DNA from: Isurus oxyrinchus
Taxonomy: Eukaryota
Assembly: GCA_026770705.1 (NCBI GenBank)
Contig: JANJGN010000027.1
Location: 18,104,001 to 18,168,000 of the forward strand
Length of the DNA stretch: 64,000 nt
Direction of reading: 5' to 3'
In this document: in pieces, positions 1 to 64,000 of the stretch
Position numbering within the stretch: the first letter of the stretch is position 1
Layout of the letters: every line of letters starts with the position of its first letter
Notes under the pieces: model-generated
Database searches by the model: none
What the model was told of the DNA's origin: nothing
Seen by the model: the letters and a program-made list of their open reading frames with translations, nothing else
Translations under genes and position numbers: made by a program

Positions 1-3000
1 GTCCATGTACACACATCAACAGCATTACCCTCATCAACCTTTTCTGTTACCTCTTCAAAAAAACTCTAGCAAGTTAATTAAACACAATTTTCCCTTTAGA
101 AATCCATCCTGGCTCTGCCTTATCAACCCATATTTTTCCATATGACTATAATTCTATCCCGAATAATTTTTTCTAGAATCTTGCCCACCACTGAAGTTAA
201 ACTGACTGGTCTGTAATTGCTGGGCCTATCCTTACAACCTTTTTTGAACAAGGGTGTAATGTTTGCAATTCTCCGGTCCTCTGGTACCACCCCTGAATCT
301 AGGGAAGACTGAAAGCTTATGACCAATGCCCCTGTAATTTCTACTCTCACTTCCTTCAATATCCTTGAATGCAACTCATCTGGTCACGGTACCTTGTCAA
401 CTTTAAACAACAGCAGTCTATTCAACACTTGCCCCTTATCAATTTTAAACCCTTCTAGTGACAGAGTTTTCTCGTCTGTCACCACGGCCTGGGTAGCATC
501 TACCTCCTTGGTAAGGATGGATGCAAAGTATTCATTTAATACCTCAGCCGTGGCCACTTAGTCCATAAGAAAAAAATCCCTTTTAGGTTCCTATTTGGCC
601 TTACTCCTCCTTTTATCACCCTTTTACTATTTATAGAAGACTTTGGGATTCCCATTTATGTTGGCTGCCAGTCTTTTCTCATAATCCCTCTTTGCTTTTC
701 TAATATGCTTTTTCACCTCCCCTCTGGACCTTCTGTATCTCCTTGGCTCTCAATTGTATTTTCTAACTGACACCTGTTGTAAGTGCACTTTTTCTTCTTC
801 ATCTTAATTTTAATCTTTTTCATCCAGGGAGCTCTGGATTTATTTGCCCTACCCTTTTGATGGATTATACTTTGACTGTGCCCAAACCAATTTTCTTTTG
901 AAGGTAGCCCATTGCTTAGCTACAGATTTTTCTGCCAATCTTTTATTCCAGTCTATTTGGCCCAGCTCTGTTCTTGCCCCATTGGAGACGACTCTTGTCC
1001 AGTTCATTAATCTCACTCTGGATTGTCAGTCGTCCTTTTCTATCATCATCCTAAAATGTACAATACAATGATCACTGTCTCCCAAATGCTGCCCCACTGA
1101 CACTTGGATCTACTTGGCCCACCTCATTTCCAAGAACTGGGTCCAACAGTGGGTCTTTTCTTGTTGGATTGGACACATACTACTATAGAAAATTCTCCTG
1201 AATACAATCTAGGAACTTTTGCCCTTCTCCTTCCTTTACACTACCACTGTGCCAGTCTACATTTGGGTAATTAAAGTCCCATTATAACTACTCTAAAATG
1301 CCTGCATCTCTCTAATTTCCCTGCAGATTTGTTCTTCTATGTCCTCCTCACTACTTGACAGTCAATAAACAACACCGAACAATGTAATTGCACCCTTTAT
1401 GTTCCTTAGCTCTAGCCAAATTGACTCTGTCCTTGAACCCTTTGGGACATCCTCTTTCTCCAGCACTGCAATGCTATCCTTAACCAATATTGCCACCCCT
1501 TCATATTTCCTTCCTTTCCTATCTCTTCTGAACACCTTGTACCCGGGAATATTTAACATCGAGTTTTGCCCTTCCTTGAGCCAGGTCTCTGTTATCGCCA
1601 CAACATATTTCCACATGGCAATCTGCACCTGTAACTCCCCAGTCTTATAATGCTATACTCCTTTCTTCACATACATGCATAGTAACCCTGATTTAAATTT
1701 TGTTACTTTCTCCCTTACCCCAACTTTACCTATTAATTTACTATTCGCTATACTAATGCTATTTGTCTCTCCCAGTATTTTCTGCACCCTGGTATTCCTC
1801 TCTAATATTTTCTCTAGGTTCCCACACCCCTGCCGAGTTAGTCTAAATCCCTCCCAACAGCACTAGCAAAACGCCCCACAAGGAACTCAGTCCCAGCTCT
1901 GTTCAGGTGCAACCTGTCTGGCTTGTACAAGTGCCATCTCCCCCAAAGTCAGTCCCAGTGTCCCAGGAATCTAAATCCCTCCCTCCTGCACCACCTTTCC
2001 AGCCGTGCATCCATCTACCTTATCCTCCTATTTCTGTACTCACTAGCATGTGGCACTGGGAGCAATCCAGAGATTACTACATTAGAGGTCCTGCTTGCTA
2101 ATTTTCTACCTAGCTCCATAATTTCTGATTGCAGGACCACTTTCCCCTTCCAACCTAAGTCATTGTGGACCATGACCTTTGGCTGATCACCCTCCCTCAG
2201 AAGAATGCCCTGCAGCCACTCTGTGCCATCCTTGACCCAGGCACCAGGGAGGCAACATACCATCCTGGAGTCACGTCTATGGCCACAGAAACACCTGTCT
2301 TGCTCCCCAATGAATCCCCCCTCACTATAGCTCTTCCTTTCTTCTTCCCTCCTGTACAATTGAGCCACTCATGGTGCCGCAAACTTGGCTCTGACTGTAC
2401 TCCTCTGAGGAACCAGTGCCCTCACCAGCTTCCAAAACAAAAAATTGATTTGTGAGCGGGACCCCAGGGGACTCCTGCACCACCTGCTTACTTTTATTGG
2501 ACTGCCTGGCAGTCACCCATTCCCTCTCTGTCTCCAGGCCCTTAAGTTGCGGTGTTACCATCTCTCTGACATGCTATCCACGTAACTCTCAGCCTCACAT
2601 ATGCGCCATAGTGACTCCAGCCGCTGCTCAAGCTCTGAAATCCGGAGCTCAAGTTTCTGCAGCTGACAGCACTTCCTGCATATATGGTCAGCTAGGACAC
2701 CTATAGCGTCCATGAGGTGGCACATAATACAGGACACGAATTCCACTTGACTGAGCTGCCCTGCCATGTCTTAACTCTACTTCCCTTACAGTAACTTTAT
2801 TCTACTTTGGATTATTTATATTACTTTATTGTATTGGCCCTTGAATTTCCCTTATTCCTGGCATTTCATTGTAAAATCCAAGTATAGGAGCTTTAAAAAA
2901 TATTACACTTTTCTAATTTACTCACCAGTTCCTACTTAACCAAGCCACTGCCCTTCTCTCTGAGCAAAAATAGAAAAAGAAAGAAGCACCTTCTCCCTTC

Positions 3001-3090
3001 TCACCGAAATCTCTCAGTTACCAACTCCAACTGGAGCACTCCGCTGCAGCCAAACACAGCACTCGTGGCATCGAAGTTTACGACACAAAG
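1..3090 (-). mobile_element. CR1-clade LINE, 5' half (5'UTR, ORF1, APE endonuclease, start of RT), decayed; continues off the left edge
   Basis: Collinear minus-strand fragments: ORF1 N-terminus MAGQ...HICRKC..LQKLELRISELEQRL (2555-2767); esterase-like IVRGDSL / VCCLPGA (2015-2382); APE VVAITETWL..IPGYKVFRRDR (1362-1628); RT-proximal PEDRRIANITPLFKKG..NYRPVSLTSVVGKILE (123-374). Many stops and frameshifts. Confidence 0.92.
1880..2767 (-). pseudogene. CR1 ORF1 remnant: Cys/His finger and leucine-zipper N-terminus, then an SGNH/GDSL esterase-like domain
   Basis: GDS motif in RAIVRGDSL, followed by VCCLPGA and VVISGLLPVP in adjacent frames, as in esterase-bearing CR1 ORF1s. Confidence 0.8.
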
Positions 3091-3119
3091 TAAGAGCTCA
3101 TGGTAGGGGGTAACATATT

Positions 3120-3620
3120 AGCATGTGGCCCCTGGCTTTAGATCTCCCCCGCCAAGCCAGTGGAAACATCCTGTCTGCATTTACCCTGGCAAGACTTGTA
3201 AGAATTTTGTACACTCCAATGAGATCACTTTTAGTTGTTCTTAACTCTAGAGAATGCAAGCTAAGTCTCCTCAATCTCTGCTCATAGGATATCCCAGGGA
3301 TCAGTCTGGTGAACCTTTGCTGCACTCCCTCTATGGCAAGGATATCCTTCCTTAGGTAAGGAGGCCAAAACTGTACACAATACTCCAAATGATGCCTCAC
3401 CAAGGCTCTATAAAACTGCAGCAAGATTTCCTTACTCCTGTACTCAAATCTTCTTGTAATAAAGGTTAACATACCATTTGCCGCCTTAATTGTTTGTTGA
3501 ATCTGCATGTTCACTTTCAGTGATTTATGAATAAGGATACCCAGGTCCCTTTGGATATTAGCACTTCCTAATCTCTCACCGTTTAAGAAATATTCTACAT
3601 TTCCATTTTCCTACCACATT
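3120..3620 (-). mobile_element. CR1 LINE RT C-terminal fragment
   Basis: ORF 3098-3514: KAANGMLTFI..FEYRSKEILLQFYRALVRHHLEYCVQFWPPYLRKDILAIEGVQQRFTRLIPG. Confidence 0.88.
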
Positions 3621-3663
3621 TACAAACAGAAGTTGAAGAAAGCAACTGTCCAACACCGAATAA

Positions 3664-3920
3664 AGGGCAATTGGAGATAGACAACAAATGCTAGCCTTGC
3701 CAGCGATGCTCACACCCTCAGTACTGCAATGAAATGATTGGGGATGCAAACCTACCATCTTTACCTGGTCTGGTTTGTAAGTGATTCTCATTCCATACCA
3801 ATGCGGTGTACCCTTAACTGTCCTCTGAAATAGCCTTGCAAGCCACTCAGTTGTATCAAATTGTTAGAGATTGCAATGTTCAAGAAGACTCACCACCAAC
3901 TTTTTCAGAGAGACTATGAA
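3664..3920 (+). mobile_element. Old SINE-like fragments of the tRNA-headed LINE family (3' tail piece, then central domain fused to tail)
   Basis: aatgctagccttgccagcgatgctcacaccc matches the tail at about 13758-13790. ttacctggtctgg...gcaagccactcagttgt matches 10428-10520 and runs into gttcaagaagactcacc (cf. 13708-13727). Confidence 0.65.
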
Positions 3921-5729
3921 TGCTAATTAAAACTCTGAAGTTCTGTGAATGTATTTTAATGAAATTAGGAAAATGAAGCCTTGTGTGATCCACACCCAAA
4001 TGTACAAGTGAAAAATGTCTTCCAATTACTCATAATTCGTGCAAGAAAAAATCAACTTTAGCTTTTAATTTGAAATTGATTATAAACTAGGAAGAGTGAT
4101 GCATCAGTAACTTTGAAGAGATTACTCAAGGTGATGTACTCAATACCTTAGTTGCATGTCAACTGTTCCTAACCAACCTTTGTTTTTACCTAGTTTATTG
4201 TATAAAGAGTTGTTGGACTCAAACTTGTATACAAATCTCTATCAACTGCATGCACTTGAAGAAGAGGACTGAAACACGGATAGATTCTTATGGCTAGTTG
4301 TTGTTTGGGTTGGGGGCGGCATTCTGGTCTCACGAAGAACAGTTATAAAATCATAGGTCTAGAAATTCATTGACACCTTGCCCATTTTACAAGCTTAAAA
4401 TGGTGCCTGTACATTTCATATGATGGGTAGTTTGCACATACACATTCCACACTGCAAGCGTGTTAGTAGGCCACCAGGAACTGAGCCTGAAAGGGGCGTG
4501 TGCCCCTTTGTATATGCAAATAAAGGGTCTACTGTCTGTTTCAGGTCCCTTTTTGAAATTGAGCTGCCCTAGCATCAACCAGGCCTACGTGATGGCTGAT
4601 CAGTAGTCTTGAAACGATCAGTAGAGGCTGCCAACAAAAGGCTTAGTTCTTTAAAAAAAAATGCCTGGATGTGGATCCTGTAGGAGAAATCCTGCTCATC
4701 CAAATTCAAAATATGCTTAAAAGTCAGCTTTCAACTCACCTCCTCTACACCATACCTGGATTTGAGTTTTGTTTTTTCTCCTGCAGCCTGCTTTGTTCAA
4801 CTTGCCCCCACCCCCAGTATATTTTTGAACCTCCTTGCTCACACATGGCAGGTTATGTGGAATATTGTCATTGTTTAATGGTTATACGTTTTGAAATGTG
4901 AACAGAACAATTGCATCTGTTCTTCAGTAATGTGCTTGTTCTAAAATAGAACTTGCAAGCGACTGAAAAGGTATGAAATAAAAGAGAAGCAAATTCTGGA
5001 GAAGCTGTAAAGAACCACTATTTATGTACATTTTTAAAGAACATGGCACTCTGCACAAAACTGCCTCTGGGTTGATATAGTATTGATAACTTGCTCAAGA
5101 TTTAGTCTCTCATATGACATTGACTATGATGTGTTACTGCCTTGTAACACACTGCTGATTGTGCTTTATTTTATAGTGCATTTATGGGACCAGATAAACA
5201 ATAGCAACAGAAATTTGCTGCTGCATAGGTTATATTTTGTAAGGAAATTCACGGCTTGACCCAAAGTTGCTTTTCTGCTTTATACCAAATGAAATCAGTA
5301 AGTGTTCCGACTGTAGGTCATTGAAGTGGCACAGGTGTATGTGTCATTTAACACTCTCAGCATTATTCAGACAGTATGTTTCAGTCATAACCTTAAAAGG
5401 GCATTTCTATTTATCAACATCTTTATATTTTAGCCATTTTTAAAATTAAATGTTATGCTTTCTATTTATATGCACTTCAGCTAGATGGAAATCACCCATT
5501 CTCATTTCATTTATGATCTTTAACAGCCATCTGATAGAAGCAATGTTTATTTCATTCAGATCAACTAGATTCCGTCTTGTGTTTCCATATCTGAAAGAGA
5601 GGTATTCGTTTTAATACAATCCCCTGAAATTCCAGATGAGTAATTTGAGTTTGGAATTGTGCATAATTAGATATTTGATTCAGTGTTATAGCAAATTTTG
5701 TGAACGTATGGAACGTACCCACTACATAA

Positions 5730-6215
5730 TAACAACAACTAAATGTATTTATACATCGTCTTGAAAGGAATAAAACCTCAAAAGGTCCTTCACAGGTTAC
5801 TAAGCAAAATTAAACATAGCCACATAATGTGGTATTAAAACAAAGAAAACTGCGGATGCTGGAAATCCAAAACAAAAACAGAATTACCTGGAAAAACTCA
5901 GCAGGTCTGGCAGCATCAGCGGAGAAGAAAAGAGTTGACGTTTCGAGTCCTCATGACCCTTCTGTTCTGTCGAAGGGTCATGAGGACTCGAAACGTCAAC
6001 TCTTTTCTTCTCCGCAGATGCTGCCAGACCTGCTGAGTTTTTCCAATGTGGTATTAAGGTAGACGGTCAGAAGCTTGGTCAAAGAAATGGATTTTAAAGA
6101 ACATCTTGAAGGAAGAAAGAGTCGGAGAGGTTTAGGAAAGAAATTCTAAAGTTTAAAGTCTGGGCAGCTGAGGCATGGTGGAGCAATTAAAATCAAGAGG
6201 CTGGAATTAGACTTG
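5730..6215 (-). mobile_element. Degenerate L2-like LINE/SINE 3' end, interrupted by the palindromic insertion
   Basis: aacaacaactaaatgtatttatac... tail followed by ttggtcaaagaaatggattttaaagaacatcttgaaggaaga, typical of reverse-oriented L2-type tails. Recognised by eye only. Confidence 0.45.
5839..6044. mobile_element. Palindromic (foldback) derivative of a Penelope-like terminal repeat with a 13-bp TSD
   Basis: Inverted arms 5889-5962 and 5972-6045 around a 9-nt spacer. Sequence matches the 3' end of the element at 41875-42006. Direct repeat aatgtggtattaa at 5826-5838 and 6045-6057. Confidence 0.9.
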
Positions 6216-6239
6216 GGCTGATAAAAGGTAAGTTACCTT

Positions 6240-9200
6240 TGTGTCACACAAGTGTCAAGGCTGTTTGGTTCCTTCTGATATTTCTCTGGTTTGTCTCAAT
6301 TCTATAAGATCTTGGCTGTGGAGCTCTTTCTATTACAATGCTTTCTTTCTGTAGATCTTGTATCCACATACTTTCTTGGGGCTGTAGAACTTTCAAGTCT
6401 TGTTGCTCTGTGCCTGAAGTTGAAAGTACGAGCTTGACTATCTCATTGTTGCCTCTTGCACTTCCTGACTTTCTCATGATCATCTGAGGTAATGTTAGGT
6501 TGTAGTGTTTGTTGTAGAGTTGGGAGTTATGTTTGCAGCTGTCTACCCATTAATAATTCTGATGGCAAGAACCTGTATTTTAATCTTTAGATTCTGTAGT
6601 TAAGAAGAGCTAAGTTAAAATCGTTCTTTTTCATCAATTCCTCGATTGTTTGAACTCCTCTTTCTGCTTCTCCATTTGACTGAGGATATCTTAGCAAACT
6701 AGTCACATGCATGAAACCATATTCCTGCGCAAGGTTGTAAAAAGCTCGTTAACAAACTGAGAACAGTTGTCTGACACCACAATGTTGGGCATGCTATATG
6801 TCATGAAGATTCTTTTTAGTGATGTAATGACCGCCTCCACTATGGTACTATGCAGTCTACTCACTTCAAACCATCTGGAGTAGTAGTCAATGACAGTGAT
6901 GAAAACTTTGCCATCAAACTCGAATAAATGCATTCCAAGGTGCTCCTATGGCCTCATAAGAAACATAGATGGTGCAAGTGGTTTGCTCTGCTGCTAGCTA
7001 TGCACTACATAAAAAAGGCAATTTGTGATTAACTCTTCAAAGGAGTGACCAGTGCCTGGCCATCAGACTGACTATTGGGCTTTTGCTCTGTATTTTGCTA
7101 CTCCCAAGTGATCTTGGTGGATTTTGTGTAGAATGGGAGTCAGTGTTTTAGGGATGACTAGTCTGTCATTAAAAACTAAGAAATCATTGAGAAATTTTTT
7201 CATGGTTCGACATATTGGCGAAGTACTGGATTATTTGGAGTGTACTTTGGCCATCCATTCTTGCAACACTTTTATTTGATGCGCTCATCATCCTGCTTGC
7301 CTAATTTCTCGTAATCTCTTCTCAGTGGCTGGTAAATGTTTGGTAATGAGTGAATTATATGCTTCCAAATGCTCATAAAAATTTAAATCTTTCCAGTTTG
7401 ACTCCTTTCACTTGTATTCTTGACAATGCTTCCGCTGTCATCTGGTACTTCCTTTGAATGTACTCACTAACTGAATCTTATTTCATGATTCTCAGTCTCT
7501 GCATTCTAGACAGCATTTATATAATTTCCTTTAGGTTAAGAAGGGGAATCAAAGGTTTGTGGTTGGTTTCAATTTTAAACTTTAATCACATGACATAATC
7601 AGAGAACTTCTTGTAGGCCCACATGGCTGCTGATGCTTCTTTCTCAATGGTTGCGTACCTCTTTGTGCTCGTGAAAGATCTTGAGGTGCAATAACCTGGC
7701 CTCCTTTGTCCATATTTTTGAGCTTCAAAAAGCACAGCACCCAAGCCTGTGGATGTTGTGTCTGCTGCTACAATTGTTGACAACTCTGGATTGTAGTGCA
7801 CTAGAATTTCTGAAATTAGGAGATTTTTGAACTTGTCAAAGCATTTTGCTGGTCCACATTCCAGCACCACTGTTGACATTGTTTCAACAGCTGTCATAAC
7901 TGCTTGTTGATTTCCACCAAGTTTGTCAGGAACTTGCCTACTTGATTGACCATGCCAAAGAATCTTTGCAATTCTGTGATATTGTTAAGCTATGGGAAGT
8001 GTCTAATATCCTTGGTTTTCTGCAGGTTGGCATTAATTCCTAAAGTTTGCACAATGTGGTCTAAGACTTTTATCATAGGCTTTGCAAATTCACATTTGCC
8101 ATTTAATGTCAAACCTGTTTCTTGTCAGACTTTGAGGACTGCTGTCACCTGACTGTCATGTTCTTCCCTCGAAGAAACGTGTACGAGAATGTCGTCCATA
8201 TGGCATATTACTCCTACCATTTCTTCCAGGATCTGAGATATTGTTCTTTGGAAAACCTCAGGTGCAGAAACAATTCCAAATGGTAACCTGTTAAAACAAT
8301 ATAGACTGATTGGGGTGATGGAACTAGTTAACAATCTGGATTTTTTGTCCAGAAGCAACTGTCAAAAGTCACTGTTAGCATCTAATTTTGTGAAGAGGGT
8401 GCTTTTTGCTAATTTGGTGAGACTTTCATCCACTTGTGCCATCGGGTAGATTTCATGCTCTGTTGACTTGTTTAATTAAGTCCACATAGGTCCTAATTGA
8501 ACCATTAGACTTTGGGTCTGTGACCATTCCAGAACAGTATGGTTACTGGAGAGATGACCCCTTGTTGTAACATGTGTTCAATCTCGCTCTTCACTTTGTC
8601 TAAGAGTGGGTGATGGACCTTCCTCACTGTGAAGCGACAAAAGTCCTTAGCATCTGCCTTTAGGGTTATATGATATTCTGTTTTCAACTTCCTAAGCCTG
8701 AAAATAGGGATGGAAATTAGATCCTGAATACATTACTGGACTGCTTGTCAGCATTTCATCAACCTTCATCAATGAGGCTCAGCTGCAAGCATGTTTTTCT
8801 GCTCAGTAATGATGACTGCAGGTTCTTTAGCACATGCAAGAGTTCCACAATTTCTTTGTCTTTCTATCTTAATTTCACTATTACTTTTAGTGTTGTCCCT
8901 CATAGGCTTGCAACTGGATGGAGGATGGCTGCAATGTGATATTCTTAAGCCATTTAACTTCATCAGATAATACTGAATGACCTGCCCCAGTATCTAGCTT
9001 GAATTCTGGCAGATGACCCTCAACCTCTAATGTAATGCTCCAATAATTATTTTCTGTTTCATTAACTTCTCCTAAGGTTATTGTTTTTTTTCTGTGGCTC
9101 TTCCACTTCTTGGATTTTATTTGGTTTTGTTGTTGTTTCTTTCTTCTGAAAGATGAGATATAGGAACTTCTGGTCTGCAGGCTATTTTAAAATGTCCTAA

Positions 9201-10152
9201 CTTCCCACAGTTGTGGCATTCAGCTCCCCCTGCTGGGCATTCTTCCTGCTTGTGTACGGTTTTCCCACCACACCGAGAGCGTCTTACATAGGATGGCAGT
9301 TGGTACATATTTTCCCGGGCTTTTGCTTCACTGTGCTCTTTTTTGTCTGACATCTTGGATGGCTTCATTTATTTACTTCCAAGGGGTGTCACTTTCCCCA
9401 TGTTTTGCTCCCTAAATTTGGTCTGTTGCACTATTTGCATTGCCTTTGTGAGAGTTAAATAGTTCCTGGTTGGAAAATATCTAATGGGGTTTTATCTAAG
9501 AAGCCAACCATTATACGATTGTGTATTAATTCATCTCTGAGGATCCCATAGTCGCAATTCTCTGCCGTCTGTACAGATCATTTATAAATGAATCCAGGGA
9601 CTCTCATGATTTTTACAGCCTCTTATTAAATTTTGCTTGCTTAATAAATATTTTTGAACACTACTGTATGAATCAAATGCCTGAAGGATTTTCTCATATG
9701 AGCTTGAAGTCTCATTGATACCCTGTCTTGCAATAACATCATCTGCTATGGCCCCTACTACATAAAGTACTGACCTGCTCCTTCTTATGTAAACCTGAAG
9801 CTGTCCTGTATCTAGAAAATCTCTTCCTCCAATTGCCCCGATGTTGAGACTGTTGCGAGCCTTCCATGTTTTGAAATGGTCCTGGAAGTGGCAGTGTAGA
9901 CTCCATGCTTACCCTAAGCTCTAAACCTGTTGCTGCTTCAGTAGTTTTGCTGTTGGACCATGATCTGTACTCACTGCTGTCTGGACTCTGGGTCTGTGTG
10001 TCTGCTTGCATCTACAGCACCCACAATTGTCCATTCTCAGGTGAATCCTCAATCTTTTTTCCTGTCCTTTTTCAAGGATTCAGAGGTCTCTCAGGTCTGC
10101 AGTCTTCTCTAGGAGTTTTTGCTGGGTCCTTATGTTCTGTCTACTGCCACCA
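6240..10152 (-). mobile_element. Gypsy/Ty3 LTR retrotransposon internal region (gag-PR-RT-RH-IN), decayed; 3' LTR not seen
   Basis: Order on the minus strand: gag with zinc knuckle CHNCGKLGHFKIAC (9117-9368); protease FKLDTGA (about 8983-9004); RT FNRLPFGIVSAPEVFQ..HMDDILV (8125-8358); RNase H ADTTSTGLGAVL..RYATIEKEA (7586-7897); integrase VIDYYSRWFEV..VVSDNCSQF (6703-6933). Confidence 0.93.
10144..10152 (-). promoter_or_regulatory. Primer-binding site, tRNA-Leu type (TGGTGGCAG)
   Basis: Minus strand reads ...aaaaCA|TGGTGGCAGtag directly upstream of gag, matching the start of the complement of the tRNA-Leu(AAG/TAG) 3' end. Confidence 0.6.
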
Positions 10153-10221
10153 TGTTTTAGATGGTGCAAATGAACAGTAGAAGGAAACCACTGGTAGCCA
10201 CTACGTTTCATGGGGAGGTGA

Positions 10222-10288
10222 TGGCATAGTGGTATTGTCGTTGGACTAGTAATCCAGGGTAATGCTCTGGGGACCTGGGTTCAAATCC
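10222..10288 (+). promoter_or_regulatory. Pol III internal promoter-like A box and B box
   Basis: TGGCATAGTGG at 10222-10232 and GGTTCAAATCC at 10278-10288 fit the tRNA A-box and B-box consensus. Confidence 0.75.
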
Positions 10289-11530
10289 TGCCATGGCAGT
10301 TGATGGAATTTTAATTCGATAACAATCAGGAATTAAAAGTTTAACGATGACCATAGAACCACTGTTGATTGTTGTAAAAACCCACCTGATTCACTAATGT
10401 CCTTTAGGGAAGGAAATCTGTTGTCCTTATCTGGTCTGGCCTACACATGACTCCAAACCCATGGCAATATGGTTGATTCTTACATGCCCTCAGAAGTGGC
10501 CTAGCAAGCCACTTAGTTGTAACAAACCTACAAACAAAACTACAAAGTCACAAAAAAAAGTGTGAAACTGACGGACCACCTGACATCAACCTAGGCACTG
10601 GAAATGACAATGACAATCTCGGCCCTATTAACCCTACAAAGTCCTCCTTGGCATCTGGGGGCTAGTGCCAAAATTGGGAGAGCTGTCTCACAGACTATTC
10701 AAGCAACAGCCTGACATAGTCATCCTCACGGAATCGTACCTTACAGATAATGTCCCAGACACTACCACCACCATTCCTGGGTATGCCGTGTCCCATCGGC
10801 AGGACAGGCCCAGCAGAGGTGGCAGCACAGTGATATAGTCGGGAGGGAGTTGCCCTGAGAGTCCTCAACGTTGACTCTGGACCCCATGAAATCTCATGGC
10901 ATCAGGTCAAACATGGGCAAGGAATGTTCCTGCTGATTACCACATAACCACCTCCCTCAAGTGACAAATTAGTGCTCCTCCATGTTGAACATCACTTGGA
11001 GGAAGCACTGAGGGCGGCAAGGGTGCAGAATATACTCTGGGTAGGGGACTTCAATGTCCACCACCAAGAGTGGCTTGATAGCACCACTACTGACCGAGCT
11101 GGCCGAGTCCTAAATGACATGGCTGCTAGACTGTCTACGGGTCTGCGGCAGGTGGTGAGGGAATCAACAGGATGGAAAAACGTATTTGACTCCATCCTCA
11201 CCTGTTTGCTGCAGATGCATCTGTCCATGACAGCATTGGTAGGAGTGACCACCACACATTCATTATGGAGACAAAGTCCTGCCTTTACATTGACGATACC
11301 CTCCATCGTGTTGTGTGGCAAATGGGATAGATTTTGAACCAATCCAGCAACTCAAGACTAGGCATCCGTGAGGCGTTGTGGACCATTACCATCAAACCAG
11401 GGGATCAACCCTGGTACCATTAAGAGTGCAGGAGGGCATACCAGGAGCAGCATTGGGCATACCTAAAAATGAGGTGTCAACCTGGTGAAGCTATAACACA
11501 GGACTACTTGCATGCCAAACAGCTTAAGTA

Positions 11531-11994
11531 GCACTCATCCAGGCAAGTGGGGAGTATTCCATCACACTCCTGACTTGTAGATGGTGGACAGGCTTTGGGG
11601 AGTCAGGAGGTGGGTTACTCATCACACTATTCCTAGCCTCTGACCTGCTTTTGTAGCCACAGCATTTATATGGCTAGTCCAGTTCAATTTCTGGTCAATG
11701 GTAACCCCCAGGATGTTGATGGGGGGGGATTCAGCAGTGGTAATGCCGTTGAACATAAAGGGACGATGGTTGGATTCTCTCTTGCTGAAGATGGTCATTA
11801 CCTGACATTTGCATGGCAAAAAATGTTACATGCCACTTGTCAGCCCAAGCCTGGATATTGTCCAGGTCTTGCTGCATTTGGACATAGACTGCTTCAATAT
11901 GTGAGGAGTCACGAATGGTGCTGCACACCATGCAGTCAGCAGCAAACTTCCCCACTTCTGATCTTCTAATGGAAGGAAGGTCATTGATGAAACA
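11531..11994 (-). repeat. Inverted duplicate of 12885-13347 within the same LINE copy
   Basis: The reverse complement is near-identical to 12885-13347. ORFs 11731-11955(-) and 12702-13148(+) give almost the same peptide (CMVCSTIRDSSHIEAVYVQMQQDLDNIQAWADKWHVTFFAMQMSG). Confidence 0.92.
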
Positions 11995-14039
11995 GCAGGA
12001 CTAAGCGATCCCACAACCAACGTTTCAGATGTGAGCTCTGATAGTGGACTATTAAACAACTCACTGGAGGAAGAGGCTCCACAAATATCCCTATCCTCAA
12101 TGTAGAAGCCCAGCACATTAGTGCAAAAGATAACCCTGAAGCATTTGCTACAATCTTCAGCCAGAAGTGCCAAGTGCACGATCCATCTAAGCCTCCTCCG
12201 GAGGTCCCCAGAGTTATAAATGCCAGTCTTCAGCCAATTCGATTCACTCCATGTGATTTCAAGGAACGGCTGATGGCACTGGATACTGCAAAGGCTATGG
12301 GCCCTGACAATATTCCAACAATAGTACTAAAGACTTGTGTTCCAGAACTTGCCACGCCCCTCACCAAGCTGTTCCAGTACAGCTACAACACTGGCATCTA
12401 CTTGGCTATGTGGAAAATTGCCCAGGTATGCCCTGTACACAAAAAGCAGGACAAATCCAATCCAACCAATTACCGCCCCATCAGTCTACTCTCCATCAGT
12501 AAAGTAATGGAAGGGGTCATCAACAGTGCTATCAAGCAGCACGTGCTTAGCAATAACCTGCCCGCTGAAGCCCAGTTTGGTTTCCCAGGACCACTCAGCT
12601 CCTTACCTCATTACAGCCTTGGTTCAAACATGGACAAAAGAGCTGAACTCCCGAAGTGAAGTGAGTGGCTGCCCTTGACATAAGGCAGCATTTGACTGAG
12701 TGTGCCATCAAGGAGCCCTAGCAAAACTGGAGTTAGTGGGAATCAGGGGGAATACTCTCCACTGGTTGGAGTCATATCTAGCATAAAGGAAGATGATTGT
12801 GGTTGTTGGAGGTCAGCCATCTCAGCTCCAGGACATCACTACAGGAGTTCCTCAAGTAGTGTCCTCGGCTCAACCATCTTCAGTTGTTTCATCAATGACC
12901 TTCCTTCCATTAGAGGGTCAGAAGTGGGGAAGTTTGCTACTGATTGCATGGTGTGCAGCACCATTCGTGACTCCTCACATATTGAAGCAGTCTATGTCCA
13001 AATGCAGCAAGACCTGGACAATATCCAGGCTTGGGCTGACAAGTGGCATGTAACATTTTTTGCCATGCAAATGTCAGGTAATAACCATCTTCAGCAAGAG
13101 AGAATCCAACCATCGTCCCTTGATGTTCAATGGCATTACCACTGCTGAATCCCCCCCATCAACATCCTGGGGGTTACCATTGACCAGAAATTGAACTGGA
13201 CTAGCCATATAAATGCTGTGGCTACAAAATCAGGTCAGAGGCTAGGAATAGTGCGATGAGTAACCCACCTCCTGACTCCCCAAAGCCTGTCCACCATCTA
13301 CAAGTCAGGAGTGTGATGGAATACTCCCCACTTGCCTGGATGAGTGCAGATCCCACAACATTCAAGGAGCTTGACATTGTTCAGGATAGAGCAGGCCGCT
13401 TGATTGGCACCACATCCACAAAAATTCACTCCCTCCACCACTGACGCACAGTAGCCGCAATGTGTACCATCTACAAGATGCACTGCAGGAATTCACCAAG
13501 GCTCCTTCAACAGCACCTTCCAAATTCACGCCTACCATCTAGAAGAAAAAAGGAAGAAGATGGATGGGAACACCACCACCTGGAATTTCCCCTCCAAGTC
13601 ACTCACCATCCTGACTTGGGAATATATCGCCGGTCCTTTACCATCAATGGATCAAAATCCTAGAACTCCCTTCCTAACAGCACTGTGGGTATATCTACAT
13701 CACAGCGGTTCAAGAAGGCAGCTCACCCTTCTCAAGAACAACTAGGGCTGGGCAATAAATGCTGTCCCAGCCAGCGAAGCCCACATCCCATGAATGAATA
13801 AAAAAAAATCTTGGGTTCAGGGTCTAGTTGGGGTTCCTTTAGAGTTTTACTGTTACCCTAAGAATGCTACCATAGACCATTATCCATAAAAAAAACTTTA
13901 TAGAGCTATTTACATCTCAGTACTCTACACAAGTTGTACTTCTGCTTCCTATGAGGTCTCTGTCTCTTAGTCATATGATTTTGCATCACAGTTACCTGTG
14001 ATGGTCCTGATAATCCATCAGGTGCTTATACTGTTAATC

Positions 14040-14360
14040 ATGCCAAGCGATGACCATCTCCAACAAGAAAGAAGCCAACTATTTCCTTGACACTCAATGG
14101 CATCACTGAATCCCCCAGTATCAACATCCAGGTGGTTACCAATGACCAGAACCAGAACTGGACCAGCCAAATAAATACAGTAACTACAAGAGCAGTTCAA
14201 AGGCTGGGAATTCTGTGGTGAGTAACTCACCTCCTGACTCCCAAAGCCTGTTCACCATCCACAAGGCACAAGTCAGGAGTGTGATGGAATGCTCTCGACT
14301 TGCTTCGGTGAGTGTAGCTCCAACAACATTTGAGAAGTTTGACATCATCCAAGACATGGC
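14040..14360 (+). mobile_element. RT C-terminal fragment of the same LINE family
   Basis: Matches 13075-13390; DSQSLFTIHKAQVRSVMECS in ORF 14215-14478. Confidence 0.8.
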
Positions 14361-14399
14361 TGACCAGGAATCTTGCCCACTCCTACTCCCTGCCATTGG

Positions 14400-14538
14400 C
14401 ATATGTTGGAAGTTGACACTCAACCTGTTTTGTCTGGGTTATGAATGCACCTTCCTTGGCCATCAAGTCCTGGAGTGAGACTTGAACCTGGCGGTTCTGG
14501 CTCAGAGGCAGGAATGCTACCCACTGCACCACAAGGAC
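14400..14538 (-). mobile_element. tRNA-derived SINE head
   Basis: Minus strand gtccttgTGGTGCAGTGGgtagc...caGGTTCAAGTCtcactcc has A-box and B-box-like motifs. Confidence 0.6.
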
Positions 14539-14559
14539 AGGATATGACACAGCTAAGGA

Positions 14560-15410
14560 GGTGGAGGTGTATTGCCACAGTGTATCTGAGTGTGCAGGAT
14601 CAGGATGACACACTTGCAGATGCCAAAGATGCAGTGCCTGAAGAGACTCTGCCCTTTGTGCCCTACCGAAGGATAACCTGCATCCACAGGGATATGGTGG
14701 GAACCCGATGCCAGTGGCCTTGAAAGTCACTGCATCCCTGAATTTCTTTGTCTACGGTTCCTTCTAGGGTTCAACAGGTCACTCACTGCTGCATAAAGGT
14801 GGTTACAAATATACTATTCAAGAGGGCCGGAGAATACATCAGATTCTGGGTAACGGGCAGGCAGAGAGGACAATGGGATCCTCTGCCTTGGCTGGGTTTC
14901 TACATGTTTGGGGTGTAAGAAACTGCCCCCATGTCACCATCAAGGCACACTCTGTGCAATCAGTAGCTTTTATCAGCAGAACTATGTGCTCAATGTACAA
15001 TTAGTTGGATGATCACAGGAGGTAAATGATGCAGGTATCCAGACAGCAGCCATGATAGTTATATACTGCACCACTTACAGGTGCTGCACCTGTTTGTACC
15101 AAGACCCCAGATGAATGGATGGATCCTCAGTGACCATCGACCTTCTTAAGATGTGCTTCCGTTGCCTTGACCACTCTGGGGTTGCTCTGCAGTATGATCC
15201 AGTGAAGGTTTCATTGATCATTGTTGTGTGCTGCGTGCTGTACAATCTCACCATGAAAAGAAACAGGAACTTCCACTTGTAGGAAGAAGAGGTGAATGGG
15301 GACATGGAGATTGATCATGAAAGGGAGCTGGAGCATCTGAATGCAGTTGATTTTGATCCATGGAGGTAGTCACAGGGAGGCAAGGGAGAGCCTTATCTGT
15401 ACCTGGTTCC
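14560..15410 (+). pseudogene. PIF/Harbinger DDE transposase (HARBI1-like) remnant
   Basis: Manual translation across frames: PMPVALKVTASLNFFVYGSF*GSTG, HCCIKVVTNILFKRAGEYIRF, LAGFLHVWGVRNCPHVTIKA, SSHDSYIL, TIDLLKMCFRCLDHSGVALQYDPVKVSLIIVVCCVLYNL, which are characteristic HARBI1-family blocks. Confidence 0.85.
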
Positions 15411-15739
15411 AACTATCTCGACGCAAGTAAGCCATTCAACATCATTACTCTTTGGCCATAGATAGCATGTGTCTTTGCAATAAAGCCCTCACATTGTCCT
15501 TGCATAGTTATCACAGAGATGCATGTTTCTCACAGCCAAGCCAGCTCACAATGCCCTTTGCATATTTGCTAATGGGTTTCCACACCTCTTGGGGGAGGGA
15601 GTGTGGTGTGGGGACGACAAAGAAGCTTTCAATAAAAGAAACGCAAGTCAATGAAGGCCCTAAAATGGTTTAATGTGACTCCAAGATTGTTTCTATAACA
15701 CAATTAACTAACCATCAGTGCAATTCTATTGAGTCAAAT

Positions 15740-16958
15740 GGACGTTTTCTAAATGGGGGCAGGCTACTGCTCTTGATGCCCTGTGACCTTGGATGACTAT
15801 AGAAGACGTCCTCTGACAGCCCCAGCTCCGGCCCCCAGGCAACTACAGCTCACCTGCACCAGTTAACCTCTCGCTAGTTGTTCTGCCAGTGATGATCTGC
15901 AGGTGAGCGCAAATACCAGACACCATTGAGGGGTCTCCTTGATGTGCTTCTCCATGACGGTCGCCAACCTCTCCATGGAAGAAATGTGCTCACCCACCTG
16001 AGACATGACAGAGGTCATGGCCTAGATGGGTGCCTCATGCACCGCCACCAGATTCTCCAAGTTTGCCCCTAACTCCAGCAGGTTGAGTGTGGCTATCTTC
16101 AGAGGCCCTTAATCAGCCTAGGGCACAGCATGGGCCTGGGCTCTCTCAGCCTTCATCATTTGCATCTGCATTCTGGTGTGGTGCTCACCAGATTATGACC
16201 CAGGGCTGGTTCACTATCATCGTCCCACCAAGGCGAGTGTATCTGTGCGGGTGCTGGCTGAAGGGGAAAGATATAATGCTGTGACCTCAGAGACGACTGG
16301 ATTATCATCCTCTGAGAAGGTATCTGGAGGTTGACTGGCGGGCTGCTCATTAGTCTCTGCTGCAGTGGAATTTGCAAGGGAAGCATAAACACTATTAGCT
16401 GAGTGAAGACTACAGAGCCTACTCCTATCTATGGATGCAATGGTCTGTCTTTGTAGTCCGAGTTGATGGATAAGCACAAATCCTCCTCTCTCCACTCCAA
16501 ACTCAGTAACCAAAATGGAGCGATTACCCTGCTCCCATTGCTCCCAGTTCAAGTGCCTCCATCTCAGCGGTGATCAGTGGTCAGATGCCTGGCATTCTTC
16601 TACCGATCTTCGCCCTCTTGTTTTGGATTTCCAGCAGCCGCAGTTTTTTTGTTTTTATCTGTGTTCGCCCTCTCTTTGTTGTGGTTGGCCCTCTTGTCCT
16701 GCAAGCATAAGGGAAGAGCTGGTGAGGCTCCAGGTGATGCCTTGGAGACCCCCTGCCACCGGACTGCCCCCGTTCCCATGAAATGTCACGAAGTCCATCT
16801 GTCCCTCCAGATCTGACGCTTTCAAGGAAGCTGGGCGGCATGGAGAGGAAGACGCAAATTCCTGTGGGGGACGCGCGCGCGCACACGTCATGCAGCGAGC
16901 CTTCGCTAAACCGTGCGGTGATCCGCTGGCTGGACTGTGACATTTCAGACTTCTTCAA
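15740..16958 (-). pseudogene. Harbinger Myb/SANT-like accessory gene remnant, convergent with the transposase and apparently intron-containing
   Basis: N-terminus SQRITARFSEGSL resembles the xxRFSxxxL start of Harbinger Myb/SANT domains. A minus-strand acceptor-like tcttcccttatgcttgcag near 16700 precedes DKRA..N..ER. Tail-to-tail layout with the transposase. Confidence 0.55.
16619..16656 (+). mobile_element. About 40-bp Penelope-like 3' tail micro-insertion with TSD
   Basis: tgttttggatttccagcagccgcagttttttgttttta matches 41969-42008; ttcgccctct is repeated at 16609-16618 and 16664-16673. Confidence 0.75.
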
Positions 16959-18862
16959 TTTCCCCGTTAATGCCGAAGAATGAAATTGTGTGTTCGTGGA
17001 CTTTTCTCCCTGGACCTTGGAAGACTTCCTGCCAGAGATTTAAACAGCACAACTTGCATTAAACGCCTGCAAGATGAATACAGTTACAAAAATAGGGCTG
17101 GTTGCCTGTTTAAAAATATGGCTCCTTTTCCTGCACGATCAGGTGACGCGGGATTCCTGACGTCAGAGCCGCCCCCACCATGTGATCTGGCATCAATTGG
17201 TTTGCTGCCACGTAATTGAGTACAGCCGAGCGCCATGCATCTGGACCCAGATTCACACTTATTCCTACAACCAATATCACTGATCCACATTAGACAGGGT
17301 TTGATTATTTTGCAGTCAACCTGAATTGGAAAGATATGTCTGAATGGTCACTCTTCATTGTCACTCTTCATTGTCAATTCAAACTTCTCAGATTGTCCAA
17401 TGGGGACAAAACTTCACTGTCAACCGGCACCGTATCTGTCATCCGGCACCATATTTTTAATCCAGTGAAAGAAGTCATGAATTTACATGCCCCTGGCTTC
17501 TGTAAATCAAGGTGCAGGAAGACGGCCTTCAAAAATTAATGGAATAATTTCGCTTTCTTATTTAATTTTAATTAGTGATATTTTTAAATCATTATCACTT
17601 ATATTTTAAGCTAAATATTATCCAGAATTATAACTTTACATCATTTTGATAATCTATATTTTTACTGTGCTGAGCAGCTGAGAATTTTAATACATGTATA
17701 AACCCAGTAACCTCTTGAACGCTGAAGATGGCTGCCTCCCCCTTCCAAAATTAATCTTATTTTTGTTGGAACAGTTCTAAAATGGGGTGTTAGTATGAGG
17801 GAATGTAATATTTAATTAATTACATTCAGCAGTCATATTGAGCCTGTTCAAGTTCAGTAATAAGGTTTAGTTTTAGGGTGAAGCTCGCTGAATGCTAAAC
17901 CAGCCTTGGTACAGTACCTGAATGTCAGCATTTTGATTTGCATTTTGAATATCAGACTTCCTTATGGATCTTCTGGCTTGGACTTTCAATTTAGTTCCAG
18001 TTGGTGCAGAATTTTGGGGCAGTTTCATATAATGATCGCCAGCCATTAAGAAGTGGGTTATGATTGACCAAACACTTTTTACTTATCCCTTGTGCAGCTG
18101 GTAGATAGTGTGGATTTTTATCTAATCAGTTAGACTTGGATTTAAAACATGTTATCAGTGGTGAGTAGATTGTGTTTTCATGCATCCTACCTTCCACTCC
18201 TCTAAACTTGAATGTTAGCTATTTAAACCGGCAGCAAACAATTAACCATTTTGGTAAAATGGGTGGACAAGTGGCAGATGAAATTCAATGCAGAGAAATG
18301 TATGAAGTGATTCATTTTGGTAGAAAGAATGCGGAGAGACAATATGAAATAAAGTGTACAATTCTAAAGAGGGTGCAGCAGCAGAGGGACCTGGGTGTAT
18401 ATATACATAGTCATTGAAGGTGACAGGACAAGTGGAGAGCTGTCACGGACAGAATCTGTGTTTTCTTACTGTCCGTGATCAGTGTTTTGTATGTGAGGTG
18501 TGTGTATTTTTACCTTCAGAGTGGTTGTCACAATTTAAATAATCCCAACAGCAAGCCATTTTGAGAGTTTTAAAATAAAGAAGGTAAATTATTATCTCAC
18601 ACTTTCCCCGGAAGTTTAAAATGTGATATCTTTTACACCTATCGCTCACACAAGGATACGATACAGATAAAGAAAGAAAAAATGTACGATTACAATGTAT
18701 AATTGTCTCTGTCTTTCTTTTGTGCCAAGCCTGTAGTTTATTCGATGAGTTGATATGATTAGTTGAAGTATGATCTTGTAAGCAGAAGGTTCTCAATAAG
18801 CTGCGAGGCTTCTTATAATTGAATTTCCACGAGGTTGCTTCTCAGGCCAACTTAAATTCAGA

Positions 18863-19108
18863 ACAAAAACAGAAAATGCTGGAAAAAACTCAGCAGGCCT
18901 AACAACATCTGTGGAGAGAAAATAAACAGTTAACATTTCAGGTCCATATGACTCTTCTTCTCAGAGTTCTGAAGAAGAGTCATATGGACTTGAAACGTTA
19001 ATTCTTTTTTTTCTCTCCACAGATGCTGTTAGACCTGCTGAGTTTTTCCAGCATTTTCTGTTTTTGTTTCAGATTTCCAGCATCTGCAGTATTTTGTTTT
19101 TACCTTTG
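18863..19108. mobile_element. Palindromic Penelope-like terminal-repeat derivative (second subfamily) with TSD
   Basis: Inverted arms about 18863-18960 and 18971-19070; aacttaaattcagaacaa repeated at 18849-18866 and 19109-19126. Confidence 0.88.
18963..19005 (+). ncRNA. Minimal type I hammerhead ribozyme motif
   Basis: AGAGUU-CUGAAGA-A-GAGUC-auaug-GACUU-GAAAC-GUU^AAUUCU: helix I AGAGUU/AAUUCU, helix II GAGUC/GACUU, core CUGANGA and GAAA. Confidence 0.7.
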
Positions 19109-20344
19109 AACTTAAATTCAGAACAAGTTGGGGAGAACCTTTTCCCATGTTCAAGGTATTGCTCTTTATTATCTTGGCTGCTTGGTTGACTGCAGCTGGT
19201 TTGATGGCTTTCTGATGGTGTCTCGGTCCAGAACAGCTTGCTGTTTTAAAAGCAGGCCACAAACATGGCTGTCTCACCATGTGACTTGTTATAAGCCCAA
19301 AGTGATGACTTTCACACTTTTAGAGTTTGAGACAACTAGTGTTTTTGCATTTGAATGACCCATTCATTTTGAGGTGACCCATTTGAATTAGCTACAGGGA
19401 AAAGATATTGAGTCAACATCAGTCTGGAAAATTCCCTTTGTTCCCTCCTGAGAAGGGAGTGCTTCAATCCACAAGCAGTCAGGTGACCCTTGGGCTGCCT
19501 TTTGAAGCCTTTTGTGATTTTTTTAAAATAGTGTTGACTGAGAGTTCATAATATACAGGAACATGACAGAGCAGTGAATTAAACATACAGCACCCGAGGC
19601 TTTATCAATAAGGGTATAGAGCACAAAAGCAAGGAAGTTATGTTAAACTTGTATAAAACATTGGTTCAGCCTCAACTGGGCTATTGCAATGTAGTTCTGG
19701 GAACCACACTTAGAAAGGATGTGAAGGCATTAGATAGGGTGCAGGAAAGATTCATGAGAATGGTTCCAGGAATGAGGAACTTCAGTTATGTTGATAGCTT
19801 GAAGAAGTTGGGACTGTTTTCCTTAGAAGAGATAGTTGAGAGGAGATTTGATAGAGGTATTAAAAATCATGGGTCTGTAGAGAGTAGATAGGGGGAATCT
19901 GTTCCTGCTGGTGGACAGATCAAGAACCAGATGGCACAGATTTAAGTTAATTGGCAAATGAGGCAATAACAACATGAGGAAAATCTTTTCCAAACATCAA
20001 GTGGTTACAATCTGGAATGCACTACCTGAAAGTGTGAAATGCATCGAAGCATTCAAGAGGGAATTGGATGATTATCTGTAAAGAAAGAAAAAGGAGAAGG
20101 TGGGGGAATGGCACTAGGTGAATTGCTCCATCAGAGAACCATCACAGAGATGACAGACTGAATGGCTCCCTTCTGTGCTGTAATCATTCTATGATTCTAT
20201 GAATGCTGGAAAAAAGTAATAGGAGACCTCTGTGTTGTCAGAATTTGTTTTGGTGTGTGCATGTGTAGTATAGCTGGGAGTTAGCATCCAAGCTAAAAGC
20301 CAACAAACCCCCAAATATATGGCTGACATCAAACATATTTAAGT

Positions 20345-20756
20345 GTTGGACTTGGCTCACTCTCAGCTTTGGATCCAAGGGCAGTAAATTCAAGCCATTC
20401 ATCTGCCATCACTTCATTGCAGTGCCGAGGGAGTGCTGCACTGTTAGTCTGTTGGCTAATACATTAAACCGAGGCCCTGTGTACTGTCTCAGTTGAACGT
20501 AAAATATTCCAGAGCCCTAGTTGAAGAAAAATAGGGGAGGTTTTTTGGTGTCCTTGCCAAAATTTTACTCCTCAAACAACATCACCAAAACATATTATCT
20601 GGTCATTTGGCTCTGTTCTTAAGTGCTTACAAATTGGCTACCGTGTATATCTCACCCTATATTACAACATTTCAGTAATATTTAAGAAGCTGTAAAACAT
20701 TTTGGGATGTTTTAAGATTGTCAAAAGCACCATATAAATGCAAATTCTTTCTTTCT
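20345..20756 (+). mobile_element. DeuSINE (SacSINE1/AmnSINE1-like), degenerate
   Basis: Deu-domain-like tgcagtgccgagggagtgctgcactgt...ttaaaccgaggccc...cgtaaaa...gaagaaaaatagggg...ggtgtccttgccaa, and tail atataaatgcaaattctttctttc. Related tail fragments at about 22225-22330(-), 42340-42440(+) and 56050-56160(-). Confidence 0.7.
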
Positions 20757-21729
20757 GTCTTTGCCTCTGCTTGCCTGCCCCATCCTCATTTCCCCACACC
20801 CCCACCCATGTCTGTGTTTCAGAAATAATTCACTTAACTGTGTATTATTCAATTATGACTCTACAATATTTCTTTCTTCCAGAACTACACTTTGCTTTGT
20901 TCATACAAATAAAGCCGATATCACAACAATGTTGTCTCTAATTATTGAGAATCATACATTTTTGATTTGAGAATTGTAGCATATCAATAAATTGCCGTGT
21001 AGTTATAAGTGCAAAAATACAATGAAAATTGACATACGCGTGTGTAAAATATGGCAATCGAGTTATAAAGGTGTACTTTCATATCACACAATTCATTTTA
21101 ATGATGTTACCATTGTTCTTAATACTAACACCATGATAGCTGTTCAATGTATTATTAGCTGCCCTTTAAGAGCTAAAGCCATTTTTGGGGAACAAATGGT
21201 TTTATACTGCAAGTTACTTTGGCACCATGTCATTAGTGCTGATCTGTAAGGATCACAATTGCAGCAAACAAAGAAGATGTACAAATTCCCTTTTAAAATA
21301 CAGAATAATCATCCACCTGACAGTGATGTCTGACATGATGTCACTTGCCTGGTTTTGTTCCCTTCTCTACTGGATAAGTGATTCTACGCAGCAAAAGCTT
21401 GTCAGCTTATTCAGATTTGAAAAAGAAATTGGTGTACTTTTTTGCAAGAGTCCTGTGTCAGATTTGCTCAGTTCCACTTAGCTGAGCAATTGATTTCGAA
21501 TATTAAAAGTCATGTTTTAAAATTTGGCAGGACATCCATTATATTTTTAATGGTGATTTAGATATTCAAAAATTTGATTATGCTGCAGAAGTATTTTAAT
21601 CATTAAGTCTGCAAGAGTATTTAAAAGAATAAATTCAGCAGTAGTTGAGTTTTTCAGTCAGAATTTAGCTCAAATTAGGTAAGTCCATCAAATAAAATTG
21701 CAGACCACACTCACAAACCACTGATTTAC

Positions 21730-23690
21730 TGGAGTGACATGATTGAGCACTTGGAGGAGTATGAACTGATCAAAAAAAGTCAGCGTGGATTTATAGTGTC
21801 TATGTAGACGTCAGAAAGCATTCAATAAGGGTATGCACAAGAAATTATTAGCAAAAATGAAAGCCCATGGAATTGAAGGTAACCTTGTAATATTTTTGGT
21901 AATTGGGTGGGGGTGGGTGGGAGGCTGTTCAGTCAGAGACACAAAAGGCACTGATAAAGGGAAGGGACTCTAATTGTTGGGATCTGAAAGTAGTGTTCCT
22001 TAGGGATCTGGATAGGTGCCTTCACTTTTCATCTGAAGGAATAGAGTTGTACGCCCAAGTTTCTAGGTGACAATAAGCTGGGATGCACCATAAATTGTGC
22101 AGATGGGAGCAGGAAGTTGCAAATAGACTTAGACAGATTTAAGTGAGTGGAGAAAATTACAGCAGATGGGAGTCCAATGTGAAAAAAGTACAAGGTTATC
22201 TACCTTCACCAAGAAAAAGAAACAAAAGAAAGACTTGCATTTATATAGTGCCTTTCACAATATTAGGATGTCCCAGAGCACTTTACTGCCAATTAAGCTG
22301 TTTTGAAATGTAGACACATTTGTGATGTAAAAAGATAAATTTTACTAGGAACTGTAGAGGAGTGAAGGGATTTGGGGTTTCAAGTGCAAAAATCACTAAA
22401 AGCTAGTGTACAGTTAGAAAATGTAATCAAAAAGGCTAATGGAATGTAGCTTTTACCTCAAGCGGTGCTGCAGTACAAATTGGAGAAAGTTATACTGCAG
22501 TTATGCAGTACCTTGGTAAGATCCCACCTGGAATACTGTGTTCAGTTTTGGGTACTGCACCATGGTAGGGTTACATAAAGATTTAGCAGGATGATATCAG
22601 GGCTTAAATGGTTCTATGATTAAAGACAGGTTGAAATTAATTACAAAGTATTTACAGCAGAGAAACCAGCCACTCAGCCCAACAGTATTTATGCTCCCTT
22701 AAGCCTCCTCCCATCTCTAATCACCTAACCCATCAACATTTGCTTCTATGCCTCTCTCCCTCCTGTTTATGTAGCTTCCCCTTGAATGCATCTATGCTAG
22801 TCACTCGTCTACTTCATGTGATAGCGAGTTCCACATTTGAACCAGTCTCTGGGTAAAGAAGTTTCTCCTGAGTTCTATATTGGATTTATTAGTGATTTTA
22901 TTTTATATTTATTATCCCTAGTTCTTCTCTTGCCTGCAAATGGAAACATCTTTTTTATATCTGTGTATTCTATCAAAACCTTTCATAATCTTGAGTGCCT
23001 CTATTAGGTCATTGCTCAGGCTTATGTTTCTTGAGAATAGAGCCCCAGTCAGTTCAATCTTTCCTGATAGGTTCTAGTATTAATCTTGTAAATCTATTTT
23101 GCATCTTCAGTGCCTCTATATCCTTTTAATAATATGGAGACCAGAAATAGTTGTGGTACTCCAGATGTGGTCTAACAATGATTCCATACAAGTTTATAGT
23201 AACTTCTATGCTTTTCAATTCTATTCCCCTAGAAATGAAACAATGTTTTTGCTTTTTCATAGCTTTGTTAACATAAAGTTGAATATACTTGGCTTGTATT
23301 CTTGAGTTCACATGGTTGAAGGATGATCTGATTGAGCTTTACAAAATGTAAAGCCATATTATATAGTAAATACAGAAAACTGTTTCCCCTGGTGGAAGAA
23401 CCCAAAACAATGGGGCATATTTTAAAATTTCAACCCTGCTATTCAGAAGTGAAATCAGCAAGCAATTTTTCATACAAAGGGTAGTGTATATCTGCAATGC
23501 TCTGCTCCAAAAAACTGGATACTGGATCAATTGAAGTTAAATTGATAAATTTTTGTTAGGTAAGGGTTTCAAGGGGTACAGAGAAAAGGCAGGTAAATGG
23601 AGTTGATGTGCAGACGAGCCATGATCTAATCAAATGGCTGAATAGGCTTTAGGGGCTCAATGGTTTATACCTGCTCCTAGTTTCTGTTAA
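21730..23690. mobile_element. Cluster of old CR1 RT/3' fragments (+ about 21730-22630, - about 22650-23270, + about 23270-23690)
   Basis: Motifs such as LVRSHLEYCVQFW (about 22512-22551) and CFISRGIELKS..IVRPHLEY (ORF 23126-23311 -), with CR1-type 3' ends. Confidence 0.75.
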
Positions 23691-24384
23691 CTTGGGACAA
23701 CTGATGGTTTTGAATGGCTGATCTGTGGGTAGTTGTGGTGTTGCACACCATATTGTATTACTAGAAATGATAATGCTTAAAATCCAGCTAGAAAGAGAAA
23801 AAGTAACACAAAAACTTGAACATCAGTTTGGAAAGCATATACTTTAGTCAGATAAGTGAATAGTTGAGGTAAGGTGAAAGGAGAAGCTCAACACAGAATC
23901 TTTGTTTAAAAAAAGATATTGCAATGGAACAAAATGAACATATGTCATAAATAATGAAGACACTGCTAGTAGTTTTAAGATGCCGTGAATAAATGAAGAT
24001 ATTAGAAACCAATTAAAATTAAGAGGACATGTGAGTTCTATAATAGTGAAAAATAACTAAAGGTATATTATGAGAAAATTAAGAGCAGAATAACGTAAGC
24101 TAAGAAGCACTATGAGGATATAAGAAAAAAATCATGGAGACATCTTTGAAAAAGAAATATTTTACACATTTAAACAAAAAATTGGCAAGTGAACATCACT
24201 GGCAAGATCTGCATTTGTTACCAATCCCTAATTATGTTTGAGAAAGTGGTGGTGAAATGCCTTTTGAACCATTGCAGCCCATCTGGTGTAGGTATACTCA
24301 GTACTGTTAGGGAGTTCCAGAGTTTTGACCCAGTGACAGTCAAGGAACAGCATTATAATTCCACGTCAGGGTGATGTGTGACAG

Positions 24385-27247
24385 TTGATGAATCAGGCTC
24401 CTCCATGTTGAACAACACTTGGAGAAAGCACTGAGGGTAGCAAGGGTGCAGAATGTAGTCTGTGTGAGGGACTTCAATGTCCATCACCAACAGTGGCTCG
24501 GTAGCACCACTGACTGAGTTGGTTGAGTCCCAAATGACATAGCTGCTTGACTGGGTCTGCAGCAGGTGGTGAGGGAACCAACAAGAGGGAAAAACATATT
24601 TGACCTCATCCTCGCCAACCTACCTGCTGCAGATGCATCTGTCCGTGACAGTATCGGGAGGAATGACCACTGCACAATCCTTATGGAGATGAAATCCTAC
24701 TTTCACATTGAGGATACCCTCCATTGTGTTGTGTGGCACTACCACTGTGCTAAATGGGATAGATTTCGAACAGATCTAGCAACTCAATACTGGGCATCCA
24801 TGAGGCGCTGTGGACCATCAGCAGCAGCAGAATTGTACTCAAACACAATCTGTAACCTCATGGCTCGGCATATCCCCCACTCTACCATTAACATTAAGCC
24901 AGGGGATCAATCCTGGTTCAATGAAGAGTGCAGAGGGCATGCCAGGAGCAGCACCAGACATACCTAAAAATTGAGATGTCAACCTGGTGAAGTTATAACA
25001 CAGGACTACTTGCATGCCAAACAGCATTAGCAGCGACTGAAAGACAGAGCGAAGTGATCCCAAAAGCAGCGGATCAGATCTAAGCTCTGGAGTCCTGCCA
25101 CATCCAGTCATGAATGATGGTGGACAATTAAACAACTCGAGGAGGAGGCTACACAAATATCCCCATCCTCAATAATGGAGGAGCCCAGCACAGCAGCGCA
25201 AAAGATAAGGCTGAAGCATTCACAACAACCTTCAGCCAGAAGTGCCGATTGGATGATCCACCTCAGCCTACTACAGAAGTCCCCAGCATCACAGATACCT
25301 GTCTTCAGCCAATTCAATCACTCCAAGTGATATCAAGAAACTGCTGAACGCACTACATACTGCAAAAGCTATGGGCCCTGACAATATTCTGACAATAGTA
25401 CTGAAGAATTGTGCTCCAGAACTTGCCGCAACCCTAGCCAAGCTGTTCCAGTACAGCTACAATGTTGTCATCTCCCCAGCTATGTGGAAAATTGCCCAGC
25501 TGTGTTATGTACACAAAAAGCAGGATAAAACCAACCCAGACAATTACCGTCCTATCAGTCTACTGTCCATCATCAGTAAAGTAATGGAAGGGGTCATCAA
25601 CAGTGCTACCAAGCAGCACTTACTTAGCAATAACCTGCTCGCTGACGCCCAGTTTGGGTTTCACTAGGGCCACTCAGCTCCTGACCTCATTACAGCCTTG
25701 GTTTGAACATGGACAAAAGAGCTGAACTCCCTAGGTGAGCTGAGAGTGACTGCCCTTGACATCAAGGCAGCATTTGACTGATTGTGGCATCAAGGAGTCC
25801 TAGCAAAACTGGAGTCAGTGGGAATCGGGGAAAACTCTCTGCTGGGTAATGTCATACTGAGCACAAAGGATGATGGCTGTGTAATTGGAGGTCAGTCATC
25901 TCAGCTCCAGGACATCACTGCAGGAGTTCCTTAGAGTAGTGTCCTCGGCCCAAACATCTTCAGTTGCTTCATCCTTCCATCCTGACCTTTCTTCCATCAT
26001 AAGGTCAGAAATGGGGATGTTTGCTGATGATTGCACAATGTTCAGCAGTATTCACGACTCCTCAGATACTAAAGCAATCCTTGTCCAAATGCAGCAAGAC
26101 CTGGACAATATCCAGGCTTGGGATGACGTATGGCAAGTAACATTCGTGCCACACAAGTTCAGGCAATGACCATCTCCAACAAGAGAGAATACAACCATCG
26201 CTGCTTGATGTTTGATGGCATTACAATCACTGAATTTTTTTGATTCATCCATGGGATGTGGGCATCGCTGGCTAGGCCAGCATTTATTGCCCATCCCTAA
26301 CTGCCCTTGTTTAGCGGGCATTTTAAGAGTCAACCACATTGCTATGGGTCAGGAGTCCCATGTAGGCCAGACCAGATAAGGGTGGCAGAGTTCCTTCCCT
26401 AAAGGACACCAGTGAACCAGATGGGTTTTTGCAACAATTGGCAATGCTCATCATCAGACTTTTAATTCCAGATTTATATTGGATTCAAATTTCACCATCT
26501 GCCATGGTGGGATTTGAACCCGGGTCCCCAGAGTCTCTGGAATATTAATCCAGTGGAATATGGAATATTAATCCCCACTAACAGCATCCTGGTTACCCTT
26601 GACCAGAAACTGAACTGGACTAGCTATATAAATACTGTGGCTACAAGAGCAGATCAGACGCTAGGAATCCTGTGACAAGTAACTCACCTCCTGACTCCCC
26701 AAAGCCTGTCCACCATCTACAAGGCACAAGTCAGGAGTATGATGGAATATTTCACACTTGCCTGGATGGGTGCAGCTCCCACAACACTAAATAAGTTTGA
26801 CACCATCGAGGACAAAGCAGCACACTTGATTGGCACCACATCCACAAACATTCACTTGCTCCACCACCGACGCTCAGTAGCAGCAGTGTGTACCATCTAC
26901 ACGATGCACTGCAGGAATTCATCAAGGCTCCTTCAATAGCACCTTCCAAACCCATGACCACTACCATCTAAAAGGACAAAGGCAGCAGATAGATGGGAAC
27001 ACCACCACCTGGAAGTTCCCCTCCAAGTCACTCACCATCCTGACTTGGAGCTTTTTCGCTGTTCCTTCACTGTCTCTGGGTCAAAATCCTGGAACTCCTT
27101 TCCTAACAGCACTGTGGGTGTACCTACACCACATGGACTGCAGTGGTTCAAGAAGGCAGCTCACCTTCTCGAGGGCAACAGGGGATTTGCAATCAACGCT
27201 GGCCCAGCCAGTGAAGCCCACATCCCGTGAATGAATTTTAAAAAAAA
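24385..27247 (+). mobile_element. 5'-truncated second copy of the single-ORF LINE family
   Basis: VVREPTRGKNIFDLILANLP, MGPDNILTIVLKNCAPELA..NYRPISLLSIISKVME, MFADDCTMF; tail gaagcccacatcccgtgaatgaattttaaaaaaaa; collinear with 10975-13808. Confidence 0.92.
26235..26572 (-). mobile_element. SINE made of the head/central domain plus the 3' tail of the single-ORF LINE, inserted antisense into a LINE copy
   Basis: Minus strand: B box GGTTCAAATCC (26510-26520), central block matching 10380-10490, then tail matching 13745-13808. Confidence 0.85.
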
Positions 27248-28299
27248 GAGGGGTACTTGAAAGTAGTGGTGTTCTCATGCATTTGCTGCCCTTATACTTC
27301 TAGGTAGAAGAGGCTGTGGAATTGGAAGGTGCTGTCGAAGGACCTTTGGCTGCAGTGAATATTGTAAATCAGTGGTTCCCAAAATCTAACACATGTACCC
27401 CTGACAGTACAGCGGTTGTCTCTATGGGCAACCTTTCTTTTAATTGTGTAATGGCGAACTTTCAGGATAAGAATTTTTTTTGACTTCTGTCTCTCCCTCT
27501 CCATCGTCCAGGGCTTCCCAAACACAACTGTTTCTGGTGTTCAGGCTCACGCGCCACCATTCACTTTCTCGCTGCTCCTCCAATCTTAGGTTGTTTCTCT
27601 CCCATTCTTACTTCTAATAGGCACACTAGTGAGATGCATTTGTGTCCAATAGCAGCAAATGCGGGAGGGAAACAATCTGTGAATGGAGAAGCAGTGATCA
27701 ACTGGAAGGTGATTGCCTGCACAAGAGTTTCAGCATTGATACGGTGGTGGTGTGAGAGCAGCAACTGCTGGCCAAAGCACTAACCGAGTGGGAGAGGTGG
27801 CTGCTGGACCCACAGGCTGGTGGTCTGTTGGGCCGACACAGCCGGTCTGGTGGAGGCCAACACCCTAAAGGAGCCATTCTCTCAAAAAGTGAAAAGAAGT
27901 AAGTGGGTATAGGGTGTTTTGAGAGGAGAGACTGCTGAGTGAGTTGGGGGTGTGGGAAGAGTGAGTAAGTGGGAGATTGGGAAGAAGGACTACTGTGAGT
28001 GAATGGGGTGCTAGAGGGTTTGGGAAGAAATGCTGTTGAATGAGTGATTTAGGGGGGAAGGTGGTTTGCGGAGAGGCACTTCAGGTGCTTATCTTCCAAC
28101 AAACAAGCTCATCCATCACACTAATGGTAAGAAAAAAATTATTATTATTATGGACATAATACCTGTAATGTGTAATTATAATGATTAACTAAACGTGTGG
28201 TCATTAGAGTGGTAGTTAAAAACAAATTTGCTTGTGCAGGTATGCAAAAAGTCAGTAATTCTGAAAGCAGCACAAACCAAAAGAGTTTGGGATTCACTG

Positions 28300-29785
28300 T
28301 TGCAGGCGGCACACACTGCTACTACTGTGCATCAGTGAAGGAGTGACTGTTTAAGCTGGTGGAGGGGGTGCCAATCAAGTGGGCTGCTTCACCCTGCATG
28401 ATGTCGAGCTTCTTGAGTGTTGTTGGGGCTGCACTCACCCAGGCAGGTGGAGAGCATTCCATCATTCTCCTGACTTGTGCCTTGTAGATGGTGGACAAGG
28501 CTTGGGGAGTCAGGTGGTGAGCTACAGAATTCCCAGTCTCTGATCTTGTCTTGTAGCCACAGTATTTCTGTGGCCACTCCAGTTAAGTTTCTGGTCAATG
28601 ATAACCCCCCCCAGGATGTTGATAGTGGGTGATTCCATGATGGTAATGCTGTTGAGCATCAATGGGAGATGGTTAGATGCTCTATTGCAAGAGATCATTA
28701 TAGCTTGTCACTTGTGTGGTACAATGTTACTTGCCACTTATCAGCCCAAACCTGAATGTTTTCCATGTCTTACTGCATGTGGGCATTGACTGCTTCTTTG
28801 TCTGAACAGTTGCAAATGGTACAATTATCAGCGAACGTCCCCACTTCAGGCATTATGTTGGAGGGGAGGTAATTAATGAAACAGCTGATGATGATTGGGA
28901 CTATGACACTATCCTCAGGAGCTCCTGCAGTGATGTCCTGGGTGGAGATGATTGGCCTCAAACAACAATCTTCCTTTGTGCTCAGTATGACTCCAACCAG
29001 TGGAGAGTTTTCCCCCGATTCTGATTGACTTCAAGTTTGCAAAGGCCCTTGATGCCACGCTTGGTCAAATGCTGCCTTGGTATCAAGGACAGTCATTCTC
29101 AGCTCCTCTCTGAAATTCAGCTGTCTTGTCCATGCTTGGACCAAAGCTGTATTGAGGTCTGGAGCCAAATGACTCTGGCTGAACCCAAACTGAGCATCAG
29201 TGAGAATGTTATTGTTGAGTAAGTGCCGCTCGAAAGCACTTTCCATCATTTTCCTGATGATTGTGAGCAGACTGTATGGGTAGTAATTGACCTGATTGGA
29301 TTTGTCCTGCTTTTTGTGGACAGAAGGCCAGAAGTGGGAATGTTCACTGAAGATTGCATAATGTTCTGTACCATTTGTAATTCCTCAGATAAAGAAGCAG
29401 TCAGTTCCCACATGCAGCAAGATCTGGACAACATTCAGGCTTGGGCTGATAAGAGGCAAGTAACTACAGGCAGGATGTTGTCAGAACCCATAGCCTTTGC
29501 TGCATCCAGTGCTTCAGCAGTTTCTTGATTTCACATGAAGAGATCTATGATGGTGGGAACCTCTGGAAGTGGCTGCAGTTGATTATCCATTCAGCACTTC
29601 TGGCTGAAGATGGTTGCAAATGCTGCAGCCTTGTCTTTTGTGTTGATCAGCTGGGCTCCCTCATAATTGAGAATGGTGCTATTTTTGGAGCCTTCTCCTC
29701 TGGTTTGTTTAATTGGCCACCATCATTCATGGCTGAATATGGTGGGAATGAAGATTTTTGATCTGATTGGTTGTGGGATGTTGCC
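28300..29785 (-). mobile_element. Third, more diverged copy of the single-ORF LINE (RT region), with an inverted internal piece at about 29325-29465
   Basis: HLLNNNILTDAQFGFSQSHLAPDL..LDTKAAFDQAWHQG (29031-29249 -), EVGTFADNCT (28770-28961 -); plus-strand EVGMFTEDCIMF..MQQDLDNIQAWADK in ORF 29223-29528. Confidence 0.85.
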
Positions 29786-31519
29786 TAGTATGAAGTATAT
29801 ATTCAAATAAACACTAAAAAGTTTATTGTTTCATTTGAACAATGTGGTTTATGTTGCATTTTAAACAAGTGTTTATAATTAGCAGGCTGCTTCTAATAGT
29901 TAAGGATCTAGGATGAAGGACTATGGATATAAGATTAAATATAAAAGATTTAAAACAGAGCATGAGAAGTTTCTTTTCACAAAGTTGTGAAGCTGTTTCA
30001 ATTATTGGATAAGTTGGTGAATGAAAGTGGATTGAAGGGAAATGGGAACAGGGTAGATAAATATGACTAAAGCTACTTGAGTAGAGGCTAAATACAGATG
30101 CAGACTGGTTGGGCCAAATGGCCTGCTTGCACATTGCATTTTCTATCTTTTTCAATAAAAAACATAACTCAATACAGCCTTGAATGCTAATGGTTCTGGC
30201 AGGAATGGCACACAATTACATGGAGTAATTTTTGTAGGGTTGCTGAAGATTGATACTCCCCATTACCTAAGTTTAATCATTTGGTAAAATCTGTTCTAAA
30301 TAACAATTTTGAATAACATTTAAATTTTTTTGGGTTGCAATAGCAAAGGTGCAGAATAATCCTTAAACTACTCAATGTACATCAGAAACTGTTCTACAGC
30401 ATATTTGACAAAAGGGGAGAAAAAATCCAAGGATTAATGTCCATCATTTTGACCATAATCATGTAATTATAACTCTGTAGTGCACCCTGATTCATTTTAT
30501 GTTCAAGTATATCAAACATGTCTGTCTGTTTTTGCCTTTCTTTTTTGCATTCTTAATTGCTTAGAATACAAAGTAACATTTATCTCTTTTTCTTGTCAAA
30601 CTTATATTTAAGTGCTACTAGAAGGTTATTCATTATTGCCATGATTATTATTGGATGCAGAAAAATGGCATTCTTAACTTGGAAAAAGTAATTTAAAAAA
30701 AAGGTTTTATTATCAAGATGTAAATTGGACTGATGTGTACTCTTAAGCAATATTCACAGTATTGAAGTTCACAATGAGTGGACAAATAAACAGAAGAAAA
30801 TTTACCTTTTTGTACTATCTTGGGTGATAGGAATGCTTTTATTTATTCAGCAATATAATAATAGTGTTAAGGGTTTTTTTTTAAAAAAAGATGCATATTC
30901 CTGAATCTTCTAAAGGGAATGTTGAGCAAAATGAATTATAGCAAGTGTGTAGTTTTGGTTTGATTTATTTTGTAAGTGATGGACTGTTCCTTCAATAACA
31001 TTTGCAACATTTTTTTTATTTGAATAAATAATATTGTTGCTTTTTTAGCTAGGATAGCTGCCTCAATATGAAAAAAGAGTAATAGTTTTAAAAAATCAGT
31101 AATAAAATTCAGTTTTATTAAAAGCCCAGTAATATCTAGATTTGTGATATCTATCCCTTTTTGAAAATCTCAGTGATGCGATCTAAAAAAATGTTAAATT
31201 TCATTTGTATTCATCTTAAACCATTTTTAATCATGGCAGTTGACATTTTACCCTTTTTGCATTAAAAAAATTACCTAGAAGAGATGTAACATTATGAAGG
31301 TTGTAAAGTGTACCTTTTTATTTTTGAGAAAGGCATGGACAAAAAAATTACACTTTTGTTTTCTGTTACTTTAGCATTCAATAAAATTGTGTAATTTTTG
31401 TCAATGCTTTAATTAAACTAAATACGTAGGTACAATTTTTCAAAAGTAAGGGGAAACGTATACATGTTTCATATCTTGATGAAAGATGGGATAGTGATGG
31501 ATTTGAGTTTTCATCTTTC

Positions 31520-32158
31520 AGTTAGTGGGATGGTGAAAAAGGCATGTGGGACACTTGCCTTTATCGATCAAGGCATTGATTACAAAAGTAGGAAGGTCAT
31601 GTTGGAGTTGTATAGAACCTTGGAGCTGGAGAACTGTGTGCAGTTCTGGTCACCCATTGTGGGAAGGGTGTGATTGCACTGGAGGGGGTGCAGAGGAGAT
31701 TCACCAGGATGTTGCCTGGGATGAAACATTTAAGTTATGAAGAGAGGTTGGGTTGTTTTCGTTGTAGCAGAGAAGAGTGAGGGGCGACCTGATCGAGGTG
31801 TACAAGATTATGGGGCATGGACAGGGTGGATAGGGAGCAACTGTTCCCCTTAGTTGAAGGGTCAGTCACAAGGGAACATAAGTTGAAGGTGTGGGGCAGG
31901 AGGTTTGGGGGGATGTGAGGAAAAACTTCTTTACCCAGAGGGTGGTAATGGTCTGGAATGCACTGCCAGGGAGGGTGGTGGAGGCGGGTTGCCTCACATT
32001 CTTTAAAAAGTACCTGGATGAGCACTTGGTACGTCCTAACATTCAAGGGTATGGGCCAAGTGCTGGTAAATGGGATTAGGTAGGTAGGTCAGGTGTTTCT
32101 CACTTGTCGGTGCAAACTTGATGGGCCGAAGGGCCTCTTCTGCACTGTGAGATTCTGA
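31520..32158 (+). mobile_element. CR1 (HER1-like) 3' fragment
   Basis: KKACGTLAFIDQGIDYKSRKVMLELYRTL..CVQFWSP; DVRKNFFTQRVVMVWNALP; tail gggccgaagggcctcttctgcactgtgagattctg. Confidence 0.88.
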
Positions 32159-32414
32159 GTTGCCATAATTAATTTGGCAGAAAGGCACAAATGTATAATA
32201 GTTGATTGTTCTATAACGAATGTTGAACATACTATTAATTAACTTTTGCAGCAGTTACCCTTGGGCATTAACCTTGTTCATTGATAACATTTAGGAAAAA
32301 TGTATGTAAAGTGTGTATGCAGCCAGTGATGTATACACACCTTATGAAATGGAAATGTCCTTTCAAGAATAATATATATATTTTAAGATTTGCCTGAGTT
32401 GTCTTGTGGGGAGG

Positions 32415-32860
32415 AACTGTACAGGCTGGGCTTGTATCTGCTGGAGTTTGGAAGAGTTGAGAGGTGACTTGATTGAAATATATAGGTTCCTGAAGGGACT
32501 TGGCAGGATGGATGTGGAAAGGATGTTTCCTCTTGTGGAGGAGTCTGGAACTAGGGGCCACTGTTTAAGAATTGGGGGTTGCCTATTTCAGACAGAGATG
32601 AGGAAAACATTTTTTCTGAGGGTTGAGACACTTTGGAATTTTCTTCCCCAAAAGGTAGTTGAGGCAGAGTCTTTGAACATCTTGAAGGCAGAAGTATGTA
32701 GATTCTTGATAAGCAAGGGGGTGAAAGGTTAATGGGGGAGGGGGAGGCAGGAATGTAAATTTGAAGTTAAAATTATATTGGCCATGATCTTGTTGAATGG
32801 TGGAGCAGGCTTGAGGGGCTGAGTGGCCTACTCTGCTCCTAATTCATGTGTTCATATGTC
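32415..32860 (+). mobile_element. CR1 3' fragment
   Basis: LRGDLIEIYRFLKGLGRMDVERMFPLVEESGTRGHCL..WNFLPQKVVEAESLNILKAE. Confidence 0.85.
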
Positions 32861-33344
32861 TGTAATCTGATTGAAGGTTTCAACTGACATGATATTGCTT
32901 TAATAGCTCTATAATAAGCATAACTGCCCCTGATTTATACCCTAATTAGAAACTAAATGCATTTTCATTTCAGTTTTATCATTTACAATAATTGTTTGCG
33001 CTTGTGTATCTGTCTTGCTTGACCTCTGCAATTTATCTGATTCAGGCATTGCAACACCATTAGCCCTATAATGCAGCAACATAATAAGTGCTGTGTTGGT
33101 CAGGTATCATTTTGCATTACAGACATGTACCCATCATATTATGTCTTGTACCAAATAGCATTTGGTGTTTCACAGGTAGCCAGAGTGCCCAAAGGCAGAC
33201 TTTCTGATATAAGTATAATGGCCTGGGAGATTGTATTCATCAGAGTTAATTTGCACTGTATTTATGTAGATGTAATTTTTGAGGGTCTATGTTTGCTAAT
33301 AAACTGTTATGCAGCTAATTTGGCGCTGGTTTACACCAACACAG

Positions 33345-33778
33345 TGGAAGTCAGCGTGTCTGCCCTTGACATCAAGCCAGATTTGATTGAGTGTGAAGGA
33401 GCCCCACAAAGTTAAAGTCACTGGGAATCACCCCAACTATCCCCAAAAAAAATCGCCACTGATTGGAGTTATACGTAGCACAAAGGAAGATGATTGGGTT
33501 GTTGGAGGCTAATCATCCCAGTCCCAGGACATTGCTGCAGGCATTCCTTACAGTAGTATCCTAGGCCCAACGATCTGCTTCATCAACCACCTTCCTTCCA
33601 TAATATGGTTAGAAGTGGGGATGTTTGCTGATGATTGCACAATGTTCAATAACATTCGCAATTCCTCAGATACTGAAGCTGTCCATGCCAATATGCAGCA
33701 AGACGTAGACAATGTTCAAGCTTGGGCAACAAATGCTGGCCTTGCCAGTGGCACCCATATCCCATGAAAGAATAAAAC
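33345..33778 (+). mobile_element. Internally deleted fragment of the single-ORF LINE family (RT piece joined to 3' tail)
   Basis: ALDIK..., gtggggatgtttgctgatgattgcacaatg (FADD), then aaatgctggccttgccagtggcacccatatcccatgaaagaataaaa. Confidence 0.8.
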
Positions 33779-36700
33779 ATGGGATCAATATCATGTAGTC
33801 TAACAGCAATCTGAGATGAAAATGTTCCAGCCTAATCTCTCTGAATCAAAAATACAAGTGGCATTCAAATGAAGGGGCCTGTATTAAAGATGCTTAATTC
33901 ATAATTTTGTGGCTGTTGGTATGAGTTCAAACCTCACTGATATGAAGCAACCTTATTGAACAATTGGGTTTGACACCTCACTGAAGTGACATCTAACCTT
34001 TTGAAGAAAACCTTATTTAATATTTTTTTCCCTCTGCTGCAGACTTAACTCTTGTCAAATGGAGAGATCATTTACTTGCCAAGACTTCAAAGTCAGCCTA
34101 TGATAAATAAACTTGAATTATCGATATCCATAGTATACATCATTAAAAAGAAAGTCTCTGTTGTTTAAGAAATAGTCAAGGTGGACCAATCATCAGAGAA
34201 AATCTACTGGAGTTGTCACAGTCGAGATCAGTGGAAAATCTTAAAAGGAACTCCTTTTAAAAATACATTTCCTGTTCCATTGTTCCACATTAACTTCCAG
34301 ATCTGAGATTGTTTTCAAACTGTAGCTGCTCTCCTATCACTGATAACTAATAGCTATATGGTTAGGGATGTATGGAACAAGTACAATCTGGGATATTGTT
34401 TAAATACTATTCTTTTAAGCCCATCTCATTTACTCAATCTGAGCACTGTTGAGAGGAATACTACAGTAATCCTGCAATAGCAGGTGGTGTTCCTTTCATA
34501 TTGGTATAAAACGAAATGGTGTGGATATTTTTCAATTCACTCTTTTTAATCTTTAAATAAAACGATTGATAGCCTGTTGGCAAGAAAATGGGCTCTGAAT
34601 CTTATTCAAAAGTTGTATGGGAATGATGGTTGGAATTTTGGCAGGAGGCAACCAATTCCCTTTCAGAGAATGCTGTCAAGGGAAGCTTTTGCTGAGTTAC
34701 CTGCTGGGTCCAAGCTCTTTTATGCTGCTGTTGTGACAGGTAGATTTATAAGGCTTGAAATTTGTACAAATCAGTTGTCATTCACGGCAAGCTGTCAATG
34801 TGTCAAGCTGTCACGCCTGCTGCGAGGGGATGCCTGAGGGGGTGTGTGAGGGGGCAACTGCAGAGAGAGAAAATGAGTTCAAACAGATCTGAAACAGAGC
34901 TCAATTCTATGGGATTTTTCCCCTGTAGAGCAAGCATTGATTTTCCTTGATGTTGAGCAACAGCAAACCTGAAATGACATGTTGTTCACAATATAAGTTG
35001 CTGTTTATTGTCTTTTAAATGACATCAAATCATGCAGAAAAGAATTTTGAGTGCATTTTTTGTTCACAGAATTCTGCATGTTTAACAGCATCCTGTTCTT
35101 GTCACTTTGCTGGGCTAGTTGTTTTTATATGGAATCATGCCGTTGTATTGATAACTGTTACTGTCCTCATCTTGCAATAGTTATGACATGAAGAATGTTT
35201 TTTTTACATTTTTTTCCCCCTGAAAGACTTGATATTTCAGGTTCCTTTGATCTTTAGAATTAAGCTTGTTTTGCATAGGGTACATCCTGAGTAACAGACA
35301 ACCTGGACATCGTCCAGACTTTCTTGCTTTTTACACATCTGGGTTGTGTATCGCTGCCTTAATTAGTCATATCATTCTTGCCCAGTGGTTGATCCATCAT
35401 CTATCAGACAGAGAAAATGGCTGGGGATAGAAAGTGGGAAGGTGACACTTGAGGAACAGTCACTACTATGAGGTAAAAAAATTAATCAAAGATCCATGTT
35501 TCCATATAACCATTACCAACTGGCACTTGTGGTCTCAGAGCCTTTGAGCTAAAAAGTCTACAGAGAGGCTTGCAGCACAGCTGAGTTTGTCTTGTAAAAG
35601 TGCAGCTGTCCAAGACATGACAGCTACAGCATTAGCAGGGCCATTAAGAGGTGTAGAACATTTCCAGGGAAATGATTTGAAAAATGACAATACGGGCTCC
35701 AGCTTGATATTAATTATACCTTGTACTCATGGCAAATAAGCTAAAATAGTTGGCAGGAAAGACAAAGTGGGTTGTCTTGTTGTTTTAGTTGCTCCTTCTG
35801 ATCATAAGCAGTTCCAACCAGGTACATGTGTCCCTAAAGCACAAACCATGTGCGATATAATTCAGTGTTTGGTTCAAATGGGATAAAATATAATCAAGGT
35901 TATAATAAGGGTCAAAATATAAGGGTCAAAAATAAGACCCATATAATGGTCAAAAATATGCTTCACTGAAGTTTTCATATTGAAGTGCTAAAGAGGATGT
36001 CAGACGATGAAATTGTGATTACCATATCAAGCCTCTTCCCTGAGTAAACTCTGGTAGGTTATTGATTTTGCAATGATGCTCTGCTTACTTTCATTAACAC
36101 AGCAAAGTAACTGGAGTCTTTTTCTTTATCATTTTCTTTTTAGAACTGAGATGGGGAAAAAGATAATAGAATTCTGTGCTGTATTTTAAAAGTCAAAAAT
36201 CAACAACAGTGTAACAAGTTGAAATGATTTGCAATTAATAACATTTATTTAATCAAAGCATCTTGACATGAAGATGAATTCCTAATGTGCTGGTACTCAT
36301 TTTGAATAGCTTTCTTTGTGAGCAAGGACTTAATGATATATTTTCATTTGTTTACAAACAAATGGTGCAAACCTAATTAATTTTGGAATGCATCAGTTAA
36401 TTAATATGTTAATTAGTTAATGTGACACACAGTTCTTCTGAAACTCTCTTCTTCACAAACCAAAAAGGTAGAATGTCAAACTTTTCTTTTCTCTGGAAGC
36501 AATGCTCTTTTTTCCAAGTTTAAAAGTTCTGAGCAGAATCAACTTGAATGTAGAAAATAATAAGATATACATTTCTATACCGAGTCATTGATTCTTAATA
36601 TGCCATATGTAATGTACCTTTAATGAATGATAAGTAATTTGGTAGTGTATAAATCCTACAAAATCAAATTAAATTATGCTCATATTTGTGGAAAAACATA

Positions 36701-39700
36701 TTTCAAAGTTTGAATATTTCATATGTAACAGTAATTAATGTGTACAATCACTTTGGTGAATACAATAGTGCATATCATGGAATTTTTATTGTTAATTAAA
36801 ATGAGATTGCCATTGTCTACTCCAGACCTGGGCAGAGGAACTAGTTTCTCCTCTTTACAGTGTTTCACACAGCAGGGCAGCTCCATTGGCTTAAATTAAT
36901 GAATGCTCATACAAAGGCTGGGCAGACACCAGCAGGGTGACATCAGGCATTTAACCAGTGTTGCCTTGTTAGTATCTTATTGCCAGGCATTCTTGAAGCC
37001 TTTCAAAATAAGAGATTCTGGCCTTGGAACCAGCGACTGTTTATATTGGTGAGCCGCCAGCATCATTACAATATGAACCCCACCTCTCTGCATGTTGTTT
37101 TATGTGCCTGAATGTGTCGGCTCTAGATCTCAATTCAGATCTTAAATTATTTAAAATACGTTGCAATAATTTTCAACTCTATGGTGCAATTGGTTTCACA
37201 CATTACAACTTAGTAAATAAAACAGTGGACAGCCAAACTAATTATTGTACCTTGTCCATTATTGTAATGTTTAAAAACATTCCAAAAAGAACTGATGAAA
37301 TGCATATAGTTCTTAACTTGTTTTTGAAATAATGATTTAAGTTATAGATATTAATTAATGTTAGAATTATTAACTGCTGAATTTGTTTTTCCTAATGCTA
37401 AATTGTGGCTAAAATGTTTTTCAGTAAAAGAAACTACACTTCCAATGACAGCAGTCATTACTTTGTGGATGGTTGTTGCTGTTGACCCCTTTGAACCTTA
37501 GTGTTTTCATTCTTGTGATTGTTATCGAATGACCTTTGTCAAGTCTGCTCTAAACATGGTGTTTTCTTGTCAAACATTAAAAGGTGTGGTAAGTAGCGAT
37601 GTCACAGGAATGAGTGTGGCAGTGGTTTCGGTAACAGAATTTATTACATTTGGAGCAACATATAAAATATATATACAGTTTGATACAGTTGGTATTTTCT
37701 GACTTGTTTTGTATTTAAGATTTTTAACAACTTTTTTGTCACTGGACTTTAGCCATAATCTCCTGATGCAACTTTTTTCAATTGTCTTTCCTTTATTTTA
37801 GCTAGTTGGTGGAATTTTAGCATACATATAACATGTTCAATATCATTGTATTCAGTTCAGCATTGTCTGCTATTTGTGTGAATTGTACAATTATCGAGAT
37901 AAAGATGATACACAAACTGCTTTTTGAAACAAAGCAGCAAATTGACAGTTTGTAGGCATCAATGGCAAGTGATAATGCTAAATAAAAAAACGCAACATTC
38001 TATAATTCTAAAATTTTTCTAAAGTAAAATAAAGCTAGATGTATTAGTGTTGAAATATCATGTGCAATACATATAGAGCACTGGTTAATGTGTTTGTATA
38101 AAATTCCATTCAATTCAAATGATGGGACAATTATTAAATGAGTACATAAGGAAATTTTCATGTCTGTTTAACCGTGTCGCTAACAATAGCACTCAGCAGA
38201 ATACCTAGCCAGGTTGTGTTTTATTATATTAAATAGTACATCAGTTCCAGATTTCTTCTCAGTCTTAAAATTGAATGTAGATTTTTTCTGAGCTGTTTCA
38301 TATTGCCTCTTATCTAAATCAAAGATTCTAATGAATCTTCTAACTTGTAATTTCTGTTCACACAAGAAATCTTGAAATCTGTTCAGAATTGTAATATGAA
38401 ATGTGTAGCAGAACCCAAGATTGTATTCCTATCAACAAGACCTCCTGCCACATTTTTGGTTTTCACCAATGTTACATGAACAACACCTTGTTAGATTGAA
38501 CTTCCACGGAGTAGCAATCAGCGTTGGATTGCCACTCCTCTCCTACTTTCTTATCTGAAACTTTTTCAACCTTATCTCACCCGACCTTCCAACTCAGGTG
38601 AAATCCGGGCAGTGCAGGGCATCCCTGGGGCCTAGAGTCAAGGACAGCTCAGCCATATATAATAAGGTCACACCCTATATTTTACGGCACTAGCTGCTGT
38701 AAACCAGGTAAGTTAAAGGTCAAGCCAAGTTTAAATGCCCTTGATGGACCATGGAGGAGGTAAGTGGGTAGGTTTTGTGGGGGCGAAGGGCAGGGGGTCA
38801 GATCGGGTTCTGCCTCGGAGTGGGTGGGGGTGTAGCGTGGTGATGGATCAGGCCTCGGGGACGGCCAGAGAGAGGTGATCGAGCCTTGGGTGCAGCGGGA
38901 AGGGGCAAGTCTCGGAGGGGTCAGAGGAGAGCCTCACTGGTGTCAAGCTGGGCTTCGGTGGTGTGGCGGGGGTTACGGCATTGGGTTGGGCTTGGGGGTG
39001 TGGTGAAATTCAGGAATCATGCCTCGTGGGGGTGGAGAGAGTCCCAATGGTGGGAGTTGGGGAAGAGCCCTGATTAGTAGGGCGTGTGGGAGAGAATCCT
39101 GAAAGGAAGAAACATCCTGGTGGGGAAATCCTCATGGGGATTTGGGGTGTGGAGTGAGTCCCATGTGGAGGTTGGTGTGGGTCTGTAGAATAGTTACTCA
39201 GAAGTTAGAAGTGGTTTTGATCCTTCTAACCTTTGCTGGGCAATTATTGATGTTACACAGTCGGAACCATGTGAAGTTTGCGATTTAAATTGCACTTTCA
39301 GATGGTTTCCAGTGCAGGGCAATTGCCCAAGGGAAGTTTGCACTTCCCAGACAAATCTTACCTGGTGGTGAGGGGGGTGGGGTGGTTCCCCCACGCATCT
39401 TTGGGTTACCCCCGAGTTACACTGCCCTGGGGCTTGGAAGTTGCAACCCAATGTCTTTTTTAATATTAAATACAATTTGACTCAAAATCACTCAGTAGAC
39501 ATAAAAGCAGCACCTGTGGACAGAGAAATAAAGAGAGCTTTTTAATTAGTTGACCAACTTTGCGCTGAAAGGTCACAAACTGAAGTGTGAAATAATTTTA
39601 ATTTAGTTTGCAATTCATTTAGACTGACTTAATCTCAAGGCATATTGCACTAATTTTTCTGTAGATGATCCCACCCCAACTATTAGACAAACCAGACTGT

Positions 39701-40347
39701 ACAAATTTTACTTTAATAGCATTGTGCAATATTGTTAATTTGACAGGACAATATCCCATTAGTTATTTATAACATTGTGCAGATGATAACACTGATTATG
39801 GTGACTGCCTCAGCCCTCATTAAAATGTTCTGTGCAATGTACCATATGGACACGGTGATAGTAAATTCATATTTGGGGCAAAGATTCAATACTTGCAACC
39901 CAGATAAACCGCGCAAGTAGAAGACTTCCTCCTGCCCGGGTGCATGATATTATTCAGTATAATTATTTCATAATAGGGTGTAATTGGATTCTATTTTATC
40001 AGTAACCTCACTGCATTGAAAGATCAAATGACTCCTGAGCACCAAAGTGGAATGATTCAACAACATAGGTCTTCACTGTAAGTGAAAAGAGTTGGGTCCC
40101 TCAAGTCTATCTGTGTGACACAACTTTTAAGAGGCCAGAAGACAAAGACTGAATGGTTCACAATTGTATCTGTGTTTTCTTGATCAAGTCTGAAGACACT
40201 GCTGCTTCTCGCGACAATATATTTTCAATATCTACTACGTAACACAACTTCAGGGTACTTCAGTCCCTCAGAAAACTCATAAAAACACCAAGATAGAGTG
40301 GGATAATAGGTAAGTAGACAAAAGGCCCCAGCTATGCCTGTCTCTTT

Positions 40348-41484
40348 ATGGGGTATGTGGAACATTCCTTGTTGCAGTCCTACTCCGGCCCCCTTCCACA
40401 ACTTTTTTTCCGGTACATCGATGATTACTTCGGTGCCGCTTCATGCTCTCGTCGGGACTTGGAAAAATTTATTAATTTTGCTTCCAATCTCCACCCCTCC
40501 ATCATTTTCACGTGGTCCATCTCTGACACTTCCCTTCCCTTCCTTGACCTCTCTGTCTCAATCTCTGGTGATAGACTGTCCACCAATATCCATTACAAAC
40601 CCACCGACTCCCACAGCTACCTCGACTACAACTCCTCACACCCCGCTTCCTGTAAGGACTCCATCCCATTCTCCCAGTTCCTTCGCCTTCGTCGCATCTG
40701 TTCCGATGATGCTACCTTCAAAAACGGTTCCTCTGACATGTCCTCCTTCTTCCTTAACCGAGGTTTTCCACCGACGGTCGTTGACAGGGCCCTCAACCGT
40801 GTCCGGCCCATCTCCCGCGCATCCGCCCTCACGCCTTCTCCTCCCTCCCAGAAACATGATAGGGTCCCCCTTGTCCTCACTTATCACCCCACCAGCCTCC
40901 GCATTCAAAGGATCATCCTCCGCCATTTCCGCCAACTCCAGCATGATGCCACCACCAAACACATCTTCCCTTCACCCCCCTTATCGGCATTCATTAGGGA
41001 TCGCTCCCTCCGGGACACCCTGGTCCACTCCTCCATCACCCCCTACTCCTCAACCCCCTCCTATGGCACCACCCCATGCCCACGCAAAAGATGTAACACC
41101 TGCCCCTTCACTTCCTCTCTCCTCACCGTCCAAGGGCCCAAACACTCCTTTCAAGTGAAGCAGCATTTCACTTGCATTTCCCCCAACTTAGTCTACTGCA
41201 TTCGTTGCTCCCAATGTGATCTCCTCTACATTGGAGAGACCAAACATAAACTGGGCGACCGCTTTGCAGAACACCTGCGGTCTGTCCACAAGAATGACCC
41301 AAACCTCCCTGTCGCTTGCCATTTTAACACTCCACCCTGCTCTCTTGCCCACATGTCTGTCCTTGGCTTACTGCATTGTTCCAGTGAAGCCCAACGCAAA
41401 CTGGAGGAACAACACCTCATCTTCCGACTAGGCACCTTACAGCCTTCCGGTCTGAATATTGAATTCAACAACTTTAGGTCGTGA
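40348..41484 (+). CDS. Penelope-like RT C-terminal half plus GIY-YIG endonuclease (N-terminally truncated, 378 aa open)
   Basis: FFRYIDDYFG, LPFLDLSV, HYKPTDSHSYLDYNSSHP..KDSIPFSQFLRLRRICS, Cys linker CPRKRCNTC, NLVYCIRCSQCDLLYIGET..RFAEH..VACHFN..PSGLN. The Met start is internal, so it is probably not expressed as an autonomous protein. Confidence 0.93.
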   Translation: MGYVEHSLLQSYSGPLPQLFFRYIDDYFGAASCSRRDLEKFINFASNLHPSIIFTWSISDTSLPFLDLSVSISGDRLSTNIHYKPTDSHSYLDYNSSHPASCKDSIPFSQFLRLRRICSDDATFKNGSSDMSSFFLNRGFPPTVVDRALNRVRPISRASALTPSPPSQKHDRVPLVLTYHPTSLRIQRIILRHFRQLQHDATTKHIFPSPPLSAFIRDRSLRDTLVHSSITPYSSTPSYGTTPCPRKRCNTCPFTSSLLTVQGPKHSFQVKQHFTCISPNLVYCIRCSQCDLLYIGETKHKLGDRFAEHLRSVHKNDPNLPVACHFNTPPCSLAHMSVLGLLHCSSEAQRKLEEQHLIFRLGTLQPSGLNIEFNNFRS

Positions 41485-41870
41485 GCTCCCTCCCCCATCC
41501 CCACCCCCTTTCTGTTTCCCCCTTTTTCCTTTTTTTTCCTTATAAATTTTATAGATTTTTCTTTTCCCACCTATTTCCATTATTTTTAAATATTTTAAAA
41601 TCTTTTATGCTCCCCCCACCCTCACTAGAGCTGACCTTGAGTGCCCTACCATCCATTCTTAATTAGCACATTCGTTTAGATAATATCACCAACTTTAACT
41701 TTAACACCTATGTGTTCTTTTGTACCATTGTCGCTGACATCTTTTGATGATCTGCTTCTATCACTGCTTGTTTGTCTACACAAGCACCTCTCTCTCTCTC
41801 TATCTCTCCGCCCCCCCACACACACACCTTAAACCAGCTTATATTTCAACTCTTTCTTGGACTCGAAATC

Positions 41871-41910
41871 AAGTTCTGTCGAAGGGTCATGAGAACTCGA
41901 AACGTCAACT
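41871..41910 (+). ncRNA. Hammerhead-like motif with variant core (CUGUCGA) in the Penelope terminal repeat
   Basis: AGUU-CUGUCGA-A-GGGUC-augag-AACUC-GAAAC-GUC^AACU. The same motif, with a fully paired helix II (GGGUC/GACUC), is at 5964-6002. Confidence 0.55.
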
Positions 41911-42699
41911 CTTTTCTTCTCCGCCGATGCTGCCAGACCTGCTGAGTTTTTCCAGGTAATTCTGTTTTTGTTTTGGATTTCCAGCATCCGCAGTTTTCTT
42001 TGTTTTTAAGTAGACAAAAGGACAAGATTTATGTTAATGGAAAAGACTCCCTCAAATCATGTACAATGTAAAACACATTATTGATTCACTATGAGTCCAA
42101 TACGCACTCCTGTCTTGGTGACTTCACCCCATAAAGCCTGCTCAGTAAACTTGCATCAGCAACAAAATAAACAGAACTCTAGCCAGAATTCCACCCTATG
42201 TTCACACGATCATTATGGACAGCAAAGGCCATCTAGCCCAGCTCCTTTCATCTATCCAAGTGACATACAAACATATCTATTAGGAGCAGGAGTAAGCTAT
42301 TCGGCCCCTTGAGCCTTCTCTGCCATTTGATAACATTGCCTACATGATACCAGTGATTACAACTCAAAAGTACTTAATTGGCTGTGAGGCGATTTGGGAC
42401 ATGGCAAAAGAATCTCTATAAATGTAGGTTTTGTTTTCCTTTCATTATAACTGTATGCAGTAGGCAGAGTGACTGTAGCAATGGTGAAATTGGAGGCCCA
42501 ATACTGATTCTCTAAGGATAGTTAATCACTGAGCAATCAACTGATGTTAGGAAAGTGGCTTCAAAGAAAGCACTACATTTACAAAGCAATTCAACTCTGT
42601 AGCTAAAACACCCTTATCATCCTGACTTCACTGGCACCACCCTAAAATATACGATATATGGCATCTGCCCTTTTTGTGCTAATGACACTGTCCCCAGGA

Positions 42700-42830
42700 T
42701 TTAGAGTCATAGAGGTCTGCAGCACAGAAGAAGGTCCTTCGGCCCATCAAGTCTGCGCTGGCTAAACAAGTACCGAACTATTCTAATCCCATTTTCAGCA
42801 CTAGGCCCGTAGCCTTGTATGCCATGGCAT
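42700..42830 (-). mobile_element. Short CR1 3' tail
   Basis: tagagtcatagaggtctgcagcacagaagaaggtccttcggcccatcaagtctgcgc is the reverse of the tail type seen at 32040-32158. Confidence 0.7.
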
Positions 42831-43422
42831 CGATTTGTCAATCAGACATCTGCCAGCTTCTCAGGAAAAATGTAGATTGAATTGTTGATCTGACTTTTTC
42901 ATTTTTCAAAGAAGAATGAAAGTTGGGTACAAAAATTCAGTACGGCCTTAACTCAAGAACTTGATTGTTTGCTCTTCCTGCAGAAGCTGTCATACAAATT
43001 GTGTTGTACACTGTGAATTGGCATGAACCTAGGACGGAATAGAGATTTGTAAAACCTTTCTTTAAACAATCTCTTAGTGACAAATAGGGATTTCATTCCC
43101 AGACTTTGCAAGAGTATTAAAATAGGCGATAATGAATCAGCATGCTGTTTTGCATCAGTCCCGGTTTTTAGCTTCTTTCTTTAATTTTTATGAGGCCTAA
43201 AATTCTCAAGCCTTTGGTACATCAACACGTCAGAATTGTGTCTGCTTTAGGGCATAATGAAAATTTAGACTGCTATTTATATGCTGGTTTAAACTCAAAA
43301 GAAAATTTTGAGAAGTGTACAGTATTTAATTTTTGTGGTACAGCTCCCCCACCCACCCATCAACCCCCAGACTTCCACTTTTTCACCTCCATCCTCCACC
43401 TCACCTCAAGCATTCAATTAGT

Positions 43423-43626
43423 TCTGACATGATTACATTTTTCGAGCAGATAATCAACCAAGAACATTCACATTACTGCTTCTGACCTTCGGGCAGCTTT
43501 GTGGTTTTCTGGCAGATTTTAAAAATAAATTAGAACCACAAAGCTGCCTGAAGGTCAGAAGCAGCAGTGCAGCGACTCTGTAAAACTGTCCTGAAAGACC
43601 GGCTTGAAAAAATTGTAACTGTCAGG
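43423..43626. repeat. Foldback / long imperfect palindrome (MITE-like core)
   Basis: Inner arms 43471-43506 and 43534-43569 pair almost fully; outer arms ctgacatgattacatttttcgagc and gcttgaaaaaattgtaactgtcag also pair. Confidence 0.75.
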
Positions 43627-46600
43627 CTGACAGTTCGGATTTTTTTTTAAAGCTGGTCTTTCAGGGCTACTGCTCAGTCTGGACGCCATTTACAGCACCG
43701 TGTGGGGACTCCCCCCCTCTCCTGGGCCCTGCCCAGGGACATTGAAAAAATGGCAATATATGTCTAAGTCAGGATGGTGTGTGGCTTGGAGGGGCATTTG
43801 CAGCTGGTGGTGTTCCCATACATTTGCTGCCCTTGTCCTTCTAGGCTATAGAAGTTGTGAGTTTGGAAAGTGGTGTTGAAGGAAAACTTAGATTGAAGAT
43901 CACTGGTTGGAAAAGAAAATTGTGTCTGAGGTTCCATACAGACATGTCAGTGAAAACTGCCCTGCTGTCCAGAATAACCTCAAGCTCTTCTCCACCATTT
44001 TTGCCTACCTGAATGAAGCTCGCTTTCACGTTGCATGGGAACATCAGATGCCCTTTCCGGCCCTAATTGGAACAGACTTGAACCAGTGAGAATTCAGCAT
44101 AAATGATGTCCATTGGATTTAGTTTCCTCTGCTCTCCCTAAAGTTCCCAAATTGGAGTGCTAGAAAAATGAAAATTGGCCTCTTAATGTTGAACTTGAAC
44201 TATCAAAAACTTTTCTGGCCAAATTTAATTTTATGGAACAGGATTTCAGGTATGCAAATTTGCAAGATTTGGGCGTTGCAAAGATGTTGACCTCTCACGA
44301 TTATTTGAATTTTCCATATTTTTATTTGTGTAGTTACACTTTAATCATTGACTTTCATACAAATATTGTTGCCAAAAACAAGTGAGTCAGTAACCACTTG
44401 AGGAAATCTGCTTTGGGAGTGGATTTTTTAAATTCAGCAAAGATTGGAAAAATTAAATCTTTTTCCAAGGTATCATTGAATCAGAAATTTGCAAACTAGG
44501 AAATTGGGTGAATGCTAACTTTGTCATAATTGTGATTTGCTGACTATTCTGATTTGAAAACAAGTTGCACAAGGACACGTTGCTTTCGACCAAATTTGAT
44601 CCATACACAAGTTTATCCCATTTCTGTCAAGCACTCTTTCAGTTAGAACCCTTTTGTTTTGCTTCAGTCCATTATGATATAAGGTGACTTACCAATTTTC
44701 CTGTATCAAGCAATGTTAGTAATTTGTTTCACTAATCAGTGAGGGAAAAGAAGACCTGGAGGCAATAACTACCACCTAGAAGAATGGGCAGAAATAGGAC
44801 CTGGAGATAGTCAGTAGCATCTAGTTGAACAGGTGAAATGAGGACCTAGATGCACTCTACAGCACGTAGAAGAGCAGGCGAAAAGAGGACCCAGATGCAG
44901 TAACCACTACTCAGAAGAGCTATCCAATCCAGTCTAGTCTGTGGCTCTAGAGCGGAACGACCATGTTCTGAGGGAAATCGAAATGTGACATCGCAGGACA
45001 ACAGATAAGCGATTCATTGGTGAATGTTTTGCTATTTATCTTCAAAAACTAATTAATTAGTAATTGTAAGGTCTAATTAGTTGTAAGATTTACCAGCAGT
45101 AGTGAAGGTTATTGGGACTAGCAATGTTTGTAATTATAAAAAAATTAGGAATACATTAATTAACACATTTGCATACAATAAAGATGGCAGGGCAGGTGAC
45201 ATGATGCGATTGCAGTATGTGGGAGATTCTGGAAGAGGGCTGATCTAAGGCAAATAAGTCTTCAGTAAATGTCTGCGGCTTGAGGAGCTTCGGCCCAGAG
45301 CCATTGAGCTGGAGGCCAAGGGGCAGACACTGCCATGCAGCCAGGAGGGGGAAAGTTACCTGGACACTTTGTGCCAGGAGGCAGTCTCATCCCTTAGGAT
45401 AGAGTCTTCAGATTTGATCAGGGACAGGAGGGTGTGAGTACAAACGAGGCAAGTATGGGGAGCCAGAAGGTAGAAGTGGAGGAATCTCAGCCTTTGCAAT
45501 TGCTCAACAGGTTTGAGGTTCTTGCAACCTGTATGGATGAAAGTAGTGGCTGCAGGGTGGATGAGCAAACTGACCGTAACACCATGGTACAGGAAGCCAT
45601 TCAATAAGAGGGAAATAATAGGAATGTAGTGATACTTGGGGACAACATAGTCGGGGGATGGACACAATTCTCTGCAGCTGAGAGCGGGAGCCTAAACAGC
45701 TGTGTTGCCTGCCTGGTGCCAGATTTTGGGGCATCTGCTCTGGGTTGGAGAAACTTGCAATGGGAGTGGTCGTGCTCTACATAGGTACCAACGACACAAG
45801 TAGAACTAGGAAAGAGGTTCTTCTGAGGAAATATGAGCAGCTAGGGGCTAAATTAAAAAGCAGAACCTCAAAAGTAACAACTGGATTACTACCTGAGCCA
45901 TGACCAAATTGGCAAACGGTAAATCAGATTAGAAAGTTAAATGTGTGGCTCAAAGATTGGTGTGGGAGAAATGGATTTTGATTCATGGGGCACTGGCACT
46001 TGTTCTGGGGAAAGTGGGAATTGTACATTTGGGATGGTCTTGACCAGAACCATGCTGGGATGAATGTTCTGGTGAGTTGTATAATTAGGGCGGTAGAGAG
46101 GGCTTTAAGCTAAATAGTGGGGGCACGCGATTTGGGAAGATGTGATAAATTAAATAGGGAAGACAGGGCAAAAGAGCAAGGTAGGAATAAGGGAAATGAT
46201 GATCAGAACATGGCAGGAAAGGACAGTGAATAAGCCTAAGAGTGCACTAGCAGATAGAGATTACTAAACTGTGAAAGGACAGAAAATATATATCTGAATG
46301 CATAAAGCATTCGGAACAGAGCAGATAAATTGACAGCAGAAATAGAAATAAATATGTATGACCTGATAGCCATTACAGAGACATGGCTGCAGGATGGCAA
46401 AGACTTGGACCTGAATATTCAAGGGGACATGACATTTAGGAAGGACAGGAAGCTAGGAAAAGGTGGAGGGGTAGCTCTGTTTATTAAAGAAGACATTGGT
46501 ACAATAGAGAGAGATGACCTTAGTTCTGGAGATCAAGATGTAGAATCAGTTTGGTTAGGGATTTAAAATAGAAAAGGTAAGGATTCACTTGTAGGAATGG

Positions 46601-47682
46601 TTTATAGGCCTCCTAACAGTAACCACACACTATGATGGGATATACAGGAAGCAAAAATGGGGGTTGTGAGAAAGGTACGGCAATAATCATGGATGATTTT
46701 AATTTACGTAGAGATTGGACAAATCAGATTGGCAAAGATTTCATGAAGTGTTATCAGGACAGTTTCTTAGAGCAGCGTATTTTAACACCAACCAGAGAGC
46801 AGGCTATACTAAATCTGGTAACATGCAATGCGACAGGATTAATTAATTACCTCAGAGTGAAGGTGCCCCTAGGTAGCAGTAAGTATAATGTGATTGAATT
46901 TCACATTCAGTTTGACGGAGAGAGAAGTGGATCTGAGATTAGTGTTTTAAACTTACGTAAGGGCAATTATGGGGGCATGAAGACACAATGGGCTAAAGTA
47001 AAGAACTGGAAAATTGGGTTAAGTGATAGGTCAGTAGAGATGCAGTGGCAGACATTTAAGGAGATATTTCAGATTACTCAGAAAAGATACATTCCAATGA
47101 GAAAGAAAGACTATGAGGGAAGGACACACCATTTGTGGCTGACTAAAGAAGCTAAAGATACTTTCAATTTGATACTATCAAATCTCTGCAAAGATGAGTG
47201 GCAGGTCAGAAGATTGGACAGAATATAAAGAACAGCAAAGAATGACAAAACAATTAAGGAAGGAGAAATTAGAGTATGAGAGAAAACTAGCTAGAAATAT
47301 AAAAACAAATGGTGAGAGCTTCTGCGGATATTTGAAAAGGAAAAACGTAGTGTAGTGAGTATTGGTGCTCTAGAGAGTGATGATGGGGAATTAATAACAG
47401 AAAATAAGGAAATAGCAGATGAACTGAACAGATGTTTATGGCTGTCTTCACTGTAGACGATATAGGAAGTCGTATATCCATATAACCATTGTTCTAGAAG
47501 ACTTTGTTTTCACTGGAGAGATCGTCTTATAGAAATGTAAATGCCATCATACCCAGGACACTTGAGTAGATCCGTTTGAAGTCGTTCTTGACATCTTTGG
47601 ATGAGAAATTCCAGAGAAGGCTGCGTGTCTGAATTGTATTCCACACTGGAACTTTCCAGACATGTGACAACCATCTTCAATC

Positions 47683-47776
47683 AGGGTCATGAGGACTTGA
47701 AACGTCGACTCTTTTCTTCTCCGCCGATGCTGCCAGACCTGCTGAGTTTTCCCAGGTAATTCTGTTTTTGTTTTGG
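47683..47776 (+). mobile_element. Penelope-like terminal fragment
   Basis: agggtcatgaggacttgaaacgtcgactcttttcttctccgccgatgctgccagacctgctgag... matches 41883-41976. Confidence 0.85.
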
Positions 47777-50642
47777 GCGTTAAACAACCTGTTTAGTTCT
47801 CAGAATGGGCAGCACCTATAGTTCTCGTTCTTAAACCCGACCAAAGCATCTGAATTTGTGGAGAACTGTACACTGATGGCTAATAAAGTAGCTAAGCTAG
47901 ACAGGCACCCCATTCCAAAAATTGAAGACCTGTATGCCAAGCTGGCAAGAGGGGCAATGTACACAAAGCTTGGCATGAGTCATGCTTATCAACAATTAGA
48001 GTTGGACAATGCTTCCTGGGAATTTGTCACAATTAATACCCACAAAGGGTTGGACCAATATGCATGATTGCCTTTTGGTGTCTCCTCTGCTTGTGCCATC
48101 TTTCAGAAAACAATGGAAAGCTTACTGCAGGACCCCAGGTTCTAGTCTATTTAGACAATGCATTGGTGACAGGATTCACTGAAAAAGAGCATTTGGCAAA
48201 CTTAGATTAAGTCTTAAAACATTTCTTGCAAGCTAGAATGTGTTTAAAAAAAGAAAAGTGCACGTTCCAAGTGAGGGAGGTAATCTATTTGGGTCACTAG
48301 GTAGATTCACAGGGCTTCCACCTGTTTGAGGAGAAAGTGAGAACCATAAGAGAGGCACCTATGCTAAAGAATGCCTCAGAGCTCAAATCATTCCTAGAAA
48401 TGATCAACTATTATGGGCAGTTCTTATCCAATTTGTCTACAGTGCTGCCCTCCCTGCATTCTCTACTCAAAAAGAACCAACGTTGATCTTGGGAGGTGCC
48501 CCAGAAAGAAGCGTTCATAAAGGTGAAGCAATTGTTGCACTCGTCCAATCTATTAGTGCATTATGATCAGACGAAACAATTGGTGCTGACATGTGATGCA
48601 TTTCCCTACAGAGTGGGAGCAGTGCTCATTCATCAGGCACAGAACGGCCCACAAGGTATATATCAAGAACACCCATCATAGTGGAAAAGGGATATTCGCA
48701 GATAGAAAAAGAAGGCTTGGTATCAAGAAATTTCACCAGTATGTACACTGCCATCATTTTACAGTTGTTGGTAGGATTGTTTAGTGAGGACAATGCTATA
48801 CCACCCATAGCCTCAGCAAGTATACAGCAAAGGGCTTTAATTCTGGCACATACGAATACACTTTTGTACATAGGTCTGGCAATTGAATCGCAAATGCTGA
48901 TGCCCTTAGTCAGTTGCCTTTACAAGAAAATGATGAGGATGTCCAAGTTCCACAGGAACTTATTTTACTGTTAAATTTCTTAGATTCCTTGCCGGCATGC
49001 ACTCGACAGATCAGAGACTGGACAAGTTGGAACCGAGTCCTATCTCAAGTACAAGAACAAGTGCTTCATGGTTAGAGTATGATGAAATGGGTCTGTACTT
49101 CAACAGAAGATGTGAAAAATCCAGCCAGGATGGCACCTTAATGTGGAGAGCACAAGTGATAGTACCTCCAAAGGGAAGGGAGCCACTTTTAATTGAACTA
49201 CACAGCACGCATCCAGTAATCCCCCAAATGAAGACCATAGTACCAGCTATCTATGATGACCTGGGATGAATGGCAAAATAGAGAGTTTAGTGAAGAATTG
49301 CGTGCAATGTCAACAACTGCAAAAGTCGCCATTGACAGCTCCATTGCCTCTTGGGAGTGGCGAGATAGACCCTGGGTGTGGTTGACTACATGGGACCTTT
49401 CTTTGGAACAATGTTCTTGCTCATTATTGATGCCCATTCAAAATGGCTGGACATGTGAGCTGAAGTCACGAAAGTCGACTGCTATACTTTGAGAAACTAC
49501 GTCAAAATTTTGCCATTCACGGACTACCAGAAATAGTCGTTTCTGATAATGGCACAACATTTTACGAGTGCTGAGTTTCAACAGTTTATCAGCCTCAAAG
49601 GTATCACTCATGAAAACTGCACTGTACCATCCTTCCTCAAATGGATTGGCTGAGAGGACAGTTCAAATGTTCAAGGCAGGCATGAAAAAAGCTAACTGGT
49701 GATTCCTTGGCAACCAAGCTAGTACGCTTTCTTTTTCATTATAGGACTACCCCTCATACAGCAACATGTGCCACACCTGTAGAGTTATTATTGAAACGCT
49801 GTCTCAGAACGAGATTGAGCTTAATAATGCTAAATTTAGAGTGGAAGCTGAAAAGGAGTCAGAGAAGCCAGAAAACTAGATACGATTGGCATAGTTGCGA
49901 GGGGAACTTTACTATAGGAGAGCCAGGAGACATGAAAAACTTTGGGGAAGGACCAAAATGGTTACCAGATGAAACAAGTGCAGTGACTGGATCTCTATCT
50001 TACCATGTGGAGGTGGAAGGCCAGGTCATCTGTAAACATCTGGACCATTTAAGGAGGAGAGAGACAAATCATCTAGGTATGGTTCCACCAGTGATCATGA
50101 CTGGGCCAGCATTTCCTCAACCCAGGACTGACATGTGTGATGTCCCTGTAAGAGTTGAGGATACAGAACTGCAGATGCCCATCAAATCACCTGACGTTCA
50201 AGCAACTCTGGAAAAGGAAGTTCCTGACAAAGAATCTGAAGTTGTGGAACTGCAATGTTCCACATGTAACAGGAAACCACCTGAAAGACTGAACTTGTAA
50301 ATTCCTTACCCAGTGTAAATATCATGTTGTCTTGAAAAATATGTACTTGCAAATATAATATGTATAGCTGAGTTAAAATGGGGGGTATGTAGTAATTATG
50401 GTTTTATTTAGTGTGTAATGCACCTTTTAAGAATAATACTTGTTAAGGAAGATCACATGATCTGTAGTAACCAATAGGAGAGTAGCGCAGGCTACCTCAG
50501 CAGTTAGTGCAGAGATAGAGTTGGAGTTGAAAGCACATGTGTAGTTGCTGCTGAGTACATTGTAAATACAGTTAAAGTTTCCACCCAAGAAGTGTCTGCT
50601 GATCAACTCTCATTAATAGCACAGTCAGGCCACTCTACAACA
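47777..50642 (+). mobile_element. Gypsy LTR retrotransposon 3' half (RT-RH-IN, PPT, 3' LTR), decayed
   Basis: FSEWAAPIVLV, HPIPKIEDLYAKL..SHAYQQL..TINTHKGL, VYLDN, LVLTCDAFPYRVGAVL, YSQIEKEGL, YHPSSNGLAERTVQ, FLFHYRTTPHTAT, GPKWLP. Confidence 0.92.
50388..50642 (+). repeat. 3' LTR of the Gypsy element
   Basis: Purine-rich aaaatggggggta precedes TGTAG; ends ...ctacaaCA exactly where the CR1 RT sequence resumes. Confidence 0.75.
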
Positions 50643-53043
50643 GGAAGTGTGTTTGGCTAATTTATTGGAGCTCTTTGAGGCAGTAACAAGCAGCATGGAT
50701 AAAGGGGAACCTGTGGATGTGCTGTACTTGGATTTCCAGAAGGTGTTTGACAAGGTGCCATATCAAAGGTTATTATGCAAAATAAGAGCTCATGGCATAG
50801 AGGGTAACATATTAGCATGGATAGAGGATTGGTCAGCTAACGGGAAGGAAAGAGCAGGGATATATGGGAATTTTTCAGGTTGGCAAGATGTGGCAAGTGG
50901 AGTGTCACAGGGATCAGTGCTGGGGCCTCAGCTATTTACAATCTTTATCAATGTCTTGGATGAAGGGATGAAGGGACGAAGGCTAAATTTGCTGATGTCA
51001 CAGAGGTAGGGAAGTAAGTTGAGGAGTCTGCAAAGGGACATGGATAGGTTAAGTGAGTGGGCAAAAATTTGGCAGATGGAGTTTCATGTGGGAAAATGTG
51101 AACTTGTCCACTTTGGCAGGAAAAACAGTATGGAGAGATGAATAAATGGAGAGAGATTGCAGAATTCTGTGGTGCAGAGGGATCCGGGTGTCCTGGTATA
51201 TGAATCAGGAAAAGTTAGTATGCAGGTACAGCAAGTGATTAGGAAAGCAAATGGAATGCTGTTGTTTATTGTAAGGGGATAGGAATATAAAATTAGACAA
51301 GTTTTGCTATAGTTGTAAAGGGCATTGGTGAGACCATATCTAGAGTACTGTGCACAGTTTTGTTCTCTTTATTTAAGAAAGGATCTAAATGCATTAGAAG
51401 CCATTCAGAGAAGGTCCACGTGACTGATAGCTGGGATGGGGGGTTTATGTAATGAGGAAAGGTTGGGCAGGCTGGGCCTGTATCCATTGGATTTTAGAAG
51501 ATTGAGATGAAACTTTTGAGGGAACGACCAGATAGAGGTTGAAAGGATGTTTCCCCATGTGGAAGAGGCTAAAACTAGGGGACACAGTTCAAAAATAAGG
51601 TGTCTTCCATTCAAGGTGGGGATGAGAATTATTTCTGACGGTTGTGAACCTTTGGAACTCTTCCCCAGAGAGTGATGGAGACAGGGTCAATGAACATTTT
51701 TAAGGCAGAATTATATAGATTCTTGACTAACAAGGGAGTCAAAAGGTATTGGGGGTTGTCAGAATGTGGAGTTGAGGCCACATTCAGATCAGCCCTGATC
51801 TTATTGAATGGCGGAGCAGGCTCAAGGGACAAAATGGCCTATGCCTGCTCCTTATTTGTATGTTTGTTTGTACATATGTATTGATGGTATATTATTCCTG
51901 CAAATCAAAGAATGGTATCACCAGTGTTAATGAGCTTGGTACAGTATTGAGTTCTCTTAATCAGAAGGGCTTGACTTGATTGCCACTAAAATAGATAGTG
52001 GGAAAGCTCTAATTTAAATAATATTATACCTGTTGTCTTGAAATGTGTTCAAGCCTATGCAGTAAAAATGTGTTTCTGTCAAATCTGAGTTACAAGGCTA
52101 TAAAGTGTATTGTATATGTTGATAAATATTTGTGAAAATAACTGACATAAACAAACTTAATGACATTCAACTGAACTTAATGACAATTAAGTCATTTTTT
52201 AAAAAGCTGATTAAACATATTAATGCATTCATTTAGTTTAATTTAAGTGGGTACAAGCTTTCTTACAAATTGACTGTGGAGTGATATTGTTGATGTTCAG
52301 AAGCTCCCATTATTCTCACTGAGGTAGATGAAATGGAATTGTTTTAGTTGAAAGTTGAAGCAATCTTCAGCATTTGATTACTTAAGCATGGAATAAAAAG
52401 TGTGTGGTCAGATTTAAGAAGGTGCAACTGCGGGTCAGAGGTTGCCATGTCATTCTGATGCATATTAGAGAGGTAAATTAAATTGAGTTAATTTCATGTT
52501 TTTTTCAAATTTTCAGCTTACTAGTAGCCAAAGAAGTATGTTTTGTAAGTTATGGCTAAAGTAGAATTTTAACCTATTGCAATTTTAAGAATGCTTACTT
52601 TGACAACCCTGAATTTCAACTGTTGGCAGATACATTTTTTACACACTAAATACATATAGCTTGGTCTAATTCCTTCCACGGGGAGGAAAGTATGTTTTCT
52701 ACAAACAATAATTCTCATGTTTATAAATGTATTTGAAATATTGCTTGTCATTGAAGCCTTTATGTAGGAATGTCCATGACTGGATAAGATGACTACAGTC
52801 CATCTGGACAATTTCAGTGAGTTTGTCATCTGAAGAAATCCTACTTCAGCATTTGTCCTCCAATTCTGATTCCATTTTGTATATGTGCACTGGGATGAAA
52901 TTTGCTCCTATACAATAAGCATTGTGCAAAAATCATACCAGTGTAAAATAATCAGTTCACAATTCATAGTCTCCATTGAGCCCTCTGTAGAAGATGACTT
53001 TGTAAAAGTGCATCTCAATATTGGTAATAGCAGGGGTTACCTA

Positions 53044-53123
53044 AAATTCAACTCTTTTCTTCTCCGCCGATGCTGCCAGACCTGCTGAGTTTTTCCAGGT
53101 AATTCTGTTTTTGTTTTTGTTTT
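53044..53123 (+). mobile_element. 80-bp Penelope-like terminal fragment with an 11-bp TSD
   Basis: Matches 41905-41975; ggggttaccta repeated at 53033-53043 and 53124-53134. Confidence 0.85.
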
Positions 53124-54820
53124 GGGGTTACCTAGTGCCTGTTTTGACAGGTATTAACCTATAACTACTCATTCACTCAAATTCAGCTCAAGTCCATGCT
53201 ATTAACCTGGATGTAATCTATGAATTTCCCTTCTTTTGTTCATTTTTTAAAAAAAGGGTACTTTAAAAGATTGTATTACTTTTTTCATCATTTCAATGTC
53301 TTGTAATGCATCACTTCACTTTCCAAAAGAATGGATCCGCAGCAAACATTAAAACTCTATTTGTGAACCAACTGCTCTGCTACTGCTAGGTACAAATCTG
53401 TTTGAATACATATAATAAATCTAAAACCAAATTGAAAAGCTATATATTTCAAATATTTCTGGTAGTTATGATATTGCTTCTCGGGTATACATTCCCTAGC
53501 TGCAATTTGATCATGATTGGAGAGTATACCCATGTTTTTGTTTGGAGAAGTTAAAATACAACTTACCAATAAGATTGATTTAAGTCAATACTTTTGAAAA
53601 ATTGTAAACACAACAAACTGACAATTTCTTTTGTCCAGCTCAACTAAAGCATACAGTTGTCAAATTGAATTGCTGATATGTTCACCATTACTGACCATAA
53701 ACTAAACTTATTAAATGGCTATGACAGAGGCTTCGGCCTCTTCTAGTAAATTTTGTCTATAAAACTGATCCCATAGTTCTCTAGGGAACTGTGAGTAGGG
53801 GTCAGGCTGAGGGTATTAGACTGACAAGGTTGATGAGAACTGGACCTCACTCAAATGGACCTGAGTGCCACTTGTAGACTGAACAAGCTGAAAGATCATT
53901 TTATGAGCCACATGCTACAAGTTCTGTAAGCTGTATACACGTTGAATAAGTAATTGGCAGGTTCATGTCACAATCTAGATTAGGTTAATTTTTAACTGCT
54001 TTCTACATGGTAGGAACTTTATTCATTGTAACCACAAGTGTGATGGCAGTTTCTATTGACGCAGATTGATTCTTATTGCATTGTTGCTTGATAGCGTTTC
54101 AAATTTTTAAAAAATGTTCACAAATAAATGTAAGTAGCATCCTTTTTGTTGTAACATGAATTGAAAACAAAATTGTTAAAAACTTGACATTTTGGTCTAA
54201 ATCTGCATAGTTCATCTCTAAGTTAAATAATTTTCTCTTTGATACAGCAATATTAAGGTGTTAAATTTTCTAGAGCCCCTTTGTAGAACTGTTTTCATGG
54301 AAGTCTCTCAGAAATGGGGTTCTGCAGTGCACATTTATGTGAAATAATCAGTTATATGGGATAGGCAAGGTTTTCAGCCAAAATTCTGTTTCTGATTATT
54401 TAGCAAATTATATTTTTATAGGGAACCAATGTTGCTGTTGTTGATCATCTAATTCAGAGACCAAATGTTATAATTTATTCAAATCTAAGGTTTTTTTTTA
54501 AAGGAAACAATTAAGTTATCTTTTTTTATTTAACAGCTTGACAGGCAGCACCTGCTTCTTTATGTACAAATTCTAAATATTGTAATTTGGACCAAGTATC
54601 CATAATGCTTAGCAACAATGCAAAGAGAGGCGGTGTTACTTTGTAGCTGACATATGGATATGTTCTTTCTCTCAGTGACCAGATTTGGTTTCTGCAGTGT
54701 GCGTGAGAGGGGAAGATAAATTTTGCACCAGTAATATTATAGCTGCTCATAAATAAATGGTTACCCTTTGGTGCTTACAGTTTTCATTAAAGCGTTCTGA
54801 GCTTCGTTATTGACACCGTG

Positions 54821-54952
54821 NNNNNNNNNNNNNNNNNNNNNNNNNNNNNNNNNNNNNNNNNNNNNNNNNNNNNNNNNNNNNNNNNNNNNNNNNNNNNNNN
54901 NNNNNNNNNNNNNNNNNNNNNNNNNNNNNNNNNNNNNNNNNNNNNNNNNNNN
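54821..54952. other. Assembly gap (run of N)
   Basis: 132 consecutive N. Confidence 0.99.
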
Positions 54953-56317
54953 TGAAAACTTGAATGATTACAGCCTGTGCATATTCCCTTGAATGTCACT
55001 CAATTATCTTGCACTGTTTTCCTATTCTTTTGACCATTCCTGACACATTTTGTGTAATTTTTTTTACACCAATATAGTGTGGACAAAAGAGTGTCCTTTT
55101 TATTTTAAGGTACCTTGGTGCCTTGTTGGTTGTGGAAAGAGGCAGGGAGTATGTGAAGCTGATGGGAAGGAATGATATATGTGTCGGCTGTGTCCCAGCT
55201 CTCCTCTAGCCCATTCTCATTAATCATGGCTATTAGTGTTTTCAGGGTTGCCTTGTCTGCACAGTGCCATCAAAAAGCCAGCTTCTACATCAAGTTCCAA
55301 CCTAAAATAGGCCCTATGATATTTTCCTTACTGGTTTAAAAAAAAATTTCAATAAAACTTATTTTTGTGTTTGTTTATTTATCAGTGAATAGTTTTACGA
55401 TTGATAACTTCTATCTTATTTTTCATGCTTTCCTGATATTTTTAATTGTAGCTTATATTTTTTCTGCTTTTCCTTAATGGTTTCTCTCCCTTTTCTTCCC
55501 AAACCTACCCCTAAAATAGCATTTTTTAGTTCTGATTGCAGTATGTTCCAAGTTGTACATTTAGTCTTGAGTAATGAGAATAAACAATTTGTCACTGCAA
55601 TAACCAATGAAACTAAAAAAGGTATATGGCACAATAATAGGGGGGGGGGAGTCACATGCATTTATTAATATGTTAGCCTGCAAACATCATGATTACAAAA
55701 TTTTTGTTGCATCTACAAATTATAAGAAGCAAAATCTAGACAGTTTTAAAAATAATGTTATAGGATATTTACCAGGCTGAGATTATTGGCTACTGTAACA
55801 TTGTACAGGTTTAATTTATTAAGATGTCCTGCCTTATAATACACCATGCGTGGTATTGATTTCATGAAATTACATTAGAAAATGCAAGTAATAGAAAGAT
55901 TTTTGATCTTAATCGCTTTTGAGGTACAATATATTTTCTTGAGCTGGATGCAAGGTATGTGTGTCCAAGCAAGGCTACATATACTATGCGACACTCTATA
56001 CCATGGTGTTGCTGACCATGAGTCAGAGGATATGTTGTTTATTATAAAGAAAGGAAAGAAAGACTTGCATTTATATAGTGCTTTTCATGACCACTGGATG
56101 TCTCAAAGCGCTCTACAACTTGTGAAGTACTTTTGAAGTGTAGTCACTGTTGTAATGCAAGCAATAACTACATGGATGTTATACCATGTTTCATAAATTA
56201 ACATCTCCACCACAGTGCTGCTAAATCCCAGGATTCTCCGTTGTGCTTCAAATCACCCCTTGAAGTTCTGCCAACTTCAGGATCACTATTCCCATTGTGA
56301 ATACTTTGTGAAACAAT

Positions 56318-57011
56318 GGGCTGGATTTAATGCAACTCATTGCAGCAAGAACCATGCCGGCCAAGCCCACTTAGCCGCAGGAGATGCTGTGCATCAGTCT
56401 TCTGGCAACAACAAAACCTCCCTGATTAAATCGGAGGAGGAAGAGGCTGATACAAGATTCCCAGCTGTCACTAATGAGCCAATTAACACCCATAACCACT
56501 GAGCACACTGAAATTCAGTGATTTAATGGGGGCTGCACGGCTTTCTTGCACCCTTGGAAGGCTGCACAGCAAACTCTATTGGGTTTTCCAGTGGCCTCCC
56601 AGGGAGGGGTGGGTGGGGAGGGCAGTCCTCATAGCCAAGCACTCTGTGCCCAATTGGGGGACTCGACATCGAAAAGGGGAGTTTCACTGAAAGCCACCTC
56701 CTGCACTTATCCCCGACCTCCATCCCGCTATCATTCTTGTTTGGCTTGGAATCCCACTATGATCCTGGGCTCTGGTGGGTGCATTGTTACTAGTAGCCAT
56801 TACTGGTGGCATGAGGAGGTGCCAGCCTCTGACTGGCTGAAAGCTCTCAGCAGGCAGAATTTCTGCCACCGGGGACTTCAATCGTAGGGAAGGCCTGATG
56901 GTGGCCACTCAAGTGCCTGAAGGCACTTGATTCCACCAGACCACCCTCATGGAACTGACAGATTCTCTGACCAGTGGGTAAGACACCATTTGGTCCGACA
57001 AAATCCCAGCC
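56318..57011. mobile_element. Probable non-autonomous DNA transposon (MITE)
   Basis: GC-richer block bounded by gggctggattt ... aaatcccagcc (imperfect TIR), with aat on both sides. Confidence 0.5.
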
Positions 57012-59927
57012 AATGGGATAATGGTTTAGGTGACTGAATAAGCCAAATTGTATTTTTATTGCATGGCATTTTTAGGTTTTTACCAAGTATTCTGTCATTT
57101 TTACTTGGGATTTTAGGATAAATTCCGTGATTCTATGTTTCTGTCAAACTATTAATCAACGAGCTTTAATACTATAATTTGTTGACCCATCCACTTAATG
57201 TTATCTTTTCAAGCCCAGGTAATGCAGCAGGATGGTAAACAAATTGTACCAAATTTGAAATGGGTCCTCTTGAAGGTTTGCTCGCAATTGCCCTAACCAC
57301 GCAAAAGACCACAGATTTTTAAATGCAAATTGCATTCAACATAAAGCTAGTTTCCACAATCTTTTCTGTTACTTTTAAAAGTATCACACTAGAAGCAGAC
57401 TCTCAAAACTGGCCACGCTCCCAGGGTGAATTAGACGCCAGTGGGAATTCCTCTAATTGTGTTAATTTGCAGACCTTCGAGGAGGCTCAAACAATCAACC
57501 TGGATTCTTTAGGCACAGGTACGTAAATAGGTAGGTTTTGAACATATTTTTAAATTTATTAAGAAACTGACTACTGTACTTAAATAGTTTTGCGTATTTT
57601 TAAAGTCATTTCAGACATTTAAAATTGGGCTGCTAATAGGTGGTGGATCGACATTGATTAAAAATGTTTTTTTGTGTGCTAAACCCCTTTTTAGCTGTAT
57701 TAGTCCAACTTGGCCAAACTACATTTTAAAATGCTGCTTAATGGTTCAGGCACATTATGCATCTGGAGCATTTGTGTGGAAATGTGGAGTGAGGGGTGAT
57801 AAAAACAGTTTTCAAAATGGGCACAATGTGCGCCTGGATGAATAATTGCTCCCAAATTGGAAACTCTGCCCCCTTATATTTAGCAGTACAGGCTAGGCAC
57901 ATGGACCTTGTTAGCAGAAAGTGAAGGGGAGTACTATCTATGACAGGGGTCCTGAGGTTTCATAACGTAAGTGTGTCTGGTGCCAGGAACCCTGCGAAGG
58001 GAGGGGGTGGGATTAGATCTGAAATACTTTTGCTTAAAAAAAGACTGTTTTGCTTATCCTCTGCAGCTGGATAAATGAATAGGCTTGCACACTTGCTATT
58101 TTTTTTTGAAAGGTATTGTTGTTTGGAAACAGCTTGGATTCATACACAGAATGGCTCCCATATGACCTGAAGAATGACTGGGGGTGTTCAACTTCATTTT
58201 AAATTACCATGTGACATTTCTTTTAGTCCCTCCCCACTCTCCCTTTACTAGCTGCTTTATTAAGAAAGGTAGTGTCTTTGAAATAAATGGCCAGTTAGAT
58301 TGAGGGAAAGAAATGATAAGTACAAATACTAATCAGGCAAAAAGATTTTTTCTTACCGACGTAGTAGCCAAGAAAGCGACTGATTTTGACAATGTAATTT
58401 ACATTGTTGCACAGTATAAAACTATCACTGGCAGCTGAACTAATTTGTGTTGGATTAGGTTGTTTGTCTCAGCCCTATCTAACAATGTAATCTATCAGGA
58501 GCTGTTTTCAAATATCACTTTTCAACTGTGCCCTTGAGAGGAGAAATTGATCGGGATTATACATAACAAAATTATTTCAATAACTTCATAGAAACAACAA
58601 TTACTGAATCATACAAATGTCAGTAATTCTATAACTCAAAATCAAATGCAATGAATTAAGCTAAGTTTCTGATTTTCTTATGTGCCTGGCAGCAGATTTA
58701 TTGCTAAGTAAAGTAAAGGGGCTTGGATGACAGTTGTGCTGTTGTATTCTTGTTTTCCAATTATAAATGGGCTGGTCAATTAGTTGTCTCATTGCTTTAC
58801 TTGTTTAATTTATTTTGATTGTGCTTATCTTAAATTTAAAGAAAAAACTATAACAGATAGACACCTTGCAATTGTTTATTGGATGCTTCAGATTACATAG
58901 CAAACAAAAGCCATTAAGTACCTATTATTTTTACGGAGAGGGTACATTTTTCATTCCTCTTCTCTGATGAATTTTCAATTCTGCATCCTGGCATTGTAGG
59001 TAATTAATTGCTTTCAGTTCAGAGGAGTAATAATGCAATAAATTACACTGGTATTTCTTGTCAGGAGAGGATCATATTGCTGCTTCCGTAGTAAAGCAGG
59101 GCTAATGATGATCTACCGAGAGTCGTGAGGGTGAAAAAAAAATTACCAGGAATTAACCATTAATTCTACAATGCTTTTCACTGAAGGTGGCATAGGAAGT
59201 GTACAATGATGTATATATTGCCTTCTTGAAATGAAAGTGAAAAATGTAAGTTGAAAATATGTGTAATTTCTTTACTTTGAAAGAAATCTCTTGGCTGGTA
59301 ATAGGTATTAGTGGAAGAGTGTTCTACGTGTGGTAATGAGCTTTTGCTTTTTAACTTAATGTACTAGAGCATTATGCAGAAGACAATTTTTCACGTTATT
59401 TCATCATCTGTCCTTTCTGCTAAGTATTCCTTTTACTTGCTAACTAGTGGACTGTTACAACTTCAATTTTCCAAGCTATTTTTGCCTTACTATAATTAAG
59501 TGAACATTAGGTCCGTTTTCCATTCAAGCCAAAAGCTCGGATATTAAAATAAGTGAGAACTGAATATTGAATGGCATTTATATCTGTTCATGGCCTCTAA
59601 ATGTTTGATTTGCATAACTAGTTAAAATGATATCAGAGCAGCATATTGATTTAATTCCATCTCTGAAAACTGTTAATTAATAATGATAATAAATGTGTCA
59701 GATCGTTATTATCTGCTTTGAATTGGTGATGATGGCTATATTAGGGCCTTTCGGTAATAGACTGCAGCTGGCTTATCATTGCCTGTGCTTTTGAATAGCT
59801 GCAAATGAAATGTGGCTCCCTTGATGTGGGAAAACACCACGGAGGAGTGGTCAGAGAACTGAGGACAGCCATGGATCATACCAACTATTGAAAGATAGTG
59901 ATTAACCAGTTTTTAAAAAATGTTTTG

Positions 59928-59982
59928 CAGAAATCTATGTATAAATAATCAGAAATCTATGTATAAATAATCAGAAATCTAT
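59928..59982. repeat. Perfect 22-bp tandem repeat, 2.5 copies
   Basis: cagaaatctatgtataaataat x2 plus cagaaatctat. Confidence 0.95.
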
Positions 59983-60492
59983 CCTTGAATAAAAAATTGG
60001 GAAAAAAGCTGGTTTTAATAGACTAATGAGCTAAGATGTGACCTAATATGAGCTTTATTTATTCTACAGGAAATGGAATAACTGAATTTGTTCAAAGAAG
60101 TGGTCAGTAAGTTAACTTGACCAGAACATAATGACTATGATTTAAGCACTGTTCAACATTAAATCTTGAAGACGTACACGAGAATTTCATCAGGATTTTC
60201 ATTGTACTTTTATAAAAAAAAGTGTAAGGAAGCCTCTAGGTTGTTAAATAGAATCAGTAAAGTGTTTGATATAAAGGCTCTGTAAAACGGAATAAAGTAT
60301 GCACAATAATTTCCAATGTAATGATGTTTATGTAAATTTCCTTAATTGAGCAGGTTAGTTCCTGTTTTTAAAAAAAATGTAAAATGTGATTGCCACTATT
60401 ATGTTATTCTGACAAAAAGACTTTCATCGGATTTTGAACAAATAGTAAGGATTTTTTCTTGTATGTGCCTAATAATTTGATGTAGTGGAAAT

Positions 60493-60798
60493 TACATTGA
60501 AATGGGCTATTGCATTGCTTCTATAGATGTCTCAATAATGAGATCTTGAGACTTATATATTTAAACATGAACTGTTTATTGTTAATCTTTAACTATTTAC
60601 AGAGCCCAGACTACTGTCAAGCATGGTGCTGTTACCTCCATGCAGGCTGGCTCCAGTGTGTTCATTATAGACTGTTCTGAGTCTATTATCAGGTGACTCT
60701 ATGCATCATGCTGTAGGCAGTGCTATTTTCCAGTCCCACATTAACCCTTGCTTTGCTGAGCACTTTTACATTACAATGGCATTCAGGCATATACAACA
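60493..60798 (-). repeat. 3' LTR
   Basis: Aligns along its length with 63439-63732 (aaatgggctatt, agatcttgagactt, gcatggtgctgtta, ccatgcaggctggct, ccagtcccacattaaccctt, atacaaca). Confidence 0.9.
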
Positions 60799-60811
60799 TC
60801 CCCCTTTCTTC
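60799..60811 (-). promoter_or_regulatory. Polypurine tract
   Basis: Minus strand GAAGAAAGGGGGA abuts TGTTGTA of the 3' LTR. Confidence 0.85.
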
Positions 60812-60911
60812 AGCAAAGAAAACTTTCCTTTCCAACAGAGTATAACTATTTGTAATACAATCTTTACTTGCTATCCCTGCTCTCCCATCTCAGGTCTGTG
60901 ACTTTATAAAT

Positions 60912-62464
60912 TTAGACAGCCTTGAGGCTTGACAGCTCTTCCACATCTCGGTCTGTCACGTTTTGAGGAATGGTAGTAGTACTTTGTTTCTGGTACTTGG
61001 GTATCTCCATTTGATTCTCTTTTATGCTCCTTAGAGTTGCATTTCTCTTTATTAACAAGTCATCTGCTTTTCTCAAACACTGTGGGTTTGTCCTGTTCCT
61101 TCCATACATTCTGTTCATTCCTAGAGTGAACTTGAATTTTCTTTTCCATGACGTTCTTGGTGGATGTATACATTTCACAAATGGAACCTTTATTTCCACT
61201 TGTTTCATAATTTTGGCCAAATACTTTTTTGCTGTTTTATTTTCAAATTGTTTTGTAAGCTTATGTATCTTTTAATTTGGCTCAGTGGTTCTTAGTACGT
61301 CTGAGACATCCAGTGCTCGCTGTTCTAGTTCCTTGCACTTCAGTGTTGGATTTACATTTTCCAATCTCATTTCTTTTTCTGTCTGCAACAGAATTTTGTC
61401 CTTGTGCTTTGTTTTCTTTTCACTGTTGGCCAGGTCTGTATCTGGCAAGGTCTTAACTTGTTTAAGTTCTGGAATTGTGCAATTCGTGACTTCATTGTCT
61501 GCCTGCAGTTTGGAAAGTTCCCCAGCTTTTGCTTTCAATGTCTCCTCTTTTCCATTCAACTGCTTCTGTTTCTTGTAGCTATTGGTTTCCTCCTGAAATA
61601 TAGAACATGGCTGAGTCTTTTCTGCCTACTGTTCTTCAGTTTGTTCAGAGTGATGTTAAATTAATTTCCCTTCTCTTCATAATTTTCCAGAGGAATAAAC
61701 TTTGTCCTAAGGAATTCTTGTAGCATGTGAAGTTCTGTCAACAGGTTTTCCTTTTCTTTGTGGAGCTCACTTGCTTCATCTTGTGATTTCCTGCAATCTA
61801 GCATCGTCTGCTCAAGTTTCTTCTGCTGTGCTTCAATTCTGCCATTTGAGACGATCTTCATTTCTTCATGTTGCTGAATGGTCATGCATTATTTTTGTAT
61901 TTGATCTTGAAGGACAATCATCTGTTCTTTCAACAGCTTCTTTTCTTGTTGGTCTTTTGCCAACTTTCCCTGGGCTTCTGTGCATCATTTTGTTGCTACT
62001 GATAATTCCAACGCAGTTTTTTCAAAGTAATATTCAACATCCTTATTAGTTCATGTTTTTCAATGGCTACTACTTACTGATTCTTCAAGGAGTCTTTCAG
62101 GGTCACAACTTCTTTGCATGCCTCTTTTTGCCTGGTTATACATCTGATTGCATTTTCCCAACTCCTGTTTTGATTTGCAACTGTGAAATTGAGGGTTGTT
62201 TTTCCTCCAGATACCTTTGTGTCATCTCTGAAATTTGTTTGTTCAGATCTCAAACAGCTTGGTTCATTGAAGACTTCAGTTTATCTTTTTTTTGAAAGGT
62301 ATATACTCAGCTTGAATCTTGCACTTCAGATCTTCCAGTTCAGTTCTGATGTGAGCATTTTCATGTAGATCAGTTTCATTTACTTTTTGCACATTTTGCT
62401 TCTTTTGAGTTATCTTTGAAAGCTTTTCTTCATTCACAGCCATCTGCTCACTCATCACTATCAC
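60912..62464 (-). pseudogene. Decayed coiled-coil reading frame resembling the C-terminal coiled-coil region of UACA/RAI14/ANKRD24-family proteins
   Basis: Collinear peptides KIQAEYIPFK, DLNKQISEMTQRYLEEK, CRKSQDEASELHKEKENLLTELHMLQEFLRTKFIPLENYEE, KEETLKAKAGELSKLQAD and KQSTTTI resemble, in the same order, human UACA segments as I recall them (EMKNHYVPLK, DLNRKLLDVTQKYTEKK, YRKGQEEIVTLHAEIKAQKKELDTIQECIKVKYAPIVSFEE, KEEESQNKMEEVSKLQSE, DKSLTTI). Several stops and frameshifts. Confidence 0.72.
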
Positions 62465-63420
62465 CTGTCCTCACTCTGGAATCTTTTGTTGCCCTCCCTC
62501 TGGGGTCATTTGTTGCCCTCGGTGCTTTACTGGGAGTTGTCCTCTGGGGTTTCTTGTTGCTGCCCATGACCATTTGTTTTATCTTGGCGTTATAGCTTTA
62601 AATTTAAGACTGTTAGTGAGATAATTGTTCTTTTCACTTGGGCTGTCTGCAGTTGTCAGCTTTCTGTGCTGTTAGTTTCCTGTGCTTTTTTGTGTTTTAG
62701 TGGGTTCTCCAGTGATGTCACCCCTGTTTTTGAACTTCTAAACTCTCAAGGTAGGAGTATTGCTTTTCTCTGTAATTATTTCTTTTTTTCCTTCTCTGGA
62801 GTATCGGTGGGCTCATGGTCTGATTAGGGCCCCCTTTTCTTAAACTTAAAGTGACAACACTTTTCTCCTTTGCACTGCCTGCACTGTTTTTTTTTCAGGT
62901 AACTTTCTTTATTTTTCTCAGCGGATTCTTCTTTACTCTTGTTTCTTCTTAAACTTTTGACTCTGCCAGCCGCTTTTGTTTTTAACTTCAGGTGCAGCGG
63001 CCACCACTGTTACAATCAGCTGAGTCCTGGGACTGCCACCTATTTTATAATGTAAGTATAGTTTCCTTATAATTTTTGCTCACCGTCTCATGAACAGGTT
63101 CCTTAATTCTGCATCACTCAGGATCTTACAATTTTTGTACTTTTGCTCACTCTCCTCTGTGATCTGACTAGGTTTTTTTTCCCCTTTTTACTCTGCATCA
63201 CTTGGGGGTCTTACAATAAACTTTCACTCAATCTGGTGAATTTCTCACCTTCTAAGGCTGTAGCCAAGCTTCTGCATTTGTTTCTTCAAGTTTTTTTCTT
63301 AGATGCGTGTCTTTCTAGTTCAGCTTCAGCTGCTTTTCTAGTGTTTCATACCTTGGGATACCCTTCCATTTAAAATGCTGCTGCCTTTCTGATCACACTG
63401 TTGTGATATCTTTTAGGAGC

Positions 63421-63438
63421 TACCACCACTGCCAACCA
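63421..63438 (-). promoter_or_regulatory. Primer-binding site, tRNA-Leu type
   Basis: Minus strand ..TACAACA|TGGTTGGCAGTGGTGGTA versus the expected TGGTGGCAGCGGTGGGA (one extra T, two substitutions). Confidence 0.75.
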
Positions 63439-63732
63439 TGTTGTAAAATGGGCTATTCAGCTGTCTCAATGATAAGATCTTGAGACTTGTATATTTAAAC
63501 ATAAACCTTTTATCGTTAATCTTCAACTATTGACAGATCCTGGGTTACTGTCATGCATGGTGCTGTTAAGTCCATGCAGGCTGGCTGCAGAGTGTTCTTT
63601 CTAGACTGTTCTGAGTCAATTACCATGTAACTCTGTGCATCATACCGTGGGTGGTGCTATTCTCCAGTCCCACATTAACCCTTTCTCTGTTGAGCATCTT
63701 TACGTTACAATAGCATGTAGGCACATACAACA
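63439..63732 (-). repeat. 5' LTR
   Basis: Perfect 7-bp terminal inverted repeat TGTTGTA...TACAACA; direct repeat of 60493-60798. Confidence 0.9.
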
Positions 63733-64000
63733 TCATACAACACTTATGTAGTTGTGACAGAAGTGGTGGGTAGTATATTCCACCATTTTCTACTGACTAA
63801 GCTAGCAATGGGATAACTGCACCTGGGAGGAGACAAATGAGGAAGGGAAAGGCTGAGGAAAGGAATGGAGAGGGTAAGCAGGAGAGGATAAGTGTGGCTC
63901 AGTGGGTAGTACTCTTGCCTCTGAGAAAGGGAAGGGAGAGGAAGAGAGAAGTGATGGTGAAAAGGCAAAAGAGGGAGGAAGAGGAGGGCGGATCAGGTGG

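Follow-up and report, generated by a model that had tools for sequence, protein, structure and literature searches.

The window, a 64,000-nt stretch of shark DNA, carries on its minus strand a decayed, dead copy of a non-autonomous LTR family derived from Ty3/Gypsy, and this family has as its cargo a chimera to which at least two host genes, UACA and TPR, contributed. In the reading that we favour and consider probable, coding pieces of both genes replaced the gag-pol interior of an element, likely by template switching, and the product was likely copied in trans by a gag-pol relative. An earlier note on this DNA, made from the sequence alone, had proposed host coiled-coil cargo instead of gag-pol; host pieces do fill the middle, but a gag start codon and an integrase remnant were kept.

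Structure of the element

As first claimed, the feature is an LTR element in minus orientation, recognizable from its two LTRs, primer site and purine tract and from dispersed relatives with 5-bp target duplications (Table 1). Its direct repeats (63734-63446 versus 60800-60500) are identical at 245 of 289 columns (85%; K2P 0.17). The LTR ends, of the TG...CA type, had been given as TGTTGTA...TACAACA; the 5' LTR indeed ends in TACAACA, but it starts 10 bp further out, at 63742, and the outer end of the 3' LTR has decayed, leaving the target duplication of this copy unreadable. The primer-binding site is presumably of the tRNA-Leu type. Leader, cargo and tail make up the interior, which is 42% A and lacks RT, RNase H and an integrase core. 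Many stops and frameshifts break it up, in agreement with the earlier view that the copy is dead. No env-like frame was seen in the window interior and no tRNA gene in the window. The short frames of the window gave nothing above cut-off against Pfam, PDB sequence searches and single-sequence homologue searches with the tail and with a Gag piece described below gave no match, and an ESM Atlas search was uninformative or returned generic coiled coils only.

Table 1. Parts of the element in the window, listed from the 5' to the 3' LTR.
Feature	Position	Strand	Details
5' LTR	63439..63742	-	opens with a doubled 10-bp unit, closes ...TACAACA
Primer-binding site	63423..63438	-	directly after 5' LTR; also in relatives and in gag-pol relative L219
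Purine-rich leader	62568..63422	-	varies among copies; without long open frame
gag start codon and first few codons	62545..62567	-	start codon at 62567
Linker of 24-bp tandem units	62429..62560	-	unit number varies in family
UACA large-exon piece A	62204..62426	-	host G000:C25:4882052-4882275; 78.6% identity, E 3e-48
UACA piece B	61565..62208	-	host 4882373-4883031; 75.6% identity, E 6e-127
UACA piece C	61461..61567	-	host 4883494-4883600; 79.4% identity
Module F, coiled-coil-like	61290..61460	-	~170 bp between UACA and TPR, multicopy
TPR exon piece	61239..61285	-	host G000:C16:74270209-74270255; score 48.5, best of 200 shuffles 40.5
TPR exon piece	61170..61244	-	host 74271130-74271204; score 87, best of 200 shuffles 46.5
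Integrase C-terminal remnant	60904..61169	-	61077-60844 aligns to L219; terminal stop kept in 49/55 copies
Polypurine tract	60799..60811	-	directly before 3' LTR
3' LTR	60495..60798 (outer limit approximate)	-	outer end decayed, without TACAACA

Host genes in the cargo

The host UACA gene lies on C25 (the window is on C27), where it has an open exon of 908 codons, and its protein equals Carcharodon UACA at 306 of 312 tested residues, which would place the host among the mackerel sharks, near the white shark. The window matches this exon in three collinear blocks of 76-79% DNA identity, which upholds the earlier identification of a captured UACA coiled-coil segment. Its order was also described correctly as collinear, but the UACA part covers ~1.0 kb in three blocks (62426-61461) rather than 1.55 kb in five, and not all of the cargo is UACA-like: 61285-61170 is TPR, and 61077-60844 aligns to an integrase end with 3' UTR. 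The ankyrin part of UACA is absent from the cargo, as had been noticed. At the protein level, the natural 305-codon frame of one copy, L016, matched five proteins (E 1e-56 to 1e-62), four of them from sharks at 60-65% identity; UACA was the sole identity among the five, one of the outcomes that the earlier note had anticipated for such a search. A paralogous exon on C12 gave no match to the cargo. Pieces A and B are joined by a common 102-nt deletion, in frame in 77/93 copies, and pieces B and C by a common 450-nt deletion, in frame in 60/70. Different subsets of the same 1.56 kb of exon sequence are found in other subfamilies. Because all UACA cargo falls within one exon, UACA cannot show an origin from spliced mRNA.

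TPR does. In a sister subfamily, whose LTR is more distant, the coiled-coil tail is longer. This tail is also multicopy (2,208 candidates, 150 scored), and three of six proteins scanned against Pfam contained PF25481 Nucleoprot-TPR above cut-off (best E 7e-18). The host TPR gene is on C16, and at least two of its exons were matched in all 30 loci fetched. The longer relatives have six clean TPR exon-exon joins at which introns of 0.75-8.5 kb are skipped; as these copies run across the joins without introns, capture from spliced mRNA is indicated. The proposed search for the parental gene and for exon junctions thus located UACA without crossing a junction, and junctions are crossed in TPR.

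The window itself retains two short TPR pieces only (61285-61239 and 61244-61170), the first matched by 22 and the second by 37 of 40 family copies. TPR has shrunk to ~115 nt in this subfamily; several others retain ~250 codons of N-terminal TPR in frame. Among 112 copies examined, 107 contained UACA, 87 TPR and 83 both, and four loci had TPR but no UACA within the fetched stretch. Module F gave no convincing match to the fetched UACA and TPR loci, and no host exon was found among 150 scored rows of its multicopy matches; it possibly comes from a third host gene.

Gag and pol ends and a gag-pol relative

Upstream of the cargo, a Gag N-terminal piece of ~90 codons is kept in 18/40 copies; in the window the rest of this piece has been lost through a deletion common to a group of copies. 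A profile of 19 such sequences matched 39 proteins (E 1e-7 to 8e-4), mostly near their N termini. Of twelve matches scanned, seven had a gag, protease, RT or integrase domain and an eighth had a PNMA domain; the matches include a polyprotein with RT, RNase H and integrase, and one is named K02A2.6-like. UACA was also present in 18/19 new loci picked by the Gag piece.

The primer-site pattern occurred at 22 places, 12 of which were extended. Among them was L219, in which decayed gag, RT, RNase H and integrase remnants lie between related LTRs, with the same primer site and the same tail. Its gag match stands at 5e-14, and it alone showed the pol order RT-RH-IN. Against the earlier statement that the interior has no pol motifs, window positions 61077-60844 align to the integrase end and 3' UTR of L219 (score 115, best of 200 shuffles 63). 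Gag homology and this tail alignment together make the family a Ty3/Gypsy derivative that kept its gag-pol ends and had its middle replaced. An endogenous retrovirus with a captured gene was considered and rejected, since the Gag piece and the relative are Ty3/Gypsy-like and no env-like frame appears in the window. The autonomous element that the earlier note expected has been found in part: L219 shares the primer site and has a related LTR, but is itself decayed. L219 is likely of the helper type, a relative rather than a proven helper, and mobilization in trans would follow from this kinship. A C-terminal motif of P0041 is similar to the integrase remnant; 12 Gypsy pol loci fetched with P0041 as candidate relatives had no LTR in common with the family and were set aside.

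Copies, decay and age

A DNA search of the 4.98-Gb genome with the interior gave 4,387 first-look candidates, which are candidates and not copy numbers. All 40 that were scored matched, those other than the window at 72-79% identity; this supports the claim that a non-autonomous LTR element with UACA cargo had spread in many copies. In ~8 kb fetched around each of the 39 others, together with the window, both LTRs were present in 27/40 copies, and a target duplication of 5 bp, allowing one mismatch, flanked 9 of the 16 copies in which both ends were located. Of the seven lacking one, two are tandem units whose 3' LTR is followed by a primer site. The LTR-to-LTR distance has a median of 0.20 (range 0.12-0.28; 24 pairs, after leaving out three with truncated or badly delimited LTRs). 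The tree of copies is star-like with end branches of 0.14, which points to an old burst followed by decay. Many subfamilies carry different deletions, and decay after insertion was neutral. Single copies average 5.2 stops and 3.5 frameshifts, and the longest open frame among the scored rows of the tail and module F searches is 437 codons. None of the 40 copies, a minority of the candidates, was free of stops and frameshifts, so none qualifies as a domesticated retrogene, that is, an intact, conserved and expressed copy. No RNA run among the listed sequencing runs held element words. Sequencing runs of a second organism contain 0.30-0.41 of the element's words.

At 20 UACA columns where lamniforms have a residue of their own, the family agrees with lamniforms at two and keeps the older residue at 17. 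By this count the UACA capture is older than most mackerel-shark-specific UACA changes and took place before, or early on, the lamniform branch. PMC9763247 gives a calibration prior of 166-208 Ma for the lamniform-carcharhiniform split. Combined with the older UACA state, this makes a Jurassic or older capture likely, an age that rests on the calibration prior and not on a rate-based date.

Evidence for and against selection on the reading frame

We think it quite likely, from patterns across the copies, that selection kept an open frame. Shared joins other than splice joins were in frame in 77/93, 8/10, 60/70, 19/23, 30/34 and 10/14 copies, with several small classes at 2/2. One more copy shows three different UACA joins, each of which keeps the frame. 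The 54 single-copy joins divide by phase as 18:19:17. Judged by eye, the common gag deletion is locally in frame in 17/18 copies; the window copy alone departs from this. Across module F the join is 22:18:12 overall, and two indel-free length classes, 30 nt apart, are in frame in 6/6 and 4/4 copies. There are exceptions: two small join classes, of 2 and 3 copies, break the frame, the gag join of the sister subfamily is tied, and the truncated-gag classes tend to lose phase from one end to the other (8:6:2 and 3:1).

The main rival holds that the cargo is a passenger: A-rich likeness drove capture, microhomology produced in-frame joins as a by-product, nothing was selected and no useful protein was made. 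Exact runs of 6-9 nt do occur at three deletion joins inside UACA, and 57-80% of microhomologies of this length within UACA are in frame from composition alone. The A content of the interior also speaks for this rival. We therefore took microhomology as the null for in-frame joins, replacing one in three; under it, ten in-frame joins have P of about 0.006-0.03 rather than 1e-5, which weakens the argument from joins. Over longer distances, intervening repeats and A-runs go with a weak phase: gag to UACA across the repeat linker, 17/33 (p 0.02); start codon to UACA in gag-deleted copies, 8:8:8; and TPR to the pol stop across the A-rich tail, 22:14:17. In the tail, most family-A copies share a stop at one column, with a non-CpG pattern, so the frame may have ended ~100 nt before the pol stop in the window's subfamily.

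Substitution ratios also suit a passenger. A dN/dS of 0.54 among copies looked like purifying selection, but it proved to be an artefact of transition bias; corrected for mutation bias the ratio is 0.85-0.97, and wrong-frame controls gave 0.91 and 1.06. Plain purifying selection among copies, for which the earlier note had proposed a test, was not found. A synonymous excess was likewise absent between two subfamilies (7 synonymous to 17 non-synonymous), among five groups (UACA 19:30 with one stop, TPR 4:14) and in the Gag piece (1:15). TPR, cut to so short a remnant in the window's subfamily, shows no sign of constraint: a signal of conservative change was absent (p 0.63 and 0.87), and a stop is the commonest codon in 4/209 TPR columns, of which three look like CpG decay and one is unclear.

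Against a passenger stand the UACA stops, frameshifts and residue changes. A stop is the commonest codon in 2/312 UACA codon columns, and both have the pattern of CpG decay, leaving zero true fixed stops where ~4-7 were expected (P 0.001-0.013). No small frameshift is fixed over the ~1 kb of the UACA part, compared with the 3.5 of an average single copy. Compared with the 1,632 private residue changes in UACA, the 46 that are fixed tend to be conservative (p 0.008) and to spare the helix (p 0.002), and none of the 46 is to proline. A pure passenger is, on this balance, rather unlikely. With dN/dS near 1 and microhomology favouring in-frame joins, selection on the frame is likely, not proven. 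The earlier idea that the family may have spread a truncated coiled-coil protein accordingly has in-frame joins, the stop deficit and helix-sparing changes indirectly in its favour, but not a low dN/dS.

How the chimera may have formed and spread

In the reading that we favour, reverse transcription would have switched templates onto host mRNAs co-packaged in helper particles, as in the model of PMC5131818, and A-rich coiled-coil mRNAs may have been easy switching partners for an A-rich element RNA. The frame of the source element would have opened at the gag start codon, passed through UACA, module F and TPR and continued in the direction of the pol stop, and its translation would have given a long helical rod. 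What selection acted on was probably an open frame able to form helix, and not the exact residues. We speculate that the likeliest benefit was in cis: translation almost to the 3' LTR may have made the element RNA stable and available for packaging by a helper. For Ty1, PMC3945221 describes translating and packaged RNA as drawn from one pool and Ty1 proteins as acting without cis-preference; by analogy, the single pool makes this idea of RNA stability and packaging plausible.

A more elaborate proposal, that an element of Jurassic age built a Gag-UACA-third module-TPR-integrase protein, which was reshuffled in frame and whose TPR part loosened the hold of the nuclear basket on unspliced RNA, seems to us doubtful; the loss of most TPR from the window's subfamily weakens any reading through TPR interference. 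More generally, the fused protein may have acted on the host, its TPR coiled coil pairing with host TPR at the nuclear basket and so loosening the retention of unspliced RNA, or its Gag piece and rod may have acted on helper particles, the binding being predicted in either case. TPR knockdown raises the export of unspliced Gag/Pol-CTE RNA in mammalian cells (PMC3258255), the ~250 in-frame N-terminal TPR codons recur in several subfamilies, and the four TPR loci apart from UACA would fit, yet the window's subfamily spread after losing nearly all TPR and often the Gag piece, and TPR is free of residue-level constraint; such a protein is improbable. A last rival, in which the interior would be a genuine exon of some local gene or would consist of processed pseudogenes fallen into separate LTR elements, has in its favour the likeness to host coding sequence and nothing further, and is refuted, to the point of being negligible, by host genes on other contigs (C25 and C16), by breakpoints that recur in dozens of copies, dispersed and bounded by LTRs with target duplications, and by the stops and frameshifts that fill the window copy.

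Comparison with known systems

Defective transducing retroviruses carry gag-onc fusions in which the Gag start is in frame with host sequence and depend on a helper, and in TPR-kinase fusions the N-terminal coiled coil of TPR serves as a module. Unlike these, the shark family has no env, catalytic host domain or signs of infection or tumour.

LTR-mediated gene capture itself is already known, from maize Bs1, animal LTR retrocopies and crocodilian ERVs. Bs1 is an LTR element in which exon fragments from several host genes together form a hybrid frame (PMC5131818, PMC13317346). The shark family resembles it, as described there, in its multi-gene exonic pieces, which probably formed a hybrid frame, in switch points common to copies and in secondary retroposition. 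Bs1, however, is reported at 1-5 copies with one of its three pieces out of frame, as against thousands of first-look candidates here, and the shark family differs further in the in-frame deletions that its many subfamilies each have, in drawing on coiled-coil donors only, in keeping gag and integrase ends and in having a vertebrate host. If the frame was kept, which is likely, the family would be the animal equivalent of the Bs1 chimera, in far more copies.

Animal LTR retrocopies (Tan et al. 2016, PMC5131818) are similarly partial mRNA copies between LTR remnants, and microsimilarity is described at their joins; those of zebrafish and chicken include multi-gene chimeras that are often in frame and may act non-autonomously. 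As that survey presents them, they are few and young (zebrafish 5/7, chicken 4/10), and sharks lie outside its scope, whereas the shark chimera is a large, diversified and old family. Crocodilian ERVs with KIT-ligand or nectin3 (PMC4299795) are likewise ancient LTR elements of non-mammalian vertebrates with host mRNA, and their frames were kept, as was probably the case here. By that account they are retroviral, each with one whole gene in an extra or env-replacing frame under clear purifying selection; the shark family, in contrast, is Ty3/Gypsy, has gag-pol replaced by fragments of two or three genes and has a dN/dS near 1. A literature search found no UACA or TPR in an LTR element; it lay outside Repbase, Dfam and subscription journals, and an unannotated library consensus may exist. 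As far as the searched literature shows, the novelty lies in the choice of donors, in a cartilaginous fish as host, in the scale and in a cargo repeatedly reshuffled in frame between retained gag and pol ends.

LTR-mediated capture has mostly been known at single or low copy, and here a multi-gene chimera forms a large family. Its many independent deletions serve as a natural experiment that can show which parts a non-autonomous element needs, and make it testable whether helper-dependent LTR RNAs are selected for an open frame, whatever its residues. The family also raises the question of why the two donors identified both encode long coiled coils, and why a gatekeeper of unspliced RNA is among them. 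Its presence in other orders could date the capture. Shark genomes likely contain thousands of UACA- and TPR-like fragments of this kind, which are able to confuse gene annotation.

Rearranged copies and relatives of the family

Module order was shuffled or duplicated in several copies of the family (L075, L115, L138, L149, L156 and L163), with TPR or late UACA pieces placed upstream of UACA piece A. These rearranged orders suggest repeated recombination between subfamilies. At three further loci (L053, L076 and L078), the 3′ LTR was followed by the primer site, giving tandem LTR-interior-LTR-interior units. Repeats were also found around the primer site itself: at L062, a unit made up of the LTR end and the primer site was repeated in tandem adjoining the primer site, and L212 and L213 carried long tandem arrays of a short unit 3′ of it.

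Comparison of the Gag piece between subfamilies A and B revealed 1 synonymous and 15 non-synonymous differences in the 51 columns compared, a ratio that may hint at diversifying change or at the use of different helpers. Three related elements (L216, L218 and L221) have the same primer site as the family together with a longer gag and a protease-like region, and no reverse transcriptase match was found in them. These elements are further deleted derivatives of the family's Gypsy group.

Spliced TPR exons without UACA were found within the 3.3 kb fetched at each of L141, L152, L159 and L160, the last of which extends back to the apparent first coding exon of TPR. These four loci may be processed pseudogenes, or may preserve an ancestral state in which TPR was the only cargo.

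Near-identical copies

Three pairs of copies were nearly identical (L088/L092, C2:41132718/C241 and C129/C215) and probably reflect either segmental duplication or duplicated sequence in the assembly. The join-frame counts (112-copy set) and later analyses omit L092, which is still included among the 33 copies of the gag-to-UACA phase count (17 of 33).

Possible other elements in the window

The window contains other frames that resemble mobile elements. The 388-codon open frame looks like the reverse transcriptase end and GIY-YIG nuclease of a Penelope-like element, and the remaining four resemble CR1/L2 LINE pieces and a Gypsy integrase end.

Frames in the window resembling other mobile elements
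Position	Strand	Feature	Resemblance
40318-41484	+	open frame, 388 codons	Penelope-like element
3098-3610		frame	CR1/L2 LINE or Gypsy integrase
12045-12659		frame	CR1/L2 LINE or Gypsy integrase
46623-47228		frame	CR1/L2 LINE or Gypsy integrase
49686-50300		frame	CR1/L2 LINE or Gypsy integrase
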